Positions 1 to 64,000 of a stretch of DNA of 64,000 nt are shown here, one piece after another (positions within the stretch are counted from its first letter, which is position 1; each line of letters opens with the position of its first letter). The notes under the pieces were generated by a model. It did no database searches, was not told the origin of the DNA, and saw nothing but the letters and a program-made list of their open reading frames with translations. A program made the translations under genes and the position numbers. The DNA lies in the NCBI GenBank assembly GCA_043815665.1, contig JBDRIT010000025.1, positions 67,487 to 131,486 on the forward strand, in the 5' to 3' direction. Source of the DNA: Pseudomonadota bacterium (GTDB taxonomy: Bacteria > Myxococcota_A > UBA9042 > CAIXZC01).

Positions 1-766
1 AGAGCACCTTCGCTGCCTGGTCGGCCTGGCCGTTCCTGAGGTAGAGGGTCCCCAGGACGAGGCGCAGGCCCGAGTCCTCCGGGGCCTTCTTCATCAAGCC
101 CTCGTACAGCTCGATGGCCTCGTCCAGGCGGTTCAGCTTCTCATAGGCCTGGGCCAGGAGATCCCCGGCCTCCTGCACATCCGGTCGCAGTTCCACCGCG
201 CCCCTGAGGTGGGTCACCGCCTCCCCGGGCTGGCCTCGCTCCATGTAGACGAGGCCGAGGTTGTACCGGGCTTCGAAGAGCTCCGGGGCGACCCGGGCCG
301 CCTCCTTGAGGTACCTCAGCTCTTCGTCCTTCCGGCCCTCCTTGCCCGCGATCATCCCCATGAGGAAGAGGGCCTCCCCGTGGTCGGGCTTCATGTCCAG
401 GACCGCGCGCAGGTGCCCCTTCGCCTGGGCATCCCGGCCGGTCTCGTGGAACGCGACGGCCAGGTAGTACCGCACAGCGAGGAACTTCGGGTCCAGGGCC
501 GCCGCCTTCTCGAGGAAGGGGATCGAGTCTCCGTGCCGACCGAGACTCTGCTCGCACATCCCCAGGTAGAACCACGCCTCCAGGAAGCCGGGGGAGTCCT
601 TCGCCACCTGGTGAAAGAGCCCCCGGGCGGCCTGGATCCGATCTGCGTTGAAGTGGACGACCCCCTTCTCGAAGGAGGCCATCGCCTCCTCGGAGATTCG
701 GTCCTGCGCCACCGCACCGGAGCTCATGGAGAACAGAATCACGAGGATCAGGAGACCCCTCAGCAT
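1..766 (-). CDS. TPR-repeat protein with N-terminal signal peptide (3' end runs off window start)
   Basis: Minus-strand frame starting at ATG (complement of 764-766) reads MLRGLLILVILFSMSSGAVAQ..., followed by repeated ~34-aa TPR-like units (A..F..G..Y..A...F). GC3 is high. It is absent from the ORF track because no stop codon lies inside the window. Confidence 0.7.
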   Translation of the reverse strand, partial: MLRGLLILVILFSMSSGAVAQDRISEEAMASFEKGVVHFNADRIQAARGLFHQVAKDSPGFLEAWFYLGMCEQSLGRHGDSIPFLEKAAALDPKFLAVRYYLAVAFHETGRDAQAKGHLRAVLDMKPDHGEALFLMGMIAGKEGRKDEELRYLKEAARVAPELFEARYNLGLVYMERGQPGEAVTHLRGAVELRPDVQEAGDLLAQAYEKLNRLDEAIELYEGLMKKAPEDSGLRLVLGTLYLRNGQADQAAKVL

Positions 767-802
767 GCTATCTCGCCCCCATGCTGCCGCAGCCGCGTCA
801 CG

Positions 803-2005
803 TCAGCCCTCGGCCCAAAGCCTCGTTGACGAAACAGCTTCCCAGATGGTCGTCTTCCCCATGCCGCCGCCGACACAGAGGGACGCGAGGCCCTTGGAGA
901 CCCCGCGACGCTGCATCTCGTGCACCAGGGAGACGATGAGCCTCAGCCCCGTCGCGCCAACAGGATGGCCGAGGCCGACCCCGGAGCCGTTGACGTTGGT
1001 GATCCCACGATCCAGCTCCAGGAGCTTCTCGCATGCGATGTACTGCGCGGCGAAGGCCTCATTGACCTCGGCGAGGCCGATGTCGCCGAGGGTCAGACCG
1101 CCGCGCTCGAGGGCCTTGCGGGTCGCGGGGACCGGGCCGTAGCCCATGAGCTCGGGCTCCACCCCGGCGACCGCGTGGGACACGAGGCGCGCCATGGGCT
1201 TGAGGCCGTGGCGCTTCACCGCGTCCTCGGAGCAGATGATGGCCGCCGCGGCCCCGTCGTTGATGCCCGAGGAGTTGGCCGCGGTGACCGTGCCGTCCTT
1301 CTTGAACACCGGCCGCAGCTTCGCCAGGTCGTCCATGGTGATGTCGGCCCGGAAGTGCTCGTCGGTGTCGATGGTCCTCTCGCCCTTACGGGTCTTGAGC
1401 ACCACGGGCACGATCTCGTCTGCGAAGCGACCCTCCGCAGTGGCCCTGGCGGCGTTGTGGTTGGACCGCAGGGCGACCACGTCCTGCTCCTCCCGGGAGA
1501 TGTCGTACTTCTCCGCGAGGTTCTCCGCGGTGACGCCCATGATCGTCCCGGTGTTGGGATCGGTCAGCCCCTCCCAGAGGCAGTCGGTCATCTCCCCGTG
1601 CTGCATGCGCTTGCCCCAGCGGACGTCCTTGAGCATATAGGGGGTCTGGGACATGGCCTCGACGCCGCCCACGAGGATCATCTCCGCGCCGCCGGTCTGG
1701 ATCTGCTGGGCGGCGTAGACCACGGCCTGCATGCTCGAGGAGCACTGTCGTTGGATCGTGACCCCCGGGACGTGCCAGGGGATGCCGGCCTTGAGGAGGG
1801 TGACCCGGGCGATGTTGATGTCGTCGGAGCGCATGAAGCAGTTCCCGAAGATCACGTCCTCCAGATCCCCGGGATCGATGCCCGCCCGCTCGATGCACGC
1901 CTTCACGGGGTGGACCGCCAGGTCCGACCCCATCACGTCCTTGAACACCCCGCCGAAGCTCCCGATGGCCGTCCGGACCGGCGCTACGATGAACACATCC
2001 TTCAT
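803..2005 (-). CDS. acetyl-CoA C-acetyltransferase (thiolase II)
   Basis: 400-aa ORF with thiolase hallmarks: N-terminal VRTAIGSFGG, active-site Cys region, C-terminal GLASLCVGGGMG. A GGAGGTG RBS precedes the ATG. Confidence 0.93.
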   Translation of the reverse strand: MKDVFIVAPVRTAIGSFGGVFKDVMGSDLAVHPVKACIERAGIDPGDLEDVIFGNCFMRSDDINIARVTLLKAGIPWHVPGVTIQRQCSSSMQAVVYAAQQIQTGGAEMILVGGVEAMSQTPYMLKDVRWGKRMQHGEMTDCLWEGLTDPNTGTIMGVTAENLAEKYDISREEQDVVALRSNHNAARATAEGRFADEIVPVVLKTRKGERTIDTDEHFRADITMDDLAKLRPVFKKDGTVTAANSSGINDGAAAAIICSEDAVKRHGLKPMARLVSHAVAGVEPELMGYGPVPATRKALERGGLTLGDIGLAEVNEAFAAQYIACEKLLELDRGITNVNGSGVGLGHPVGATGLRLIVSLVHEMQRRGVSKGLASLCVGGGMGKTTIWEAVSSTRLWAEG

Positions 2006-2118
2006 GGCGTCACCTCCATATCTCAGACGAGGAACAACCTATCAGAAACCCAGGACCGAGTGTAGCGGTAACCTTGACGTGGGTCCCCGGCTCCATATGC
2101 TGACGGAGGAGGTCACCG

Positions 2119-2622
2119 ATGAAGCTCCTGGACCGACATACCCTGTTCAAGCGCGGCTTCGACGCGGTGCTGATCATCGCCGTCATCTACGCGCTCCTCC
2201 TCGCCACCGGGATCATCCGACGCGGCGGACGCTTCGAGGAGGGCCGTTCTGCGCCGGACTTCCAGGTGCAGAGCCTCCGGGACGGCAAGACCTACGGGCT
2301 GTCCGATTTCTCGGGCAAGACCCTCGTGATGACCTTCTTCTCCACCACCTGCCCCTCGTGCAAGCGGGAGCTCCCGGAGCTCCACGCGATGAAGGACGAA
2401 GTCGGGGACGAGGTGGAGTTCCTCATCGTCACCCACGACAACCCCCTGAAGGTCAGGGCCTACATGAAGTCCCAGGATCTCGACTTCCATGTCGCACACG
2501 ACAACGGCGGCACCCACGACGCCTACGCGGTGGACACCATCCCCTACAGCGTCGTCATCACCCCCGACGGAAGCATCAAGGCCGACGTGATCGGCGCGCT
2601 CCGGATGACCGACATCCTGTAG
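2119..2622 (+). CDS. TlpA/ResA-like thiol-disulfide oxidoreductase (thioredoxin fold, CPSC active site), membrane anchored
   Basis: 167 aa with an N-terminal TM segment. KTLVMTFFSTTCPSCKRELPEL matches the redoxin WCxxC region. A GGAGGAGG RBS precedes the ATG. Confidence 0.85.
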   Translation: MKLLDRHTLFKRGFDAVLIIAVIYALLLATGIIRRGGRFEEGRSAPDFQVQSLRDGKTYGLSDFSGKTLVMTFFSTTCPSCKRELPELHAMKDEVGDEVEFLIVTHDNPLKVRAYMKSQDLDFHVAHDNGGTHDAYAVDTIPYSVVITPDGSIKADVIGALRMTDIL

Positions 2623-2630
2623 AATGACCG

Positions 2631-3032
2631 ATGAGGCGCCCTGAAGGAATGCGGACCACTCTCCACCACAAGCGCCGAGTCCCATCGATCCTGCTCGTGG
2701 CCCTCCTGCTCTCCGCTTCGAGCGGGGCAGCGAAGGAGGAGCCCCGCGGAGGATCCCACGAGGCCCCGGAGCGCTGCGTTGCGGTCCTGGGGAATGCCCT
2801 CGAGGGAAGCGAAGCAGCCGGCGGCGAGGCGCGAGGGCCCCGGGGAGAGCGGCCTCGGCCTGTGCCCCTCGGGGGCCGCTGTGGAGTCCTCCCCGGAGGC
2901 CCAGCCGGGTCCCTGACCGCGTCTGCTGCGGCGCGGCGGGACGGGACCGCATCGAGCACCGGCCACCGTTGCCCCTGGGCGCGCCGCCTGGGCAACGCGA
3001 ACAAGGACCCCGATCCATTCCTCCTCTCCTGA
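2631..3032 (+). CDS. hypothetical secreted protein (weak call)
   Basis: 133-aa ORF with a signal-peptide-like SILLVALLLSASSGAA. No clear RBS, and overlapping antisense ORFs are common at this GC content. Confidence 0.25.
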   Translation: MRRPEGMRTTLHHKRRVPSILLVALLLSASSGAAKEEPRGGSHEAPERCVAVLGNALEGSEAAGGEARGPRGERPRPVPLGGRCGVLPGGPAGSLTASAAARRDGTASSTGHRCPWARRLGNANKDPDPFLLS

Positions 3033-3088
3033 GCACCGGCGTCAAGGCAAGAGTACTGGCTTCTGGTTTCCAATGGAGAGGTGAATCC

Positions 3089-3286
3089 ATGGACAGCGAT
3101 ACCAAGATGTACCTGGTGGTGGGCGGTCTGTTCCTGTTCTTCTGCGTCATCGTGCCGATCTTCATGTCCATCAGGAAGAAGTTCGAGGCGGGATCCCCAG
3201 AGGCCTCCGAGTCGGCGGAGGCGCCACCGCCCGCGCCCCGGCGGCCGCCGGAGCCCCGGGGGAAGGGCCAGCGTCGGGGCGCCTGA
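3089..3286 (+). CDS. small single-TM membrane protein
   Basis: GGAGAGG RBS 5 nt before the ATG. Reads MDSDTKMYLVVGGLFLFFCVIVPIFMSIRKKFE..., with a hydrophobic helix followed by a charged tail. GC3 is high. Confidence 0.45.
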   Translation: MDSDTKMYLVVGGLFLFFCVIVPIFMSIRKKFEAGSPEASESAEAPPPAPRRPPEPRGKGQRRGA

Positions 3287-3292
3287 GCGCCA

Positions 3293-5050
3293 TCACCGGC
3301 CGGTGCCCTCGCTCTCCTCCAGCCGGGTCCCCGTGAGGGGGCGGTAGCGGTTGATGGGGAGGATCTCATACCCCTCGAGGCGGCGGGACATCACGGCGAC
3401 GTTGTCCTCGTGCCACAGAGGCAGGAGCGGGAGCTCCGCGGCCAGGATCTCCTGGATGCGCCGGTAGTACCGGATCCGATCCTCCCGCGTCGGCGTGCGT
3501 CTCCCAAGGTCCAGCAGGCAGTCCACCTCGGGGTCCGTGAAGAAGCTCCGGTTCCCCGTGGTGAAGGGCAGGGTCCCCCCCGCGTCCACGATCCCGTGGT
3601 ACTCCCCGGCGCGGGCCTCCACCCACGGCACCCAGCGCTCCTCGCACTCTGCAGCGAAGGGTCCCTGAATGTCCTTGTATCCCGGCGGCAGGAAGCGCCG
3701 ATCCAGGCGGCCGTACTCCGTGTCCCCGATCCCCCCGGCCGGGACCGGGGTCCCCTGGGAGTGAAAGAGCCAGCGCAGGATGTCCGGGTCGATCACCTCG
3801 GGCACCTGGAGCACGTAGAGATCGAAGTTGCCCTGGCGGACGTCGGAGAGGAGGGTGGACAGCTCCGTGGGCACGGTCTCCACCTCCACCCCCACCGCGG
3901 CCAGCTGGTCCGCGAGGATCCGACCCACCGCGGTGCGGAACCTGTCCGTGGTGACCTTCAACGTAAGGGTCATGCGGATCCCTGTCTCCGGATCCCTGGG
4001 AATCCCGGCCTGGTCCAGGAGACGCTCGGCGCCTTCAACATCGTAGGGCGGCGGCTCGATGGCCCCGTGGAAGGCCCAGTGGAGGGGAGGCAGGATCCCC
4101 GCGGCCAGCCGGGCGCGCCCGTGGTACATGTGCGTAACGATCCCCCGCCGATCCAGGGCCAGCGCGAGGGCCTTTCGCACGTCCCGCCGGTCCAGGGGCG
4201 AGCGGGTGAGGTTCATGGCCATGTAGGTGGTGCAGGACGCCGGCCCGGCTTCGATGCGGAGCCCGGGCTCGTCCTGGAGGCTCCGGATCAGGGGAGGGGA
4301 GAGGTTGTTCACCGCGAGATCCGCGCTGCCGGCGAGGACCGAGAGCATCCGGGTCGCCTCGTCCCGGATCACCCGCGCCACGAGCCACCGTGCCGGCGGC
4401 TTGGGGCCGTGGTACTCCGGATTCCGCTCCAGGGTCACCTTCACGTCCCCGTACCGTGACTCGTATCGATAGGGCCCCGTTCCCACGTAGGCGGTCAGCC
4501 GCTGGGGCGGCTCCGTGCCCTCCAGGAGGTGGGCGGGCACCAGACCGATGGCGAGGTCCAGGGCGAAGAGCGCGTCCGGGTCCTTCAGCTCGAAGTGGAT
4601 CCGACGGTCTCCCTCGGCCCAGACCCGCGCAATCTTCTTCCTGAGATCTCCGGAGAAGGGGGACCCCAGGGAGGGGTCCAGGAGGGTCCTCCAGGTGTAC
4701 ACAGCGTCGTGCGCCCGCACCGGCACGCCGTCGTGCCAGAAGAGCCCCTCCCGGAGCGTCACGATCCAGTGGGTGCAGTCCCGAGGGCCCTCTTCGCAGG
4801 CCGGCTCCACGCTCTGCGCGAGGTCGGGTATCGGGGTGAGGTCCGGCGTCTCCACGGTGGTGAGGCCCGCGAAGATCAGCTTCGAGATCTTGGTGGAACT
4901 CGAGTCCGAGACGAAGCGCGGATCCAGATCCCGCGGGGGCGTCTCCAGGAGCAGGACGATCCGCTCCTCCCGCTCCCCAGGGTCCCTCGGCTCCGCCTGA
5001 CAGGCGACCAGGCAGAGGACCAGGAGGACGTGGAGGGACGACTTCGTCAC
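3293..5050 (-). CDS. ABC transporter substrate-binding lipoprotein, family 5 (peptide/nickel, DppA/OppA-like)
   Basis: C-terminal two thirds align to the SBP_bac_5 architecture. Probable GTG start gives VTKSSLHVLLVLCLVACQAEP, which has a lipobox. The longer ORF-track N-terminus is low-complexity Arg/Gly and is probably not translated. Confidence 0.8.
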   Translation of the reverse strand: MTKSSLHVLLVLCLVACQAEPRDPGEREERIVLLLETPPRDLDPRFVSDSSSTKISKLIFAGLTTVETPDLTPIPDLAQSVEPACEEGPRDCTHWIVTLREGLFWHDGVPVRAHDAVYTWRTLLDPSLGSPFSGDLRKKIARVWAEGDRRIHFELKDPDALFALDLAIGLVPAHLLEGTEPPQRLTAYVGTGPYRYESRYGDVKVTLERNPEYHGPKPPARWLVARVIRDEATRMLSVLAGSADLAVNNLSPPLIRSLQDEPGLRIEAGPASCTTYMAMNLTRSPLDRRDVRKALALALDRRGIVTHMYHGRARLAAGILPPLHWAFHGAIEPPPYDVEGAERLLDQAGIPRDPETGIRMTLTLKVTTDRFRTAVGRILADQLAAVGVEVETVPTELSTLLSDVRQGNFDLYVLQVPEVIDPDILRWLFHSQGTPVPAGGIGDTEYGRLDRRFLPPGYKDIQGPFAAECEERWVPWVEARAGEYHGIVDAGGTLPFTTGNRSFFTDPEVDCLLDLGRRTPTREDRIRYYRRIQEILAAELPLLPLWHEDNVAVMSRRLEGYEILPINRYRPLTGTRLEESEGTGR

Positions 5051-6552
5051 TAGAACGTGGCGTAGGTCTCTTGCTTGGCGAGCTCTTCGAGGAACGTCTC
5101 CAGATTCTCGGGGCTGGCGGCCATGGTGAGGTCCTTGATGCGGTCGAGGGTCTCGACGATCTCGGCGAAGATCACGGCCCGGTTGAGCATCTCGACGCTG
5201 TACTGTGCGTAGAGCTGGGCCACCATGGGCTCCATGACCGGTCGGATGTTGAGCTGGACCAGGTCGCCGAGGTTGGCGACCTTCTTGTCGCCGGTCTCGT
5301 CCAGGTACCGCTTGACCTTCACCTCGTGCCAGCGCTTGACCTCCTGCTCCGTGATCTTCAGGTGGACCTGCGGGGCGAGGACGAAGCCTTTGATCTCGGC
5401 TTCCTTGATGATGTCCGCGAGGATCTGCTCCACGACGTAGCTGTCGAACTGCTCCTCGCCCTCGGGGACCTCCTCGCACTTGGGCACCTTGATGTCCAGA
5501 TCCTGGCCGAACATCTCCTTGAAGGTCTGGTAGGTGAACTTGTCCTCGACCTTCTTCTTCTCCTCGGGCTCACCGCTCATCTCGACCAGCGCGCCCTTGA
5601 TGTCCTCCTGGCCTTCCTTCCGCGGGGCCCAGATGACCAGCTCCGTCTTGATGCCCGTGGGGGGCTCCGGGCTCCATTGGAATCCGTAGAGGAGGGTGAG
5701 GTTGTCCCGGAGGTCGTCCAGGGCCCGCCGCAGGCGGTTGGCCGCGGCCATGTAGTCTACGACCTTGTACGCGATCTCAGGGTGGAAGACCCGGTCCCCG
5801 AAGATCCCGTGAGGGGACATGTCCGCAACGCCGGTATCGACCTTCTCGAGCATCTTGATCAGCGGCTTCACGAGCTCGAGCTGCTTCTCCACCTTCTGGT
5901 ACTCGGCGAGCTGCGCCAGCATCGTGGGGTCGCCGGTCTCGAGGACCGGGATCAGGTTGCCCAGGGCGTTGATGTTGTCGTTGTACCAGACCAGGTATTC
6001 GTCCCGGAACTTCTGGATCGCCTCGACCCGGGCGGCGAGCTTCTGGCCCGTAGGATCGGTCTGGGGCTCGAAGAAGTAGGTCTTCAGGGTCTTCGCCTGG
6101 GTGACCCCGGCGTTGTGCAGGGAGCGGAGCCCGAGGTCACGACCGAACTGCATCCCGAGCCAGAGCGCTGCGCCAAATCCGATGATGGCGACGATGGACA
6201 CGACGAGGAACAGGCCCTTGGGCTTCGTGACCTTTCCGGTGTCGAGGTCATCCATGCTCACGGACTCCGTGACCTTCCCCCCGGCGCCGAAGTCCAGCTT
6301 GAAGTCGTCCGTGGAGATCTTCTGTGGATCAGCGCCGGAACCGGTGTCTTCTGTGGAAGGCCTCGTCTGGGCCCCGGTCTTCTTTGCGTCCTTCAGGCCC
6401 AGCCGGGCGCGCAAGGCGTCCAGATCCTTGCCTTTGTCCTTCGGCGTCTCCCCGCCCTCGATGCGCTCGTCGGTCTTGTCGTGGTCCACTCGGTCCTCCC
6501 GGGTTCCGCGGCCCAAGAAAGGGCACCAAAATTCGGAACTAGAGATTAACAC
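5050..6552 (-). CDS. hypothetical membrane-anchored protein (Lys-rich N-terminus, one TM, large exported domain)
   Basis: 500-aa ORF with high GC3. TM segment is LFLVVSIVAIIGFGAALWLGM. Start codon is uncertain: GTG at 6552 or internal ATGs. Confidence 0.6.
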   Translation of the reverse strand: MLISSSEFWCPFLGRGTREDRVDHDKTDERIEGGETPKDKGKDLDALRARLGLKDAKKTGAQTRPSTEDTGSGADPQKISTDDFKLDFGAGGKVTESVSMDDLDTGKVTKPKGLFLVVSIVAIIGFGAALWLGMQFGRDLGLRSLHNAGVTQAKTLKTYFFEPQTDPTGQKLAARVEAIQKFRDEYLVWYNDNINALGNLIPVLETGDPTMLAQLAEYQKVEKQLELVKPLIKMLEKVDTGVADMSPHGIFGDRVFHPEIAYKVVDYMAAANRLRRALDDLRDNLTLLYGFQWSPEPPTGIKTELVIWAPRKEGQEDIKGALVEMSGEPEEKKKVEDKFTYQTFKEMFGQDLDIKVPKCEEVPEGEEQFDSYVVEQILADIIKEAEIKGFVLAPQVHLKITEQEVKRWHEVKVKRYLDETGDKKVANLGDLVQLNIRPVMEPMVAQLYAQYSVEMLNRAVIFAEIVETLDRIKDLTMAASPENLETFLEELAKQETYATF

Positions 6553-6679
6553 CTACGGCCGCGGTGTCAAGCGCCTGGGCACGGGCGATGATTTGACTTC
6601 ATCGACGCGCGGAGGTCTCGATTCGGCCGTGGAGAAGACCTGCCCGAAATGCTTCGCCGGGGCTATCGTACTCGGCCCA

Positions 6680-6804
6680 CGTCATCCTGAGCAAACGAGT
6701 GAAACGAGTGCGTCGAAGGCCCCCCCCCGTTGGTGCGCAGAGCGATCTCTGCCGAGGAACCGGGAGGTCCTTCGACTCGGGCTACGCCCTCGCTCAGGAT
6801 GACG
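6680..6804. repeat. inverted-repeat-bounded intergenic element (13-bp perfect IR cgtcatcctgagc / gctcaggatgacg) containing a tandem aacgagtg x2 and a C9 homopolymer
   Basis: Arms at 6680-6692 and 6792-6804. ~125 nt. Lies between two co-directional minus-strand genes (terminator/promoter position). Confidence 0.35.
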
Positions 6805-6815
6805 GGAAGGCGTGG

Positions 6816-8036
6816 TTAGAACGTCAGGCCCAGGGTCACCCCACCGCCGTCGGGCAGGGCCATGGGCCGGATGCGGGTGGTCATGACCTCCGTGTCTGCG
6901 GGCGCGGAGGTCATGTCGATGATCAGGGTGACGAGGCCCGCGGTGGCGGCGGCGGCGCCGACGCCGTAGAGGACGTAGCCGGCGACGGCCTTCGGCAGGA
7001 CCGAGGAATCGAACTCGCTGTTGTACCGCTGCTGGTTCTCCACTGGCGCCGGATCGCCGGCGACGCCGTCGGGGTACTTCTTCTTCAGATCGTTGTTGTC
7101 CCTGGCGGCGATGCCGTGGAGCGCTGCGCCGGTGGCCACCATGGCCACGCCTCCGCCCAGGAGGGTCCACTTCCACCACTGGTTCCTGGCCGCCGGAGGC
7201 TTCCTCTCCGTCCCAGGATCGTCCACCAGGGGCTTCTTCACGGGGACCTCGGGGCGCTTGATCCGGGGCTCACGGGTGGTCGTACGACCGGCCAGTACCT
7301 CCACCTCGTCCTCCCAGGCCGGCAGCTCCGAGAGCGTCACCTTGATGTGGTACTTCCCGGACTTCATGCGCGCCTTGTAGGGGATCTTCCCGACCTCCTT
7401 GCCGCTCACGTAGACCTTCGCCCCCATCTCAGACCCCAGGATTGCGAGGACGCCGTCGGTCTCCTCCTCCAGGGTCACCGAGAGCCGCACCTCGCCCTTC
7501 TTGTCTGGCACGGAGATCGGCTTGACGGCTGCCTTGAAGCCTGGCTTGGAGAGGCGGATCTGGTGCTCGCCGGGCTCGAACCACCAGGTGAGCGGGCACT
7601 CGTGGATCGGCGCGCCCTCGTCCGTGGAGACCGCAACCATGGTGCCGAAGGGGATGCAGGTGATGGTCACGCGACGGAACTCGCCGAGGAGCTTCGCCTC
7701 GACCTCGTCCATCCAGCCCTCGGCCTTCTCGTTGTGGGGCCCGGAGATCCGGTACCGGCTCAGGTAGTACCACGCGTCGGGGTACCGCTCGAGCTTCTTG
7801 TAGGCCAGCCCCAGGTTCAGCTGCACCGCCGGGCGGTACTTGTCCGGGAGGGCCTCGTAGACCGAGATCCAGATCTCGACGGCCTTGGCGAGCTCACCAT
7901 TCTTGGCCAGCTTCGCGGCGTCGTTGAACTGCGCGACGGCCTCATCCTTGGTCTGGGCCATCGCATCCGGGGCGACCAGGCCCACGAGGAGACCAAAGAG
8001 GAGGGCGGCGAGGGTCAGCATCCGGGGTGCGCTCAT
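6816..8036 (-). CDS. secreted protein with TPR-like N-terminus, PEGA-like middle and C-terminal TM
   Basis: Signal peptide MSAPRMLTLAALLFGLLVGLVAPDAMAQ. Stretches such as KVYVSGKEVGKIPYKARMKSGKYHIKVT resemble PEGA domains. A C-terminal hydrophobic segment is present. Confidence 0.7.
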   Translation of the reverse strand: MSAPRMLTLAALLFGLLVGLVAPDAMAQTKDEAVAQFNDAAKLAKNGELAKAVEIWISVYEALPDKYRPAVQLNLGLAYKKLERYPDAWYYLSRYRISGPHNEKAEGWMDEVEAKLLGEFRRVTITCIPFGTMVAVSTDEGAPIHECPLTWWFEPGEHQIRLSKPGFKAAVKPISVPDKKGEVRLSVTLEEETDGVLAILGSEMGAKVYVSGKEVGKIPYKARMKSGKYHIKVTLSELPAWEDEVEVLAGRTTTREPRIKRPEVPVKKPLVDDPGTERKPPAARNQWWKWTLLGGGVAMVATGAALHGIAARDNNDLKKKYPDGVAGDPAPVENQQRYNSEFDSSVLPKAVAGYVLYGVGAAAATAGLVTLIIDMTSAPADTEVMTTRIRPMALPDGGGVTLGLTF

Positions 8037-8135
8037 GTCCGGGTCTTCCTCCGGTGAAGTTCCTGCGTCAATCTACCGCTTTTCCTTGGCACCTGCAATG
8101 TGTAACAATCAGACGGACACTGGAGGAGGTGTGAG

Positions 8136-8660
8136 ATGAAACGCATGGTGATGGCGCTCGTGGGTCTCCTGTTCGCCGGACCGGTGGCGGCGGAGGAAGC
8201 CAACTGCATGACCGACATGGTCACAGCCTTCGAGGGGGCCCTCATGGCAGGGAACCTCGACGGCATCATGGGGCTCTACGTGGACTCGAACGACGTCCTG
8301 GTGGTGGAGTCCACGGGGAAGGTCCGCCGGGGCCGGGAGGGCATCCGCGCGATGTACGGGGACGCCTTCGCCGAGGCGACCTGGACCAAGGCGGACTTCG
8401 AGCTGATCAAGACGGATCTGGGAGACGACGAGGGGTTCTGCTTCTTCCGGTTCGCCGCACGGGGAACCCTCAAGGGGGGAACCGACGAGTTCGCGCTCAA
8501 CGTGCAGGGCACCTGGCTGGTCCGGAACACGAAGACCGGTTGGAAGATCTTCCACGAGCACATGTCACCTACGGACGCGGTCCCGCGACTGGAGATCATC
8601 AAGACCGAGGCCGAAGCCGAGGCCGAAGCCGAACCGGAGAGTCCGTCGCCGCAGGACTGA
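8136..8660 (+). CDS. NTF2-like/SnoaL-like fold secreted protein
   Basis: Signal peptide MKRMVMALVGLLFAGPVAAEE followed by ~120 aa typical of NTF2-like (DUF4440-type) proteins. C-terminal (EA)n tail. Confidence 0.6.
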   Translation: MKRMVMALVGLLFAGPVAAEEANCMTDMVTAFEGALMAGNLDGIMGLYVDSNDVLVVESTGKVRRGREGIRAMYGDAFAEATWTKADFELIKTDLGDDEGFCFFRFAARGTLKGGTDEFALNVQGTWLVRNTKTGWKIFHEHMSPTDAVPRLEIIKTEAEAEAEAEPESPSPQD

Positions 8661-8687
8661 GCCTGAGGCAGGAGGCCGACGACGGAC

Positions 8688-8918
8688 CTAGTAAGGAACA
8701 GCCTCCACGGCGGTCACGTCCGGGACCTCCTCCATGACCTTGCGCTCGATGCCCATCTTCAGGGTGTACATCGCGCCCGGACAACCTGCGCAGGCGCCCT
8801 TGAGCTTGACCTTGACCACCTTCTCGTCGGTGATCTCGACGAACTCCAGATCCCCGCCGTCCATCTGCAGGAACGGGCGCAGGGTCTCGAGCACTGCCTT
8901 GACCTTGTCCTCCATCAT
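8688..8918 (-). CDS. NifU-like (NFU C-terminal domain) Fe-S cluster scaffold protein
   Basis: ...LKGACAGCPGAMYTLKMGIERKVMEEVPDV is the classic NFU CxxC motif. A GGAGGTGG RBS immediately precedes an ATGATG pair; either ATG may be the start. Confidence 0.8.
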   Translation of the reverse strand: MMEDKVKAVLETLRPFLQMDGGDLEFVEITDEKVVKVKLKGACAGCPGAMYTLKMGIERKVMEEVPDVTAVEAVPY

Positions 8919-9057
8919 CCACCTCCGGTTCGGGCGCCTTGTTCCGTGCGCCCATCGATGAGAGGGCACATCTTCACGGAAACGTCCCGTGTTTTCAAGC
9001 GCTCAATCGATGGACACCGCGCACCCTCCAGGCAAGGCGGGGGCGGAGCGGAGCAGC

Positions 9058-9564
9058 TCAGTCGTACTGGCAGGGAGAGGTATAGCCCTGAGGATCACAG
9101 GTCCCGTCAACCATGTACTTCCAGTCGTCGTTCTCCGTGAACGTGGAATCATAGCCGAAGGTACAGCAACTGCAGTAGGTCAGGTTGTCTCCGCCTGGGA
9201 CGCTCGGGGAGTCCATGCAGTTGCAGTAGTCATCATACTTCAGGTCGTTCCCCTTGCCCTCCAGGCAGGAACAGTACGTCTCGCTGCCGCTGCACACGAA
9301 GACCTCGACGTCGACGTCCGTCCCGCCGACGTCCTCCTCGACGACGGTGTCGGTGCCCCCGGTGGTGGCGTCCTTCTCCGCCTCGGGAGGGACGGCCGAA
9401 CCACCGGTGACCATCAGGCTCGGGTAGGCGTACCCGGGGCCGTAGGTGTTGTCGGCGATGGGCTCCGGATTGATGTCGTCCATGGCCCGGTCGCAGCCGG
9501 CGAGCACGAGGGCTCCGAAGAGGAGGCCGGTGGTGGTCACGAGGATCAGGGACAGGGTCTTCAT
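9058..9564 (-). CDS. Cys-rich lipoprotein
   Basis: MKTLSLILVTTTGLLFGALVLAGC lipobox. The mature part has 13 Cys in CSC/CNC/CSCC clusters. A GGGGGAA RBS precedes the ATG. It lies 54 nt downstream of, and co-directional with, the ECF sigma gene. Confidence 0.7.
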   Translation of the reverse strand: MKTLSLILVTTTGLLFGALVLAGCDRAMDDINPEPIADNTYGPGYAYPSLMVTGGSAVPPEAEKDATTGGTDTVVEEDVGGTDVDVEVFVCSGSETYCSCLEGKGNDLKYDDYCNCMDSPSVPGGDNLTYCSCCTFGYDSTFTENDDWKYMVDGTCDPQGYTSPCQYD

Positions 9565-9630
9565 GGGTTCCCCCACGCGCAGGTTGCATTACACGTCCAG
9601 TGGAGAGTGTAGGCTGCGCCGCTGGGGACG

Positions 9631-10233
9631 TCAAAAATTCAACACGGGCGCCGGGCCGGGAGGAGCGAGGAGCCGTCCCAGGAGCCGGCGGCCCCGGTGG
9701 AGGCGGGACATGACCGTACCGATGGGGATGCCCAGGCGCCCGGCGGCTTCCCTGTAAGAGAGGTCCGAGAGATCGCAGAGCTCGATGCAGCGCCGGAAGT
9801 CCGGCGGGATGTCCCGCAAGGCCGCCAGGACCCGATCCACCAGGAAGTAGTCGGGATCCCGCAGGGGCTTCTCGTCACGGAGCACCTTGAAGTACCGGTA
9901 CTCGTCCAGGAGCCGGACGCTGGTGCGGGCCTTCCGCCGGGTGTTGAGGAAGGTGTTGCGCAGGATCCGGGACAGCCACGGCCCCGGCTCGGTGCCGGAG
10001 CGAAACTGCTCCAGGTTCTGCAGCGCCTTCACCATGGTCTCCTGGAGCAGGTCCTCAGCCTCCGTCGCGTCCCGGCAGAGACCGAGGGCCTGCCGCCGGA
10101 GACGGGACATGCACCGCACGATGGCTCGGACCAGCGCCTCCTGATCTTCAGCGCTGCGTGGCGTAGCAGCGAGGGAGAGGTCCGTTTCCGGGAGCATCCT
10201 GTTGTGGTCGCGGGTCGCTTCTTTGGAAATCAT
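9631..10233 (-). CDS. ECF (sigma-70 family, RpoE-like) RNA polymerase sigma factor
   Basis: Region 2 (LLQETMVKALQNLEQF...PWLSRILRNTFLNTRRK) and region 4 (DLSYREAAGRLGIPIGTVMSRLHRGRRLL) motifs. Confidence 0.9.
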   Translation of the reverse strand: MISKEATRDHNRMLPETDLSLAATPRSAEDQEALVRAIVRCMSRLRRQALGLCRDATEAEDLLQETMVKALQNLEQFRSGTEPGPWLSRILRNTFLNTRRKARTSVRLLDEYRYFKVLRDEKPLRDPDYFLVDRVLAALRDIPPDFRRCIELCDLSDLSYREAAGRLGIPIGTVMSRLHRGRRLLGRLLAPPGPAPVLNF

Positions 10234-10346
10234 CCGTCCTCGAGCCTCCGTTCACAGGGGGAACCCCGGCGGTCACTCCACCGAACCCACCTCTCTACGA
10301 ACGAGCCGGGAGGAGGTTCTCCCGACGGAGCTTTTTCTTCGGGTTT

Positions 10347-10685
10347 TTGTCCCGCCGCCGTGCCGGGGCTACACTCGCAGGAACAGTGAACCGTCGTGAG
10401 GTGCTCGTGCTCCGACTCCTGCTCCTCGTCGCCCTCCTCGGGATCGTGGCCTGGTGTGTCCTCGTCGCACCGACCCGGGATCCGGAGTCGGTTGCGACCC
10501 CGCCTCCGTCCCTCACCCAGCCCATGTGCGACTCCCTCGACCAGGGCGTCCGAAACACCGTGGACCAGGCCCGGGATCGGGCAGAGCACGGCCTGCGACG
10601 CACCGGGCACCGCCTCGAGGAGGCCGGCACCGAGGCCAATGAGTGGCTGTCGGAGAAGACCGACGAAGTGGTCAAGCAGTTCTGA
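10347..10685 (+). CDS. small membrane protein, divergent from ECF sigma (weak)
   Basis: 112-aa ORF with one TM (VLVLRLLLLVALLGIVAWCVLV) and a charged C-terminus. Confidence 0.35.
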   Translation: MSRRRAGATLAGTVNRREVLVLRLLLLVALLGIVAWCVLVAPTRDPESVATPPPSLTQPMCDSLDQGVRNTVDQARDRAEHGLRRTGHRLEEAGTEANEWLSEKTDEVVKQF

Positions 10686-11483
10686 TCAATCCAGGTAGGG
10701 GATCATCGACTCGAGGCGGGACGCGATGACGTCCGGTCGGTGCCGGGCGGACTCCACCATCTCCAGGTCCGACTCCCCGGACAGCACCAGGACCGTGAGC
10801 ACCCCCGCGGCGTTGCCCGAGGCGACGTCGGTGTACAGCCTGTCCCCGACCATCGCCGTCTCCTCGGTTGCGGCCCCCAGCAGGGCCATGGCGCCCCGAA
10901 GGAAGTCCGGGTTCGGCTTCCCGATGACCCGATCGGGGCGACGGCCGGTGGAGGCCTCGATGGCCGCCATGAAGGACCCCGCATCGGGGATCGGTCCCGT
11001 GGGCGTGGGGCAGTTCACGTCGGGGTTGGTCGCGACGTAGGGCAGCCCTGCACGGAGCAGGGTGCAGGCGGTCCGGAGCTTCTCGTAGGTGAGGGTCCGG
11101 TCGAAGCCGAGGACGACCATCTCGGGATCCTCGGCGGTCAGACCCAGACCCACCCCGCGGAACTCCTCCTCGAGGGACGGCGTGCCCAGGAGGAAGACCC
11201 TGCGGATCCCCTCCCGGTGGAGGATCTCCGCGGTGGCGGCGCCGGATGTGAGGATGTCCTCCACCGGCACGGTCACCCCCATGTCCGCGAAGCGTGCGGC
11301 GTATCCTGCAGCGTCCCCGCTGGAGTTGTTGGTGAGGAAGAGGGCACGCCGTCCCGTCCCCCGAACCCGCTCGAGGAAGCGGTCGGAGCCGGAAATCATG
11401 TGCGGGCCGATGCTGAAGGTCCCGTCCATGTCCAGCAGGAAGAGCCGAACCTTCCCGAGCCCCTCGAGGTCGCCCCGGATCAT
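10686..11483 (-). CDS. HAD-superfamily subfamily IIA hydrolase (NagD-like sugar phosphatase)
   Basis: Motif I FLLDMDGT, then TNNS and GKP motifs. Start ATG at 11483 overlaps the upstream stop as ATGA. The ORF-track start at 11507 is an alternative. Confidence 0.85.
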   Translation of the reverse strand: MIRGDLEGLGKVRLFLLDMDGTFSIGPHMISGSDRFLERVRGTGRRALFLTNNSSGDAAGYAARFADMGVTVPVEDILTSGAATAEILHREGIRRVFLLGTPSLEEEFRGVGLGLTAEDPEMVVLGFDRTLTYEKLRTACTLLRAGLPYVATNPDVNCPTPTGPIPDAGSFMAAIEASTGRRPDRVIGKPNPDFLRGAMALLGAATEETAMVGDRLYTDVASGNAAGVLTVLVLSGESDLEMVESARHRPDVIASRLESMIPYLD

Positions 11484-12049
11484 TCCTCGCGCTCCCCCCG
11501 GGTCCACAGCAGCTCCCGCACCCGGGCGTCTCCCAGGCCGCTGTAGTGGGCGGCGTACTCCTCGTAGGCGGCACCGGTGCGCCGGATCCGGGCGCGCTCC
11601 TCGTCAGAGATCCCCCGCCGCACCGACCCGGGGACGCCGACCACCAGGCTCCCGGGGGGGACCTCCATCCCCTCGCGGACCAGGGCCCCGGCTGCGACGA
11701 TGGAGTCGTCACCGATCCGCGCCCCGTTGAGGATGATCGCACCCATGCCCACGAGGACCCGATCCCCCAGGGTACAGCCGTGGATGACGGCACCGTGCCC
11801 GATGGTGACGTCTTCGCCGACGATCACCGGGTTGTCCCCGGCCACGCGATCGCCGTGCATGACCACAAGATCCTGGATGTTGGAGCGGGCCCCCACGCGG
11901 ATCGCGTTGGCGTCTCCTCGAAGGACGCAGTGAAACCACACGCTGGCGCCAGGGCCGATCTCCACGTCCCCGAGCACGGCGGCGGTGGGGGCGATGAACG
12001 CAGTCGGGTCGATGCGGGGCGAACCCGCGAGTCTCTCCACGAAGTCCAT
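11480..12049 (-). CDS. gamma-class carbonic anhydrase family / hexapeptide-repeat protein (YrdA/PaaY-like)
   Basis: MDFVERLAG...IGPGASVWFHCVLRGDANAIRVGARSNIQDLVVMHGD..., left-handed beta-helix hexapeptide repeats. A GGGAGAG RBS precedes the ATG. The longer ORF-track N-terminus is Arg/Gly low-complexity noise. Confidence 0.85.
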   Translation of the reverse strand: MDFVERLAGSPRIDPTAFIAPTAAVLGDVEIGPGASVWFHCVLRGDANAIRVGARSNIQDLVVMHGDRVAGDNPVIVGEDVTIGHGAVIHGCTLGDRVLVGMGAIILNGARIGDDSIVAAGALVREGMEVPPGSLVVGVPGSVRRGISDEERARIRRTGAAYEEYAAHYSGLGDARVRELLWTRGEREE

Positions 12050-12060
12050 GGGTCTCTCCC

Positions 12061-12288
12061 TCAGCGCGCCAGTTCGTCCTCGAAGTACTGGATGATCGCC
12101 CGGAGCTGGGCCTCGTGCTGCTCCTCCTGCCCGGCCATCTCCTCGAAGAGGCGACGGGCCATCTCGCCGGGGGCGCGCTTCGCCGCGGCGAGGTAGCGAT
12201 CCCGGGCCTCCCGCTCCCGTGGGATGGCGAGGGAGGCGACCTCGATCATGTAGCGCAGCTCCCGGGCCCGTGGGTTGTCGTCGCGCAT
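12061..12288 (-). CDS. small hypothetical protein (possibly ferritin/rubrerythrin-like helical)
   Basis: 75 aa, helical, E/R-rich with EEMAGQEEQHEAQLRAI. Sits immediately upstream of the CA-like gene. Confidence 0.4.
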   Translation of the reverse strand: MRDDNPRARELRYMIEVASLAIPREREARDRYLAAAKRAPGEMARRLFEEMAGQEEQHEAQLRAIIQYFEDELAR

Positions 12289-12297
12289 GCCGTCTCC

Positions 12298-12978
12298 TCA
12301 GGAGGCCGGGAAGGTGATGCGGCCGCCGACCATCCCCAGCCCGAGGACCACGGGCAGGTGGAGCGCCAGCACGACGTCGTAGGCCACCCCGCCCCCCGCG
12401 AAGCGGAGCCCGAGGGCCACCGCCCCCAGGGACAGCAGCAGGAAGGAGAGGCCCATCTTCCACCCGAAGAGGGGGGTGATCCGCCCGCCGTACTGGTACC
12501 GCCAGTCCATGAGCCCGGACAGGATCGACGCAGGCGCCATGGCGAGACCGATCACCAGGTTGATCAGGGCCGCGGTCTCCAGGGCATCGGAGCCCGCGAG
12601 CCGCCCGACCAGGTTCAGGACCGCAGCCACCGCGCAGAGCGCGATGGGGAAGTGCACCGAGGCCGGATGGGCGTGGAGCCTGTAGGCCAGCGCAGCCAGA
12701 GGCGGCACCGGCTCCGGCTCCACCACGGGGACCGTCACCGGATCCCGGACCACCCCGACCCGGACCAGGCGCTCCAGGCGCTCCTTCGGGTGGGGCGCCA
12801 TGGTGATCTCGCGGCTCAGGTCCGCCCCCGCGCTGTGGGCGCGGACGTGGCTGCCTCCGCGCCAGAGGGCGGACCCGCTCGCGTCGTACACCACCCCGTC
12901 CACGGCGACGTAGGCCGGGTGGCCGTCACGACCGTCGAAGTCCGCCAGCTCTTCCCGTGTGAAGATCCTCTCGTTCAT
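12298..12978 (-). CDS. cytochrome b5-like heme/steroid-binding domain fused to a 4-TM membrane domain
   Basis: N-terminal FTREELADFDGRDGHPAYVAVDGVVYDASGSALWRGGSH matches the cyt-b5-like fold. The C-terminal half is hydrophobic. Confidence 0.7.
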   Translation of the reverse strand: MNERIFTREELADFDGRDGHPAYVAVDGVVYDASGSALWRGGSHVRAHSAGADLSREITMAPHPKERLERLVRVGVVRDPVTVPVVEPEPVPPLAALAYRLHAHPASVHFPIALCAVAAVLNLVGRLAGSDALETAALINLVIGLAMAPASILSGLMDWRYQYGGRITPLFGWKMGLSFLLLSLGAVALGLRFAGGGVAYDVVLALHLPVVLGLGMVGGRITFPAS

Positions 12979-13083
12979 GGACGGAATCTACCACAGACAG
13001 CTTGTCCGTTGAAGCGCGGCGTTGACCTTGGTATACCCGTGTCACAGGATCGTGGGCCCATCCCTGATGACGAGGCGGAGACC

Positions 13084-14748
13084 ATGTCGGAACCCCTGAA
13101 GTTCAACGTCGCAGCCCACCCGCCCCGCATCACGCGGGACTTCCCCTCCGAGGAGTTCAGCGGTCCCAGGCTGGACGCGTTCAACGAACGCCACATCGAG
13201 GTGCTCGCGCGCTACGGCATCCAGGCAGTGTCCATCCGACGCATACGCATCGACGAGAAGACCAACGGCCGGTCGAACCTGGGCGTGTTCCGCAACAAGC
13301 AGCTCAACCAGAGCGTGCTCCTCGCCGCAGGCCTGCCCGCAATCGCCGTGGCGCTCACCGGGCGCGGCGCGTTCGCCGCGCTGCCGAAGGCGGAGCAGAC
13401 CCCGGACCGCAAGGAGGCCCTCAAGCGGTCCAACGACCGGGTCGCGGCCCTGGCCATGGGGGAGACCTTCCAGCACACCTGCGACGCCCTCGAGGCGGGC
13501 GAGGACGTCCTGATCTCCACGGCGATCACCGAGGGCGTCCGGGCCAAGCCCGGGTACGAGGCCGGCGGAAATCCCACCATCGCGGTGGGCGCGGTCTTTG
13601 GCAAGGCGGAGATCCGGGCCCGATACGGCCGCCCGATGCCCCGGGACGTGACCCTGCTGTCCATGGGCAATGACGTCATCGACGGGACCACGAAGTCGGT
13701 CATGGGGACCCACAGCTCCCTCACATCGGTCTTCCTGAGCGAGTCGGGGGTGAAGCGCCACCTGCCGGACATCTATGTTCAACGTTGGGCCGCTGCGGTC
13801 CCCTTCGAGGAGTTCAATCCCCGGGACCTGGGCAGCGCGGACGTGGCCCGCCTCTTCGCGGATGCCTACGGGATCCCCGTAGAGCAGATGTCCGCGTTCT
13901 TCATCGACCGGCCCCGACACGTCCCGGCGATCGAGGCCCTCAACCGCATCGGGGTCTCCACACCCATGGACACGGACGGGGACCTCTTCCCCGGGGTCCT
14001 CCTGGGGGTCGAGGGGATCTCCTTCCCCGACGGCCGGGGGCTCATGTCCATGATCGGCGAGATCGGCGGCTCCGCGGAGTGGGCCGTGGCCGTCCTCCCC
14101 CTGGTCTGGCGTGGCGGCAACGCGCTGGGGATGCTCACCTCCCAGTCGAGCATCCAGCGGAAGGACCTGAGCCCGGAGGAGCTCTGGGCGGAGCGATTCC
14201 ACTACACCGCGGACGAGCTCCTGATGATCCAGGACGCCCGCTTCGAGCTGAAGCCCTGGTTCACCATCGAGGACATCATGGAGAACCCCTACGCGGGCGG
14301 CGTCTCCGCGTTCGGCGCGATCACGGACAACATCTACCTGCCCACGTTGAAGGGTGTCCGGGTGGACGAGGACGCGGGGCGGCTCTGCACCTCGGTGCTC
14401 ACGGTCAACTCCCTGGGCCTCGCGGACCAGTGGGACATCGAGTTCGAGGCCGCCGCCGGGGTCGGCGCCGTGCGGGACGCCATGCGGACCCCGAAGGAGC
14501 TGCTCCGGGGCCTCGACCAGGCCGGCATGGAGCGCGCCATCGGCGCCATGACCGACCACCCGACCCGTCGCGAGACCTTCCGGATCTTCTTCGGCAACGA
14601 ATACTACGGCGCGCTGGCGCACTCCGTGGGCCGGATGATGGTCCTCGATCGGACGGTCCGGTCCCTCATCGAGCGCGGCGCGCTGGAGCCCCTGGACACC
14701 ATGATCATCGCGGCGGCCAAGGCCGTGGTGCCCGACTGGTTCATCTGA
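13084..14748 (+). CDS. GlpX-like (class II fructose-1,6-bisphosphatase fold) family protein with ~200-aa C-terminal extension
   Basis: VIDGTTKSVMG aligns with the GlpX DPIDGT motif; DRPRH and GEIGGSAEWAVAV align with GlpX's KPRHD and GIGGAPEGVVSAA. The protein is 554 aa, against ~330 for GlpX. The leading part of the 877-aa ORF-track entry is antisense to real genes. Confidence 0.55.
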   Translation: MSEPLKFNVAAHPPRITRDFPSEEFSGPRLDAFNERHIEVLARYGIQAVSIRRIRIDEKTNGRSNLGVFRNKQLNQSVLLAAGLPAIAVALTGRGAFAALPKAEQTPDRKEALKRSNDRVAALAMGETFQHTCDALEAGEDVLISTAITEGVRAKPGYEAGGNPTIAVGAVFGKAEIRARYGRPMPRDVTLLSMGNDVIDGTTKSVMGTHSSLTSVFLSESGVKRHLPDIYVQRWAAAVPFEEFNPRDLGSADVARLFADAYGIPVEQMSAFFIDRPRHVPAIEALNRIGVSTPMDTDGDLFPGVLLGVEGISFPDGRGLMSMIGEIGGSAEWAVAVLPLVWRGGNALGMLTSQSSIQRKDLSPEELWAERFHYTADELLMIQDARFELKPWFTIEDIMENPYAGGVSAFGAITDNIYLPTLKGVRVDEDAGRLCTSVLTVNSLGLADQWDIEFEAAAGVGAVRDAMRTPKELLRGLDQAGMERAIGAMTDHPTRRETFRIFFGNEYYGALAHSVGRMMVLDRTVRSLIERGALEPLDTMIIAAAKAVVPDWFI

Positions 14749-14821
14749 TCCCCCTCCCCAGGGCGCCTGCGGGGCGCCCGCCCTCTTGTGGATTCCTCGA
14801 CCTTCTCGTAGAGTATTTCCC

Positions 14822-16282
14822 ATGAAAACGTCGCAACGAATCACCCTGGCGCTGCTCTTCACGGTCCTTTGCTCCGACGGGTGCATCCGGTCACGCTGCT
14901 ACCGCGACCGGGACTGCCCCGGCGGCCAGGTCTGCAACAGCGCCACCGGCGTCTGCGTCGTCCCGGACTGCATCGGTGACGACGCCTGCCTGGCGGGCCA
15001 GATCTGCCAGGCCAACGTCTGCGTGCCGGGCTGCCTCGGGGACGAGGACTGCGGCACGGCGAAGGTCTGCGTCGCGGGCCACTGCGTCCTCGAGACCTCC
15101 TCGGGGTCCGGCTGCATCTGCATCGCGGCGCCCTTGTTCTGCGCGCAGGACATCCACCCGGGCTCAACGACCTTCCAGTCCGAGATCTGCATGGGAGACA
15201 CCTCCCAGACCGCAAAGCTCCTCTTCTTCGGGAACACCGGGTGATTCCACTGCCGTCACCAGTTCGGTGACCTCTGGGACATGAAGGAGACGTTGCTGGC
15301 GGACGGGGTCGACAACGTCGAGCTCTGGTTCATCCAGATCGGGACCCAGGACAAGACGCCGGAGGAGGTCGAGGATCTCATCGGGGAGTACCCGACCACG
15401 GTCCTGGACGACGACCCCGAGCAGACCATCTGGACCGCCTTCGCGTCCACCTGGTACGAGGCGGTCCTCCTGGACCCGGAGGACTGCATCGTCGCGAAGT
15501 TCGGGCCCTTCACGACGTTCCCCCAGGATCCCGACGAGATCATCCCCCTGTGGAAGGGCGCCGCCCTCGGGACCCTCCCCTGTGACGAGCCCGAGCCCGG
15601 GCCGGAGTCCGGGGCCGAGCCCGCGCCCGACGTCTCCGAGCCGATGCCCGATGTCTTCGAGCACGACACCGTGGACGTCGTCGACATCCTCGACCTCGTG
15701 GACGCCATCGAAGATGTCCCCACGGACACGCTGGCGGACGTCCCCACGGACACCCCCGCGGATCTCCCCGGAGAGATCCCGGAGATCCCCCCCTGGTGGT
15801 GCCAGGTGGACGCGCCCCCGGCGCCCGTCGGCCCGGGGGATCCGCTGCCGTTCTTCACCTGCGTCGACATGAACCCCATGTCACCCACCGAAGGGGAGGT
15901 GGTCTCCAAGTCCTCCCTCAAGCAGAGGGTCTGGCTGGGATACGCCGGGAGTGGTGGCTGAGGCTTCTGCGTGCAGCAGGCTGCTGCGCTCGAAGACCTC
16001 GTGCTGGAGGCCCAGGCCCAGGGATGGGACGACCTGACCGCGGTGTTCCTCAACCAGGCCCAGGACGTAACCACCTTCGACTACCTGTCCACGGAGTTCG
16101 GCGGCCCCGCGGTCCAGGATCCCGATGACGGCAGCCTCTGGGCGGCCTTCGGGCTGGGCTACAACGGCGCGATGATCGTCGACCGGGACGGCGTGATGAC
16201 CGCGCTCTTCTCGACGCCATCGTTCCCCGATGACGCCGAGGCGATCTCCGCAGCCCTGCAGGAGGCCCTCGAGCAGCCGTGA
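14822..16282 (+). CDS. predicted selenoprotein: exported Cys-rich protein with two thioredoxin-fold (TlpA-like) domains, each with a UxxC active site (in-frame TGA at 15242-15244 and 15959-15961)
   Basis: Three ORF-track entries (14786-15244, 15281-15961, 15971-16282) share one frame and are separated only by TGA. FFGNTG-TGA-FHC and GYAGSGG-TGA-GFC each fall exactly on the WCxxC position of a redoxin fold. The rest of each fold continues after the TGA. A hairpin lies 9-10 nt after each TGA. Confidence 0.65.
15255..15271 (+). promoter_or_regulatory. candidate bacterial SECIS-like hairpin 1 (GTCACC-AGTTC-GGTGAC), 10 nt downstream of TGA 15242-15244
   Basis: Perfect 6-bp stem with a 5-nt loop containing GUU. 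The spacing is typical of bacterial SECIS apical hairpins. Confidence 0.45.
15971..15989 (+). promoter_or_regulatory. candidate bacterial SECIS-like hairpin 2 (GTGCAGCA-GGC-TGCTGCGC), 9 nt downstream of TGA 15959-15961
   Basis: 8-bp stem (one G.U pair) with a GGC loop. Confidence 0.45.
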
Positions 16283-17700
16283 GAACCAGCTTTACCTTCA
16301 TCCTCGTCCTCCTCCTGCTGGCACCCGCTGATGCCCTGGCCGAGGATTGCTGGGACGCGGCCCGCCCCTTCGCCGAGAAGAACGACTGGGCCGCGGTCGA
16401 GAAGACCCTGCGAGGCTTCCCGGCGCGGGACCGCGCCTGCCAGCTCCTCCTGGCCGAGGCCCAGATCCACCAGGGCAAGCACACCTGGGCCCTCCAGATC
16501 CTCCGACTCTTGGTGGAGGCGGACCCCCGGGACGCGGTGGCTCGGGGGCTCCTGGGCGCGGCGCTCCTGGGGATGGGGGACCACGAGAGCCTCCTCGAGG
16601 TGGCCAGGGAGCTGCCTCCGACCACGCCGGGGGATCCCTGGACCGGGATCCTGGAGCACCAGCGCGCGGCAGCGGAGCTCCGGACCGGAGACGCACACAC
16701 CGCCCGGCTTCGCCTGACCCGGGTTCTCCGTGAGCGCCCGCTGCATCCCTTCCGCGACGAGGCGAATCGGTTCCTGGGTCTGGCCTGGTGGTATGATTAC
16801 CGGGATCGGGGACAACCCACCCTGGACCTCGCCACGGGGTTCCAGTACGACTCCAACGCAGCCTTCGATCCGGACGACCCGCTGCTCTCCGTGGTCGAGG
16901 GGGATCCGGCGGCCTGGCGGGGCTGGCTGTCTGCGTCGGGGCGGATCCCGCTGGTCTGGGAGCCCCGCACGGTGGTCACGGCGAACGCGTCCGCGTACCG
17001 GAGCTTCCACAGCACGGCGATCGCGAACGACTTCAACTACACGGACGTCTCCGGCGGGGCGACCTTGGTCCACCGCATGCTGTGGGGACAGGCGGACGCA
17101 TCCATCGAGGTCGCGTGGCTCAGCCGCATCGGCCTCCTCGACGGCGGGCCCCTCCTGCCGGAGCCCAGGATCTTCGCGTTCCTGGAGAACCACTCCTTCG
17201 CTGCGGGGTTCCGGGTGGAGCCCGCCGCCGGCGTCCTGCTGGGGTTCACGGGGGTCGGGGGCTACCAACGCTTCGCGGAGCTGGCCAGGAACAACCTGGG
17301 GGGCGGGGGCCTCCTGTCCCTCCTCTGGTCGGTCGGAGTCGTCGACCTGGCGTTCACCGGCTCCGGGATCTACCGGGAGGCCGAGAGCGAGGGGTACGAT
17401 CGGTATGAGCTGGCCACCCGCCTCACGGTGAGCCTCCGCCTGCCCTGGGAGGTCCGTCTCGGCGCCTCCGGCGGACTGGGGCACGACGACTACCTCGACT
17501 CCGCAGGCTGGTTCGAGGCCGGCAGCCGGCGGCGGGACACCCGCTGGGACGCCCGGGCCACCCTGGGTCGCCCCATCGCAGCCGGCTTCGGCGTCGAGGT
17601 GCATGGGGGCTACGGGGAGCGACGCTCCACCGTGGGCGCGTTCGCCTACGATCACTGGACCGCAGGGCTCACCCTGAGCTGGAGTCATGCATGGGACTGA
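16279..17700 (+). CDS. TPR-containing putative outer-membrane beta-barrel protein
   Basis: GTG start overlaps the upstream stop (GTGA). Signal peptide RTSFTFILVLLLLAPADALA. N-terminal TPR-like helices. The C-terminal ~300 aa have alternating-hydrophobic beta-strand character and end ...GLTLSWSHAWD with a terminal aromatic. Confidence 0.6.
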   Translation: MRTSFTFILVLLLLAPADALAEDCWDAARPFAEKNDWAAVEKTLRGFPARDRACQLLLAEAQIHQGKHTWALQILRLLVEADPRDAVARGLLGAALLGMGDHESLLEVARELPPTTPGDPWTGILEHQRAAAELRTGDAHTARLRLTRVLRERPLHPFRDEANRFLGLAWWYDYRDRGQPTLDLATGFQYDSNAAFDPDDPLLSVVEGDPAAWRGWLSASGRIPLVWEPRTVVTANASAYRSFHSTAIANDFNYTDVSGGATLVHRMLWGQADASIEVAWLSRIGLLDGGPLLPEPRIFAFLENHSFAAGFRVEPAAGVLLGFTGVGGYQRFAELARNNLGGGGLLSLLWSVGVVDLAFTGSGIYREAESEGYDRYELATRLTVSLRLPWEVRLGASGGLGHDDYLDSAGWFEAGSRRRDTRWDARATLGRPIAAGFGVEVHGGYGERRSTVGAFAYDHWTAGLTLSWSHAWD

Positions 17701-18053
17701 GAACGATCCTCGTCATCTCCATCGCGCTCCTCGCCACCGCCTGCGCCCACGCGCCGCGATACAGCGGTGAGCCAGCGAACCGCCAGGAGGCCTTCCTCCT
17801 CGAGCACCTCCCCTCCCCCGCACCGACCCGTGACGACGAGGCCTGGGCCCGGAGCGCCAAGGCGTTCCTGGCCCGCGCCGCCGGCCGCGGCCTCGAAGGC
17901 ACCGTGGACATCTCCGCCGCCTGCGGCTGCGTGGACAGCGGCGACGGCGGCGGCAGCGGCGGCGGCCCCGGTGGGCCGGTGGGGCCGGACATCGAGGGGC
18001 CGTCCAAGGAAGCGACGATCCGCGTGAAGGTCGTGCTGCCCGACCCCTCCTGA
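17691..18053 (+). CDS. small lipoprotein
   Basis: MGLRTILVISIALLATAC lipobox-like sequence. Gly-rich C-terminus. Overlaps the upstream gene by 10 nt. Confidence 0.55.
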   Translation: MGLRTILVISIALLATACAHAPRYSGEPANRQEAFLLEHLPSPAPTRDDEAWARSAKAFLARAAGRGLEGTVDISAACGCVDSGDGGGSGGGPGGPVGPDIEGPSKEATIRVKVVLPDPS

Positions 18054-18138
18054 CCGAGGATTTGGTGATTGCGCTCCCCCCCACCCTCGGTTACCTTCCC
18101 CGCGTAATTGAATCCCTGCCCTCGCCCTGGAGGTCCCG

Positions 18139-20181
18139 ATGACCTGTTCACGTCCTCTCCCGAAGGCCTCTCCCGAGCTGTTGAAGCGCTGCGCGGACAC
18201 CATCCGGATGTTGTCCGTCGAGGCCATCGAGCGGGCCAACTCCGGGCACCCCGGGGCGCCCATGGGGATGGCCGACCTGGCGACGGTCCTGTGGACCCGC
18301 TACCTGCGTCACGATCCCCGGGATCCCGCGTGGATGGATCGGGACCGCCTGGTCCTGTCGGCGGGCCACGCGTCCATGCTGCTCTACTCCCTGCTCCACC
18401 TGGGCGGCTTCGGGGTGTCCATGGAGGACATCAAGGCCTTCCGCCAGTGGGGCAGCCCCACCCCAGGCCACCCGGAGTACGGGCACCTCCCCGGGGTCGA
18501 GGTCACCACGGGCCCCCTGGGGCAGGGCTTCGCCCACGCGGTCGGCATGGCCATCGCCCGGGAGCGCCTGCACGAGAGCGTCGGCGGCGGCGACTTCAAC
18601 CCGGTCTCCCACCGGATCTTCACCCTCATGGGCGACGGCTGCATGATGGAGGGCGTGACCCAGGAGGCGGCGTCCCTGGCGGGACATCTCGGCCTCGGGA
18701 ACCTGGTCGCGATCTACGACGACAACGGGATCTCCATCGACGGCCCCACCTCCCTCGCGTTCTCCGACGACACAGCGGCGCGGTTCCGGGCCCTGGGCTG
18801 GCACACCGTGGCCTGCAACGGCCATGACTACGACGACGTCGCGGGGGCCCTCGACGAGGCCCTCTCCGTGACCGATCGACCCTCTCTGATCCTCGCGAAG
18901 ACCACCATCGGCCACGGCGCGCCCAACAAGTGCGACGACTCGGGGGTCCACGGCGCCCCCCTGGGCGGGGTGGAGCTGGCGGCGACCCGGGCCGCCCTCG
19001 CCTGGGACCTGCCCCCCTTCGAGGTCCCCGACGAGGTGCGATCCTACTTCGCTGCCTGCGCAGAGACGAAGCAGACCGATCGGGACGCCTGGGACGACGC
19101 GATGCTCACCTGGCGGCGCGATCCGGAGCGGGCCCGGCGCTGGGACGCGCACGTCCTCCAGGCGGAGCCCGGGGATCTGCGCAGCGCCCTCATCGCCTCC
19201 GTGGCCGATGCGAAGGGCGCCACCCGGCAGCTGTCGGCGAAGGTCCTCAAGGTCGCGGCGGAGAAGATGGGCTGGATCATGGGCGGAAGCGCGGACCTGA
19301 CCCCCTCCAACGGGACCATGTTCGCCGGCGGCGTCTTCGGCGACCCGGCCTCCGCGTCGCCCCACGGGGGCCGCTACATCCACTACGGCGTGCGCGAGCA
19401 CGCGATGGGCGCGGTGGCCAACGGCCTGACCCTCCACGGCTCGGCCCGGGGCTTCACCGCGACCTTCCTGGTCTTCGCCGACTACATGCGGCCCCCCATG
19501 CGCCTCGCAGCGCTCATGGGCGCGCCCACGATCTTCGTGTTCACCCACGACAGCATCTTCCTGGGCGAGGACGGCCCGACCCACCAGCCCGTGGAGCACC
19601 TCGCGAGCCTCCGGGTGATCCCCGGGATGGAGGTGTTCCGCCCCGCGGACAACATGGAGACGGCCATGGCCTGGTACCGGGCCCTGGTGCGCCAGGACGG
19701 CCCGGTGACCTTGAGCTTCACGCGCCAGGGGGTCCGGAACCTGGACCGACCCGCGGGCTGGGATCCCGACGAGATCCTCCGAGGCGGCTACGTGGTCCAC
19801 GGGCGGGACATCGACGATCCCGACCTGGTGCTCATCGCGACGGGCTCTGAGGTCGGACTGGCCATGGACGCGGCGGCGCTCCTCGGGGCCGAGGGGCACC
19901 GGGTGCGGGTGGTGAGCATGCCCTGCCAGGAGCTCTTCGATCAGCAGGACGCCTCGTGGCGGAACGCGGTGATCCCCGCGGGGCACCCCCGCCGGGTCTC
20001 CATCGAGGCCGGTGCGACCCAGGGCTGGCGTCCCTACGTCGGCGACGCCGGGCTCTGCATCGGCCTGGACCGGTTCGGCGCCTCAGCCCCCGCGGAGGTC
20101 CTGGCCGAGAGGTTCGGGTTCATCCCCGACGCCGTGGTCGCCCGCATCAAGGCCCACTTCTCCCTGGACGTCCCCCGGTAG
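18139..20181 (+). CDS. tkt: transketolase
   Basis: 680 aa with SGHPG and GDGCMMEG thiamine-diphosphate motifs. Full-length collinear match to Tkt. Confidence 0.95.
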   Translation: MTCSRPLPKASPELLKRCADTIRMLSVEAIERANSGHPGAPMGMADLATVLWTRYLRHDPRDPAWMDRDRLVLSAGHASMLLYSLLHLGGFGVSMEDIKAFRQWGSPTPGHPEYGHLPGVEVTTGPLGQGFAHAVGMAIARERLHESVGGGDFNPVSHRIFTLMGDGCMMEGVTQEAASLAGHLGLGNLVAIYDDNGISIDGPTSLAFSDDTAARFRALGWHTVACNGHDYDDVAGALDEALSVTDRPSLILAKTTIGHGAPNKCDDSGVHGAPLGGVELAATRAALAWDLPPFEVPDEVRSYFAACAETKQTDRDAWDDAMLTWRRDPERARRWDAHVLQAEPGDLRSALIASVADAKGATRQLSAKVLKVAAEKMGWIMGGSADLTPSNGTMFAGGVFGDPASASPHGGRYIHYGVREHAMGAVANGLTLHGSARGFTATFLVFADYMRPPMRLAALMGAPTIFVFTHDSIFLGEDGPTHQPVEHLASLRVIPGMEVFRPADNMETAMAWYRALVRQDGPVTLSFTRQGVRNLDRPAGWDPDEILRGGYVVHGRDIDDPDLVLIATGSEVGLAMDAAALLGAEGHRVRVVSMPCQELFDQQDASWRNAVIPAGHPRRVSIEAGATQGWRPYVGDAGLCIGLDRFGASAPAEVLAERFGFIPDAVVARIKAHFSLDVPR

Positions 20182-20211
20182 CACGGTTCGAACCGGGGGC
20201 TCGGCAGGTAC

Positions 20212-20790
20212 CTACTCGCACTCCTGGTATTCGACCTTGACCTCACCGCCGGAGGTGGCCTTGACGCGGACACGCCAGACGCCGTCGGACTGGTTGGCGC
20301 GTACGGTGAAGCCCTGCCCCTTCTCGGGCTTGGAGATCATCGCGTTCTTGTCGCTGTCCGCAGGCGCGGTGCAGGGGACATCGGCGAGGTTCCCGAAGGT
20401 CTGGGTCCCGAAGCGGTGCAGGGGCAGGTAGGAGGTCCCCTGCCGGCCCGCCTTCAGGTCCAGGCCGGTGCCGTGCTTGTACGCGATCAGGTCGACCTTC
20501 ATCCCCGAGCCGTCCGCGAGGACCGTCCCCGTTGCGAAGACCGCGCCCTTGTCCGCCTGGAGCGCTGCGGTGCGGATCTTGGCAGCAGGGACAGGGGCCT
20601 TCTTCTTCACGGCAACGGTCTTCTTCTGCTGTGGCTTGTTCTTCTTCTGCTTCTTCTGCTTCTTGTTCTTCTTCTGCTTCTTCTGGGCCGTCAGCGCGCT
20701 CTTGCTGGTCTTCTTGCTCCCGCTCGAGCCGGAGCAGCCACCCAGGGCCAGCGCAATGGCCATGATCACGATCCAGGGGAACCTGCCCAT
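20212..20790 (-). CDS. lipoprotein with poly-Lys low-complexity tract
   Basis: MGRFPWIVIMAIALALGGC lipobox, then KKQKKNKKQKKQKKNKPQQKK, then a globular C-terminal domain. A GGGAGGG RBS precedes this ATG. Confidence 0.65.
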   Translation of the reverse strand: MGRFPWIVIMAIALALGGCSGSSGSKKTSKSALTAQKKQKKNKKQKKQKKNKPQQKKTVAVKKKAPVPAAKIRTAALQADKGAVFATGTVLADGSGMKVDLIAYKHGTGLDLKAGRQGTSYLPLHRFGTQTFGNLADVPCTAPADSDKNAMISKPEKGQGFTVRANQSDGVWRVRVKATSGGEVKVEYQECE

Positions 20791-20807
20791 GATCGTCCCT
20801 CCCATTC

Positions 20808-23498
20808 CTATTTCCAGTACCCGTAGTCCTTGAGGATCCCGCGGGTCGCGGGATCCACGATCCGCTCCTTCTCGAAGTCACCCTCCTCCAGGAGGTCGTC
20901 CGTGGCCCCCGCGGCCCGGGGCCCGGTGCGCCACACGAAGACGCCCAGGTCCTCGCCGGGGATCCGGTGGGGCGGGGTTCGGGCGCTGAGCACGGTCGCG
21001 GCCTCCTCGGGGCCCCAGGTCGGCGCACCGAGGATCGCCAGACCGTCGCGCCCGGCGTAGACCCTGCTGCCGTCCACCGGTGCGCCGTCCAGGGTGAGCT
21101 CCAGGGTCACCGCCGCATCCGGCGGCGCGGTGCGCAGCCTCAGCTGCGGCTCCGTACCCGGCGCCACGTCCAACGCCACCGTGATTCCGTCACGTCCGTT
21201 GCGCTGGTGGAATGCGCCGTCCGGGCCGAGGAACTCCGCGTCGGCGATCCGTCCTGAGATCCGGATGGTGCCTTCGAAGCGTCGGATCTCCGGCCCCTTT
21301 CCCGAGAACGCCAGGTGGTAGACCGCTGTCCCGGGGCGGTCCCCCTGCTCGGGGGTGGCCGCGGAGGGCGCGGCGGCGGGGCCAGCACCGGGGATCGGTG
21401 GTGTCGGCCGCGGTAACGCAGTCTCGGGATTCCACTCGTCGTCCCGGGCCTGCTCCACGTAGTCTTTGTAGAGGGTCCTGGTCTCGCCCAGGAGCTGGCG
21501 GAGCTGCTTGCGGCGGGGATCCTGCTGACGGACGAGGTTCTTCTTCTCATCGGGATCCGTTGTGAGATCGTAGAGCTCCTCCTGGCCGGACTCGCCGCCG
21601 GAGTTCCACGCAGGGGTCCGCGCGTCGTCCTTCTGGTGGTGGAGGATGTACTTCCAGCCCCAGGCCCGAACCGCGCTGCTGAGGCGGCTCTCCACGTAGA
21701 CCACGTCCGGACGGTCCGCGGCGCTGCCCTCCCCGCGCAGCTCATCCCAGAGGGTGAGGCCGGTGTGGGCCGGGTGCGCTGGCAACCCCGCCGCGTCCAG
21801 GAGCGTGGGGGCCACGTCCAGGTGGCTGACCGTGTGTTCGTGGACCACGCCGGGGGTCACGCCCCATCCCCACCAGATGAGGGGGGTCCGGAGCTCCTCG
21901 TCGTAGAGCGTCAGGCCGTGGCTGTTGTTGCAGATCGTCTCGAAGACCTCGGATCGGCAGGAGTGCTCCGTACGCATGACCTCGCCGTGGTCCGCGGTGA
22001 GGAGGAAGATCGTACGCTCCGCGAGGCCCAGGGAGTCCATGTGCTCCACGAGCCGCTTGAGCGCTGCGTCCGCGTAGCGGACCTCGCCCAGGTAGTCCTT
22101 CCTGGCGGGGAGACGACCCTCGTACTGAGCGAGCCGCGCCTCGGTCCAGCGGGCATGCTCCTCCGGCGCCTTGTAGGGCTGGTGGGGCGGGGAGATGTTC
22201 ACGAGCATCAGGAACTTGCGCGCATGGTTCCCGTCCAGCCATCGCACCGCCCTGTCGATGATCCGCTCGGTATCCTCGACGGACTTGCGGTTGTCCCAGA
22301 CCTCGTCGAAGCCGGGGTCCAGGCCCATCAGGGTCGTCCCGAACTGGAAGTGGTTCCGCCCGAAGGTCACGGTCTCGTAGCCGGCCTGCGCGAGGAGGAG
22401 GGGCAGGAGCGGCGGGCGGTGGGCGTAGTATTCGTCGATCTTCTCCTTGCGGAAGTTCCACCACTTCGCGTGGTAGGCGCCCACGGTGGGGTGCTGGGAC
22501 TGGAGGAAGCCCACGATGGAGGGCCGGGTCTGGTTGGACACCGTAAAGTTCGACGTGTAGGTGGTCCCCGTTGCGGCCCGTGCGTCCAGGAAGGGGGTCA
22601 CCGAGGGGAAGCCGGGGTTGCCCGCGCCGACACAGTCCGCGCGCAGCGCGTCCACGAAGAGGACCACCAGGTTGGGGCCCTGCCGGAGCCGCGCAGGCGC
22701 GTCCGCCGCGTCGGACGCCGGGACCGTGACGTGGACGTCGGCGAGCCCTATCCCGGGCTTGAGGCCGACGCCCGCGGGGCTCGAGACCCGAACGGTCACC
22801 GCGCCGGCGTCGGCGGGCAAAGGTACGGTGCCCTCCTCCCAGCGCGTCGACGGCTCCCGACCGGAGAGGTCGAACCGCGACACCACCACGTCGGCGACAA
22901 GGATCTCCAGGCTCAAGGCCTCTGCTCTGCGCCCCTGGAAGGCCTTGGGGAACGCCGCGATCGAGACATGGAGCACGCGCCCCTCCCCCGCCGGGGGGTC
23001 CCACCGCAAGGACGCGCCCGCAGGCAGGAGGAGGCCCGTCCGCATGTCCCAGGTGTGGGCGTCGTGGTCCACGGTGATCAGTCGCCTGAGGAGGAGCTCC
23101 AGGGGCCCCTTTCCGGCGCGGAAGGGGTACGGATAGCTGACTTCGGTGAGGCCCTCGACGTCCAGGCGCAGACCGTCGAAGCCGCGGAGGAGCTCGAGAT
23201 CGGCGGGGGCGTCGATGAGACGCGCGGCGACGGCGCGGGTCCCGGCGAAGGTCGATGCCGTCAGCTCCTCAGCCTGTGGGAGGGGTTCTTCAGCCTCGAA
23301 TCGGCCTGTGGACGGGCCTCCCACACTGTGGGAGGGGCCTCCGGCCCCGATGTCCGGCTCTTCACCCTCGACCGGGACGGGGCGCCACCCAGGCACAGGC
23401 GCAGGCCCGGTGGCCGCCTCGCCCGGGGCCATCCCCGAGCAGGAGGCCAGCCCGAAGAGGACCGCGCCCAGGGTGGCGGCGCGTGTTACGAATCTCAT
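20808..23498 (-). CDS. sulfatase-like (alkaline phosphatase superfamily) lipoprotein with large N-terminal extension
   Basis: LVVLFVDALRADC...LTADHGE are sulfatase-family motifs. Start MRFVTRAATLGAVLFGLASC has a GGAGGA RBS. The active-site region reads SNQTRPS rather than the canonical C/SxPxR. Confidence 0.7.
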   Translation of the reverse strand: MRFVTRAATLGAVLFGLASCSGMAPGEAATGPAPVPGWRPVPVEGEEPDIGAGGPSHSVGGPSTGRFEAEEPLPQAEELTASTFAGTRAVAARLIDAPADLELLRGFDGLRLDVEGLTEVSYPYPFRAGKGPLELLLRRLITVDHDAHTWDMRTGLLLPAGASLRWDPPAGEGRVLHVSIAAFPKAFQGRRAEALSLEILVADVVVSRFDLSGREPSTRWEEGTVPLPADAGAVTVRVSSPAGVGLKPGIGLADVHVTVPASDAADAPARLRQGPNLVVLFVDALRADCVGAGNPGFPSVTPFLDARAATGTTYTSNFTVSNQTRPSIVGFLQSQHPTVGAYHAKWWNFRKEKIDEYYAHRPPLLPLLLAQAGYETVTFGRNHFQFGTTLMGLDPGFDEVWDNRKSVEDTERIIDRAVRWLDGNHARKFLMLVNISPPHQPYKAPEEHARWTEARLAQYEGRLPARKDYLGEVRYADAALKRLVEHMDSLGLAERTIFLLTADHGEVMRTEHSCRSEVFETICNNSHGLTLYDEELRTPLIWWGWGVTPGVVHEHTVSHLDVAPTLLDAAGLPAHPAHTGLTLWDELRGEGSAADRPDVVYVESRLSSAVRAWGWKYILHHQKDDARTPAWNSGGESGQEELYDLTTDPDEKKNLVRQQDPRRKQLRQLLGETRTLYKDYVEQARDDEWNPETALPRPTPPIPGAGPAAAPSAATPEQGDRPGTAVYHLAFSGKGPEIRRFEGTIRISGRIADAEFLGPDGAFHQRNGRDGITVALDVAPGTEPQLRLRTAPPDAAVTLELTLDGAPVDGSRVYAGRDGLAILGAPTWGPEEAATVLSARTPPHRIPGEDLGVFVWRTGPRAAGATDDLLEEGDFEKERIVDPATRGILKDYGYWK

Positions 23499-23633
23499 CA
23501 CGTCCTCCGGATGCCCGCGGGGGGTCCGGGCCCACGGATTGTCGCCAGTATCGCGCATCGGACCGCCCCGTCCATTGAAATCGAATGTCAGCCCGTGTTA
23601 CTAGTCAACCCGATGAACCCAAGGAGGTGTCCC

Positions 23634-24305
23634 ATGAATCGACTCGGAATCCTGACGATCCTCTGCCTGTTCGCGCTCACCCTCGCGGCCCCGGCGGCCG
23701 CTCAGCATCATCCCCACGAGAAGGGCATGGTCCCGGCCACGCCGGGCCCCAAAGAGGAGTCCCGCCGACTGCTCCAGAAGTCGATGCAACGCCTGGGTGA
23801 GGTCCAGAAAATCCTCCAGCAGCGCGGCAAGCTCGAGCAGAAGGCCAGGGAAGAGGTCGCGCAGGAACTGAAGGACATCGCCCTGGACCTCAAGACGGTG
23901 CAGATCAACCTTCGCGAGCTCACCGTCGGTTCCGGCGTGCTGCTCCCGACCGGTCCGCAGATCGTCGTCATTGAGGCCCCTCCGGAGCCCGTTCTCCCCC
24001 TCGAACCCGCGGGGCCGATGCCGATGGAGCCCGCCAGCTTCCGCGCCCTCCTGGCCGAGGTCGACGGGCAGTCCTTCTCGGACGACAAGCTCCTGGTCGT
24101 CCGCAGCGCCAGCCGTGAGGCCTTCTTCATGACGGCCCAGGTCAAGGCCATGCTGGACGCGTTCGTGCACTCTTCGGACAAGATCGAGCTCCTGCGCGTC
24201 GTCGCTGATCGCATCGTGGACCGGGAGAACATCTTCACGATCTACGGCTCCCTCGTGCACTCCTCCGACAAGGAGGAGGCTCGAGAGATCCTCGAGGGCC
24301 GCTAG
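23634..24305 (+). CDS. secreted hypothetical protein
   Basis: AAGGAGGTG RBS. Signal peptide MNRLGILTILCLFALTLAAPAAAQ. Confidence 0.6.
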   Translation: MNRLGILTILCLFALTLAAPAAAQHHPHEKGMVPATPGPKEESRRLLQKSMQRLGEVQKILQQRGKLEQKAREEVAQELKDIALDLKTVQINLRELTVGSGVLLPTGPQIVVIEAPPEPVLPLEPAGPMPMEPASFRALLAEVDGQSFSDDKLLVVRSASREAFFMTAQVKAMLDAFVHSSDKIELLRVVADRIVDRENIFTIYGSLVHSSDKEEAREILEGR

Positions 24306-24468
24306 ATGACCTCGGCGCAAATGATGATGCGGCCTGGGCGAGGAACCGGCGTCGAGGTCAAGGCGCTTCTACGAAGACGTGGTAGAGCCACTTCGAGGAG
24401 GAGCAACGCCGAGATCGGCGTCTGGGACCGGCCAGGGGGTATCATCACCTCAGCCGAGTTCATCTAGA

Positions 24469-25869
24469 ATGTCCACGCTGCTCCTACGTCGCCTCAACAC
24501 CCTCGTCACCATGGATCCCGACCTCGGGATCCTCCACGACGTGGACGTCCGGATTCGGGACGGACGCGTCTCTTCCGTGGGAAACAACCTCACCCTCGCA
24601 CCGGGGGAGCGCGTCATCGAAGGTGCTGACATCGTCGCCTACCCGGGCTTCGTCAACACCCACCACCACCTGTACCAGACGCTGCAACGTTGCGTGCCGC
24701 GGGTCCAGGACGCCAAGCTCTTCGACTGGCTCACGGGCCTGTACGAGGTCTGGCGCCACCTGACCCCGGAGGGCGCCTACCGATCCGCGCAGGTCGGGCT
24801 GGCGGAGCTCCTCCTGTCGGGCTGCACCACCGTTGCGGACCACCACTACCTCTTCCCCGTGGACCAGCCCCTGGATCTCCTGGACCGGAGCATCGAGGCG
24901 GCCCGGGATCTCGGGGTGCGGTTCCACCCCACCCGGGGGAGCATGAGCCTGGGCAGGTCCGGCGGGGGCCTGCCCCCGGACTCGGTGATCCAGACAGCGG
25001 ACGCGATCCTCGAGGACAGCGTCCGCGTCATCGACACCTGGCACGACCCGTCCCCCCTGTCCATGTGTCGCGTCTCCCTGGCCCCCTGCTCGCCCTTCTC
25101 GGTGACCGCGGACCAGCTGCGCGAGACCGCAGCCCTGGCCCGGTCGAAGGGGGTGCGCCTGCACACCCACCTCGCCGAGACCCGGGACGAGGACGACTAC
25201 TGCCAGCAGCACGTCGGGATGCGCCCCCTCGCGTACATGGAGTCCCTGGGCTGGGTCGGCGATGACGTGTGGTTCGCGCACGGGATCCACTTCAACGACG
25301 CGGAGCTGGATCTCCTGGCGGAGACCGGCACCGGCGTCGCGCACTGCCCGTCGTCCAACCTCCGCCTCGGCTCCGGGATCGCCCGGGTGCCGGAGATGCT
25401 CGAGCGGGGGGTCCCCGTGGGCCTCGCTGTGGACGGCAGCGCGTCCAACGACTGCTCGAACATGCTCCTGGAGATTCGCATGGCCCTGCTGGTGCACCGC
25501 ATCGGCACCGGGGTCAATCGCATGCCCGTCGTGGACGCCCTGCGCCTCGCCACCACAGGTGGCGCCAGGGTCCTGGGCCGGGACGACATCGGGCGGATCG
25601 CACCGGGCATGGCAGCGGACCTGGCCCTCTTCGATCTCACCGACGTGGGCCTCGCCGGCGCCCTGCACGACCCCGCAGCGGCGCCGATCCTGTCCTTCGG
25701 GACCGGCCGGACCCTCTACACCATCGTGAACGGCGAGGTCGTGGTGGATCAGGGCCGTCTGGTCACCGGCGACCTCAAGGAGATCAGCCGGGAGGCGAAC
25801 CGGATCGCTGCGGAGATGCTCGACGCGGCGTCGGCACGCACCGGCGTGGATTATCGGAGTCGGGGCTGA
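24469..25869 (+). CDS. amidohydrolase family protein (TRZ/ATZ / 8-oxoguanine-deaminase-like)
   Basis: GFVNTHHHLYQT metal-binding HxH, then HLAE, then the HGIHF/ DG motifs. Start at MSTLLLRRLNTLVTMDPD. Confidence 0.85.
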   Translation: MSTLLLRRLNTLVTMDPDLGILHDVDVRIRDGRVSSVGNNLTLAPGERVIEGADIVAYPGFVNTHHHLYQTLQRCVPRVQDAKLFDWLTGLYEVWRHLTPEGAYRSAQVGLAELLLSGCTTVADHHYLFPVDQPLDLLDRSIEAARDLGVRFHPTRGSMSLGRSGGGLPPDSVIQTADAILEDSVRVIDTWHDPSPLSMCRVSLAPCSPFSVTADQLRETAALARSKGVRLHTHLAETRDEDDYCQQHVGMRPLAYMESLGWVGDDVWFAHGIHFNDAELDLLAETGTGVAHCPSSNLRLGSGIARVPEMLERGVPVGLAVDGSASNDCSNMLLEIRMALLVHRIGTGVNRMPVVDALRLATTGGARVLGRDDIGRIAPGMAADLALFDLTDVGLAGALHDPAAAPILSFGTGRTLYTIVNGEVVVDQGRLVTGDLKEISREANRIAAEMLDAASARTGVDYRSRG

Positions 25870-25887
25870 AGCCCCTCCCACAGGGGC
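25862..25887. terminator. GC-rich hairpin(s) between convergent genes (putative bidirectional terminator, no U-tract)
   Basis: ggggc-tgaa-gcccc and gcccct-cccac-aggggc overlapping stem-loops lie directly after the amidohydrolase stop. Confidence 0.3.
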
Positions 25888-25963
25888 GCAGCAGGAACTG
25901 AGGTCATCGGAAAGATGGGCGTCCGCCCCGAGGGCGAGGCGGACTTCCCCAGGCGCTACGGCC

Positions 25964-26293
25964 TCAGTCCGCGCCCGGGAACGCCTCCACGTACTTGATC
26001 TTGATGTCGGGGAACGCAGTGACGAACTGGATCTTCAGGTCCGGGAACGCCTCCACCATCTTCCACTTGCCGCAGGAGTCGGGGAAGGCTTCGACCATCT
26101 TGACCTTGAGGTCCGGGAACGCTTCCACCACCTGGACCTTCAAATCCGGGAACGCGTCCACCACCTTGATCTTGCCGTAGAGCTTGAAGCCCTTGCAGGT
26201 GCACGAGCCCTTGTCGACCTTGTCCTCTGCCTGGACGGGCGCCGCCAGGGCCACCATCGCCAGCACCACCACGGCTCCGATGAATCGTCTCAT
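25964..26293 (-). CDS. small secreted tandem-repeat protein (5-6 x 9-aa VEAFPDLKV repeats)
   Basis: Perfect GGAGGA RBS. Signal peptide MRRFIGAVVVLAMVALAAPVQA. KVVDAFPDLKVQVVEAFPDLKVKMVEAFPD...MVEAFPDLKIQFVTAFPDIKIKYVEAFPGAD. A 27-nt DNA periodicity is visible. Confidence 0.7.
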   Translation of the reverse strand: MRRFIGAVVVLAMVALAAPVQAEDKVDKGSCTCKGFKLYGKIKVVDAFPDLKVQVVEAFPDLKVKMVEAFPDSCGKWKMVEAFPDLKIQFVTAFPDIKIKYVEAFPGAD

Positions 26294-26340
26294 GTTTCCT
26301 CCTTCGAAGGCTGCGGCCACCGACCGGTCACTGGGGGATT

Positions 26341-29334
26341 CTATTCATTCGGGAGCGTCGGAGCGAGGTGGATCTCCACCCGCCGGTTCCTGGCCCGTCC
26401 CTCGTCCGTGTCCGCAGGATCGACGAGGTCTGCGTCGCTGACCCCCACAACCTCGAGGATCTCGTCGGCGAGACCTGCACGCTGGAGGGCGGCCCCTACG
26501 GACCGGGCGCGCTCGAGGGAGATCTCGCGCTTCGACTCCGGCGTCCCCACCTGATCCGAATGCCCTTCGATCCGCAGGCGGAGCGGCGGCAGGCTACGGA
26601 GAAGGTCCACCGCGCTCCTGAGGGCCTCCACGGTCTCCCCGGGGAGGCTCACGGAGCTTCGCGGGAAGGGGACCGGGCGGAGGGCGCCCTCCAGATCCAC
26701 CATCCCCGGAGGGATCCGCGCCGGCGGGTCGGGCTCGGGGCAGCCGTCACCGTCCCGGTCCCCGTCGGGGTCCTCGGCCTCATCCTGGCAGAGATCGAAG
26801 GGATCCGTGATCCCGTCGCCATCCCTGTCCGGGTGCTGTGCGTCCCGGTCTTCCACACCCCAGTCCGCCTCCGGCGCCTCCGGAGGCGGGCGCCCCCCGA
26901 AGTGCGTCCCCCAGGAGACCCCCAGGCGGCCCTCGGCGCGGTCCCCGAAGGCCGTGTCCGTGATCCAGTGCGGGGTCCACCGATACTCCACCCGCGCCTC
27001 CCTGCTGTTGGCGTCCGGGGGCGCGTTGTGGTGGTAGACCGTCTCCAGGTAGAGCTCCCGTGTCACCTGCTTCCCCACGGTGAGGATCGGGTTCGCGGCG
27101 GACCTCCCGAACCCCAGGCCGAGGTTGTCCACGCCGATGTTGTCGAAGAGCTGCCGCTTGAGATCCGGGTTGTGGTACCGCTCGACCATGGAGGCGACCT
27201 GTCGCCGGACCTCACCGTCGCGAGAATCAACCACGTCCACCCGCCCCAGGATCAGCAGGGTCATGATCTGGAACTCCGGGAGCGGGGGGCTCGACAGGAG
27301 GACCAGGTCGGGCCGGTGCCCGGGCCCGGCGACGCGGACCAGGACGTGGGTCCGCTGCACCCGCCCCCGGGCGACCACGTCCAGCACCGGCTCCAGGGGA
27401 CGCGCCTCCCGCTCAGCAGACGCGCGCCTGAGGTGGCCCTCCGCGAGGGTGATGCGCCCGGCCCGAAGTTCGAAGCGGTTGTCGAAGAGGTCGATCCAGC
27501 CCCCGGGGGTGAGGTCCAGGCCACCGTGGACCCGCACCAAGGGCCCCGTCCGCTCCGTGCGGAGGGTCCCCGTGAGCTCCAGGGACACCCCCGGCCCCCG
27601 CACCTTGACGGGCGTACCCAGCGCCAGCACCAGCCTCCGGATCTCCGACCCATCCGACCCCTCTGCCGAGGCGCCGTCCTCGCGGGAGCCGACCACGCGC
27701 ACCGCAGGGTTCGTCGGAATGGCGCGGGGCTCCGGCACCTCGTCGTCGGTGATCCGGACCGCGCCCTTCACGACCGTCACGGTGAGGGTCCGCTCACCCG
27801 GGCGTGCGGTGAGACCGAGGTCCGCGACTGCAGTCAGGAGGACCACGGGCAACCCCTCCCGCAGCACCGGGAACCGCTGGAGTTTGAGCGCGGCCGTCCC
27901 GGTCAGGGTCGACGCGCTCCAGAGGGGTGCGTCCCCGGGGGTCCCCGCCGGGGTCGGATCCCAGGACAGGGCGCCGCGCCCCAGGACCTCCCCGGGCGCG
28001 GCCAAGGCAACCAGCTCGTCAATCTCCAGGGTCGTCCCGTGCACCCTCGCCCGCGCTCGGACCCCCCGCAGCCGCCGCCCGACGGGCAGCAGGTCGAAGG
28101 CTGCGTCCTCCACGGAGAGGGTGCCATCGAGCACAGGCGCCCCCAGAGTCCCGGACAAGCGGACCCCGCCGTGGACGCTGCCGCGGCCCCCGTCCAGGCC
28201 AGCCCCCAGGAAGGGGACCACCCGCCCGGCGGGGAGGTCCGCGGACAAGGTCCCATGCACCGGCGCGTCGACCAGGGACACCCCGGCCCTCCGGAGCCCG
28301 AGGAGAGGCATCCCGGCGGTCAGGTCGAGGTCGATCTCGCCCTCCCCCAGGGTGGCCCTGAGACGCTGGGTGTCCGGACCCGCCTCGAAGTGCGCGTCCA
28401 GGTCGACCCGGTCGCTGCCGGCCGCCACCGCCCCCTGCAGGGTCGCATCGATCCGGAGATCGTCCAGGGTTCCGGCGCCCCGCAGGGTGAAGCCCAGGAG
28501 GAAGTCGAGGTCCGGAGGAGCGCGCCAGAAGGGGCGGAGGAGGGACGGATCGATGACCCCCGCGGTCACGGAGATCCGGTGCTCCTCGTGGTCCCGCCAG
28601 GTCAGGCCGCCCCCGAGGAGGTCGAGACCGACAGGGAGCTCCCCGTCCAGGGTCAGGGCGGGGTCGTCCTCGGAGCCCCACAGCAGGTGCACCCGGGACC
28701 GGCCGGCGCTGTGCTGGACACGGGCCTCCACCGCACCGAGGACCGCGCCCCCCCAGGTTGCGTCCGCGACGCTCAGATCCAGCTCCAGGGCCGGCGCCCG
28801 GGGGTCCCCCGAGAGGCGGATCTCGCCCTGCAAGGTGCCGCCCAGGGGGGCCCAGCCCAGGACCTCGCCGAGGGCCCCGAGATCCACGCCATCCACGCGC
28901 AGCGCCGCGGCCAGGGGCCCTGGACCCAGCGAGATCGTTCCCTGGGACAGCTCCACTGCGGCCTCGAAGGTGGCGTCGAGGGCCAGGCGGCCGATGCCGC
29001 CCTCCACCACGGCGGACAGCTCCCCGGGGGAGCCGGCCGGGGACCAGAGCTCCAGGGAGAGCGCGCCCAGGGGCACCCCCCCCACGTGGAGCTCCTCCAC
29101 CCTGCAGCGGAGGAGCCGATGCATGCCGGCGTCGTCCATGACCACGGCGAGTCGGACCTCCACCACCCCGTCGACTGCCTCGAGGGCCGGCCAGTCACTG
29201 AGCAGGCTCGCCAGGGAGCTGCGCCAGGACAGGTGCAGGTCCGGATCCTCCGCCACGACCTCCCGCTGGGGCGCACCCCAGGCCACCGCCGGCAGGAGCA
29301 GACAGGCGACCAGGAGAATCTGCCGGGCGCTCAA
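26341..29334 (-). CDS. TamB-like translocation/assembly module protein (DUF490) with TSP3-type Asp repeats and C-terminal OmpA-like peptidoglycan-binding domain
   Basis: N-terminal signal-anchor. A long beta-rich body. DUF490-like ...VTRELYLETVYHH..., then DRDGDGITDPFD...DPDGDRDGDG, then OmpA_C (LRIEGHSDQVG...NRRVEI). Confidence 0.7.
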   Translation of the reverse strand: MSARQILLVACLLLPAVAWGAPQREVVAEDPDLHLSWRSSLASLLSDWPALEAVDGVVEVRLAVVMDDAGMHRLLRCRVEELHVGGVPLGALSLELWSPAGSPGELSAVVEGGIGRLALDATFEAAVELSQGTISLGPGPLAAALRVDGVDLGALGEVLGWAPLGGTLQGEIRLSGDPRAPALELDLSVADATWGGAVLGAVEARVQHSAGRSRVHLLWGSEDDPALTLDGELPVGLDLLGGGLTWRDHEEHRISVTAGVIDPSLLRPFWRAPPDLDFLLGFTLRGAGTLDDLRIDATLQGAVAAGSDRVDLDAHFEAGPDTQRLRATLGEGEIDLDLTAGMPLLGLRRAGVSLVDAPVHGTLSADLPAGRVVPFLGAGLDGGRGSVHGGVRLSGTLGAPVLDGTLSVEDAAFDLLPVGRRLRGVRARARVHGTTLEIDELVALAAPGEVLGRGALSWDPTPAGTPGDAPLWSASTLTGTAALKLQRFPVLREGLPVVLLTAVADLGLTARPGERTLTVTVVKGAVRITDDEVPEPRAIPTNPAVRVVGSREDGASAEGSDGSEIRRLVLALGTPVKVRGPGVSLELTGTLRTERTGPLVRVHGGLDLTPGGWIDLFDNRFELRAGRITLAEGHLRRASAEREARPLEPVLDVVARGRVQRTHVLVRVAGPGHRPDLVLLSSPPLPEFQIMTLLILGRVDVVDSRDGEVRRQVASMVERYHNPDLKRQLFDNIGVDNLGLGFGRSAANPILTVGKQVTRELYLETVYHHNAPPDANSREARVEYRWTPHWITDTAFGDRAEGRLGVSWGTHFGGRPPPEAPEADWGVEDRDAQHPDRDGDGITDPFDLCQDEAEDPDGDRDGDGCPEPDPPARIPPGMVDLEGALRPVPFPRSSVSLPGETVEALRSAVDLLRSLPPLRLRIEGHSDQVGTPESKREISLERARSVGAALQRAGLADEILEVVGVSDADLVDPADTDEGRARNRRVEIHLAPTLPNE

Positions 29335-31253
29335 AATGTCTCCCCGAAGCCGAAGTAGATCCCCCAGGCCGGCTCATCGGGGTAGACCCCCGGGTCGTTG
29401 AGGCGGAAGCCGGCGTCCAGGCGCAGCAGTCCGATGGGGCTGGTCACACGGATCCCGGGCCCCGCGGAGACGTTCCACTCCTCGGGGCGCCAAGTCGCCT
29501 GTCCCGCCTGGACGTCCCCGAAGTCCAGAAAACCCACCAGGTGGATCATGGTGATGATCTTGAGGCGGAGCTCGAGGTTGCCCTGGATCATGGTGGCCCC
29601 ACCCACGGGGATCGAGGTGCACGTCCCCTGGTCGTCGCACTCCTCGACCCTGGGTGAGAGGCGCCGGTTGCCCCAGCCCCGCACCGTGTCCGCACCGCCG
29701 AGGTAGAGGGTGTGGGTCAGGGGCGCGCCCGGGTTCTGGCCGAAGGTCAGGATGAGGCCTGTACGCAGCTTGGCCGCCACCTGGAGACGGCCCCAGGGGC
29801 GCCACCAGGCACGCACCCCGCCCAGGAGGCGCTGGAAGTCGTAGTCGCTGCCCAGGTACTTCGCCGCCACGAGGTAGGAGGCGTCCAGGGTGACGCCATT
29901 CCTGGGCGTGAGGATCGAGTCCGTGAACCAGGCCGCGGCCTGGAGCTCCACATAGCCCAGGAGGAACGGGTCCCGGAAGTCCCGGCCCAGCAGGGACGCC
30001 TGGGCGTCCAACGCCGGGGTGGTCGCGAAGAAGTCCACGAAGCGGATGTTGTGGCTCACGCCCAGCTGGTATCGGCCGGCGAACCAGCGACTCACCCCGA
30101 TCCGGTTCGCCGGAGAGTAGTACTGGTAGCCCTCCTGGATGTCCACGTCGAAGCGCGGCGTGAGCTCCCAGATCAGGTGCTTCTCCAGGAGGCCCTTCCG
30201 GGTGAACCGGGGCACCAGGGAGACCGCGGGGCCGTGCTGGAGGGGCGCCCAGGGGTTGGGCAGCTCCGCCCAGCCGGCGAGGACCGTCGCGTCGAGGCGC
30301 ACCAGGCGCCCGAAGAGGTTGGTGTGGGTGTACTCCGCCGCGATCTGCTCCTGCCAGCGGGAGGTCTCGACGGCCAGCCGGACGCCCACGCGGACGCTCT
30401 GGGGATCCGCCTCGTCCACCCGGATCGTGACCTGGACGCCGCCACGATCCACTTCGGTCGCAGGCTGGACCGCGACCCATCGGAAGACCCGGGTGCTCTT
30501 CAGGGCCGTCTCGATCTGCTGGATCAGCGCCGGGGTGTAGAGGGCCCCGAGGGCGAAGTCGATCTCGTTGCGCGCCAGGTTCTCCGGGACCCGGTCCAGC
30601 CCCTCAAAGCGGATCCCGGAGAGGAGGGCGGCGGGTCCCGGATCGACCTCCAGGACCACGTCCGCCTTGCGCGTGAGGGGGTGGACCTCCGCGCTCCCCC
30701 GCACGCGGGCCAGGGGATGACCCCGGTTGCGCAGGGTCTGGGAGAGTCTGCCCACGGTCGCGTTGAGTCTGTCCACCTCCCAGGGGCCACCGGGGTCGAG
30801 GGTGACCATGGTCTCGAGATCCTCCCGCACGGGCGGAGGAAGCGGACACCCGGGCGCCCACCGGACATCGATCCCGCTGACCCGGGTTCGGGGGCCCTCA
30901 TCGACGACGATCCGCAGGCCGGCGCGGCGCCGTCGGCGGTCGAGGCGCGTCTCCACCGCGAGGACCTTCGCGTCGAGGAAGCCGTAGGCGCGGTAGAGCG
31001 CCTCGATGCGGTCGGCGTCGATGCCCACGATGCCGTCGTCGAGATGGTAGGTCGGCGCGGTCGGCATCCAACGCGTCACGCCGAGGTGGAGATGCTCCAG
31101 GAGGGTCTCCTGGTCAAAGCGCGTCACCCCGACGAGCTCCACCCCCTTGATCCGGTAGCCGGACCGCAGCACATGGCGCTCCTTCCGGCCACACCCGGGT
31201 GCGAGGAAGAGAGCGGCGAGGAGGAGGAGCGTGAAGCGGGCGCGTCGGGGCAA
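29331..31253 (-). CDS. Omp85-family outer membrane protein (BamA/TamA-like; POTRA + beta-barrel)
   Basis: 640 aa with a lipobox/signal start. POTRA-like N-terminus. C-terminal surface-antigen barrel ending ...GIYFGFGETF. 4-nt overlap with the TamB-like gene. Confidence 0.8.
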   Translation of the reverse strand: MPRRARFTLLLLAALFLAPGCGRKERHVLRSGYRIKGVELVGVTRFDQETLLEHLHLGVTRWMPTAPTYHLDDGIVGIDADRIEALYRAYGFLDAKVLAVETRLDRRRRRAGLRIVVDEGPRTRVSGIDVRWAPGCPLPPPVREDLETMVTLDPGGPWEVDRLNATVGRLSQTLRNRGHPLARVRGSAEVHPLTRKADVVLEVDPGPAALLSGIRFEGLDRVPENLARNEIDFALGALYTPALIQQIETALKSTRVFRWVAVQPATEVDRGGVQVTIRVDEADPQSVRVGVRLAVETSRWQEQIAAEYTHTNLFGRLVRLDATVLAGWAELPNPWAPLQHGPAVSLVPRFTRKGLLEKHLIWELTPRFDVDIQEGYQYYSPANRIGVSRWFAGRYQLGVSHNIRFVDFFATTPALDAQASLLGRDFRDPFLLGYVELQAAAWFTDSILTPRNGVTLDASYLVAAKYLGSDYDFQRLLGGVRAWWRPWGRLQVAAKLRTGLILTFGQNPGAPLTHTLYLGGADTVRGWGNRRLSPRVEECDDQGTCTSIPVGGATMIQGNLELRLKIITMIHLVGFLDFGDVQAGQATWRPEEWNVSAGPGIRVTSPIGLLRLDAGFRLNDPGVYPDEPAWGIYFGFGETF

Positions 31254-31260
31254 GACGATC

Positions 31261-33333
31261 TCAGCCGTCCGCGTTGAACTGGGCTTGGATCTCCTTGACG
31301 ATGGGGGTGGACGCCTTGTCCTCGGAGAAGAGCCAGAGGCGGACCTCGAGGTACTTCCCGTCCATCGCAGGGAGGATCGAGAGATCCAGGGGGAAGGTGT
31401 CCGGCGGGAAGGGCCCGAACATGCCCTGCCAGGGCGTGACCTCGAGGACCTCCTCGGTCATGGCGGTGCGGACCTCCACCATGATGTTCGCACCGACGGG
31501 GATCTCCGCGTTCACCCAGAGGGACTCCCACTTGACCCGGATCTCGGACCAGCCGCCCAGGGTGGTGGAATAGGAGCCCTGGGGCGCGGTGAAGTTCTGC
31601 AACGCGTAGCCGGTCATGTCCGAGTAGGTGTACGGGCTCTGCCCCACGGGGTAGGGCCCGAACTTCTGGCCGGTATGGGGGTCGATCTTCATCGCGTTGC
31701 TGGAGCCGTAGTTCACCGCCCAGACGTATCCCCCGGAGTCCAGGGCCACGCCGATGGGCGTGTTCCCCGGGGAGATGTCCAGGATGGAGACCTGGAGGGT
31801 GTCGATATCGACCTTGGCGATGCTCGAGCCGCCGCACCCGAGCCCGGAGTACATGTACCCGTCCGTGGAGCCGGCCATGCCCCGGGGGCAATGACCGCTC
31901 AGGTTCTGGGTGATGGCGTTGAACTGGTTGGTCTGCGGGTTGAACCGGGTGATGCAGTTGGCGCTGTAGTGGCCGATCCACACCATCCCGTTCATGTCCA
32001 CGGTGATCCCGTAGAGGCTGTTGCAGGGCGGCGACCAGGACTGGACCTGGGCCGGCTCCACGTTGGGATCGACCCGCACGAGCTTGTCGCCGCCGCGGCC
32101 GCTCACCCAGATGACGCCTTCGCCGTCGAGGACGAGGCCGTAGGGGTTCGCGGGGATGCTCACCTGGTGGGTCTGGATCCCGGTGTCCGGCGTGAGGCGC
32201 CGCAGGATCTGCTGGTTCCACATGCCCACCCAGACGTGGTTGTCCGCGTCGACCCCCAGGGCCCGTGCGCAGGTGCCGCCGGGATACACGGTGAAGAGGA
32301 CGCACTCGTCCTGCCCAAAGGGCAGCATCTCGTTGGACTGGATCTGCCCGTCGCCGCTGGCGTCATTGGACGTGTCGATGACCCCGTTGCCGTTCAAGTC
32401 CACGCAGAGGGCCTCGTCGATCGCGATCTTCATGACGCCGCCGTCCGAGCGACAGCCCACCCAGGCGTTCCCGTAGAGGTCCACCGCGGTCCGGGAGGGG
32501 CTCCCGCACCCGTGGTACCGGCCGAGCTCCTTCCCGGTCTCCGTGTCCAGCTTCGACACAGTGGCCTCGCCGGAGTTGGCGATCCAGATGAAAGCCAGGT
32601 TGAGCTTGGTGGAGTCGAGGATCAGGAAGCCGTCGAGGTTGAGGCCCACGCCGTCGGAGTTCTCGTCTGTAGGGACGAAGGGGTTCTCCGAGTTCGGCCC
32701 CGCCTTCAGGGTGTCGCACATGGGGTCACAGTCGCCGCAGGGGGAGAGCACCCCCTCGTCCACCTGCCCGTCACAGTCATCGTCCAGGAGGTTGCAGGCC
32801 TCGGGCGTCGCCACCACCTGGCCCAGGCACTCGCTCCAGTACTGGCCGTCGCAGTACCGCTCCCCGAGGGAGCAGACCCCGATGCCGACCTCCGCGGGGT
32901 CACCCTCGTAGCAGAACTCCACGAGGTTGGGCTGCTCGCAGGGACAACCCGCGGTGGTCTGGTACGCGCAGGGCGGACAGTAGACGTTGAAATTCGGGTT
33001 CGACTCGTCGCAGTCGCCGCCGACGAAGCACCCGGGCCCGTACCCGTCGCCATCCAGATCCAGGCAGTCCTCCGGCAGCTGCCCGGTGTCGAGCCCGGGG
33101 ACGATCTCCGGGCCCCCCGCGTCGGGGATTGCTTCGGCGCTGTCGGGGTCACCCCAGATCACCTCGGGATCAGCGGGGTCACCCGCGTCCTCCCCCGGTT
33201 CGGATCCCGCTACGTCCTCCCCGTTCCAGCTGAATCCCGAGTCCTCGGGGGCAGAGCCTCCACCGGTCTTGTTGGACTTTCCGCACGCTGCGAGGGCAAC
33301 GATGACGAGCATGACGACGGTCGTTCGAGGCAT
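31261..33333 (-). CDS. lipoprotein with MopE-like Cys/Asp 'putative metal-binding' motifs and beta-propeller repeats
   Basis: MPRTTVVMLVIVALAAC lipobox. CLDLDGDGYGPGC...DCDESNP and CNLLDDDCDGQVDEG motifs. Repeated G..WV propeller-like blades. Confidence 0.7.
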   Translation of the reverse strand: MPRTTVVMLVIVALAACGKSNKTGGGSAPEDSGFSWNGEDVAGSEPGEDAGDPADPEVIWGDPDSAEAIPDAGGPEIVPGLDTGQLPEDCLDLDGDGYGPGCFVGGDCDESNPNFNVYCPPCAYQTTAGCPCEQPNLVEFCYEGDPAEVGIGVCSLGERYCDGQYWSECLGQVVATPEACNLLDDDCDGQVDEGVLSPCGDCDPMCDTLKAGPNSENPFVPTDENSDGVGLNLDGFLILDSTKLNLAFIWIANSGEATVSKLDTETGKELGRYHGCGSPSRTAVDLYGNAWVGCRSDGGVMKIAIDEALCVDLNGNGVIDTSNDASGDGQIQSNEMLPFGQDECVLFTVYPGGTCARALGVDADNHVWVGMWNQQILRRLTPDTGIQTHQVSIPANPYGLVLDGEGVIWVSGRGGDKLVRVDPNVEPAQVQSWSPPCNSLYGITVDMNGMVWIGHYSANCITRFNPQTNQFNAITQNLSGHCPRGMAGSTDGYMYSGLGCGGSSIAKVDIDTLQVSILDISPGNTPIGVALDSGGYVWAVNYGSSNAMKIDPHTGQKFGPYPVGQSPYTYSDMTGYALQNFTAPQGSYSTTLGGWSEIRVKWESLWVNAEIPVGANIMVEVRTAMTEEVLEVTPWQGMFGPFPPDTFPLDLSILPAMDGKYLEVRLWLFSEDKASTPIVKEIQAQFNADG

Positions 33334-33353
33334 GGCACACCTCCGTGCAGCCC

Positions 33354-33382
33354 ATTCTATAACTTCTGAATAATCATATCAA
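33354..33382 (-). promoter_or_regulatory. near-consensus sigma70-type promoter (TTGATA-N17-TAGAAT on minus strand) for the lipoprotein/Omp85/TamB operon
   Basis: The reverse complement of 33354-33382 reads TTGATA tgattattcagaagtta TAGAAT, about 20 nt before the GGAGGTG RBS and the ATG at 33333. It sits in an AT-rich divergent intergenic region. Confidence 0.45.
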
Positions 33383-33492
33383 TTAGGTTCGCTTGAAAAC
33401 GCCCCGGGTGCTGCTGGATCGGCCCGTGCACATGGAGCGATATTTGGTGTGCGCGGCGGCGAAACCTACAATCCCCCCTACGGAGGTGTGTC

Positions 33493-34284
33493 TTGAGTAC
33501 GGGGGAGGAACCGATCGTCGTCGTCGAGGAGCTGCGAAGGCGGTTCGGGGACAACGAGGTCCTCAAGGGGATCGACCTGCCCATCCCCGAGGGCCTGGTC
33601 ACGGTGATCATCGGCGCCTCGGGCTCCGGGAAGTCCGTGCTCGTGAAGCACATCATCGGGTTGCTCCTGCCCACGTCCGGACGAATCCTGTTTCGGGGGA
33701 ATGATGTGACGTCGATGTCGAGACGAGCGCGGGACCGGATCCGGCACCACTTCGGGATGCTGTTCCAGCACTCCGCGCTCTTCGACTCCATGAGCGTCGA
33801 GGAGAACATCGCGTTCCCCCTGGTGGAGCACACCCGGAAGACCCGCAAGGAGATCCGGCGGGTCGTCGCAGAGAAGCTCGAGCTCCTCGGGCTCTCCGGG
33901 ATCGAGCGGATGAACCCCTCGGACCTCAGCGGCGGCATGCGCAAACGCGTCGGTCTCGCTCGGGCCATCGTCCTCAACCCCGACGTCCTGATCTACGACG
34001 AGCCCACCACGGGCCTGGACCCCATCACCACCATCCAGGTGGACCGGATGATCAAGGAGGCCCAGCAGAAACTCCACGTCACCTCCGTGGTCATCAGCCA
34101 CGACATGGCCTCTACCTTCCGCATCGCAGACCAGGTGGCCATGATCCACGATGGCCGCATCGTCGAGCGGTGCCCGCCGGACGCGTTCCGAGTGAGCGCG
34201 AAGCCCGAGGTCCGGGAGTTCCTCATGGCCTCCTCCCTGGGGGGCGATGGCCTCGCGCTCATGGAGCGGGAGGACGCATCATGA
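33493..34284 (+). CDS. ABC transporter ATP-binding protein, MlaF-like
   Basis: Walker A GASGSGKS, signature LSGGMRKRV, Walker B LIYDEPTTGLD. TTG start after a GGAGGTG RBS. Confidence 0.9.
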   Translation: MSTGEEPIVVVEELRRRFGDNEVLKGIDLPIPEGLVTVIIGASGSGKSVLVKHIIGLLLPTSGRILFRGNDVTSMSRRARDRIRHHFGMLFQHSALFDSMSVEENIAFPLVEHTRKTRKEIRRVVAEKLELLGLSGIERMNPSDLSGGMRKRVGLARAIVLNPDVLIYDEPTTGLDPITTIQVDRMIKEAQQKLHVTSVVISHDMASTFRIADQVAMIHDGRIVERCPPDAFRVSAKPEVREFLMASSLGGDGLALMEREDAS

Positions 34285-36086
34285 AGCGCCTCTACGCGCC
34301 CCTCTCCGTGGGTGTCATGCTCGTGCTGGGGGTGGCCGGCCTCCTCTACGCGCTCGGAGAGATCCGGGGGACAACCTACGACGCCACGAACTCCTACACC
34401 GTCTGGGCCCGCTTCAGCGACGCGTCGGGCCTCGCTGTGGACTCGTCGGTGACCATGGCCGGCATCCAGGTCGGGGTCATCGAGGCCATCGTTCTGGAGC
34501 AGGATGCGACGGGGCAGGTCTCCGCAAAGGTGACCCTCAGGGTCAAGAACGACGTCTCCCTGCGCTCGGGCGGCCCCGGGGAGTCCGGCCCAAACGAGGG
34601 CGGCGCCGTGGTCTTCAGGGAGAACTCCTCGATCCTGGGTGACTACTTCCTCTCGTTGCTGCCGGGGGTCCAGGGCGGGAAGCTCGCAGCAGGAGACGAG
34701 ATCCCGAAGGTGGTCGGGAAGACGGGCCTCGACGCGGTCATGGAGCAGCTCTCCAAGGTCAAGGACCTCTACCCGAAGATGGAGAAGATCGTCACCAACC
34801 TCGCCGACGTCAGCGAGGGCCTGTCCACGGCCATGGGTGGGAAGGACGGCGGCGAGAGACTCAAGGTGATCGTCGAGAACGCAGGGCGCATCAGCGAGGA
34901 CATGAAGCAGATCTCGGACGACGTGAAGCGGGTATCGGGTGCGATGAAGGGCTTCGTGGACGACGGCACCGTGAACACCATCGCCATGGATCTGGCCTCC
35001 ACCTCCCGGGACGCCGCCTCCGTGGTCGGCCGGATCGACGAGCTCATGAGCGCCGGGGACGTAGAGCAGCTCGTCGCCAACCTCGTGGAGACCTCCGAGG
35101 CCATCTCCCGGTTCGGCAAGGACCTCGAGGAGCTGGTCGAGAGCGGCATCAAGCCGCAGATCTCCAAGCTGGACCGGACCTTCGGCAACCTGGACCGCTT
35201 CGCGTCCAACATCGCCACCCTCTCGGACCACGGCGGCAGGACCCTGGGACAGACCCTGGACAACTTCAAGACCATCTCCGAGGAGGCCCTCGCGGTCATC
35301 GGCCGCTCCAAGGGCGACGTGGAGACCTCCCTGGGCACCCTCAAGGGGACCCTGGCCGCGGCCCAGGGCTCCATCGGAAAGCTGGACGAGGTCCTGGACG
35401 ACGTGCGGGCCGTGACCCGGGACGTGCGGGCGGGCAAGGGCACCATCGGGCGGCTCCTCACCGACGACAAGCTCATCGGACAGGTCGAGGAGGTCGTGGA
35501 CGACACCGCGAGCTTCATCAAGCAGTACACCCTGATGCAGACCCACGTGCAGATGTCCTCGGCCTGGTACTGGAACCAGCAGGCGGCGCGCACGGCCTTC
35601 GAGCTGCGGTTCCAGCCGAAGGACGACAAGTACTACCTCTTCCAGCTCGTGGACGACCCCCGGGGCTCGACGAAGCAGACCACCACGGTCACCCAGACCA
35701 ACGATCCGGCCCTCCCGTCGGTCCTCAAAGAGAACGAGACCAGGACCACGTCGTCCTTGAAGTTCACGTTCCAGTTCGCCAAGCGCTGGTACTTCCTCAC
35801 CGGACGCTTCGGGATCATGGAGAACACCGGGGGGGCCGGCGTGGACTTCACGTTCTTCCGGGACCGCCTGGACTTCCAGTTCGACCTCTTCGACTTCGCG
35901 ATGGACCACAACCCGCGGCTGCGCACCCAGGTGGCCTTCGAGGTGATCCGGCACCTGTTCCTCTACGGCGGCGTGGACGACCTCGTGAACCCCAGGATGC
36001 GGGACTACTACTTCGGCGCGGGCCTCCGGTTCACCGACGAGGACATCCGCTCCCTCCTCATGGCGGCCCCGTCCCTCAACCTCTGA
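34281..36086 (+). CDS. MCE/MlaD-family protein with long coiled-coil-rich C-terminus
   Basis: N-terminal TM, then an MCE domain (TVWARFSDASGLAVDSSVTMAGIQVGVIEAI). ATGA overlap with the MlaF-like gene. Confidence 0.8.
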   Translation: MKRLYAPLSVGVMLVLGVAGLLYALGEIRGTTYDATNSYTVWARFSDASGLAVDSSVTMAGIQVGVIEAIVLEQDATGQVSAKVTLRVKNDVSLRSGGPGESGPNEGGAVVFRENSSILGDYFLSLLPGVQGGKLAAGDEIPKVVGKTGLDAVMEQLSKVKDLYPKMEKIVTNLADVSEGLSTAMGGKDGGERLKVIVENAGRISEDMKQISDDVKRVSGAMKGFVDDGTVNTIAMDLASTSRDAASVVGRIDELMSAGDVEQLVANLVETSEAISRFGKDLEELVESGIKPQISKLDRTFGNLDRFASNIATLSDHGGRTLGQTLDNFKTISEEALAVIGRSKGDVETSLGTLKGTLAAAQGSIGKLDEVLDDVRAVTRDVRAGKGTIGRLLTDDKLIGQVEEVVDDTASFIKQYTLMQTHVQMSSAWYWNQQAARTAFELRFQPKDDKYYLFQLVDDPRGSTKQTTTVTQTNDPALPSVLKENETRTTSSLKFTFQFAKRWYFLTGRFGIMENTGGAGVDFTFFRDRLDFQFDLFDFAMDHNPRLRTQVAFEVIRHLFLYGGVDDLVNPRMRDYYFGAGLRFTDEDIRSLLMAAPSLNL

Positions 36087-36087
36087 T

Positions 36088-36909
36088 TCAGGGATACAGC
36101 CGCGACAGCACCCAGGTGGAGACCTGGCTCTCCCAGGCGCAGGCGGCGAGGAGGGTGAGCAGGGCGAGGCCGCTGGTCATGGCGCTGGCGTCCAACACCC
36201 GGCGCAGCTCCGGCGACCCCGAGCGGTATCGCTGGAGGCCCTTGGAGAGGAAGACCCCGGCCATGGCGACCAGGACGTAGGCCATGGACTCCAGGAGCAG
36301 GTGGGGCAGGATGCCGGGGAGCAGGCGGCCCAGCTCCGCGACGGCGGTGATGCCCTCACCGGGGGCGGCGCGCCGCACCAGCACGGGGAACGCGCTGCCC
36401 CAGAGGGACGCGTTCCATCCGAGGACGAGGAGGATCCCGCCCTCCCGGTAGACCAGCGCGGCCAGGAAGCCCGCGATCATCACCAGCGCGTTGTGACCCA
36501 GGAGGGTCAGGAAGCCCGGCAGGATCAGGTCCCCCGCGGTGCGCCCGCCGAAGGGGGCGAGCTGGGGATCGAAGATCCGGTCCAGGCTGGCCACCGGCGC
36601 AGCCAGGGACACCAGGGCGTACGCGGCCAGGAGCCCCGTGAACATGGAGAGGACCGCGAAGGCCAGGCGCTCGTTGGCCCGGTAGGATCCGTCGCCGCGA
36701 CGCCAGATATCGTCCTGATTCCGTTCGAAGAGCCGCTGGAGGGTGTCCGCCGCGGCGAAGCCCACCAGGAAGACCGAGACCAACCCTGCGTACTGCGGAA
36801 AGAGCACCCAGGCGGCCCCGATGCCAGCGAGGCCCAGGAGGAAGGCCTCCGCGAGGATCAGGCGGTTGGAGAGACCCTGCCGGTCGTAGAGGGGGTGGAA
36901 GAGGTACAT
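36088..36909 (-). CDS. polytopic membrane protein (SpoIIM/DUF95-like)
   Basis: 273 aa with ~6 hydrophobic helices. 10 nt downstream of the transglutaminase-like gene. Confidence 0.6.
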   Translation of the reverse strand: MYLFHPLYDRQGLSNRLILAEAFLLGLAGIGAAWVLFPQYAGLVSVFLVGFAAADTLQRLFERNQDDIWRRGDGSYRANERLAFAVLSMFTGLLAAYALVSLAAPVASLDRIFDPQLAPFGGRTAGDLILPGFLTLLGHNALVMIAGFLAALVYREGGILLVLGWNASLWGSAFPVLVRRAAPGEGITAVAELGRLLPGILPHLLLESMAYVLVAMAGVFLSKGLQRYRSGSPELRRVLDASAMTSGLALLTLLAACAWESQVSTWVLSRLYP

Positions 36910-36919
36910 GGGGCGGCGG

Positions 36920-38896
36920 TCAGCCCCCCTGCGGTGTCAGGCGGAGGGCCAGATGGCCTCCGGGCGGGATCTCGAAGGGGGTCTCCAGGGCCTCCGGCCA
37001 GCCGGCGTCGTTTCCGTCCAGGGGCGTCACCGTGAGGGTCGCCCCCCCCAGGACCACCGTGTGGAGGAAGCCCGGGTTCGCAAGAACCACGACCCAGTCC
37101 CGATCCAGGGGCACCGCGACGGAGAGGACGTCGTCGTCGCCCTCGAGCAGCAGCACCGCCGCGGCGGGTGGGTCATCCCCCGCCTGGAAGGCCGCGTAGC
37201 CCTCGGCGTCGGTGACGAAGCCCAGGACCGGGGCGCGTTCGTCCGCCCGGGAGAAGGTGGTGTCGTAGGTATAGGTGGCCTGGAGGGTCCGGGTCCCGTC
37301 GAGGCGGGCCGCGAGGCGGAGCTCCACCTCGGGGGTCGCGTCCCCGATCAGATCCGCCTCGGCGGGGGCGGGGCCAGGCTCCTTGTGGCCGGGCACCGTC
37401 ACCGCAGCGGAGAAGAGATCCTCCTCGACGGGGCCCGTGACCAGGGGTCCGAGGGAATCGACATCAGGCCAGTCACCGAAGGGGGTCTTCACCAGCATGG
37501 CGTAGTCGTGGGCGCGCCCGATGTTGGCCCGAGCCACCCCCGCGATGTCCGAGAAGGCCTCGTACACGTAGTACCAGAGGCCATCGTCCTTGGCCCCGTA
37601 GATCAGCACCCGGGCGCCGTCCACGGGCGCGCCGGCCTCGTCGGTGACCGTGACCTCGACGTCGAAGGCCTCCCCCCAGGTCTGGGAGTCCGTGGTCACC
37701 AGGGAGTCCCCCCGGGTCCAGGTGCAGGCGAAGACGTTGTCCCCGTAGTACTTCTTGTGCCCGATGAACGCGCCGATGGGCTCCATGCCGATCCACTCCG
37801 CCCCGTCCCAGATCTCGTCCCAGGTATGATCGTTGGTGTGCGCGCCCACGTTGCGGGCGGGGATCAGCCCGGTCCGCGCAGCCGCGGAGGTGAGATCCGC
37901 GTGCTCCCCGCAGTTGCCCCACTTGATCGCGTAGATCCGGTTGGGCTGGATCGGCCGCTCCCCGGCCATCGCGCCGAAGTCCAGGGCCTCGAGGACGAAC
38001 CGCGTGACCCCCCCCAGCGCCCCGTTGTCGTCGACGGTGTTGGGCAGGGACCTCCAGAGGACGTCCTCTCCGACGAGGAAGTCCGCCAGGAGGGGGCAGG
38101 TGGAGTAGCCCGGACACGCGAACATGCCCTCCAGCGCGCCGTCCCAGAGGAAGGTCCGCCAGAACTGGCCCTCCTCCGGCGCCACGGGGCACTGGGTCGG
38201 CTGCTTGAGGCACTGGGCCCATCCGTCGATGTAGAAGGGCCACTCGTCCTCCAGGCGGGGATGGACAACGAACCAGTAGTAGATGTCGGGATCGATGGTC
38301 CGCTCCTCGAGGTCGCCCTCGGCGGTCTCGATGGTGTAGGTCGCGGTGGTGTGGAAGTCGTCGTCCTGATCCGGGACGCCCACGTCCACCGGGGTCACGT
38401 AGTCGAGGACCTCGTCCTTCGCGTAGAGGTCCGCGGCGCTCTCCACGATGAGCTCCGGGTAGAACGCGGGATCCACGAGGATCTCCGGGCTCACGTGGGC
38501 CAGCATGAAGGCCACCTCGTCCAGGATCCGGGGATCCTCGATCCCCAGGATCAACGCGGCGAACACCTCCTGCTGGTCGGCGAAGAGCATGTCGAACTGG
38601 ATCCGGAGATCCGGGCGGAGCCAAGCCGGTGCCCGGGCGATCGCGTCCGCCGCGGTGGGCATGAGCGGGATCGCCGGGGTCGCGATCTGGAGGAGCGGCG
38701 GGAGGCGGGCGGGGGGGAGATCGGGGACCGTGTCCGCGACGGGCTCGGCGTCGGCGACGGAGGCCGCATCGTCCGCAGAGTCGGGCCAGGGGGTGACGTC
38801 GGGATCAGCGCCTGAGTCGCCGCTCTCGCCACAGGACATAGCGACAAATATGCAGCATATCAAAGTAGCTAAACGACATTTCTTAATGTATTTCAT
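36920..38896 (-). CDS. transglutaminase-like cysteine protease-fold lipoprotein
   Basis: MKYIKKCRLATLICCIFVAMSCG lipobox-type signal sequence. Core GNCGEHADL...H...D catalytic triad context. The 5' end is strikingly AT-rich. Confidence 0.75.
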   Translation of the reverse strand: MKYIKKCRLATLICCIFVAMSCGESGDSGADPDVTPWPDSADDAASVADAEPVADTVPDLPPARLPPLLQIATPAIPLMPTAADAIARAPAWLRPDLRIQFDMLFADQQEVFAALILGIEDPRILDEVAFMLAHVSPEILVDPAFYPELIVESAADLYAKDEVLDYVTPVDVGVPDQDDDFHTTATYTIETAEGDLEERTIDPDIYYWFVVHPRLEDEWPFYIDGWAQCLKQPTQCPVAPEEGQFWRTFLWDGALEGMFACPGYSTCPLLADFLVGEDVLWRSLPNTVDDNGALGGVTRFVLEALDFGAMAGERPIQPNRIYAIKWGNCGEHADLTSAAARTGLIPARNVGAHTNDHTWDEIWDGAEWIGMEPIGAFIGHKKYYGDNVFACTWTRGDSLVTTDSQTWGEAFDVEVTVTDEAGAPVDGARVLIYGAKDDGLWYYVYEAFSDIAGVARANIGRAHDYAMLVKTPFGDWPDVDSLGPLVTGPVEEDLFSAAVTVPGHKEPGPAPAEADLIGDATPEVELRLAARLDGTRTLQATYTYDTTFSRADERAPVLGFVTDAEGYAAFQAGDDPPAAAVLLLEGDDDVLSVAVPLDRDWVVVLANPGFLHTVVLGGATLTVTPLDGNDAGWPEALETPFEIPPGGHLALRLTPQGG

Positions 38897-39042
38897 TAGC
38901 GCACCTGCCTGCAAACCGGGTCCAGGATGACTTTATCGGAGCCCGGGGATTGCGTAAAGGGCGGGGAATCGAGGACGGGAACGCGGAGGCTTGCTTCGAG
39001 TTTGTGTGGGAGGCTATGCTCCGGGCGAAGGTGGAGGGGGAC

Positions 39043-39951
39043 ATGGCAAAGATCACGGCGCATCCGGAGTACTTGTTCGATCGGGACACGCGGCACCTGA
39101 TGGTCTGGCCGCACCAGGACGACGAGGTGATGTACGCGGGGCTCATCAGCCGCCTCGGTGCGGAGGTGGACTTCGTCTGGGTGACCAATGGGGACGGTCT
39201 GGCCCCCGAGGCGGGTGCGGACCCCGCCGAGTACGCGGTGATGCGCATGAAGGAGACCGACGCGGTCCTGGGGACCCTCGGTCGGCCCCTGGCGCGACGG
39301 ACGAACCTCGCGTACTCGGAGATCGCCATCTACGATGGCTTCGCCGACCTGACCCGCACCCCGGAGCGGCGGGACGGGATCATGGACTTCTTCGGCGGGA
39401 TCGCGGACGCGGTCTACCGGGAGGTTGCACGGGTCCGACCCCAGGTGGTCTGGGTCCCCGCGTTCCAGAACGGCCACCCGGAGCACGACCTGGTGCACAT
39501 CGTCACCGCCCTGGCCCTCCGGCGCCTCCGACGGGAGGGCCACGAGATCGCCCTCTACCACGTCCCGGAATACGAGTACCTGATCTTCATCCCCCACCGG
39601 TTCCACCCGCGGTACAAGGGCGTCGTCCACGCCCTCCGGCTCACCCCGGAGGAGGTCGCGCTGAAGCACCGGTGCCTCGCGTGTTACCCCAGCCAGCTGG
39701 GCCTGTTCCGGTACTTCGAGCGGATCATCACCGGGATCGGAAGCTCCGGGCGGCTGGTCGGGCGCGGGTTCACCGTCGAGGACTTCATGGCCCTGGAGCA
39801 GTTCGGTCCCGTGGACCGGGATCTGGACTACACCCGGTCGACCCACGTCTTCGAGTGGGCCAACTACATCAACGAGAAGCACGACGGCGTGAAGATCCGC
39901 TTCGACCGCCACATCGCCGAGATCGCGAGGGAGTTGGTGAGGAGACTCTGA
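39043..39951 (+). CDS. LmbE/PIG-L family N-acetylglucosaminyl deacetylase
   Basis: VWPHQDDEVMYAG matches the PIG-L HPDDE motif. A GGAGGGGG RBS before MAKITAHPEY. Confidence 0.75.
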   Translation: MAKITAHPEYLFDRDTRHLMVWPHQDDEVMYAGLISRLGAEVDFVWVTNGDGLAPEAGADPAEYAVMRMKETDAVLGTLGRPLARRTNLAYSEIAIYDGFADLTRTPERRDGIMDFFGGIADAVYREVARVRPQVVWVPAFQNGHPEHDLVHIVTALALRRLRREGHEIALYHVPEYEYLIFIPHRFHPRYKGVVHALRLTPEEVALKHRCLACYPSQLGLFRYFERIITGIGSSGRLVGRGFTVEDFMALEQFGPVDRDLDYTRSTHVFEWANYINEKHDGVKIRFDRHIAEIARELVRRL

Positions 39952-39966
39952 GCCGCTCGCTCAGGA
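39947..39966. terminator. hairpin between convergent genes (tctgagc-cgctc-gctcaga-like)
   Basis: 6-7-bp stem overlapping the LmbE stop codon. No U-tract. Confidence 0.3.
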
Positions 39967-39980
39967 TGACCGGGGAGCTA

Positions 39981-41798
39981 TCAATCCAGGCAGTACTCGT
40001 AGTTGTTCCGGATCGCGTCGTCCCCGGGGAACGCCCCCATGCCCTCCTCCGCGGCTTTGAGGCAGCGGACCCGATCACCGGCCCGGGCAGCCTCGGCGGT
40101 CCAGGTCACGTAGATCCCGCGCAGGAGCTCCCGGTCGTCCCGGGGGAGGCCGATCCCCATCGTGTCCTCGATGAGCCGGACTCCCTGCGCAGCCTTCCCC
40201 TGTCTCCCGAGACGCTTCGCCGCGTTGAGGACCACCCGCCAGAGCGCGGCGAGGACCTCCCCGTCCCCTTCCAGGAGCGCGGTCCCCTCCACCAGGAGCG
40301 CGAGGCCCGCGTCGGTGCCGTCCCCGATCCCCTGACCGGACAGGTTGACCAGGGCGCTCACGTAGTTCTGGCGCCATCGGTCCCCGGTCGCGCCGTCGAC
40401 GAAGCCATCCCGGAACAGGGTCGCGGCCGCAGCCCAATCCTTGGTGCGGAAGGTCGCGATGGCCACCTGGAAGCGCAGGAGATCCAGCGCGACGGCGGCG
40501 AGGGCGCGTCGCAGCCCCACGTCCCGGGCCCTGTGGGCCAACGCGAGCCCCTCGGCCACCCGGCCCTCCTCGACCTGGATCCGCTGGACGCTGCGCTGCA
40601 CGGCGACGGCGTAGTTGTGTCCCACGGTCTCGGGGACCGGTTCGAACGCCTCCAGCCCCTCACGGGCCACCGTGAGACCCTCGGGGATCCGGCCGGAGTC
40701 CAGCAGCCTGGAGACGTGGCGGGTGTAGCAGACCTCGAGGTTGTTCAGGAGCACCCCCTGCCCCGGATGTCGACCCAGACCTTCCAGGAGCGCGTCCCGG
40801 GCGTCGGTGAAGCGCTCGGCCTCGACCAGGGCCATCCCCTTCTTGTGGAAGGCGTAGATCGCCCACTCGTCCATGCTGTCCCGGAGCTTCCGGGTCAGAT
40901 CCCCGATGGTGCGGGCCCGATCCATCAGCTCGATGGCGGCGTCGTACCGGCGCTCCTTGAGGAGGCTCCAGGCGAGGTTGTTGATCATCCCGTCCCGGGA
41001 CTCCCGGAAACGACGGATCCCCCCCCCAACGGCGGTCGCCTTGCTGAACGCGGCCAGCGCGCCCTCGGGGTCCCGGTCCCGGAGGCGGGCCACTCCGATG
41101 TTGGAGTAGACCAGGGCCACGAGGACCCGGTTGTCCACACGCTCCCGTTCCCCCTCGATCTCCTTGATCAATGCAGTGTTCTCCACGGCGTCGCCCCCCT
41201 GATGACGGACGGCCTCGCCGCCGAGGTTCCGCGCCTCGAGGAACCGCTTGTACTCGTCCAGGGTCCGCGCCGGCGAGAACCCCTTCGGCGACGTGGTCTC
41301 CACCTCGATCCAGCGATCGCCCGCACGGACCACGGAGTAGACGTGGCTCGGCACGAGGACCGCAGCAGAGCGGATCCCCAGCTCCTCGAGGAGGCCGTTG
41401 TAGAGGAGGGTCGCGGACACGCAGTTGTACCGGCCGTCGTTCAGGACCCCGGGGAGGTCCACGCCGTGGACCTCGTAGCGAACGAGGATCTCCTGATGGA
41501 GCCACTCGAAGACCCGGCGGGCGCGGTCCCTGTTGGCCCCCTCCCCTGCCGCCGCCCGGGCTGCGTCCACCAGGCCCTCGACGCGGGGCCGGAACCGGCC
41601 CAGGTCCTCGGTCCAGACCACTCCAGAGGCCACCAGCCCGGCCTCCACCAGGTTCATGTCGTCCAGGCTGCCGTCGGCCATGTCCGCCAGCAGCGCCTTC
41701 TCCGCCGGCCCAGTGACGGAGTCCGTGCCGGGTTCGGCAGCGGCCCACGGTGAACCCAGGAACGTGAACAGGGAAAGGGTGATGATGAGATCTCGCAT
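39981..41798 (-). CDS. secreted transglutaminase-like domain + TPR-like helical repeat protein
   Basis: Signal peptide MRDLIITLSLFTFLGSPWAAA. GRYNCVSATLLYNG...VPSHVYSVV is a transglutaminase-like Cys/His core. The C-terminal ~350 aa are helical repeats. Confidence 0.65.
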   Translation of the reverse strand: MRDLIITLSLFTFLGSPWAAAEPGTDSVTGPAEKALLADMADGSLDDMNLVEAGLVASGVVWTEDLGRFRPRVEGLVDAARAAAGEGANRDRARRVFEWLHQEILVRYEVHGVDLPGVLNDGRYNCVSATLLYNGLLEELGIRSAAVLVPSHVYSVVRAGDRWIEVETTSPKGFSPARTLDEYKRFLEARNLGGEAVRHQGGDAVENTALIKEIEGERERVDNRVLVALVYSNIGVARLRDRDPEGALAAFSKATAVGGGIRRFRESRDGMINNLAWSLLKERRYDAAIELMDRARTIGDLTRKLRDSMDEWAIYAFHKKGMALVEAERFTDARDALLEGLGRHPGQGVLLNNLEVCYTRHVSRLLDSGRIPEGLTVAREGLEAFEPVPETVGHNYAVAVQRSVQRIQVEEGRVAEGLALAHRARDVGLRRALAAVALDLLRFQVAIATFRTKDWAAAATLFRDGFVDGATGDRWRQNYVSALVNLSGQGIGDGTDAGLALLVEGTALLEGDGEVLAALWRVVLNAAKRLGRQGKAAQGVRLIEDTMGIGLPRDDRELLRGIYVTWTAEAARAGDRVRCLKAAEEGMGAFPGDDAIRNNYEYCLD

Positions 41799-41902
41799 TT
41801 CCGCTCCGTCGCCCGAGGCCCTCTCCGGAGAACGTGACCGCCGACCCGTTTATTCTGGACATGCCCCCGGGTTTTTACAAACATGCAGACGGGAGGTGAC
41901 CC

Positions 41903-43666
41903 ATGAGCTGGAGGGACTGGAAGTACGCGCTGGTCCAGTTCAACCCGGTGCCCGGGGCCCTGGAGCACAACGCGTCCCGGATCATCGCGCTGGGTCGCGC
42001 CGCCCGGGACCTGGGCGCGGACGTCGTGATCTTCCCCGAGACCGCGCTCCCCGGATACTGCATCGCCGACCTCCACAAGGACATGAGCTTCGTCCGCCGC
42101 AACCGGCGGATCCTCGAGGAGACCCTCGCCCCCGCGCTCGCCGACGTGGTCACGGTGCTGGGCTACATCGACGTTGACGACGTACGTCGCATGGCAGATG
42201 GGCTCCCGGCCCGCAGGAACCGCTACGCGGTGTGCCAGGGCGGTCGCGTCCTGGCGACGGGCACGAAGACCCTCCTCGTCGACGACGGGGTCCTGGAGGA
42301 CTCACGCCACTACCTGCCGGGGGACCCGGACGAGGTCCGCCCCGTGGAGGTCGTCTGCGGCGGTCGTCGGCTCCGCATCGGGGTGCTGATCTGCCAGGAT
42401 CTCTGGGACGACGAGGCCCAGGTCAAGCCGGCGCTGCTCCAGCGGGACCGGGGCGCCGAGATCCTGGTCGCGATCAACTCCTCGCCCTTCCACGTGGGCC
42501 GCCTCGCGGACCGCCGGGCGGTGGCCGCGGCCCGGGTCCGGGAGACCGGCCTGCCCCTGCTCTACGCCAACACCGTGGGTGCGCAGGACAACGGCAAGAA
42601 CATCATCCTCTTCGACGGCGGCGGCTTCGCGCTTGGCCCCGACGGCGGACTCCTCGCCCAGGGACCGCTCTTCGACGAGACCCCCGTCCTCTTCGACCCC
42701 GCCGCTCCGGCCACGTCCATCCCTCCCCTGGAGCCCGTGGACGAGCTGCACAGGGCCCTGGTCATGGGGATCGCGGACTTCTACGTGAAGACCGGGGTGT
42801 TCCGGGGCGCGGTCATCGGCCTCTCGGGGGGCATCGACTCCACCGTGGACGCGGCCCTCCTGGTGGAGGCCCTCGGCGCGGATCGGGTCCTGGGCGTCAA
42901 CATGCCCAGCCGCTTCAACAGCGACATCACCCGGGGCATCGCCGCGGACCTGGCCGGCAACCTGGGCATCGAGTACCTGGTCCACCCGATCCAGGAGATC
43001 GTGGATGCGAAGGTCGCCGCCTGGCGTCGGGCCACGGGGAGCGACCTCGCCTCCCTCACCCTGGAGAACATCCAGGCCCGGGAGCGGGGCAACATCCTGA
43101 TGACCGCCTCCCAGGAGCGGCGCTTCATGGTCGTGGGGAACGGGAACAAGACCGAGTTCCAGCGGGGCTACGCGACCTTGTACGGCGACATCGTCGGCGC
43201 GCTCATGCCCCTGGGGGACGTGCACAAGCTCGATGTCTACCGGCTGGGCCGACATCTGAACGGACTCCTGGATGGTGCGATCCCCGAAGCGGTCTTCGGG
43301 ATCAAGGCCTCCGCGGAGCTCTCCGACGCACAGGACGTGTCCCGGGGCGGCGGGGATCCCTTCGACTACCACGTCGAGGCCCCCCTGGGGGTGGAGCTGG
43401 TCGAGCGGGGCCGCAGCCCCGAGGAGCTGGCCGCCCTGTTCCAGGCCAGGGAGCTGGATCCCTTGCTCTGGGTCCGGGACGGGACCGGGCGCCTGGTCTA
43501 CGACAAGCTCACACCCGAGGCCTTCCGGGACGCGGCGCTGGCCACCCTCCGGGCGATCCGCTCCAGCGTGTTCAAGCGGGTCCAGGCGCCGCCGATCCTG
43601 GTGGTCTCCCCCCGGGCCTTCGGTTTCGACTTCCGGGAAGCCCTCCTGGTCCGGGACCGCTGTTGA
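41903..43666 (+). CDS. nadE: glutamine-dependent NAD+ synthetase (CN-hydrolase + NadE domains)
   Basis: N-terminal nitrilase-like domain (VIFPETALPGY...CQDLW). C-terminal SGGIDS PP-loop. Confidence 0.92.
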   Translation: MSWRDWKYALVQFNPVPGALEHNASRIIALGRAARDLGADVVIFPETALPGYCIADLHKDMSFVRRNRRILEETLAPALADVVTVLGYIDVDDVRRMADGLPARRNRYAVCQGGRVLATGTKTLLVDDGVLEDSRHYLPGDPDEVRPVEVVCGGRRLRIGVLICQDLWDDEAQVKPALLQRDRGAEILVAINSSPFHVGRLADRRAVAAARVRETGLPLLYANTVGAQDNGKNIILFDGGGFALGPDGGLLAQGPLFDETPVLFDPAAPATSIPPLEPVDELHRALVMGIADFYVKTGVFRGAVIGLSGGIDSTVDAALLVEALGADRVLGVNMPSRFNSDITRGIAADLAGNLGIEYLVHPIQEIVDAKVAAWRRATGSDLASLTLENIQARERGNILMTASQERRFMVVGNGNKTEFQRGYATLYGDIVGALMPLGDVHKLDVYRLGRHLNGLLDGAIPEAVFGIKASAELSDAQDVSRGGGDPFDYHVEAPLGVELVERGRSPEELAALFQARELDPLLWVRDGTGRLVYDKLTPEAFRDAALATLRAIRSSVFKRVQAPPILVVSPRAFGFDFREALLVRDRC

Positions 43667-43691
43667 ACGCCTGCGGGTCTCCTCGTATAAT
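43663..43691 (+). promoter_or_regulatory. near-consensus sigma70-type promoter TTGAAC-N17-TATAAT
   Basis: TTGAAC at 43663-43668 (overlapping the nadE stop), a 17-nt spacer, then TATAAT at 43686-43691. About 40 nt upstream of the Cys-rich gene start. Confidence 0.5.
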
Positions 43692-43732
43692 GCCTTCGCT
43701 CCGATCCGGGAGACATCTGCACGGGGGTCTGC

Positions 43733-46700
43733 ATGAGCATGAAGGGACGTTGGACGATGCGCTTCGCGATGACCGCGATCCTGGTTGCGGCCCTGGCCGC
43801 GCCGGCCGCCGCTGCGACCTGGAGCTACGGCTTCGACAATGACCTCCAGGAGTTCTCGGGGACCGACGGCTGGGTCTCCCAGTACTGCTCGGACCCGTGG
43901 ACCACCGCGCTCAACGGCGGCGTCACGCCGAAGACCGACGACGGCTGCAACGTGGAGCAGTGCACCCCGAGCAACAACTGCGGGTACAACTGGGGCTACT
44001 GGCTCCAGTGGGGCCAGTGCATCCAATCCGACCCCCTGGACAACCACATCACCTACGGCCCGAAGACCTGGCAGGACTACGTCTTCCGGGCGGACATGCG
44101 CAACGACGACGACGACACCTTCGGGTTCGTGTTCCGCTACCAGAACTCGGGGCAGTTCTACCTCTTCATGATCTCCCGGAACATCGCCCCCCTGCCGAAC
44201 CTCGGCTGCGGTCACGAGATCTATGGCGCGGCCCTGTACCGGATCGAGGGGTCCGACGGGACCGTGCTGGGCACGGCGGAGAACGTCGTCTACCAGCCCG
44301 GCCAGGTGCACAAGGTGCAGATCACGGTGCAGGGGAACCACCTCACCGTCCAGTTCGACACGAACCACGACGGCGCGTTCGGCGCCGACGAGACCATCTT
44401 CGACCTGGACGACCCCGATCCGCTGCCCTCGGGCCAGGTGGGCTTCTTCGCCTGGGAGAACGGCGCAACAGGGAACGACGCCGACCCCTGCTCCGCGGGG
44501 GGCTGCTGGTTCGACAACGCAGAGGTGGACGTCCTGGCGGTCGACGATCCCTGCGACGGAATCTCCTGGGAGGGCTACTGCGAAGGGAACACCGCGGTCT
44601 ACTGCGACGACGGCGTGGTCAAGGAGGTCAACTGCCAGGGCTGCTGCGCCTGGATCCCCCAGCAGGAGTACTACTGGTGCACCAACGGACCCTCCTGCCA
44701 GCAGGACTGCATCCCCGAGTGCGGGCAGGGGGACTTCGGCTGCTCGGACCAGGGGACCCACGCCTGGGTCTGCGGACAGGACTCCACGGGGTGCTGGATC
44801 CGGTCCTGGACCGCGTGTACCCAGTCCGGCGTCTGCGATGCGGCGACGGGGCAATGCGCGGGCAACCCCTGCGAGCCCCAGTGCGTCGGCGAGGACGGCC
44901 AGCTGATGGCGTGTGGACCCGATGGCTGCGGCGGCGCTTGCGGCACCTGCCCCGGGGACTCCTACTGCGGCGCCGGGTTCACCTGCGTCGAGGACTGCAT
45001 GCCGAACTGCGGCGGAAAGATCTGCGGCTCTGACGGCTGTGGCGGCGCCTGCGGCGCCTGCCCCCCGGGCTTCGAGTGCAACCAGCAGGGCTTGTGCCAG
45101 GCCCAGTGCCTGCCCAACTGTGTGGGCAAGCAATGCGGCAACGACGGCTGCGGCGGGTCCTGCGGGATCTGTCCGCCGGGCCTCACCTGCGTGGACTACC
45201 AGTGCACCGTCTGCACCCCGGACTGCACCGACAAGCAATGCGGCGGCGATGGCTGCGGCGGCCTCTGCGGGACCTGCCCCGAGGACTTCACCTGCGAGGA
45301 CAACCTGTGCGTCGAGGGCCCCTGCGAGCCCCAGTGCGTCAGCGCCGACGGCCTGATGAAGCAATGCGGCCCGAACGGGTGCGCCGGCTTCTGCGGCTTC
45401 TGCCCCCCGGGCCTGGAGTGCAACGACGCTGGGATGTGCATCTCCACCTGCACGCCGGACTGCGAGGGAAAGGACTGCGGCCCCGACGGGTGCGACGGTT
45501 TCTGCGGACAATGCGACGACGACGCGCTCTGCTGGGACGGCCAGTGCATCGTCCAGGACAGCTGCGTGGGCTTCTGCGGCGAGCAGGGACCGAGCTGCTA
45601 CTGTGACCCGCAGTGCCAGGACTACGGCGACTGCTGCGACGACGCCTGCGAGGCCTGCCCTGACCTCCCCTTCTGCGGTCAGTGCCAGCCCCTCTGCGCC
45701 GATCCCCTCGGCAACCCCTTCGAGTGCGGCGACGACGGCTGCAGCGGCGCCTGCGGTCTCTGCGGCGACGGTGACGTCTGCCAGGGACACGTCTGCGTCC
45801 CCGACGGCCCCGTCATCCCCGAGACCTGCAGCGAGATCCAGGGCTGCATCGAGCAGTGCGGGGACGACGAGGCGTGCGCAGCCGCATGCTTCGAGGTGGC
45901 CCCGCCGGACGCCCAGCAGCTCTACTTCGAGCTGGTGCAATGCTATCAGGGCGCAGAGGGACTCTGCGACTGCGTCGGAGAGGACGACAACTGCTGGCTC
46001 GTCTGCCTCTTGACGGAGTGCGAGGCGGTCATCGACGCGTGCTATGCGTTCCAGGGGGACTGCGGCGACATCGTCGGCTGCACCCAGGAGTGCACGGGCG
46101 GCACCTGCATGGCGGACTGTCTGAACTCCGAAGGCGACGTCGCGGCCAAGCTCCTCTTCATGGAGGTCGCCGCCTGCGTCGAGAACGCCTGCGCCGATCC
46201 CTTCCCCGGCTGCGTCGAGGACGCGCTCCAGGGACCCTGCGCCGACCTCTTCGAGGAGTGCACCGGCGGCGCCTGCGAGCCCGACTGCCAGGGCCCCGAC
46301 GGACCGATGCAATGCGGCGGCGACGGCTGCGGCGGGAGCTGCGGCGAGTGCGGGGCCGGCGCCTCCTGCGTCGGCGGGGAATGCGTCGACGACGGAGACC
46401 CCTGTGGGCTCGCCTGCGCAGGCAAGGAGTGCGGCTCCACCAACGGCTGCCTCTGCGGCACCTGCGACGCGGGCCAGGCCTGCGACGACGGCGAGTGCAT
46501 CCCCGTAGGAGAGTGCACCCCGGGCGACTACAAGCAGTGCGTGGGCGACATCCTGTACTGGTTCGACTCCTGTGACCAGCAGGGGCCGCCCACGGAGATC
46601 TGCAAGGGGACCTGCGTCGAGGACAAATGCGTGGACGAGGAGCCTGGCACCGGGGACGTGATCGATCCCGAGGACGCAGGCCCGGACCCGGACATCACCG

Positions 46701-46861
46701 ACCCCACGATCTTCCCGAAGTCCGAGACCTCCTCGGGCTGCACCCGGGCCCCAGCCGGTTCGACCGCTACGGTCTGGCTGCTCCTCCTGGCCCTTGCGGG
46801 CCTCATCGGCGTGCGCCGTGTCCGTCGGGGCGACCTGAAGGACGCCCGCACCGGAGGATGA
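43733..46861 (+). CDS. large secreted Cys-rich repeat protein (LamG-like N-domain, ~9 CGxDGCGGxCGxC repeats, MYXO-CTERM-like tail)
   Basis: Signal peptide. Repeat units such as CMPNCGGKICGSDGCGGACGACPPGFEC. C-terminus GCTRAPAGSTATVWLLLLALAGLIGVRRVRR. Confidence 0.8.
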   Translation: MSMKGRWTMRFAMTAILVAALAAPAAAATWSYGFDNDLQEFSGTDGWVSQYCSDPWTTALNGGVTPKTDDGCNVEQCTPSNNCGYNWGYWLQWGQCIQSDPLDNHITYGPKTWQDYVFRADMRNDDDDTFGFVFRYQNSGQFYLFMISRNIAPLPNLGCGHEIYGAALYRIEGSDGTVLGTAENVVYQPGQVHKVQITVQGNHLTVQFDTNHDGAFGADETIFDLDDPDPLPSGQVGFFAWENGATGNDADPCSAGGCWFDNAEVDVLAVDDPCDGISWEGYCEGNTAVYCDDGVVKEVNCQGCCAWIPQQEYYWCTNGPSCQQDCIPECGQGDFGCSDQGTHAWVCGQDSTGCWIRSWTACTQSGVCDAATGQCAGNPCEPQCVGEDGQLMACGPDGCGGACGTCPGDSYCGAGFTCVEDCMPNCGGKICGSDGCGGACGACPPGFECNQQGLCQAQCLPNCVGKQCGNDGCGGSCGICPPGLTCVDYQCTVCTPDCTDKQCGGDGCGGLCGTCPEDFTCEDNLCVEGPCEPQCVSADGLMKQCGPNGCAGFCGFCPPGLECNDAGMCISTCTPDCEGKDCGPDGCDGFCGQCDDDALCWDGQCIVQDSCVGFCGEQGPSCYCDPQCQDYGDCCDDACEACPDLPFCGQCQPLCADPLGNPFECGDDGCSGACGLCGDGDVCQGHVCVPDGPVIPETCSEIQGCIEQCGDDEACAAACFEVAPPDAQQLYFELVQCYQGAEGLCDCVGEDDNCWLVCLLTECEAVIDACYAFQGDCGDIVGCTQECTGGTCMADCLNSEGDVAAKLLFMEVAACVENACADPFPGCVEDALQGPCADLFEECTGGACEPDCQGPDGPMQCGGDGCGGSCGECGAGASCVGGECVDDGDPCGLACAGKECGSTNGCLCGTCDAGQACDDGECIPVGECTPGDYKQCVGDILYWFDSCDQQGPPTEICKGTCVEDKCVDEEPGTGDVIDPEDAGPDPDITDPTIFPKSETSSGCTRAPAGSTATVWLLLLALAGLIGVRRVRRGDLKDARTGG

Positions 46862-48174
46862 ACCCCGTGCACACCACCGGCCGGGTCGTGGCCCTTTCCC
46901 TCCTCGCGTTCCTGTGCGGCGGGTGCGGCGGGGATGCTCCGAGGGCGGGGACCGGCTGGATCCTCCCCGGAGAGGTCGGGGCATGGCCGGACGCCCTCTC
47001 GGGGGATGACACAGCAGCGGACATCGCCATCGGCGAAGGCGGCGATTCGAACTGCGATCCCCCCGACGTCTGCGCCCACGAAGTCACCTCGGACACGGAC
47101 GCCGGGCTCCTCTGCACCCCCGGGGAGAGGTCCTGCGACGGGGCCGACGTCATCGAGTGCGGAGGAGACGGGCTCGCCTGGGAATCCCTCGGGGACTGCG
47201 ACGACGGGGACTTCTGCACCGAGGACCAGTGCCTGGGCGGGGAGTGCCTCAACGAGGCCCTCGGGTCCTGCTGCGAGCCGCCCTGCCCCCTCGGACAGCT
47301 CTGCTTCAACGGGGAGTGTGTCTGCGCATCCCAGTGCTTCGGCAAGGAGTGCGGCGACGACGGCTGCGGCGGGACCTGCGGCGAGTGCCCTCTGCAGCAC
47401 CACTGTTCCCCCGCGGGCCAGTGCACCTGTGATCCGGATTGCGCGGGGCCAGACGGGACGGAGAAGGAGTGCGGCGACGACGGCTGCGGCGACGCCTGCG
47501 GATTCTGCCTCGGGCCCCAGGATCTCTGCCTCGAGGGGCTCTGCGTCTGCCAGCCCGCCTGCGAGGCGATGGAGTGCGGCCCGGACGGCTGCGGCGCCGA
47601 CTGCGGTGTCTGCCCCGCCCAGCACCAATGCTCCCCGGAGGGCCAGTGCGTCTGTGTCCCGGACTGTGCTGGCAAGACCTGCGGCGGCGACGGGTGCGGC
47701 GGCCTCTGCGGCGAATGCGACGCCCCGCTGTATCTCTGTGACGCCGCGGGGCAGTGCGTCCAGGACCCGGCCTTCTCACCGGTGCTCGGTGCGTGCACAC
47801 CCCACCTCCTCGGGCCGACGGTCTATTACATCTGCTGGCAGGCCAAGAAGTGGGACGACGCAAAGGACTACTGTGCGGACAACGGCACCTGGCTCGCCAC
47901 GATCACGTCCCAGGCCGAGCAGGACTTCCTCGCCGGTCTCGCTGGCGCGGCGGGGCAGACCCTCTGGATCGGTCTGAGCCAGGGCTTCTGGGAGTGGGAC
48001 TCCTTCGAGTGGGTCACCGGCGAGGGAAAGCCCGTGGAGTTCTGGGGCGAGGGTGAGCCCAACGATGGCGGGTTCTTCGAGAGCGAGGACTGCGGCGAGA
48101 TGCACCCCGCCGGGTTCTGGAATGACGAAAAATGCGGCGACGAGCAGTGGTTCTTCTGTGAGCACTCCTCCTGA
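46858..48174 (+). CDS. Cys-rich repeat lipoprotein with C-terminal C-type lectin-like domain
   Basis: ATGA overlap with the upstream gene. LSLLAFLCGGCGG. Four CGDDGCGGTCGEC-type repeats. C-terminal WIGL...WEW...GEPND...WNDEKC...FFCE is a CTLD signature. Confidence 0.8.
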   Translation: MNPVHTTGRVVALSLLAFLCGGCGGDAPRAGTGWILPGEVGAWPDALSGDDTAADIAIGEGGDSNCDPPDVCAHEVTSDTDAGLLCTPGERSCDGADVIECGGDGLAWESLGDCDDGDFCTEDQCLGGECLNEALGSCCEPPCPLGQLCFNGECVCASQCFGKECGDDGCGGTCGECPLQHHCSPAGQCTCDPDCAGPDGTEKECGDDGCGDACGFCLGPQDLCLEGLCVCQPACEAMECGPDGCGADCGVCPAQHQCSPEGQCVCVPDCAGKTCGGDGCGGLCGECDAPLYLCDAAGQCVQDPAFSPVLGACTPHLLGPTVYYICWQAKKWDDAKDYCADNGTWLATITSQAEQDFLAGLAGAAGQTLWIGLSQGFWEWDSFEWVTGEGKPVEFWGEGEPNDGGFFESEDCGEMHPAGFWNDEKCGDEQWFFCEHSS

Positions 48175-48223
48175 CCCAGGGGCGCCGACGGCGCGCCGGA
48201 CGGTTCCCCGGAGCCGCGGCTGG

Positions 48224-48706
48224 ATGGTGCCTGCCGGAGGCATCGGCCTCGCCGGCCTTCTCGCCCTCACCGAGGCCGCGTTCGGCGTCGGCTATCCGAC
48301 CCCATACAGCCCACCGGAGGCACCGCTCATGGCGGCTGCGTGGGGCCTGCCCGCAGGGATGCTCCTCACGGAGGCCTGGTTCGATCTGCGCACCTACGGC
48401 CTCGGCCGGAAGGGCCTGTTCCTCCTCTTCGGGATGGTCCTCGCGGCCACAGGATGCCTCCTCCCGTGGCCCATCGCGGTGCCGCCGAGCATCCACGGCG
48501 CGGTGGTCGGCCTCGCGGTGCTCCACGAGCTCATCGACTACCGGCCGACGAGCTCCCACCGGCTCGTGCTCGTGATGTTCTCCCTCCTGCTGGCCGCCTG
48601 GCACGAGCTGTTCCGCTTCCCCGCGCCCGCGTCCCTCCTGGTGGGGGTCGGGGTGGGGATCGCTGCCTGGTGTGTCGCGAGGATCAGCGCCGGCGCAACG
48701 CGGTGA
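48224..48706 (+). CDS. hypothetical polytopic membrane protein
   Basis: ~160 aa with 4-5 hydrophobic helices. Weak similarity to A24 prepilin peptidases (FDLRT), but no GxGDVK motif. Confidence 0.45.
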   Translation: MVPAGGIGLAGLLALTEAAFGVGYPTPYSPPEAPLMAAAWGLPAGMLLTEAWFDLRTYGLGRKGLFLLFGMVLAATGCLLPWPIAVPPSIHGAVVGLAVLHELIDYRPTSSHRLVLVMFSLLLAAWHELFRFPAPASLLVGVGVGIAAWCVARISAGATR

Positions 48707-49955
48707 CCGTCTCGATGTGCGGCGTGTGGGGGAAGAGATCCACCGGGATGACCCGGTCCACCCGCCAGCCTGCGTCCACGAGGATCCCGAGGTCTCTCCC
48801 CAGGGTGTAGGGGTCACAGGACACGTAGACGATCCCTTGGGTCGGGTGATCGCGAAGGGCCTCGCAGACGGCACGGGCGCCGGCCCGGGGCGGGTCCAAC
48901 AGGACCAGGTCCGGAGCAGGGCCATCCTGACCGAGCGCCCGCACGGCGTCCCCGTGGTGAACGCGGAGGGTCGCTCCCCGCGGGGCGGCGCCCTCGAGGG
49001 CACGCACCGCAGGCCCCGACGACTCCCAGGCCTCGACAGCCAGCCCTGCTCCGAGCAGGGGGAGGGTCATGTTTCCGCTCCCGGAGTACAGCTCCAGGAT
49101 CCTGCCGGATGGGGGCACCATCGCCTCCACCGCGGCGATGACACGCTCCACGAGGAGCCCGTTGGCAGCCCAGTTTGCCTGGAGGAACGCGCCCGCGGCC
49201 ACGGGGATTCGCCAGGTCCTGCCTGTGACCTCGAGGATCTTGGACCCGGTGGCCTCGCTGAAGCGGTGGCTGCCCAGCCCCGGAGCTCCGAGGATCCCCC
49301 CCCGGATCGCCTTGGATTGAGCCAGCGCAACCTGGAGACCATCGAGATCCCGGGGCACGTTCGAGAGGTTGATCGCGACCAGGACGCCCTCGTCGGCGAG
49401 GCTCAGCTCCACGGTCCCGGCGGCGCCCCGCCCGGCCAGGGCGGCGCGCAGGGCCGCGGCCGCGTCGAGGAGCGGCCGCATCAGCACGGGACACTCCGGC
49501 GCATTCACGACCTCGTGGGTCCCGGGACGGAAGAAGCCCAGGCGGACGCGACCGCCGTCGGAGGCAATGTGGAGCCGTGCCCGGTGGCGCCAGGCCCGCT
49601 CTTCCGGGCTGGGCACCACCTCCTCCGGCGGCATCTCCACGCCGGCCCGGCCCAGCGCGTCGGAGAGGATCTGGCGGCATGCGTCCCGCTGCGCAGCGAC
49701 CGCGACGTGCTGCCAATCGCACCCCCCGCACGTCCCGGCGAGGGGACAGAAGGGCTCGACCCGACACACAGACGGTCGGATGACCCGGGTCACGACCGCC
49801 AGGTCGAACCGTGCACGCTGCTGGAACAGGCGGACCTCCACGACCTCGTCCGGCGCGGCGCCGCGCACGAAGACCACCTTCCCGTCGGTTGCCCGCGCAA
49901 CGGCGCCGCCCAGGAACGCGAGGGCGCCGGTCTCCAGGGTGACGACGTCGGTCAA
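48684..49955 (-). CDS. rlmD: 23S rRNA (uracil-5-)-methyltransferase RlmD/RumA family
   Basis: TRAM-like N-terminus. Cys cluster CRVEPFCPLAGTCGGCDWQH. SAM-MTase motifs LELYSGSGN and DPPRAG. Confidence 0.88.
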   Translation of the reverse strand: MTDVVTLETGALAFLGGAVARATDGKVVFVRGAAPDEVVEVRLFQQRARFDLAVVTRVIRPSVCRVEPFCPLAGTCGGCDWQHVAVAAQRDACRQILSDALGRAGVEMPPEEVVPSPEERAWRHRARLHIASDGGRVRLGFFRPGTHEVVNAPECPVLMRPLLDAAAALRAALAGRGAAGTVELSLADEGVLVAINLSNVPRDLDGLQVALAQSKAIRGGILGAPGLGSHRFSEATGSKILEVTGRTWRIPVAAGAFLQANWAANGLLVERVIAAVEAMVPPSGRILELYSGSGNMTLPLLGAGLAVEAWESSGPAVRALEGAAPRGATLRVHHGDAVRALGQDGPAPDLVLLDPPRAGARAVCEALRDHPTQGIVYVSCDPYTLGRDLGILVDAGWRVDRVIPVDLFPHTPHIETVTALRRR

Positions 49956-51028
49956 GGCAGGTCGAGCCCGAGGAGGAGGGGCACGTGGTCGGAGAGGTCG
50001 GGCATGGGCTCGAGGAGCTTCGGGGTCGAGGTGTTGATGGAGCCACCCGTGAGGAGGTAGTCGAACCGCCGGATCGGCGCCGCCCCTTCCGCCCCCAGCC
50101 AGGTGGCGTGGGCCGCCGGATCCTGGAAGAAGTCCCGGTCCTGGACGACCTCTTTCAGGCTCCCCTTGTGGCGCAGGAGATCCATGGTGTACTCCATCTC
50201 GCCCATCTGCTTCGCCTCTTCGGGGTTCTTGGGGCGCTGCGCGGGCTCCGTCCAGGTCGTTGCGTAGACCACCGCATCATGGAAATCCCGGGTCTCGATC
50301 CACTCGGCGGCAGCGCTCGCCTGGCGCTCCCGAGCCCTGGAATCGACCTGGTCGAGGACCACCTGCAGGATCTTGAGCTCCTTCTCGTCGCCTACCCGGA
50401 TCCGGGCCTCATGGACCACCGCAATGGGACCGAATGCATCGTCCATCCAGCCCCTGTCCCTGGAGCCGGGGAGGGGGTAGAGCACGCTCTTCGCAATCGG
50501 GTATCGGCTGAGCACGGCCACGCCGGAGTCGATCCCCCCCGAGAAGTTGAGCACAAGGGGCCGCGGGTAGAGCGGGTACGGGCTCATCTGCGTCCGCGCC
50601 CGGGCCACGTAGGCCCAGCCGAGGCGCCGCGCGAGGATCTCGGCCTGGTCGCGCTCCCCCGTGGCCCGGGACCCGAAGTCCACCTCCTGGAGCACCAGCG
50701 CATCCGCCGCCTGGTCCCGGACCAGGGCCACCACCTGATCCAGACGGTGGGAGATCGCCTGGTCCTCATGAGCCACCTCGGCGGGCGGGTTCCGCTCGTA
50801 CCAGATCAAGTCCCGACCCAAGCCGTGGTTGAGGTTCAGGAACAGGATCTTGAGCCCCTTGCCGGTGCTCTGGGGTGGGTCCTCACCCGCCCAGGAACCC
50901 TGCTCCACGTCCAGATTCGTCTCCCCGATCGGGTGGTACCCGGACTTGTAGATCCCGAGGACCAACAGCACCAGGACGATGAATGCCACGATCAAAATGG
51001 TCACGATGACGGAAAAAAAGCGTCTCAT
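49952..51028 (-). CDS. endonuclease/exonuclease/phosphatase (EEP) family protein, N-terminal TM
   Basis: LKILFLNLNHG...LVLQEVD...SDHVPLL are EEP-fold motifs. Confidence 0.8.
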   Translation of the reverse strand: MRRFFSVIVTILIVAFIVLVLLVLGIYKSGYHPIGETNLDVEQGSWAGEDPPQSTGKGLKILFLNLNHGLGRDLIWYERNPPAEVAHEDQAISHRLDQVVALVRDQAADALVLQEVDFGSRATGERDQAEILARRLGWAYVARARTQMSPYPLYPRPLVLNFSGGIDSGVAVLSRYPIAKSVLYPLPGSRDRGWMDDAFGPIAVVHEARIRVGDEKELKILQVVLDQVDSRARERQASAAAEWIETRDFHDAVVYATTWTEPAQRPKNPEEAKQMGEMEYTMDLLRHKGSLKEVVQDRDFFQDPAAHATWLGAEGAAPIRRFDYLLTGGSINTSTPKLLEPMPDLSDHVPLLLGLDLP

Positions 51029-51037
51029 CGGTCTCCT

Positions 51038-51898
51038 CTAGAGGTGGATCCTCAGCGGTCTGGTTGAACGTCGCGGCTCGATCACATCACCGTAACCGAG
51101 ATCGTGGCGGATGTGCCCGCCATCCACCCAGACCGCTGCCTCCGGGGTGAGGTTGGTGATACGCAGGCCGCCGGTGAACGTCTCCCGCAGGAGACGGAGG
51201 GTGTCCTGTCGGCGAAATACCTCCCGCACTGCGAACTGGAGCATGCACGCGCCCAGGGGCATACGCGTTCCCCCGGCGTTCAGGATCCCCGCGGTGGATC
51301 CGGCCGGGGTCGAGACCCAGATTCCTGAGCTCTTCTGCAGCTCCCGGCGCCCGTCCAGCTCGATGGAGTACACCGTCGACGTCGCCGGGTTCACCGCGGT
51401 GTACAGGAAGTCGTTGAGGGCTGGAGGCGGCAGCTCCACGCCTCCCACAGAAACGGAACACCTGGTGAGGTTTCGTGGCGCAACCTCACCGGCCAGGATC
51501 GGCCGCAGACGGTCCGGAAAATCGTGCCGGGTCGCCGCGCAGAACCAGCCTACGCTGAAGGTCGGCCTCGAGTTGATCCCGACGATCGGGGTGTCCACGA
51601 GCCAGTGGGACGCATCCAGCAGGGTCCCGTCACCGCCCACGGTGATCACGAGGTCGTACTCACCGTCCTGGTCCACCCCCGGAGGAGCGCCCAGCCGGTA
51701 GGAAATCCCACCGCCAGTAAGGAAGGCCTCGACGGCCTCCGTGACCTTGAGGTTCTCATCGTGATCCCGGAGCAGACGGGCGGCGTGCTCGCCGCTCTGC
51801 GCCATCAACTCAAGGAACCGCGGCACCTTCTTCTCCAGCCCGAAGTGCTGGTAAAAGCTCCGCTTGGTCACGAGCAGGACCTGCGCGGTCCGTCCCAC
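51038..51898 (-). CDS. nadK: NAD kinase
   Basis: DLVITVGGDGTLL GGDG motif and the NE/D short motif. 286 aa, typical for PpnK. Confidence 0.9.
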   Translation of the reverse strand: MGRTAQVLLVTKRSFYQHFGLEKKVPRFLELMAQSGEHAARLLRDHDENLKVTEAVEAFLTGGGISYRLGAPPGVDQDGEYDLVITVGGDGTLLDASHWLVDTPIVGINSRPTFSVGWFCAATRHDFPDRLRPILAGEVAPRNLTRCSVSVGGVELPPPALNDFLYTAVNPATSTVYSIELDGRRELQKSSGIWVSTPAGSTAGILNAGGTRMPLGACMLQFAVREVFRRQDTLRLLRETFTGGLRITNLTPEAAVWVDGGHIRHDLGYGDVIEPRRSTRPLRIHL

Positions 51899-52061
51899 GT
51901 TGGTCCCTCCTTTTTCTCTGGTCCTCGGGCAGTCGGGGCGCTATCGGTCAGTATCCAGCAGGGAACGTTTGTCCACAACCCAAAAAAATGTCATGAAAGG
52001 GGTAAAGGCGTCGGGCGATGGTCCGTTTCACGCCGGAACCGTGGGGACCTGGAGGAAGATC

Positions 52062-53039
52062 ATGCGATACAAGGCAATGCTCGGAGCGATGGTTCTGGTC
52101 CTCATGGCCGGCCTGGCCCTCCTGATCAACAGTGGCCTCCAGGCCCCGTCCGGGGCAGCCACAGGGGAAGCCACCGGCTGCGGCGGCGACCCCACCGCGC
52201 CCATGGATACGGCGGAGGCGGACTATGTCCTCGGGTCCGCAGAGGGCGATCCCGACACGCCAGTGAAGATCACCTACAAGGGCGCCGCCACGGAAAAGAG
52301 CTGCCCGACCCTCAGCGTGGAGCCGGGGGACCTGGTCGCCGCGTTCGAGGACCCCTGCGCCGACCCCGGCGCGATCCGGATCTGGGAGCTCACCCCCGGC
52401 GAGGCCGCCAGTCTGATCGCTGCATTCCAGGCGATTCGTGATCTGAACTGCACCTCCCAGGATTGCCTCGACGTGCTGACCCAGGCGGAGGAGTCCCTGC
52501 AGCTGGAGCTCGAGGCGCCCATGGAGGCCCAGATCGCGAACCTCCTGAAGAAGGCCCAGTCCGTGCCCCCCACGGGGACCGGCGAGGAGGCCCCGGAGCC
52601 CGATCCCCCCGCGGTGGCCGACCCGGGGGCCCCTGAGGTCCAGCAACAGATCTCCCAGGTGACCTTCAAGGCCGAGGAGGGCGTAGACTTTGCAGCGGAC
52701 GCGGTGGTCAAGGACGGCCACCCCCTCAAGGTGGACCTGATCTGCTACGCCGGCTCCCAGGGCCTCGACTGCCAGGCCGGCGCGGGTCCCACGATCAGCA
52801 AGCAGAAGCACCTGAAGCTCTTCCGCACGCCCGGGGGCACCATCGAGACCTTCGGCGGCGTCACGGAGCTGCCCACGGACCTCCCCTTGGACGCGGACCG
52901 GGACATGCTCAACGGCGCCGAGGCCGGCTGGGGCTTCGTCCTCGAGAACAACCTCTCCAAGACCTACACCCGCGCCTTCATCAAGAAGGCCACCCAGGAC
53001 TCCATCACGATCCAGTACGTCGTCTTCGCCGCCGACTGA
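52062..53039 (+). CDS. secreted hypothetical protein
   Basis: GGAGGA RBS. Signal peptide MRYKAMLGAMVLVLMAGLALLINSG. High GC3. Confidence 0.6.
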   Translation: MRYKAMLGAMVLVLMAGLALLINSGLQAPSGAATGEATGCGGDPTAPMDTAEADYVLGSAEGDPDTPVKITYKGAATEKSCPTLSVEPGDLVAAFEDPCADPGAIRIWELTPGEAASLIAAFQAIRDLNCTSQDCLDVLTQAEESLQLELEAPMEAQIANLLKKAQSVPPTGTGEEAPEPDPPAVADPGAPEVQQQISQVTFKAEEGVDFAADAVVKDGHPLKVDLICYAGSQGLDCQAGAGPTISKQKHLKLFRTPGGTIETFGGVTELPTDLPLDADRDMLNGAEAGWGFVLENNLSKTYTRAFIKKATQDSITIQYVVFAAD

Positions 53040-53060
53040 TTCCGACCCGCCTCACAATCT

Positions 53061-53525
53061 CTACCGTGAAACGACCCGCGGTGGTGCGGACCTCGACGCC
53101 GAACCGGGCCAGGACGTCCCGGATCGGCCCCTGGACCGTTCGAAGGGGGTGTGGACGTCGAAGCGGCCTTCCGATCGGGCGCTCGCGGCGATCACGAGCA
53201 TCCTGGGCCCGAGCACCACCGCGCCGCCACCTCCCCTCCGTCTGTGCACCGGGACCCCGTCGGCCTCTGCCACATGGGTGTTGACCACGCAACCGATGTC
53301 CTGGGAACGGCCCACCACGAGCCCGGTGCGCGCGCTCAAACACGTCCGCGCGAAGACCCGCCCCCCGTCGTCGACCGAGACCCGGAATCCCCCGTCGTAC
53401 AAGGCCGAAAGCGCATCGGACACGTGGCTCCCAGGGCCCGCCAGCGCGGCGTCTCCGGGGTACGGACTCCCGGCATCCCTGGGCAGGAGATCGGCGACCG
53501 CAAGGGTCCGATCCATGGGCTCCAT
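53061..53525 (-). CDS. hypothetical protein
   Basis: GAGGAG RBS before ATG. MEPMDRTLAV... 154 aa. The longer ORF-track version (to 53981) overlaps hupB and the HU promoter and is rejected. Confidence 0.4.
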   Translation of the reverse strand: MEPMDRTLAVADLLPRDAGSPYPGDAALAGPGSHVSDALSALYDGGFRVSVDDGGRVFARTCLSARTGLVVGRSQDIGCVVNTHVAEADGVPVHRRRGGGGAVVLGPRMLVIAASARSEGRFDVHTPFERSRGRSGTSWPGSASRSAPPRVVSR

Positions 53526-53711
53526 CTCCTCACTGATCGCCGCCCTTCGGGACCTCGGGGGCTGTCGCGAATCCCTCGACGTTTCGTCTTCATGAAATAA
53601 ACTGTGCATTTTTCGCTTGTCGTTCCAGATGCGCAGTGTTAAAAAGCCCCCAGAGCCAGTGATGGCAACGCATAACGCAATTGGGTCATTCAAACCGGAA
53701 GGGGGACTACC

Positions 53712-53975
53712 ATGACCAAGGCCGAGCTGATCAGCGCCGTGAGCGGAGACTACACCAAGAAGGATGCCGAGGCCGTCGTGAACGCGGTCTTCGAGGTCAT
53801 CAAGGGCACCCTGGCCACGGACGGGACCTTCTCGTTCCCGGGCTTCGGGACGTTCAAGGTCAAGACCCGCGCCGCCCGTAAGGGCCGGAACCCGCGGACC
53901 GGCGCCGAGATCACCATCAAGGCGAGCAAGACCGTGACCTTCAAGCCCGCGCCGAGCTTCAAGGGCGACCTCTAG
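53712..53975 (+). CDS. hup: HU family DNA-binding protein
   Basis: [11 protein letters not shown]...[26 protein letters not shown] is the canonical HU/IHF fold signature. GGAAGGGGG RBS. Confidence 0.95.
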
Positions 53976-54151
53976 TCCCAAAACAAGCGAAGATACCGTA
54001 GCGAGGCGGTCGAGATGGCGGTGCTGACAAGGATAGCGAACGAAGGCGATGCCGAGTATCGTCGAGTTCGAGTGAGCATGGCGAACGGTCTATCCGCCGT
54101 TCAGCACTGGCAGATCGGCTGCCGCAGTAGGCAGATGCGCTTGTTTTGGGG
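53976..54151. repeat. inverted-repeat-bounded intergenic element (13-bp perfect terminal IR cccaaaacaagcg / cgcttgttttggg); candidate structured ncRNA (6S-like size) or MITE-like element
   Basis: IR arms at 53977-53989 and 54138-54150 close a ~176-nt unit with lower GC and internal hairpins. Exactly fills the gap between convergent hup and lemA. Confidence 0.35.
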
Positions 54152-54778
54152 CTAAAACCCCACCTTCGGCGGCTTCTTCGTGGCCTCCTTCTCGGCCTCG
54201 TCCAGCTCGTAGTATGGCGCCTCCTCGAGGTCGGTCATGCCAGCGAAGAACCGCCCGAAGAAGGAGCGACGGTACGCGTTCAGGGCCCGGGCAGCCTCGT
54301 TGTAGCGCTTGCGGGCCACTGCGATGCGGTTCTCCGTGCCCTCGATGGAGTCCTGGAGCTTGAGGAAGGACTGGTTGGCCTTGAGGTCAGGGTACTTCTC
54401 CTTCAGGAGGAGGAGCCGGGACAGCGCCCCATCCAGGCCCGAGGCGGCCTTGATCTTGTCCGTCATGGAGCCGCCCTTGGCCGCGGAGAAGTACGCCTTC
54501 CTCGCGTCGGCGAGGTGGGTGAAGACCTCCTTCTCGTGCTTCGCGTAGCCCTTCACGGTCTCCACGAGGTTGTCCAGGAGGTCCAGGCGTCGCTTGAGCT
54601 GGTTCTCCACCTCGCTCCAGCCCTCCTTGACCTGTTCGTCGTAGGTGACGCCCTTGTTGTACATCCGCACGAACCAGAGCCCTGCGATCAGGGCGATGAT
54701 CAGGAGAATGCCGACGGGCAGCAGGCAACCAAGCTTCCAGTTGAAGCCGGCGCGGCCGGGTGTGGAATCGTCGTTCAT
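54152..54778 (-). CDS. LemA family protein
   Basis: N-terminal TM then the LemA domain (VTYDEQVKEGWSEVENQLKRRLDLLDNLVETVKGYAKHEKEVF...). Confidence 0.9.
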   Translation of the reverse strand: MNDDSTPGRAGFNWKLGCLLPVGILLIIALIAGLWFVRMYNKGVTYDEQVKEGWSEVENQLKRRLDLLDNLVETVKGYAKHEKEVFTHLADARKAYFSAAKGGSMTDKIKAASGLDGALSRLLLLKEKYPDLKANQSFLKLQDSIEGTENRIAVARKRYNEAARALNAYRRSFFGRFFAGMTDLEEAPYYELDEAEKEATKKPPKVGF

Positions 54779-54787
54779 TGGGAGCTC

Positions 54788-56524
54788 CTATAGCTTGAGA
54801 CCGGTGAATGGGACGGTCACCGCCCCGTTGTCTGCACCGCCGAGGATCCACGTCCCCGTGAACGCGCCCATCAGCGCATCGGCTTCCAGATCCTTGTCGT
54901 CATCGCTCAGCGCCGCGGCGCCGGAGACCACGAGCGCCTGCTCGGCGCCGACGATGGCGGCGAGGGCCAGGTAGTCACCCAGGGCGGCGTAGACCGCATC
55001 GTCACAGTCTTCGACGAGCTCGCTCATGGGGCGGTTGATGCAGGTCAGGGTGGACTGCTTCACGCCGGCGAGCATGGCCGCGCAGTCGAAGTGTCCGGTG
55101 AAGAGCTCCACCATGGAGGTCGCGCCGTCCGCGACGTCCGGGAGGACGACGTTCACGAAGGCGAAGAGCAGGAGCCGGCCCGGGTTGACGTGGAGCTCGA
55201 ACTCATGGAGGAGGAGCTCGTTTGCGGAGGTCACCTCGCAGACGATGTCGCTGTCACCAGCCTTGAGCCATGCCTCACCGGTCTCGAACGCATCCTCCAG
55301 GAACAGGGCATCGCCGAGCTCCAGGGACTTGATGTCCAGGGTGGCGACGCAGGCTCCACCGAACGCGCCGCCCTCGATGGCCAGGGAGGCGCCGAAGATC
55401 GGGTCCGTGAGCAGATCCTGCAGGGGCGCGGCGACGTCCTCGAGACCGACGGCCCAGGCCGGGGGGAGATGCGCCGCCGCCCACACGTCCACGGACTCGT
55501 TGATCTCGACGCTCACGTCATCGCATTGCTCCGGCAGGACGCCATCGTCCATCCAGACGAGGATCCCGTCCAGCACCGTGGTCTTCACGTCCCCGGGGAC
55601 CGTGTCCAGGCCCGCCTCGAGGGCAGCGGACCACCCCGGTGCGTGGCCCGTGGTCAAGACCCCGAAGTCCGGCGCCATGGTCAGCTCGTAGCTCCCCGTC
55701 GGGCTGATCTGCAGGGGACCGAGGGTGACCGCCGCGACGGTCTCCTTCCCGGCGAAGACGCTGATCCCCTCAGTGCATCCGGCGCCCACCGGGGAATCTC
55801 CGTCGTCATAGCCGACCACCATGATGGTGGTCCCCGGGCCCGCCACCGCGTCCTCGATGAGGAGCTGGTTCTCCTCCGCACCCAGGGTGTAGAGAGCCAT
55901 GTCCGGGGACGGGGAGACCGGCTCCGCGGCGGCGCAGAGGAGGCCCGACTGGGAGACATAGACCCCGAAGTGGTCGATCTTCTCCGGGTCGGTCACGTCC
56001 CCGCCCACCGTGAGGGTGAGGAGGATCGTGCCCGTGGCGTGGGCCCGGACATCGAGGACCACGTCGATCCCCGGCGCGCAGGGGGTGTCGATGCGCAGGT
56101 CATAGAGGACCGGCGCCTGGGCGCCCGTGGAGAGGTCCACCGCGGCCACGCCGAAGCCGTCGGTCTCCGCGGCCGCCTGGAGGATCTGCCCGTCGCCGTC
56201 GCCGGTGAGGGCGAAGGTCACGACCTCGCCCTCGGGGGTGTCCCCGGTGACGGGGTCGTAGATCCGAGCTTGGAGCACGTACTCCCGGTCCACCTCCAGC
56301 ACCAGGGGGGAGGCGCCGTTGAACAACTCCAGAATGAGCTCGGCACCACAGTGACCGCCCGGTTCGAGGTCCTCGAGATCCGCCGAGATCGTCACGTCGG
56401 GGGTGGTCGTCTCACCCTGGGCGACATCCTCGGTGCCATGAGTCCCACCGCCGCCGCCCGTGCAACCGACCACCAAAATCACAGCGATGATGCCAACCCA
56501 TCCGGCTCGCTGCTGCTGCACCAT
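54788..56524 (-). CDS. large hypothetical lipoprotein
   Basis: MVQQQRAGWVGIIAVILVVGC lipobox. 578 aa. Acidic, beta-rich. Confidence 0.6.
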   Translation of the reverse strand: MVQQQRAGWVGIIAVILVVGCTGGGGGTHGTEDVAQGETTTPDVTISADLEDLEPGGHCGAELILELFNGASPLVLEVDREYVLQARIYDPVTGDTPEGEVVTFALTGDGDGQILQAAAETDGFGVAAVDLSTGAQAPVLYDLRIDTPCAPGIDVVLDVRAHATGTILLTLTVGGDVTDPEKIDHFGVYVSQSGLLCAAAEPVSPSPDMALYTLGAEENQLLIEDAVAGPGTTIMVVGYDDGDSPVGAGCTEGISVFAGKETVAAVTLGPLQISPTGSYELTMAPDFGVLTTGHAPGWSAALEAGLDTVPGDVKTTVLDGILVWMDDGVLPEQCDDVSVEINESVDVWAAAHLPPAWAVGLEDVAAPLQDLLTDPIFGASLAIEGGAFGGACVATLDIKSLELGDALFLEDAFETGEAWLKAGDSDIVCEVTSANELLLHEFELHVNPGRLLLFAFVNVVLPDVADGATSMVELFTGHFDCAAMLAGVKQSTLTCINRPMSELVEDCDDAVYAALGDYLALAAIVGAEQALVVSGAAALSDDDKDLEADALMGAFTGTWILGGADNGAVTVPFTGLKL

Positions 56525-56666
56525 CTCGATCCCTCCTTGAAACAAGGCTTGGATACCATACACGAACTCCACCTTCCAATCGTTCATTTTCTCCATGCAT
56601 TTCAGGAAAATATGTGCTAACTTCCCGCTTCCGCGAGGGAGAGGCCCATTGAATTCGGAGACGCCG

Positions 56667-57041
56667 ATGGTACGGATCGCGTATGTTGCCCAGCACAGGC
56701 GGGGGCTCAGGGAGCTGCTCGAGCAGCTCGCCGAGACCGGCTACATGGTCTACCGAATCGATCCCACGGTGCTGGCCTACAAGAAACTCCGAGACAACCC
56801 GCCGGACATCATCATCGCCGACGCCACCCTCAGGGAGGGGCACGTCAAGGAGGTGGTGGAGTCCGTGAGCAGCTCCCGCATCACCAAGGAGATCCCCATC
56901 TGTGTCGTGGGCTGCCGCTTGGAGGTCCTCGACCGGATGCGGAAGGCCGCCCCCAACGCGAAGGTCGTCCTCTCCGGCGAAGTGACCCGAAAGATGCTCG
57001 TGGAGATCGTGAAGCAGCTCGCGACGGTCCTGCAGCACTAA
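56667..57041 (+). CDS. single-domain receiver-like (CheY-fold) protein with degenerate acidic pocket
   Basis: Flavodoxin-like alpha/beta pattern with DIIIAD at the phospho-acceptor position. No N-terminal DD pair (IAYVAQHRR). Confidence 0.55.
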   Translation: MVRIAYVAQHRRGLRELLEQLAETGYMVYRIDPTVLAYKKLRDNPPDIIIADATLREGHVKEVVESVSSSRITKEIPICVVGCRLEVLDRMRKAAPNAKVVLSGEVTRKMLVEIVKQLATVLQH

Positions 57042-57044
57042 GGG

Positions 57045-57218
57045 CCTGCGGCGAAATAAGTGGATCGCACCGAGAGCGCCGAAGCGCCCTGGCCGGAAGG
57101 CGCGGAGGTGCACGCCGACCGCAGGCGTACTTGAGGTACGTCGAGGGAGGTGGGGGCCCCGCAACGCACCGGGCGGGGCGGCAGCGGGGCTCGAATGCAC
57201 CACTTGTTTCGCCGCAGG
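57045..57218. repeat. inverted-repeat-bounded intergenic element (19-22-bp terminal IR cctgcggcgaaataagtgg / ccacttgtttcgccgcagg); candidate structured ncRNA or MITE-like element
   Basis: Arms at 57045-57063 and 57200-57218 with one G.U position. ~174 nt. Followed by the ggtcc-taa-ggacc hairpin at 57217-57229. Sits between convergent genes. Confidence 0.35.
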
Positions 57219-57309
57219 TCCTAAGGACCCGTTCCGAAACAACCTGCTCGTTCGGCTTCCGCTGCATCCCGCCCTGCTGCGTTGCTCTCCCTGCGACGCT
57301 GATCCGACA

Positions 57310-60265
57310 TCAGTCCCCGACGAGGATCACCACGTCGTCCAGGTAGATCGTCCCGAAGGCCTGGTTGGTCAACTCGAACCTGAAGGTATGCGCGCCCGCG
57401 CCCATCGTCGTGACCTCGGCGGACAGGTGGTGCCAGGTGTTGTCGCCGCAGACGGAGCTGGAGGGGACCGCCAGGAGGGTCCCGCCGTCACCCTTGACGT
57501 TCAGGTTCCAGTTCGGCGTGATGCCGGCCGGACAGAGGAGCATGAAGGAGATGTAGGACTCCGTGCCGCTCGGGAGGACCGCGCTGAACTCCATCCAGCC
57601 ATCCAACTTGTACTTGTTGTACCGGAAGGAGTGGGTCGGGGAGTTGGCGAACTCCGGTGTCCCGGAGGCGTCATAGACGAGCCAACCGGGGTTGAACGCC
57701 GGCCACGAGTCGGAGTAGCTGAACTTTGCGGAGGTGACGCCCGCCGCCTCGTCGTCGAAGTTGGCCTGGAACAAAGGCGTCATGGAGAGGCACAGGGTGT
57801 TCCCGTCGCCGGGGTCCGCACAGATCTCCAGCGCGCCGCACTCCGATGAGGTCTGGCAGCAGGTGTCGCAGATGCACTGGTGGAGCTCCTCGTTGCAGGT
57901 CTCGCTGCTCAGACAGGTCCCGCAGGTGCCACCGCAGCCGTCGGCGCCGCACTCGTAGCCGCCGCCATCGCCGTCATCGCAGACGGGCACGCAGCAGCTG
58001 CCGTCGATGCAGGGCAGTCCTCCGCAATCGTCCTCCGTGGTGCAGCACCCGGGGATCGGGTCGAAGAGACAGGCGGACCCGTCCTCGGTGCAGGTGTTCA
58101 GGGTGCACTCATCGCCGTCGTCGCAGGGGAGCGCGGGCGCAGGGGCGTGGGCGCAGCCGTCCACGGGCTCGCAGGAGTCGACGGTGCAGGGCTCCCCGTC
58201 GTCGCAATCGATGGGCGCGCCGCCGGTGCACTCGCCCGCGGCGCAGGTCTCCCCGGTGGTGCAGACGTCCACGTCGTCGCAGGTCCCGCCGTCATTGATC
58301 CCCGTGGGCACGCAGTCCCCGGTCCCCGGATCACAGGCCAGCTCGTAGCAGGTCCCGCCGGGGCCGCACTCCACCGCGGAGTCGGGATCGTTCGCGCAGG
58401 TGTACGGGAAGGAGGCGATGTCGCATTTCGGGGTGCCGTTGCAGAGATCCCCGTCGTCCGTGCAGTCCCCGGCCACGAGACACTCGCAGAGAAACACCCC
58501 GTGCTGGCACGCCCCCGCCGCGTCGCATTGGGCGTTCGGGTAGCAGGCGCCCGCCTCACCTGCGGAGGCGTCGGGGTAGGAGCACGCGGTCCCCAGCAGG
58601 GCAGGGCCGTGGATGCAGGCTCCGGTGAGCGGGTTGCAGGAGTCGACGGTGCAGTCGTTCTGATCGTCGCAGTCCACGGTGAGCACCCCTGCGCAGCCGC
58701 CGGACGCGGTGCAGGCGTCCACGTCGGTGCAGGCGTCCCCGTCGTCACAGGTCTCTCCGGTGAGGGCCACGTTGGCGCAGGCCCCGGTGAGCGCGGTGCA
58801 GGAGTCCGCGGTGCAGGCATTCAAGTCGTTGCAGTCCTTGGCCCCACCTGCACAGCCCCCCACCCCGTCACAGACGTCGACCTCGGTGCAGGGATCGCTG
58901 TCGTCGCAGGGCTCCCCGTCGAGCGCGGCGGCGTCGTGCTCGCATTCGCCGGAGATCGGATCGCAGGAGTCCGCGGTGCAGCCGTTGCCGTCGCCGCACT
59001 CCGTCTTGTCGCCCGGGACGCACGCGACGCCCACACAGATGGCGCTCCCCGTGCACGCGTCCCCGTCATCGCAGCCTCCGCCGGGGTTGGCCGCCTGCTG
59101 CTCACAGACGCCGGTCCCTGCCTGGCACTGCCAGGTGGAGCACTGGGTGTCGGCCGGGCACTCCACGGGCGCGCCCGCATCCACGCACATCCCCTCCTGG
59201 CAGACCCTTCCTCCGTCGCAGAGGTCGACGTCCAGGCAGTCCGCGTCCGCCGCACATTCGCCGACGCACTGAGCGGCCTCGGCGTCGCAGAGGAACTTCC
59301 CCTCGAATCCTTCGATGCACTCCTGGGACTCGGTGAACAGGCCCTCGTTGCACTGGCGGTAGGTGGTCGCGCCGGTGCAGAGGATCCCTTCGTCCACCAC
59401 ATGGGTGGCGAGGTCCTCGATGAGGATCACGCAGCCCCCTGCGGTCTCCGCGCAGACGGCCTGGGCGCCGCCGTAGGTCCAGGCGCAGGTCCCGCTCGCG
59501 CACATGGAGCCCATGAAGCAGGCCTCCCCCGCGGCGCAGATCGCCTCGTCGATCTCGCCGTCGCAGTCGTCGTCCAGGCTGTTGCACAGCTCGTCAACCG
59601 GAGTGCAAGAGGAGCCGCTGCCGCCACCGAGGCCGCCGACGAAGAGGGAGAAGTGGGTCGTGGGGATGCTCACGGTGCCCTTCACGAGGTTCACCGAGGC
59701 CGGGAGCTTCGTCCAGTCCTCCTCGAGGCTCAGGGGCTGCCGGAAGCCGCCCAGCTGATCCCAGGTCACGTCCTCGGGCAGCTCCGTGGGGAGGTCGTCG
59801 AGGAGCGGCAGGATGAGGAGCACCGGCTTGTTGAACACCGCGCCCTCGTTCGCGACGTCGATGCGCCACACCGCGGTGAGCGCCACGACGCCTTCCGGCG
59901 GCGCAGCGCCGCCCTGCACGCCGATGAAGACGTTGATCTCCACCGGAAACGCGTCGGGGGGGACGACCAGCGTCACGCCGCCGTCGAAGAGGAACGTGCC
60001 CCCCGCGGGGCCGATGTCCCACGCCTCCTTCGAGACACCGGTGATGTCCTCCGGCGGGGCGGTGTCTTCCCCGTCCGCATCTCCAGTGACGTCCAGGTCC
60101 TCGTCGGTGGTGTCCGGCGGGGTGGTCAGGTCCTCCTCAGCGGTGTCCGGTGCGATGAGGATCTTCTTCTCGGCCGTGACCACACAGGACTGCGCAGCCA
60201 GGGCCACCAGGGCCAGGAACAGGGCGATCCGGCTCATCCCATGGAACGCTGTTGTCGCTCTCATT
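57310..60265 (-). CDS. large secreted Cys-rich protein with Dictyostelium-type CTDC repeats (CxDGDxCTxDxC), one CGADGCGGTCGTC unit and a C-terminal lectin/LamG-like domain
   Basis: Signal peptide MRATTAFHGMSRIALFLALVALAAQSC with GGAGAG RBS. More than 12 CDDGDACT...C repeats. Confidence 0.8.
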
Positions 60266-60287
60266 CGTCTCTCCACAGTCGCAGGGT

Positions 60288-63236
60288 TCAGAACCGCAGG
60301 GTACCCGTCAGGCCCATGGGACCCTCCGCCCCGATGAGGGGCGCGACGTCCCAGGGACGCTGCTCGGCCGCGGTGGTCCCGGTCCGGGTCAGGATGAGCC
60401 AGAGGCCCACGCCGATGCCCACCGCGCCGAGACCGTAGCCCGAGTAGGCGATGATCATCTTCATCTGCGCGTCACGAACCAGCCCGTCGAATCGGCTCTC
60501 GTAGTTGGTGATGAACGGATCCAGGCCGTCCGCCTTCCGTCCGTCCTCCATGGCCAGGTGATTCACGACGCCGCCCGCCACGGCCACGGCCCCGCCCATG
60601 GCCAGGGTGAACCAGGGCCAGAAGGGTTTCTTGGTGGGGATGAAGGTCTTGCCCACCTGCCCACCGCTGCCGCTCGGCTCGATGGCCGCGACCCCCCCGG
60701 GGTCATCGATGGGCGGGACATCCGCGATCAGGGGGTTCATCTTCAGCATGTTCGCGAGGCCCACGGGATCCGGCCCCACGGTGTTCAGGGAGACGGGCCC
60801 GGAGAGGTCCTCCACGCTCGCGGTGAGGCCGCGCTCACCGATGGTGACCACGGCGCTCGGCACCACGCCGGCGGCGCCGGAGGTCACCGGCGCGCCGTCC
60901 ACCTCGACGAGGAACTTCTTCACCGCCGAGAGGAACATCTGCGGCTTGCTGATGTGGGGGAAGTGCCTCGCACCGGGGATCGTGGCGATCATGTAGTTCC
61001 CGCGGATGCGTCCGATGCGCCGGAAGGACTCCAGGCTCGCAGGGGGGACGGGGTCGCTCTCACCGACCACCAGGAGGACCGGGGCGCGCACCTGGGTGAA
61101 GGCGGCCTCCAGGGCCGAGTCCCCCTCCGGGATGTAGGCCTCACGGACGAACCAGCTCAGGCCGTAGTAGCTCCCCACAAGACTCGCGACGCCCTGGCCG
61201 CTCACCAGCGCGCCCAGCTCCGCCCGGTGACGATACCGGTGATAAGCCCTGGGGTTCATCCTGCCCCGGAGACCGTCGAGCTGATCCAGCTCCTGGCGCC
61301 ACCGCGCCGGGATCCCGTCCTCGATCCGTCGCACGGTCTCCCGCAACAGGCTCGGCTCGGGATAGACCGGCGCGATGAGGACCAGCTTGGACACCGCGTC
61401 GGGGTGCTTCGCTGCGTACCACACCGCGGCGTAGGCGGCCACGGAGTGCGAGATCAGCACAACCTTGCCCGACGTGAAGGCGCTCCGCACCAGCTCGATC
61501 CGTTCTGCGTGCCGGGCCATGCACTGATCCACCTCGGGGCGGGCATCCTCCACGAGGGCATCACAGCCCGGGAAGTCCATGAGCACGAGCCTGTAGTCAC
61601 CGGCCAGGGGCCGGAGCGCCTCGAGGAACCAGGGATCTTCCAGGGAATCGCCGGAGCGGAGCAGGAGGAGGGTCCCACGATCCGGGGTCCCGCCCACGAG
61701 GACCTCGATGGTCTCGTTCCCCGCACGGATCTCCTTGCGGTCCACCGCCAGGGGGGTGCCGTTCTTGCCCAGGCGCTCGGACTGGATGGCCTTCACGTCC
61801 CGACTCCAGTCCTCCAGGCTCCGCGCCCCGTCCAGGTAGGACAGGTTCGCCAGCACCCGCTCGGCGAGGCTCGCGATCTCCGGCTTCCGATGGGCGAGCT
61901 GATCGGCGATGGCACCCACGTGCCCTGCCCGGCCCATCCACAGGAGGGCCTTCAGGATCTCTTGACGGATGGGCCACTTCTCGTACTGGAGCATTCGGAC
62001 CATGCTCGAAACGGCGCTGGTCTCGCCGAGGTAGAAGAGCGCCTGGATCGCCGCGATGCGGATGTTCAGCTCCGAGTCCTCCTCGGCGCGGGACAGGAGG
62101 AGCGGGACGGTCATCGGCAGCCCGCTCCGGGCGATCATCTCCATGGCGGCGAGGCGCACGTTTGCGTCCTTGTCCTTGATCCCGAACTCCAGGATCCGGA
62201 TCGCGGCCTCGTCGCGGTAGAGGCCGGCGATGCGCACCACGTTGGAGCGCACCAGGGGGTCCCCCTTCTGGTAGGTCTGCGCCAGGATCGGGAGGATCGC
62301 CGGGTCGCGATAGAACGACAGGAACTGGGTGGCCAGATCCCGCATCTTGCTGTGGCGGGCCGTGAGCAGGGAGACCACCTCGGGGGCGGCCTCGGGCCCG
62401 ATCTGCATCATCGCCTCCATGGCAGCCGGAGCGCGGTTCTCGTCGCCCTGCTTGAGCACCATGAGGAGGGAGGGCACCGAGCGCTCGCCGAGTCCCACCA
62501 GGGCAGCGGACGCGGACTTCCTCTGATCCTGGCGGGAGAGGGCCTGGATCAGGGTCGGGATGACCCGGTCCGCGGCTTCCGGAGCTGAGGCGCCCACGAT
62601 CCCGAGGGTGCGGATCAGGACCTGGCGGAGCAGGAGGTTGGAGCGGGTCGGGCTCATGGCCTCCGCGCGAAAGAGGTCCATGAGGGTTGGCACGCTGTCC
62701 TTTCCCAGGTCCCGGGCGATGATCTCGCCGGCGGTGTTGCGCACCTCCTCGGAGGGATCGTTCAGGAGCTCGAAGAGCTTCTTCGGCAGGCCCTTGCCCG
62801 AGGCCCCGCTGTCCTTGATCCACTGGATCGCAGCCCAGCGGACCTTCGGGTTCGCAGACTCCAGGGCCCCGAACATCACCGGAAACACCTGGTCCGCCGC
62901 CTCGATGGTTGCGATCTGCCGTACCGCCTCGAACTCCACCCTGCGGTCCGCGAGGGCCACCTTCAAGGGCTTGATCCCCGCCGCGCCGAACCGCGGCAGG
63001 AGGGCGACGATCTCACGTCGCAGCAGGTCGCTCGACCCGGACTCCTTCAGCGCCTGGGTCAGATACGGCAGCGCGACCTCTCCTTTCTCGATGAGGTCGC
63101 GGGCCGCCGCCTCCCGGGTCACCGGATCTTCGAGCCGGGTCACCAGGGTCTGCAGCTCCTCTTTTTCGCCAGCCCGGGCCCCGGCCAGGGCCGGGATCAC
63201 CAGGAGCAGAGCCAGGATCATCATCCGTCTTCTCAT
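60288..63236 (-). CDS. HEAT/PBS-lyase-like repeat protein fused to alpha/beta-hydrolase domain and C-terminal TM helices
   Basis: Signal peptide MRRRMMILALLLVIPALAGARA. ~450 aa of HEAT-like repeats. Hydrolase core ...VLISHSVAAY...GESDPV...HFPH. Two C-terminal hydrophobic helices. 11 nt upstream of the Dicty-repeat gene. Confidence 0.75.
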   Translation of the reverse strand: MRRRMMILALLLVIPALAGARAGEKEELQTLVTRLEDPVTREAAARDLIEKGEVALPYLTQALKESGSSDLLRREIVALLPRFGAAGIKPLKVALADRRVEFEAVRQIATIEAADQVFPVMFGALESANPKVRWAAIQWIKDSGASGKGLPKKLFELLNDPSEEVRNTAGEIIARDLGKDSVPTLMDLFRAEAMSPTRSNLLLRQVLIRTLGIVGASAPEAADRVIPTLIQALSRQDQRKSASAALVGLGERSVPSLLMVLKQGDENRAPAAMEAMMQIGPEAAPEVVSLLTARHSKMRDLATQFLSFYRDPAILPILAQTYQKGDPLVRSNVVRIAGLYRDEAAIRILEFGIKDKDANVRLAAMEMIARSGLPMTVPLLLSRAEEDSELNIRIAAIQALFYLGETSAVSSMVRMLQYEKWPIRQEILKALLWMGRAGHVGAIADQLAHRKPEIASLAERVLANLSYLDGARSLEDWSRDVKAIQSERLGKNGTPLAVDRKEIRAGNETIEVLVGGTPDRGTLLLLRSGDSLEDPWFLEALRPLAGDYRLVLMDFPGCDALVEDARPEVDQCMARHAERIELVRSAFTSGKVVLISHSVAAYAAVWYAAKHPDAVSKLVLIAPVYPEPSLLRETVRRIEDGIPARWRQELDQLDGLRGRMNPRAYHRYRHRAELGALVSGQGVASLVGSYYGLSWFVREAYIPEGDSALEAAFTQVRAPVLLVVGESDPVPPASLESFRRIGRIRGNYMIATIPGARHFPHISKPQMFLSAVKKFLVEVDGAPVTSGAAGVVPSAVVTIGERGLTASVEDLSGPVSLNTVGPDPVGLANMLKMNPLIADVPPIDDPGGVAAIEPSGSGGQVGKTFIPTKKPFWPWFTLAMGGAVAVAGGVVNHLAMEDGRKADGLDPFITNYESRFDGLVRDAQMKMIIAYSGYGLGAVGIGVGLWLILTRTGTTAAEQRPWDVAPLIGAEGPMGLTGTLRF

Positions 63237-63384
63237 GAGCGGTCCGTCCCCCTGCCGTCCTCGAAGGCAAATCGGTCGCACGCGAGCGCACCCGCATGTG
63301 TCCGCACGCTGTTCATTGTAGCGGATCTCGCTGACTTCCAAAATAGCGGACTGGGGGATGGGCGCAGAAGCGGCGTTCCGGGGG

Positions 63385-64000
63385 TCAGTTCCCCGGGTTC
63401 ACGCCGTTGCCGATGACGATCTTGTAGGAATTGCAGGTGACCGGAGCCCCAGGGTGCCGATAGACCCTGACGAAGTACCACGAGGTCTGATCGGCGCACT
63501 CGTGTTCGCCGATGGTGTCGGTGGCACCGTAAGGGGCGCACGGGCACTCCCCGCCGCCGTTCGGGTAGCCCTGCTGCTTGTCGTCGTGGAAGTCCACGTA
63601 GTCGTCGAACTCCGTCGAACCCACACAGATGTTGTCCGCGCCAGCGCAGGAAGACCGGAACACGTCGAAGAGGAACTCCACCTGCGAGGGGTCCGGACCC
63701 CACTGGGGGTTGTCCTCGAACCAGGCGGTCACGTGGAAGGTGTCGCAGGCCTGGGGATCCGTGCCATCGAGGGCCTGGAACTTGTACCAGTCCGAGTCCC
63801 CCGCGGGGACGAGCTTCGCCGTGGTGATCACGGTGGCGCCGGAGTCGGGGAGGTTGCCGAGGTGGGTCGCTGTGTCGCATTGCTGGGCCACGACCTCGCC
63901 CTCCTCGAGCTGGCACTCGCAGCCGTTGACGTAGTTCTGGTCGATGTCGAAGAAGCTGGCGTCGCACTCCGAGATGACGCAGCCGCCGGCGCAGATCACG
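63385..64000 (-). CDS. Cys-rich secreted protein with PPC-like (pre-peptidase C-terminal, DWYKF) domain, 5' end beyond window
   Basis: ORF runs off the window end. MopE-like C/D motifs and DWYKFQALDG. Confidence 0.55.
   Translation of the reverse strand, partial: VICAGGCVISECDASFFDIDQNYVNGCECQLEEGEVVAQQCDTATHLGNLPDSGATVITTAKLVPAGDSDWYKFQALDGTDPQACDTFHVTAWFEDNPQWGPDPSQVEFLFDVFRSSCAGADNICVGSTEFDDYVDFHDDKQQGYPNGGGECPCAPYGATDTIGEHECADQTSWYFVRVYRHPGAPVTCNSYKIVIGNGVNPGN

What the first reader, a model, noticed from the sequence alone, without database searches (positions are those of the whole stretch)
57045..57229. Second IR-bounded ~174-nt intergenic element (19-22-bp arms) between convergent genes, followed by a ggtcc-taa-ggacc hairpin
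cctgcggcgaaataagtgg (57045-57063) pairs with ccacttgtttcgccgcagg (57200-57218), with one A/G difference that is G.U-compatible in RNA. The interior is GC-rich with runs of G (gggaggtgggggcccc).

The architecture matches the hup-lemA element, but the sequences differ. Either there are two distinct structured RNAs, or two members of a TIR-defined MITE-like class.
Basis: seen in the sequence. Interest (0 to 1): 0.55.

Follow-up and report, generated by a model that had tools for sequence, protein, structure and literature searches.

The report
Small non-autonomous transposon (MITE) insertion
The 180-base hairpin-forming sequence is a miniature, non-coding "jumping gene" that landed on the TAA stop codon of a gene in this GC-rich uncultured bacterium; this is a well-known kind of selfish DNA, here from a family that has no name yet.

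Summary
Window 57042-57221 is a 180-nt element with 22-nt terminal inverted repeats (20/22 complementary). It is flanked by a direct TAA/TAA repeat and folds into one long rod (-124 to -128 kcal/mol, z about -9 to -11).

It is not a conserved structured RNA. There is no Rfam match, and at least nine distinct orthologous loci from related bacteria (RR-like protein 85-96% identical) have only 0-29 nt where the window has 268 nt.

It is a MITE, for three reasons:
- **Shared ends:** the first 24 nt are identical to a 112-nt multicopy element in a Rokubacteria MAG and a metagenome contig, each copy flanked by TAA or TTA.
- **Second copy:** the same MAG (locus-tag prefix ABIK09) holds another copy, seen only as protein. 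It interrupts a PRK-like kinase gene at the junction predicted from the element end plus TTA, and an intact paralogue exists.
- **Third, decayed copy:** the "ggtcc-taa-ggacc hairpin" is the element end, the duplicated TAA and the end of a decayed, inverted partial copy (57225-57298).

The GGGCCTG termini and the 3-bp TWA duplication resemble Tourist/PIF-Harbinger and IS5-type elements, but no parent transposase was found. The hup-lemA element is also MITE-like, with a TA duplication, but is not detectably homologous.

Ordinary biology: a new member of a known kind.

The parts
57039..57041 (+). Left copy of the 3-bp target-site duplication (TAA). It also serves as the stop codon of the upstream RR-like gene.
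   Evidence: Relatives end this gene with TGA or TAG and lack the element.
57042..57063 (+). Left terminal inverted repeat, GGGCCTGCGGCGAAATAAGTGG.
   Evidence: 57042-57065 is identical over 24 nt to the left end of the Rokubacteria MITE copies in L010, L015 and L017; in L010 the exact match runs 27 nt because it includes the TAA.
57064..57199 (+). Non-coding interior. It is largely self-complementary, so the whole element folds as a rod with an apical 8-bp stem and a 3-nt loop. Unpaired bases are 38 purines to 8 pyrimidines on the + strand.
   Evidence: No Rfam match.
57200..57221 (+). Right terminal inverted repeat, CCACTTGTTTCGCCGCAGGTCC. Its reverse complement is GGACCTGCGGCGAAACAAGTGG, matching the left repeat at 20 of 22 positions.
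57222..57224 (+). Right copy of the 3-bp target-site duplication (TAA).
57225..57298 (-). Degenerate, truncated second copy in inverted orientation. It starts with the terminus-like GGACCCGTTCCGAAACAA and accounts for most of the remaining extra intergenic DNA.
   Evidence: It aligns with the reverse complement of the element's right half with score 49; shuffles give 26.3 +/- 4.2, maximum 40. blastn gives 69.6% over 69 nt, E = 1e-5. See also direct repeat D2.
56667..57041 (+). Upstream gene: a 124-aa receiver-domain-like protein, MFH1529643.1 (ABIK09_02790).
57310..60276 (-). Downstream convergent gene: a 988-aa Cys-rich repeat protein.
   Evidence: The C-terminus is orthologous to the relatives' gene.
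53975..54152 (+). Sister element between hup and lemA: a 178-nt rod with termini G[T/C]CCCAAAACAAGCG, flanked by TA (53973-53974 and 54153-54154). It is a different family.
   Evidence: It sits exactly between two synteny blocks.

Best explanation

Inferred mechanism: a DDE transposase encoded elsewhere binds the two 22-bp terminal inverted repeats, excises the element and inserts it at a TWA (TAA/TTA) target through a 3-bp staggered cut. Repair of that cut produces the flanking TAA/TAA. The transposase is most likely of the IS5 / PIF-Harbinger type, judged from the GGGCCTG termini, the subterminal GCGAAAYAAG motif and the 3-bp TWA duplication.

In this 69% G+C genome TAA and TTA are about 5- to 13-fold rarer than base composition predicts, and they are concentrated at stop codons and in spacers. 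The element therefore landed on the stop codon of the RR-like gene, and the duplication supplies that gene's stop codon. An earlier copy had used the same spot and has since decayed.

What is shown:
- the termini and the duplication;
- the empty orthologous sites;
- a second insertion in the same genome with the predicted junction (seen as protein only);
- the same termini and duplication on a multicopy element in another phylum.

What is inferred:
- the transposase family;
- the cut-and-paste mechanism;
- that the element is read through as a 3' UTR hairpin, which may stop or stabilise the convergent transcripts.
For: 1. Termini and duplication: 22-nt terminal repeats matching at 20 of 22 positions, with a flanking TAA/TAA.

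2. Empty site: in L001, L018, L019, L004, L005 and L021-L026 the same two convergent genes are 0-29 nt apart, against 268 nt in the window. The RR-like protein in those loci is 85-96% identical to the window's. DNA homology stops at 57039 and resumes at about 57297-57323, depending on the relative.

3. Same termini on a proven multicopy element: four copies of a 112-nt element lie in four different contexts (L009, L010, L015 from one Rokubacteria MAG; L017 from a metagenome). The 132-column alignment that includes their unrelated flanks averages 91% column identity, and the element itself is nearly identical between copies. L010, L015 and L017 begin GGGCCTGCGGCGAAATAAGTGGAC, while L009 lacks the first two G. 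Each copy is flanked by TAA/TAA or TTA/TTA.

4. Second copy in the source genome: protein P0013 (MFH1532589.1, ABIK09_17835, cut off at the end of a 13.8-kb contig) begins with 46 aa that are 44/46 identical to the translation of window 57178-57041 on the - strand. The window's own proteins carry the same ABIK09 locus-tag prefix.

5. Second empty site: homology between P0013 and an intact paralogue, P0046 (ABIK09_16015), starts exactly at the residue after the element.

6. Decayed inverted partial copy abutting the right TAA.

7. Target scarcity: 32 TAA and 19 TTA in 64 kb, against about 247 expected for each. By a rough ORF call, 21 of these 51 sites lie in stop codons or spacers, which together make up less than 10% of the window.

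8. Not a known RNA: no Rfam family and no terminator-like or promoter-like site.

9. Family resemblance: the termini resemble PIF/Harbinger repeats (GGGCCCGTTTGTTT, GGTCCTGTTTG..., with TTA duplications; PMC6327408). They also resemble IS5 of E. coli (GGAAGGTGCGAATAAG / GGAAGGTGCGAACAAG with a flanking CTAG). The element fits the published definition of bacterial MITEs (PMC3184786).
Against: - No autonomous partner (a transposase gene between the same termini) was found in the window, in the fetched loci, or in plasmid, viral, genome or metagenome scans.
- Only two full copies and one remnant of this particular element are documented. The second copy is known only as a protein translation; its DNA could not be fetched.
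- Exact-match scans of species-representative genomes and JGI metagenomes found no further copy with this interior.
- The strong purine bias of unpaired positions on the strand that is sense to the upstream gene (38:8) is not predicted by a purely selfish DNA element. It could reflect RNA-level selection.
Confidence: 0.88

Rival explanations
1. A structured non-coding RNA or 3' UTR element that is selected for its rod-like fold, for example a stabiliser or bidirectional terminator between the convergent genes. On this reading the inverted termini are simply the closing helix.
For: The + strand fold is very stable (z -9 to -11) and about 24 kcal/mol better than the - strand. Unpaired bases are 38 purines to 8 pyrimidines on the strand sense to the upstream gene, and the hup-lemA element shows the same bias at 40:10. 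Both elements have an apical 8-bp stem with a YGA loop and share AGGCG...CGTCGAG.
Against: No Rfam family matches. The element is absent from every orthologous locus examined. G.U versus A.C counts across the rod are not asymmetric: 6 vs 3 here and 4 vs 4 in the hup-lemA element. There is no T-run terminator. The second copy sits inside a coding region in another context. The termini and the duplication are shared with an element whose interior is unrelated. This reading could still be true as a secondary, exapted role of a MITE.
Confidence: 0.05
2. A hairpin that arose in place, by local duplication and inversion of the intergenic spacer, without any transposition.
For: The neighbouring partial inverted copy (57225-57298) shows that local palindromic sequence exists here.
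Against: This does not explain the 24-27-nt identity of the terminus (with its TAA) to elements in another phylum. It does not explain the second copy at an unrelated locus in the same MAG. It does not explain the exact TAA/TAA flanks.
Confidence: 0.03
3. An assembly or binning artefact of the metagenome-assembled genome, with a repeat wrongly spliced into this spacer.
For: The source is a MAG. The contig carrying the other copy ends inside the element. The sister element lies at a synteny break.
Against: Both flanks of this element are collinear with the relatives' locus, so nothing is mis-joined here. The flanking TAA duplication and the intact reading frames are as expected for a genuine insertion.
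Confidence: 0.02

Closest known systems
Unnamed 112-nt MITE family of a Rokubacteria MAG (CAVPSB01 contigs; loci L009, L010, L015) and of metagenome contig Ga0214473_10294575 (L017)
   Same: The first 24 nt are identical (GGGCCTGCGGCGAAATAAGTGGAC; the window has T in place of the final C). Both have a 3-bp TAA/TTA duplication, insert next to gene ends and fold as hairpins.
   Different: The interior is unrelated, and the length is 112 nt rather than 180 nt. Its right terminus differs (GGGCCTGCCGCGAAATAACTG). It shows no purine bias in unpaired positions. The host phylum is different.
Tourist-like MITEs and their PIF/Harbinger parents (eukaryotes)
   Same: Both have a 3-bp TTA/TAA duplication and termini beginning GG[G/T][C/Y]C[T/Y]G. 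Examples are ZmPIFa GGGCCCGTTTGTTT and Harbinger GGTCCTGTTTG (PMC6327408). Both are small, non-coding and hairpin-forming.
   Different: The host here is a bacterium. Beyond the first 7 nt the termini differ. No PIF-like transposase or Myb-like ORF1 partner was identified.
IS5 of E. coli and the IS5 family
   Same: Both have terminal GG and a subterminal GCGAA(A)TAAG. The two ends differ by the same T/C position (AATAAG vs AACAAG). Both prefer a YTAR-type target, CTAG or CTAA. From established knowledge, IS5-family transposases are related to PIF/Harbinger, and some IS5 subgroups make 2-4-bp duplications.
   Different: IS5 is 1.2 kb and encodes its own transposase. From established knowledge it makes a 4-bp duplication. 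The termini are only about 14 of 22 alignable, and that needs gaps. No IS5-family gene was linked to this element.
ERIC/IRU and Correia (NEMIS) elements of enterobacteria and Neisseria
   Same: These are whole-length imperfect palindromes of 100-170 bp. They sit in intergenic regions, often at the 3' ends of genes, have TA-containing duplications, are co-transcribed and fold as long RNA hairpins (PMC3184786; the TA duplication is from established knowledge).
   Different: There is no sequence similarity. They have a 2-bp TA duplication, which is closer to the hup-lemA element than to this one. Their copy numbers are far higher.
REP/REPIN elements
   Same: They are G+C-rich extragenic palindromes, often found between convergent genes (PMC3184786).
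   Different: From established knowledge, REPs are 20-40 bp, lack target duplications and are mobilised by RAYT (IS200/IS605-like) transposases. Here the element has 22-bp terminal inverted repeats and a 3-bp duplication.

Membership tests
Bacterial MITE (definition as in PMC3184786) | Terminal inverted repeats flank a core sequence. | tested here: met
   22-nt termini matching at 20 of 22 positions.
Bacterial MITE | A direct target-site duplication flanks the termini. | tested here: met
   TAA at 57039-57041 and at 57222-57224. Elements sharing the terminus have TAA or TTA.
Bacterial MITE | Small size (usually under 200-400 bp) and no transposase gene. | tested here: met
   The element is 180 bp. 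Its translations found only the spurious N-terminus of P0013 and low-complexity matches.
Bacterial MITE | More than one copy in the genome, in different contexts. | tested here: met
   A second copy in the same MAG interrupts a PRK-like kinase gene, and a decayed copy lies at 57225-57298. The total copy number could not be counted.
Bacterial MITE | Presence/absence polymorphism, i.e. an empty site in related genomes. | tested here: met
   At least nine distinct orthologous loci lack it. The intact paralogue P0046 lacks the second copy.
Bacterial MITE | An autonomous element with the same termini that supplies the transposase. | tested here: inconclusive
   None was found in the window, 36 loci, plasmids, viral contigs or exact-match genome and metagenome scans. 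The rest of the source MAG could not be read.
IS5 / PIF-Harbinger-derived element (Tourist-like) | A 3-bp TWA target-site duplication. | tested here: met
   TAA here; TAA or TTA in the four copies that share the terminus. Reference values are in PMC6327408.
IS5 / PIF-Harbinger-derived element (Tourist-like) | Termini of the GG[G/T]CC[T/C]G type (PIF/Harbinger), or GG...GCGAAYAAG (IS5). | tested here: met
   GGGCCTGCGGCGAAATAAG compared with Table 2 of PMC6327408 and with IS5 ends read from an E. coli record. The similarity is short, so this is suggestive only.
IS5 / PIF-Harbinger-derived element (Tourist-like) | Mobilised by a DDE transposase of that superfamily. | not testable with these tools
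   This needs the full MAG or an experiment.
Known structured RNA family (Rfam 15) | A covariance-model match at or near the gathering score. | tested here: not met
   No match at gathering score in the whole window. With the E-value threshold, only chance-level hits at E of 0.38 or higher.
Intrinsic (Rho-independent) terminator | A G+C-rich hairpin followed by a T-run. | tested here: not met
   No terminator-like site in 56400-57500 on either strand.
Same family as the hup-lemA element (53975-54152) | Alignable sequence, or shared termini and duplication. | tested here: not met
   The global alignment scores 49 against 39.8 +/- 6.7 for shuffles. The termini differ in length and register, and the duplication is TA rather than TAA. 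Only the AAAYAAG motif, the size, the rod fold and the purine bias are shared.

The most novel reading that the evidence does not exclude
The two ~180-nt rods in this window may be more than selfish DNA. Both have unpaired positions that are about 80% purine on the strand sense to the upstream gene. Both have an 8-bp apical stem with a YGA loop. Both sit exactly on stop codons between convergent genes. They could be members of a class of mobile, RNA-level '3'-end cassettes': MITEs selected, or orientation-filtered, to act as transcript-end hairpins in a G+C-rich lineage whose convergent genes otherwise overlap or abut.

A related possibility is that their termini point to a bacterial Tourist-like system. 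In that system one IS5/PIF-type transposase, shared across phyla, would mobilise unrelated hairpin cargos.
Probability: 0.15. Interest if true: 0.5.

Novelty: new member of a known kind. Interest (0 to 1): 0.25.

Why it matters
The main value is for annotation. This spacer is an insertion, not a regulatory RNA gene, and the upstream gene's TAA stop codon lies in the target-site duplication.

It also gives a clean example of how a TWA-targeting element is channelled onto stop codons when TAA and TTA are 5- to 13-fold depleted in a high-G+C genome. The same element can also knock out a gene when it hits a rare TTA inside codons, as in the kinase paralogue.

The identity of the termini with a Rokubacteria MITE, and their resemblance to Tourist/PIF and IS5 ends, gives a handle for finding the responsible transposase.

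Finally, such repeats break MAG contigs, and the sister element at a synteny break could mark a mis-join or a real rearrangement. That matters for using this assembly.

Tried and rejected
- **Rfam:** nothing at gathering score over the whole window, and only chance-level hits (microRNA and snoRNA models) at permissive E-value over 56900-57400.
- **Promoter/terminator scan:** nothing.
- **Exact 19-mer terminus scan of 185,579 species-representative genomes:** seven loci. Three are real (one Rokubacteria MAG). Four are chance matches in unrelated sequence (at least one intergenic) without a second arm or a duplication.
- **Same scan of JGI metagenomes:** one real Rokubacteria-type copy and one chance hit.
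- **Relaxed terminus scan of viral contigs:** one chance hit.
- **Limit of these scans:** they cannot see copies with a changed terminus. The second copy in the source MAG has such a change: Y to F in the translation implies a base change within the AAATAAG motif of the terminus, which would break the 19-mer.
- **blastn of the element against 72,556 plasmids:** only short chance matches, and none to the termini.
- **blastn of both elements against all fetched loci (about 228 kb):** no further copies.
- **HMMER search of one element frame against 1.84 billion representatives:** only low-complexity hits.
- **Fetching the DNA of the second copy or of its intact paralogue:** failed, because neither product is on record in the contig index.
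- **Other kinds considered and rejected:**
  - An integron attC site: I saw no R/L core motifs on inspection, and the genes here are convergent rather than arranged as a cassette array.
  - IS200/IS605-type or REP elements: these lack terminal inverted repeats with a duplication.
  - A retron msd was considered, but the presence of a reverse transcriptase gene was not tested.
- **Homology between the two elements of the window:** rejected as not significant.
- **G.U versus A.C asymmetry as a sign of RNA selection:** not found.
- **Literature:** the IS-family review I wanted (Siguier et al. 2014) is not held.

Full report
**1. The observation**

The arms are at the stated coordinates: 57045-57063 and 57200-57218. 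They have one U.G-compatible position, T57057 opposite G57206.

The repeat is in fact longer. The repeat finder reports 26-nt arms, 57038-57063 and 57200-57225, at 88% complementarity. Read symmetrically, the element is 57042-57221 (180 nt):
- left terminus GGGCCTGCGGCGAAATAAGTGG;
- right terminus with reverse complement GGACCTGCGGCGAAACAAGTGG, matching at 20 of 22 positions;
- a direct repeat TAA on each side, at 57039-57041 and 57222-57224.

The left TAA is the stop codon of the upstream gene, a 124-aa receiver-like protein at 56667-57041. The downstream gene, a 988-aa Cys-rich repeat protein, converges on the element and ends at 57310.

The whole element, not just its ends, is self-complementary. 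The + strand folds into a single rod of -127.6 kcal/mol; shuffles give -87.5 +/- 4.4, so z = -9.2. The - strand gives -101.4 kcal/mol, z = -5.2.

I scanned the window for short direct repeats that directly flank inverted termini matching at 13 or more of 16 positions. Only this element and the hup-lemA element were found, against 0.4 hits per shuffled window.

**2. It is an insertion, not a conserved feature**

The RR-like protein has 12 homologues at 67-96% identity, and more within a 90% cluster. I fetched the DNA around several of them:
- L001-L003 (96% identical protein);
- L018 (95%);
- L019 and L020 (89%);
- L004 (88%);
- L005-L007 (85%);
- L021-L026 (93%).

In all of these loci the same two convergent genes are separated by only 0-29 nt. 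In the window the gap is 268 nt. The alignment shows the relatives' sequence running ...CAGCAC-TGA/TAG, then a few bases, then the stop of the convergent gene. DNA homology to the window stops at 57039 and resumes at about 57297-57323, depending on the relative.

A structured RNA gene that was inherited and selected would be expected at this position in such close relatives, and it is not there. Rfam gives no match at gathering score anywhere in the 64-kb window, and only chance-level matches around the element. There is no T-run terminator and no sigma-70-like promoter.

**3. The termini belong to a mobile family**

An exact-match scan with the terminus (CCTGCGGCGAAAYAAGTGG) over one genome per species returned seven loci.
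- Four are isolated chance matches in unrelated sequence.
- Three come from a single Rokubacteria MAG.

The same scan of metagenome contigs returned one more real locus, L017, and one chance hit. Together L009, L010, L015 and L017 carry a 112-nt element in four different genomic contexts. The element is nearly identical between copies; the 132-column alignment that also includes the unrelated flanks averages 91% column identity.

L010, L015 and L017 begin GGGCCTGCGGCGAAATAAGTGGAC, identical to the window's element over the first 24 nt; L009 lacks the first two G of the terminus. In L010 the exact match to the window runs 27 nt, because it includes the TAA. Each copy is flanked by the same trinucleotide on both sides: TAA/TAA in L010, and TTA/TTA in L015, L017 and L009. 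The interiors are unrelated to the window's element.

In L015 a second, different small element follows in tandem and shares the TTA. Its termini are GGCGGTGTCAGGAAATAAGTGAAC / GGCGTCGTCAGAGAATAAGTGACC. They carry the same GAAATAAGTG block at the same distance from the tip.

So there is a set of short elements defined by these termini and a 3-bp TWA duplication, with interchangeable interiors. That is what is expected if one kind of transposase recognises the ends.

**4. More copies in the source genome**

There was one hit: P0013 (MFH1532589.1, 'ABIK09_17835, partial'). It lies at the end of a 13.8-kb contig.

Its first 46 residues are 44/46 identical to the translation of window 57178-57041 on the - strand. 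The rest is a PRK/uridine-kinase-like P-loop protein that is not encoded in the window.

Exact look-up shows that the window's own proteins (HU MFH1529640.1, LemA MFH1529641.1, ABIK09_02790 MFH1529643.1; contig of 235,696 nt) come from the same MAG, which NCBI labels 'Pseudomonadota bacterium'. The genome therefore holds a second copy.

A search with the kinase part found an intact 236-aa paralogue, or strain variant, in the same MAG: P0046, ABIK09_16015, 91% identical. Homology between the two starts exactly at Tyr47 of P0013, which is Tyr30 of P0046. Upstream, P0046 has its natural N-terminus (...GGRVFLFDG), while P0013 has element-derived sequence (...STFFAAGP).

The junction Gly-Pro-Tyr can be encoded by GGC CCT TAY. 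That is the element end GGCCC, then TTA, then a pyrimidine. It is the junction predicted for an insertion at a TTA lying across a GGT-TAC (Gly-Tyr) codon pair. This gives a second filled/empty pair, and it shows that the element can also disrupt genes. It rests on protein sequence only, because the contig DNA could not be fetched.

That contig ends inside the element, which is typical of assembly breaks at repeats.

**5. The 'following hairpin' and the rest of the spacer**

After the right TAA the sequence GGACCCGTTCCGAAACAACC... resembles a terminus of the same element (direct repeat D2).

The stretch 57226-57298 aligns with the reverse complement of the element's right half. The score is 49, against 26.3 +/- 4.2 (maximum 40) for shuffles. 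blastn gives 69.6% over 69 nt, E = 1e-5.

The spacer is therefore TAA-[intact element]-TAA-[decayed, truncated, inverted copy]. The palindrome ggtcc-taa-ggacc is simply two element tips facing each other across the shared duplication. Repeated use of one TAA fits a target-limited element, as does the tandem pair in L015.

**6. Why stop codons**

The window is 68.6% G+C. It has only 32 TAA and 19 TTA, against about 247 expected for each from base composition. By a rough ORF call, 21 of these 51 sites lie in stop codons or spacers, which together make up less than 10% of the sequence.

In this lineage convergent genes often abut or overlap at their stops, for example TTAG in L021. An element that needs TWA will therefore tend to land on stop codons. 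Here the duplication supplies a stop codon, so the insertion is harmless.

**7. Likely mechanism and family**

The published criteria for bacterial MITEs (PMC3184786) are met, apart from an identified autonomous partner:
- terminal inverted repeats around a core;
- a flanking duplication;
- under 200 bp;
- no transposase gene;
- a long stem-loop at the RNA level.

The 3-bp TTA/TAA duplication and termini starting GGGCCTG are those of Tourist-like MITEs and their PIF/Harbinger parents. Examples are ZmPIFa GGGCCCGTTTGTTT, Harbinger GGTCCTGTTTG..., and PePIF1 GGGYCYGTTTGG..., each with a 3-bp duplication, which is TTA for ZmPIFa and PePIF1 (PMC6327408). From established knowledge, the bacterial relatives of those transposases are the IS5 family.

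I read the ends of IS5 from an E. coli record: CTAG|GGAAGGTGCGAATAAG ... CTTGTTCGCACCTTCC. They share with this element the terminal GG, the subterminal GCGAA(A)TAAG, the same T/C difference between the two ends, and a YTAR-type target.

These resemblances are short. The transposase itself was not found in the window, the loci, plasmids or viral contigs. The family assignment is therefore an inference at roughly 60% confidence, while 'MITE' is at about 88-90%.

**8. Relation to the hup-lemA element**

That element (53975-54152) is also a rod of -89 kcal/mol, z = -7. Its termini are G[T/C]CCCAAAACAAGCG, and it is flanked by TA/TA. Each duplicated TA plus the terminal G/C of the element forms the TAG stop codon of hup on one side and of lemA on the other.

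It does not align significantly with the present element: score 49 against 39.8 +/- 6.7 for shuffles. Its termini are shorter and in a different register, and the duplication is 2 bp. It is best treated as a second MITE family.

The two elements do share some features:
- size (178 and 180 nt);
- an AAAYAAG block in the closing helix;
- an apical 8-bp stem with a YGA loop inside AGGCG...CGTCGAG;
- a marked purine excess at unpaired positions on the + strand, 38:8 and 40:10, against 17:11 and 19:17 in the Rokubacteria elements.

The purine excess explains the 24 kcal/mol advantage of the + strand. G.U versus A.C counts do not explain it (6 vs 3 and 4 vs 4). With two elements this could be chance or an intrinsic family trait. 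It is the only observation that hints at an RNA-level role, and I leave it as unexplained.

**9. Verdict**

The 'structured RNA' reading is rejected as the primary explanation, and the 'MITE-like' reading is accepted.

This is a new, unnamed member of a well-known kind of element. It has a tidy target-site story and cross-phylum sharing of termini. Interest is low to moderate.

Noticed in passing
window 53975-54152 (with TA at 53973-53974 and 54153-54154): The hup-lemA element sits exactly at a synteny breakpoint. Homology to relatives' hup block ends at 53975; in relatives hup is followed by pyrG and ftsK after an 86-nt spacer with a terminator. Homology to their lemA block starts at 54153; in relatives an MS-channel gene overlaps the lemA stop as TTAG. 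This is either a real rearrangement through a repeat or a mis-join in the MAG assembly.
   Followed up: partly
Protein P0013 (MFH1532589.1, ABIK09_17835), on another contig of the same MAG: A second copy of the element interrupts a PRK/uridine-kinase-like gene six positions into the domain profile, right before the P-loop (YSGAGKTT). An intact 91%-identical paralogue or strain variant (P0046, ABIK09_16015) exists. The element-encoded ...FFAAGP happens to mimic the beta-strand that normally precedes a P-loop.
   Followed up: partly
window 57042-57221 and 53975-54152: In both rods the unpaired bases are about 80% purine on the + strand (38:8 and 40:10), and opposed mismatches are almost all purine-purine. 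Rokubacteria MITEs with the same termini lack this bias. No explanation so far.
   Followed up: partly
window 6680-6804: A third intergenic inverted-repeat element with 30-nt arms, 73% complementary: CGTCATCCTGAGCAAACGAG...CTCGCTCAGGATGACG. It has a C8 run inside and lies upstream of the gene ending at 6816. It is unrelated in sequence to the other two elements.
   Followed up: no
L015 617-745: A different ~125-nt MITE lies in tandem with the Rokubacteria MITE and shares its TTA. Its termini carry the same GAAATAAGTG block at the same distance from the tip. This suggests a wider terminus-defined superfamily.
   Followed up: partly
L008 10365-10445: In the most distant orthologous locus fetched (76% identical protein), the spacer holds three direct repeats of about 15 nt. 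Two read caggtttgaaacct and the first lacks the leading 'ca' (gggtttgaaacct). The element is absent.
   Followed up: no
window 53056-53075: Relative to L027, the window lacks about 4 kb carrying the 2-oxoacid dehydrogenase E1 and E2 genes and part of the LplA-like gene. Homology jumps from L027 1378 to L027 5362.
   Followed up: no
L017 1140-1230 (- strand): One reading frame just upstream of the MITE in this metagenome contig translates to ...VRWLKRHPRFALHFIPGVDSG*. From memory this resembles the C-terminal region of IS630-type transposases. I did not check this with any tool.
   Followed up: no
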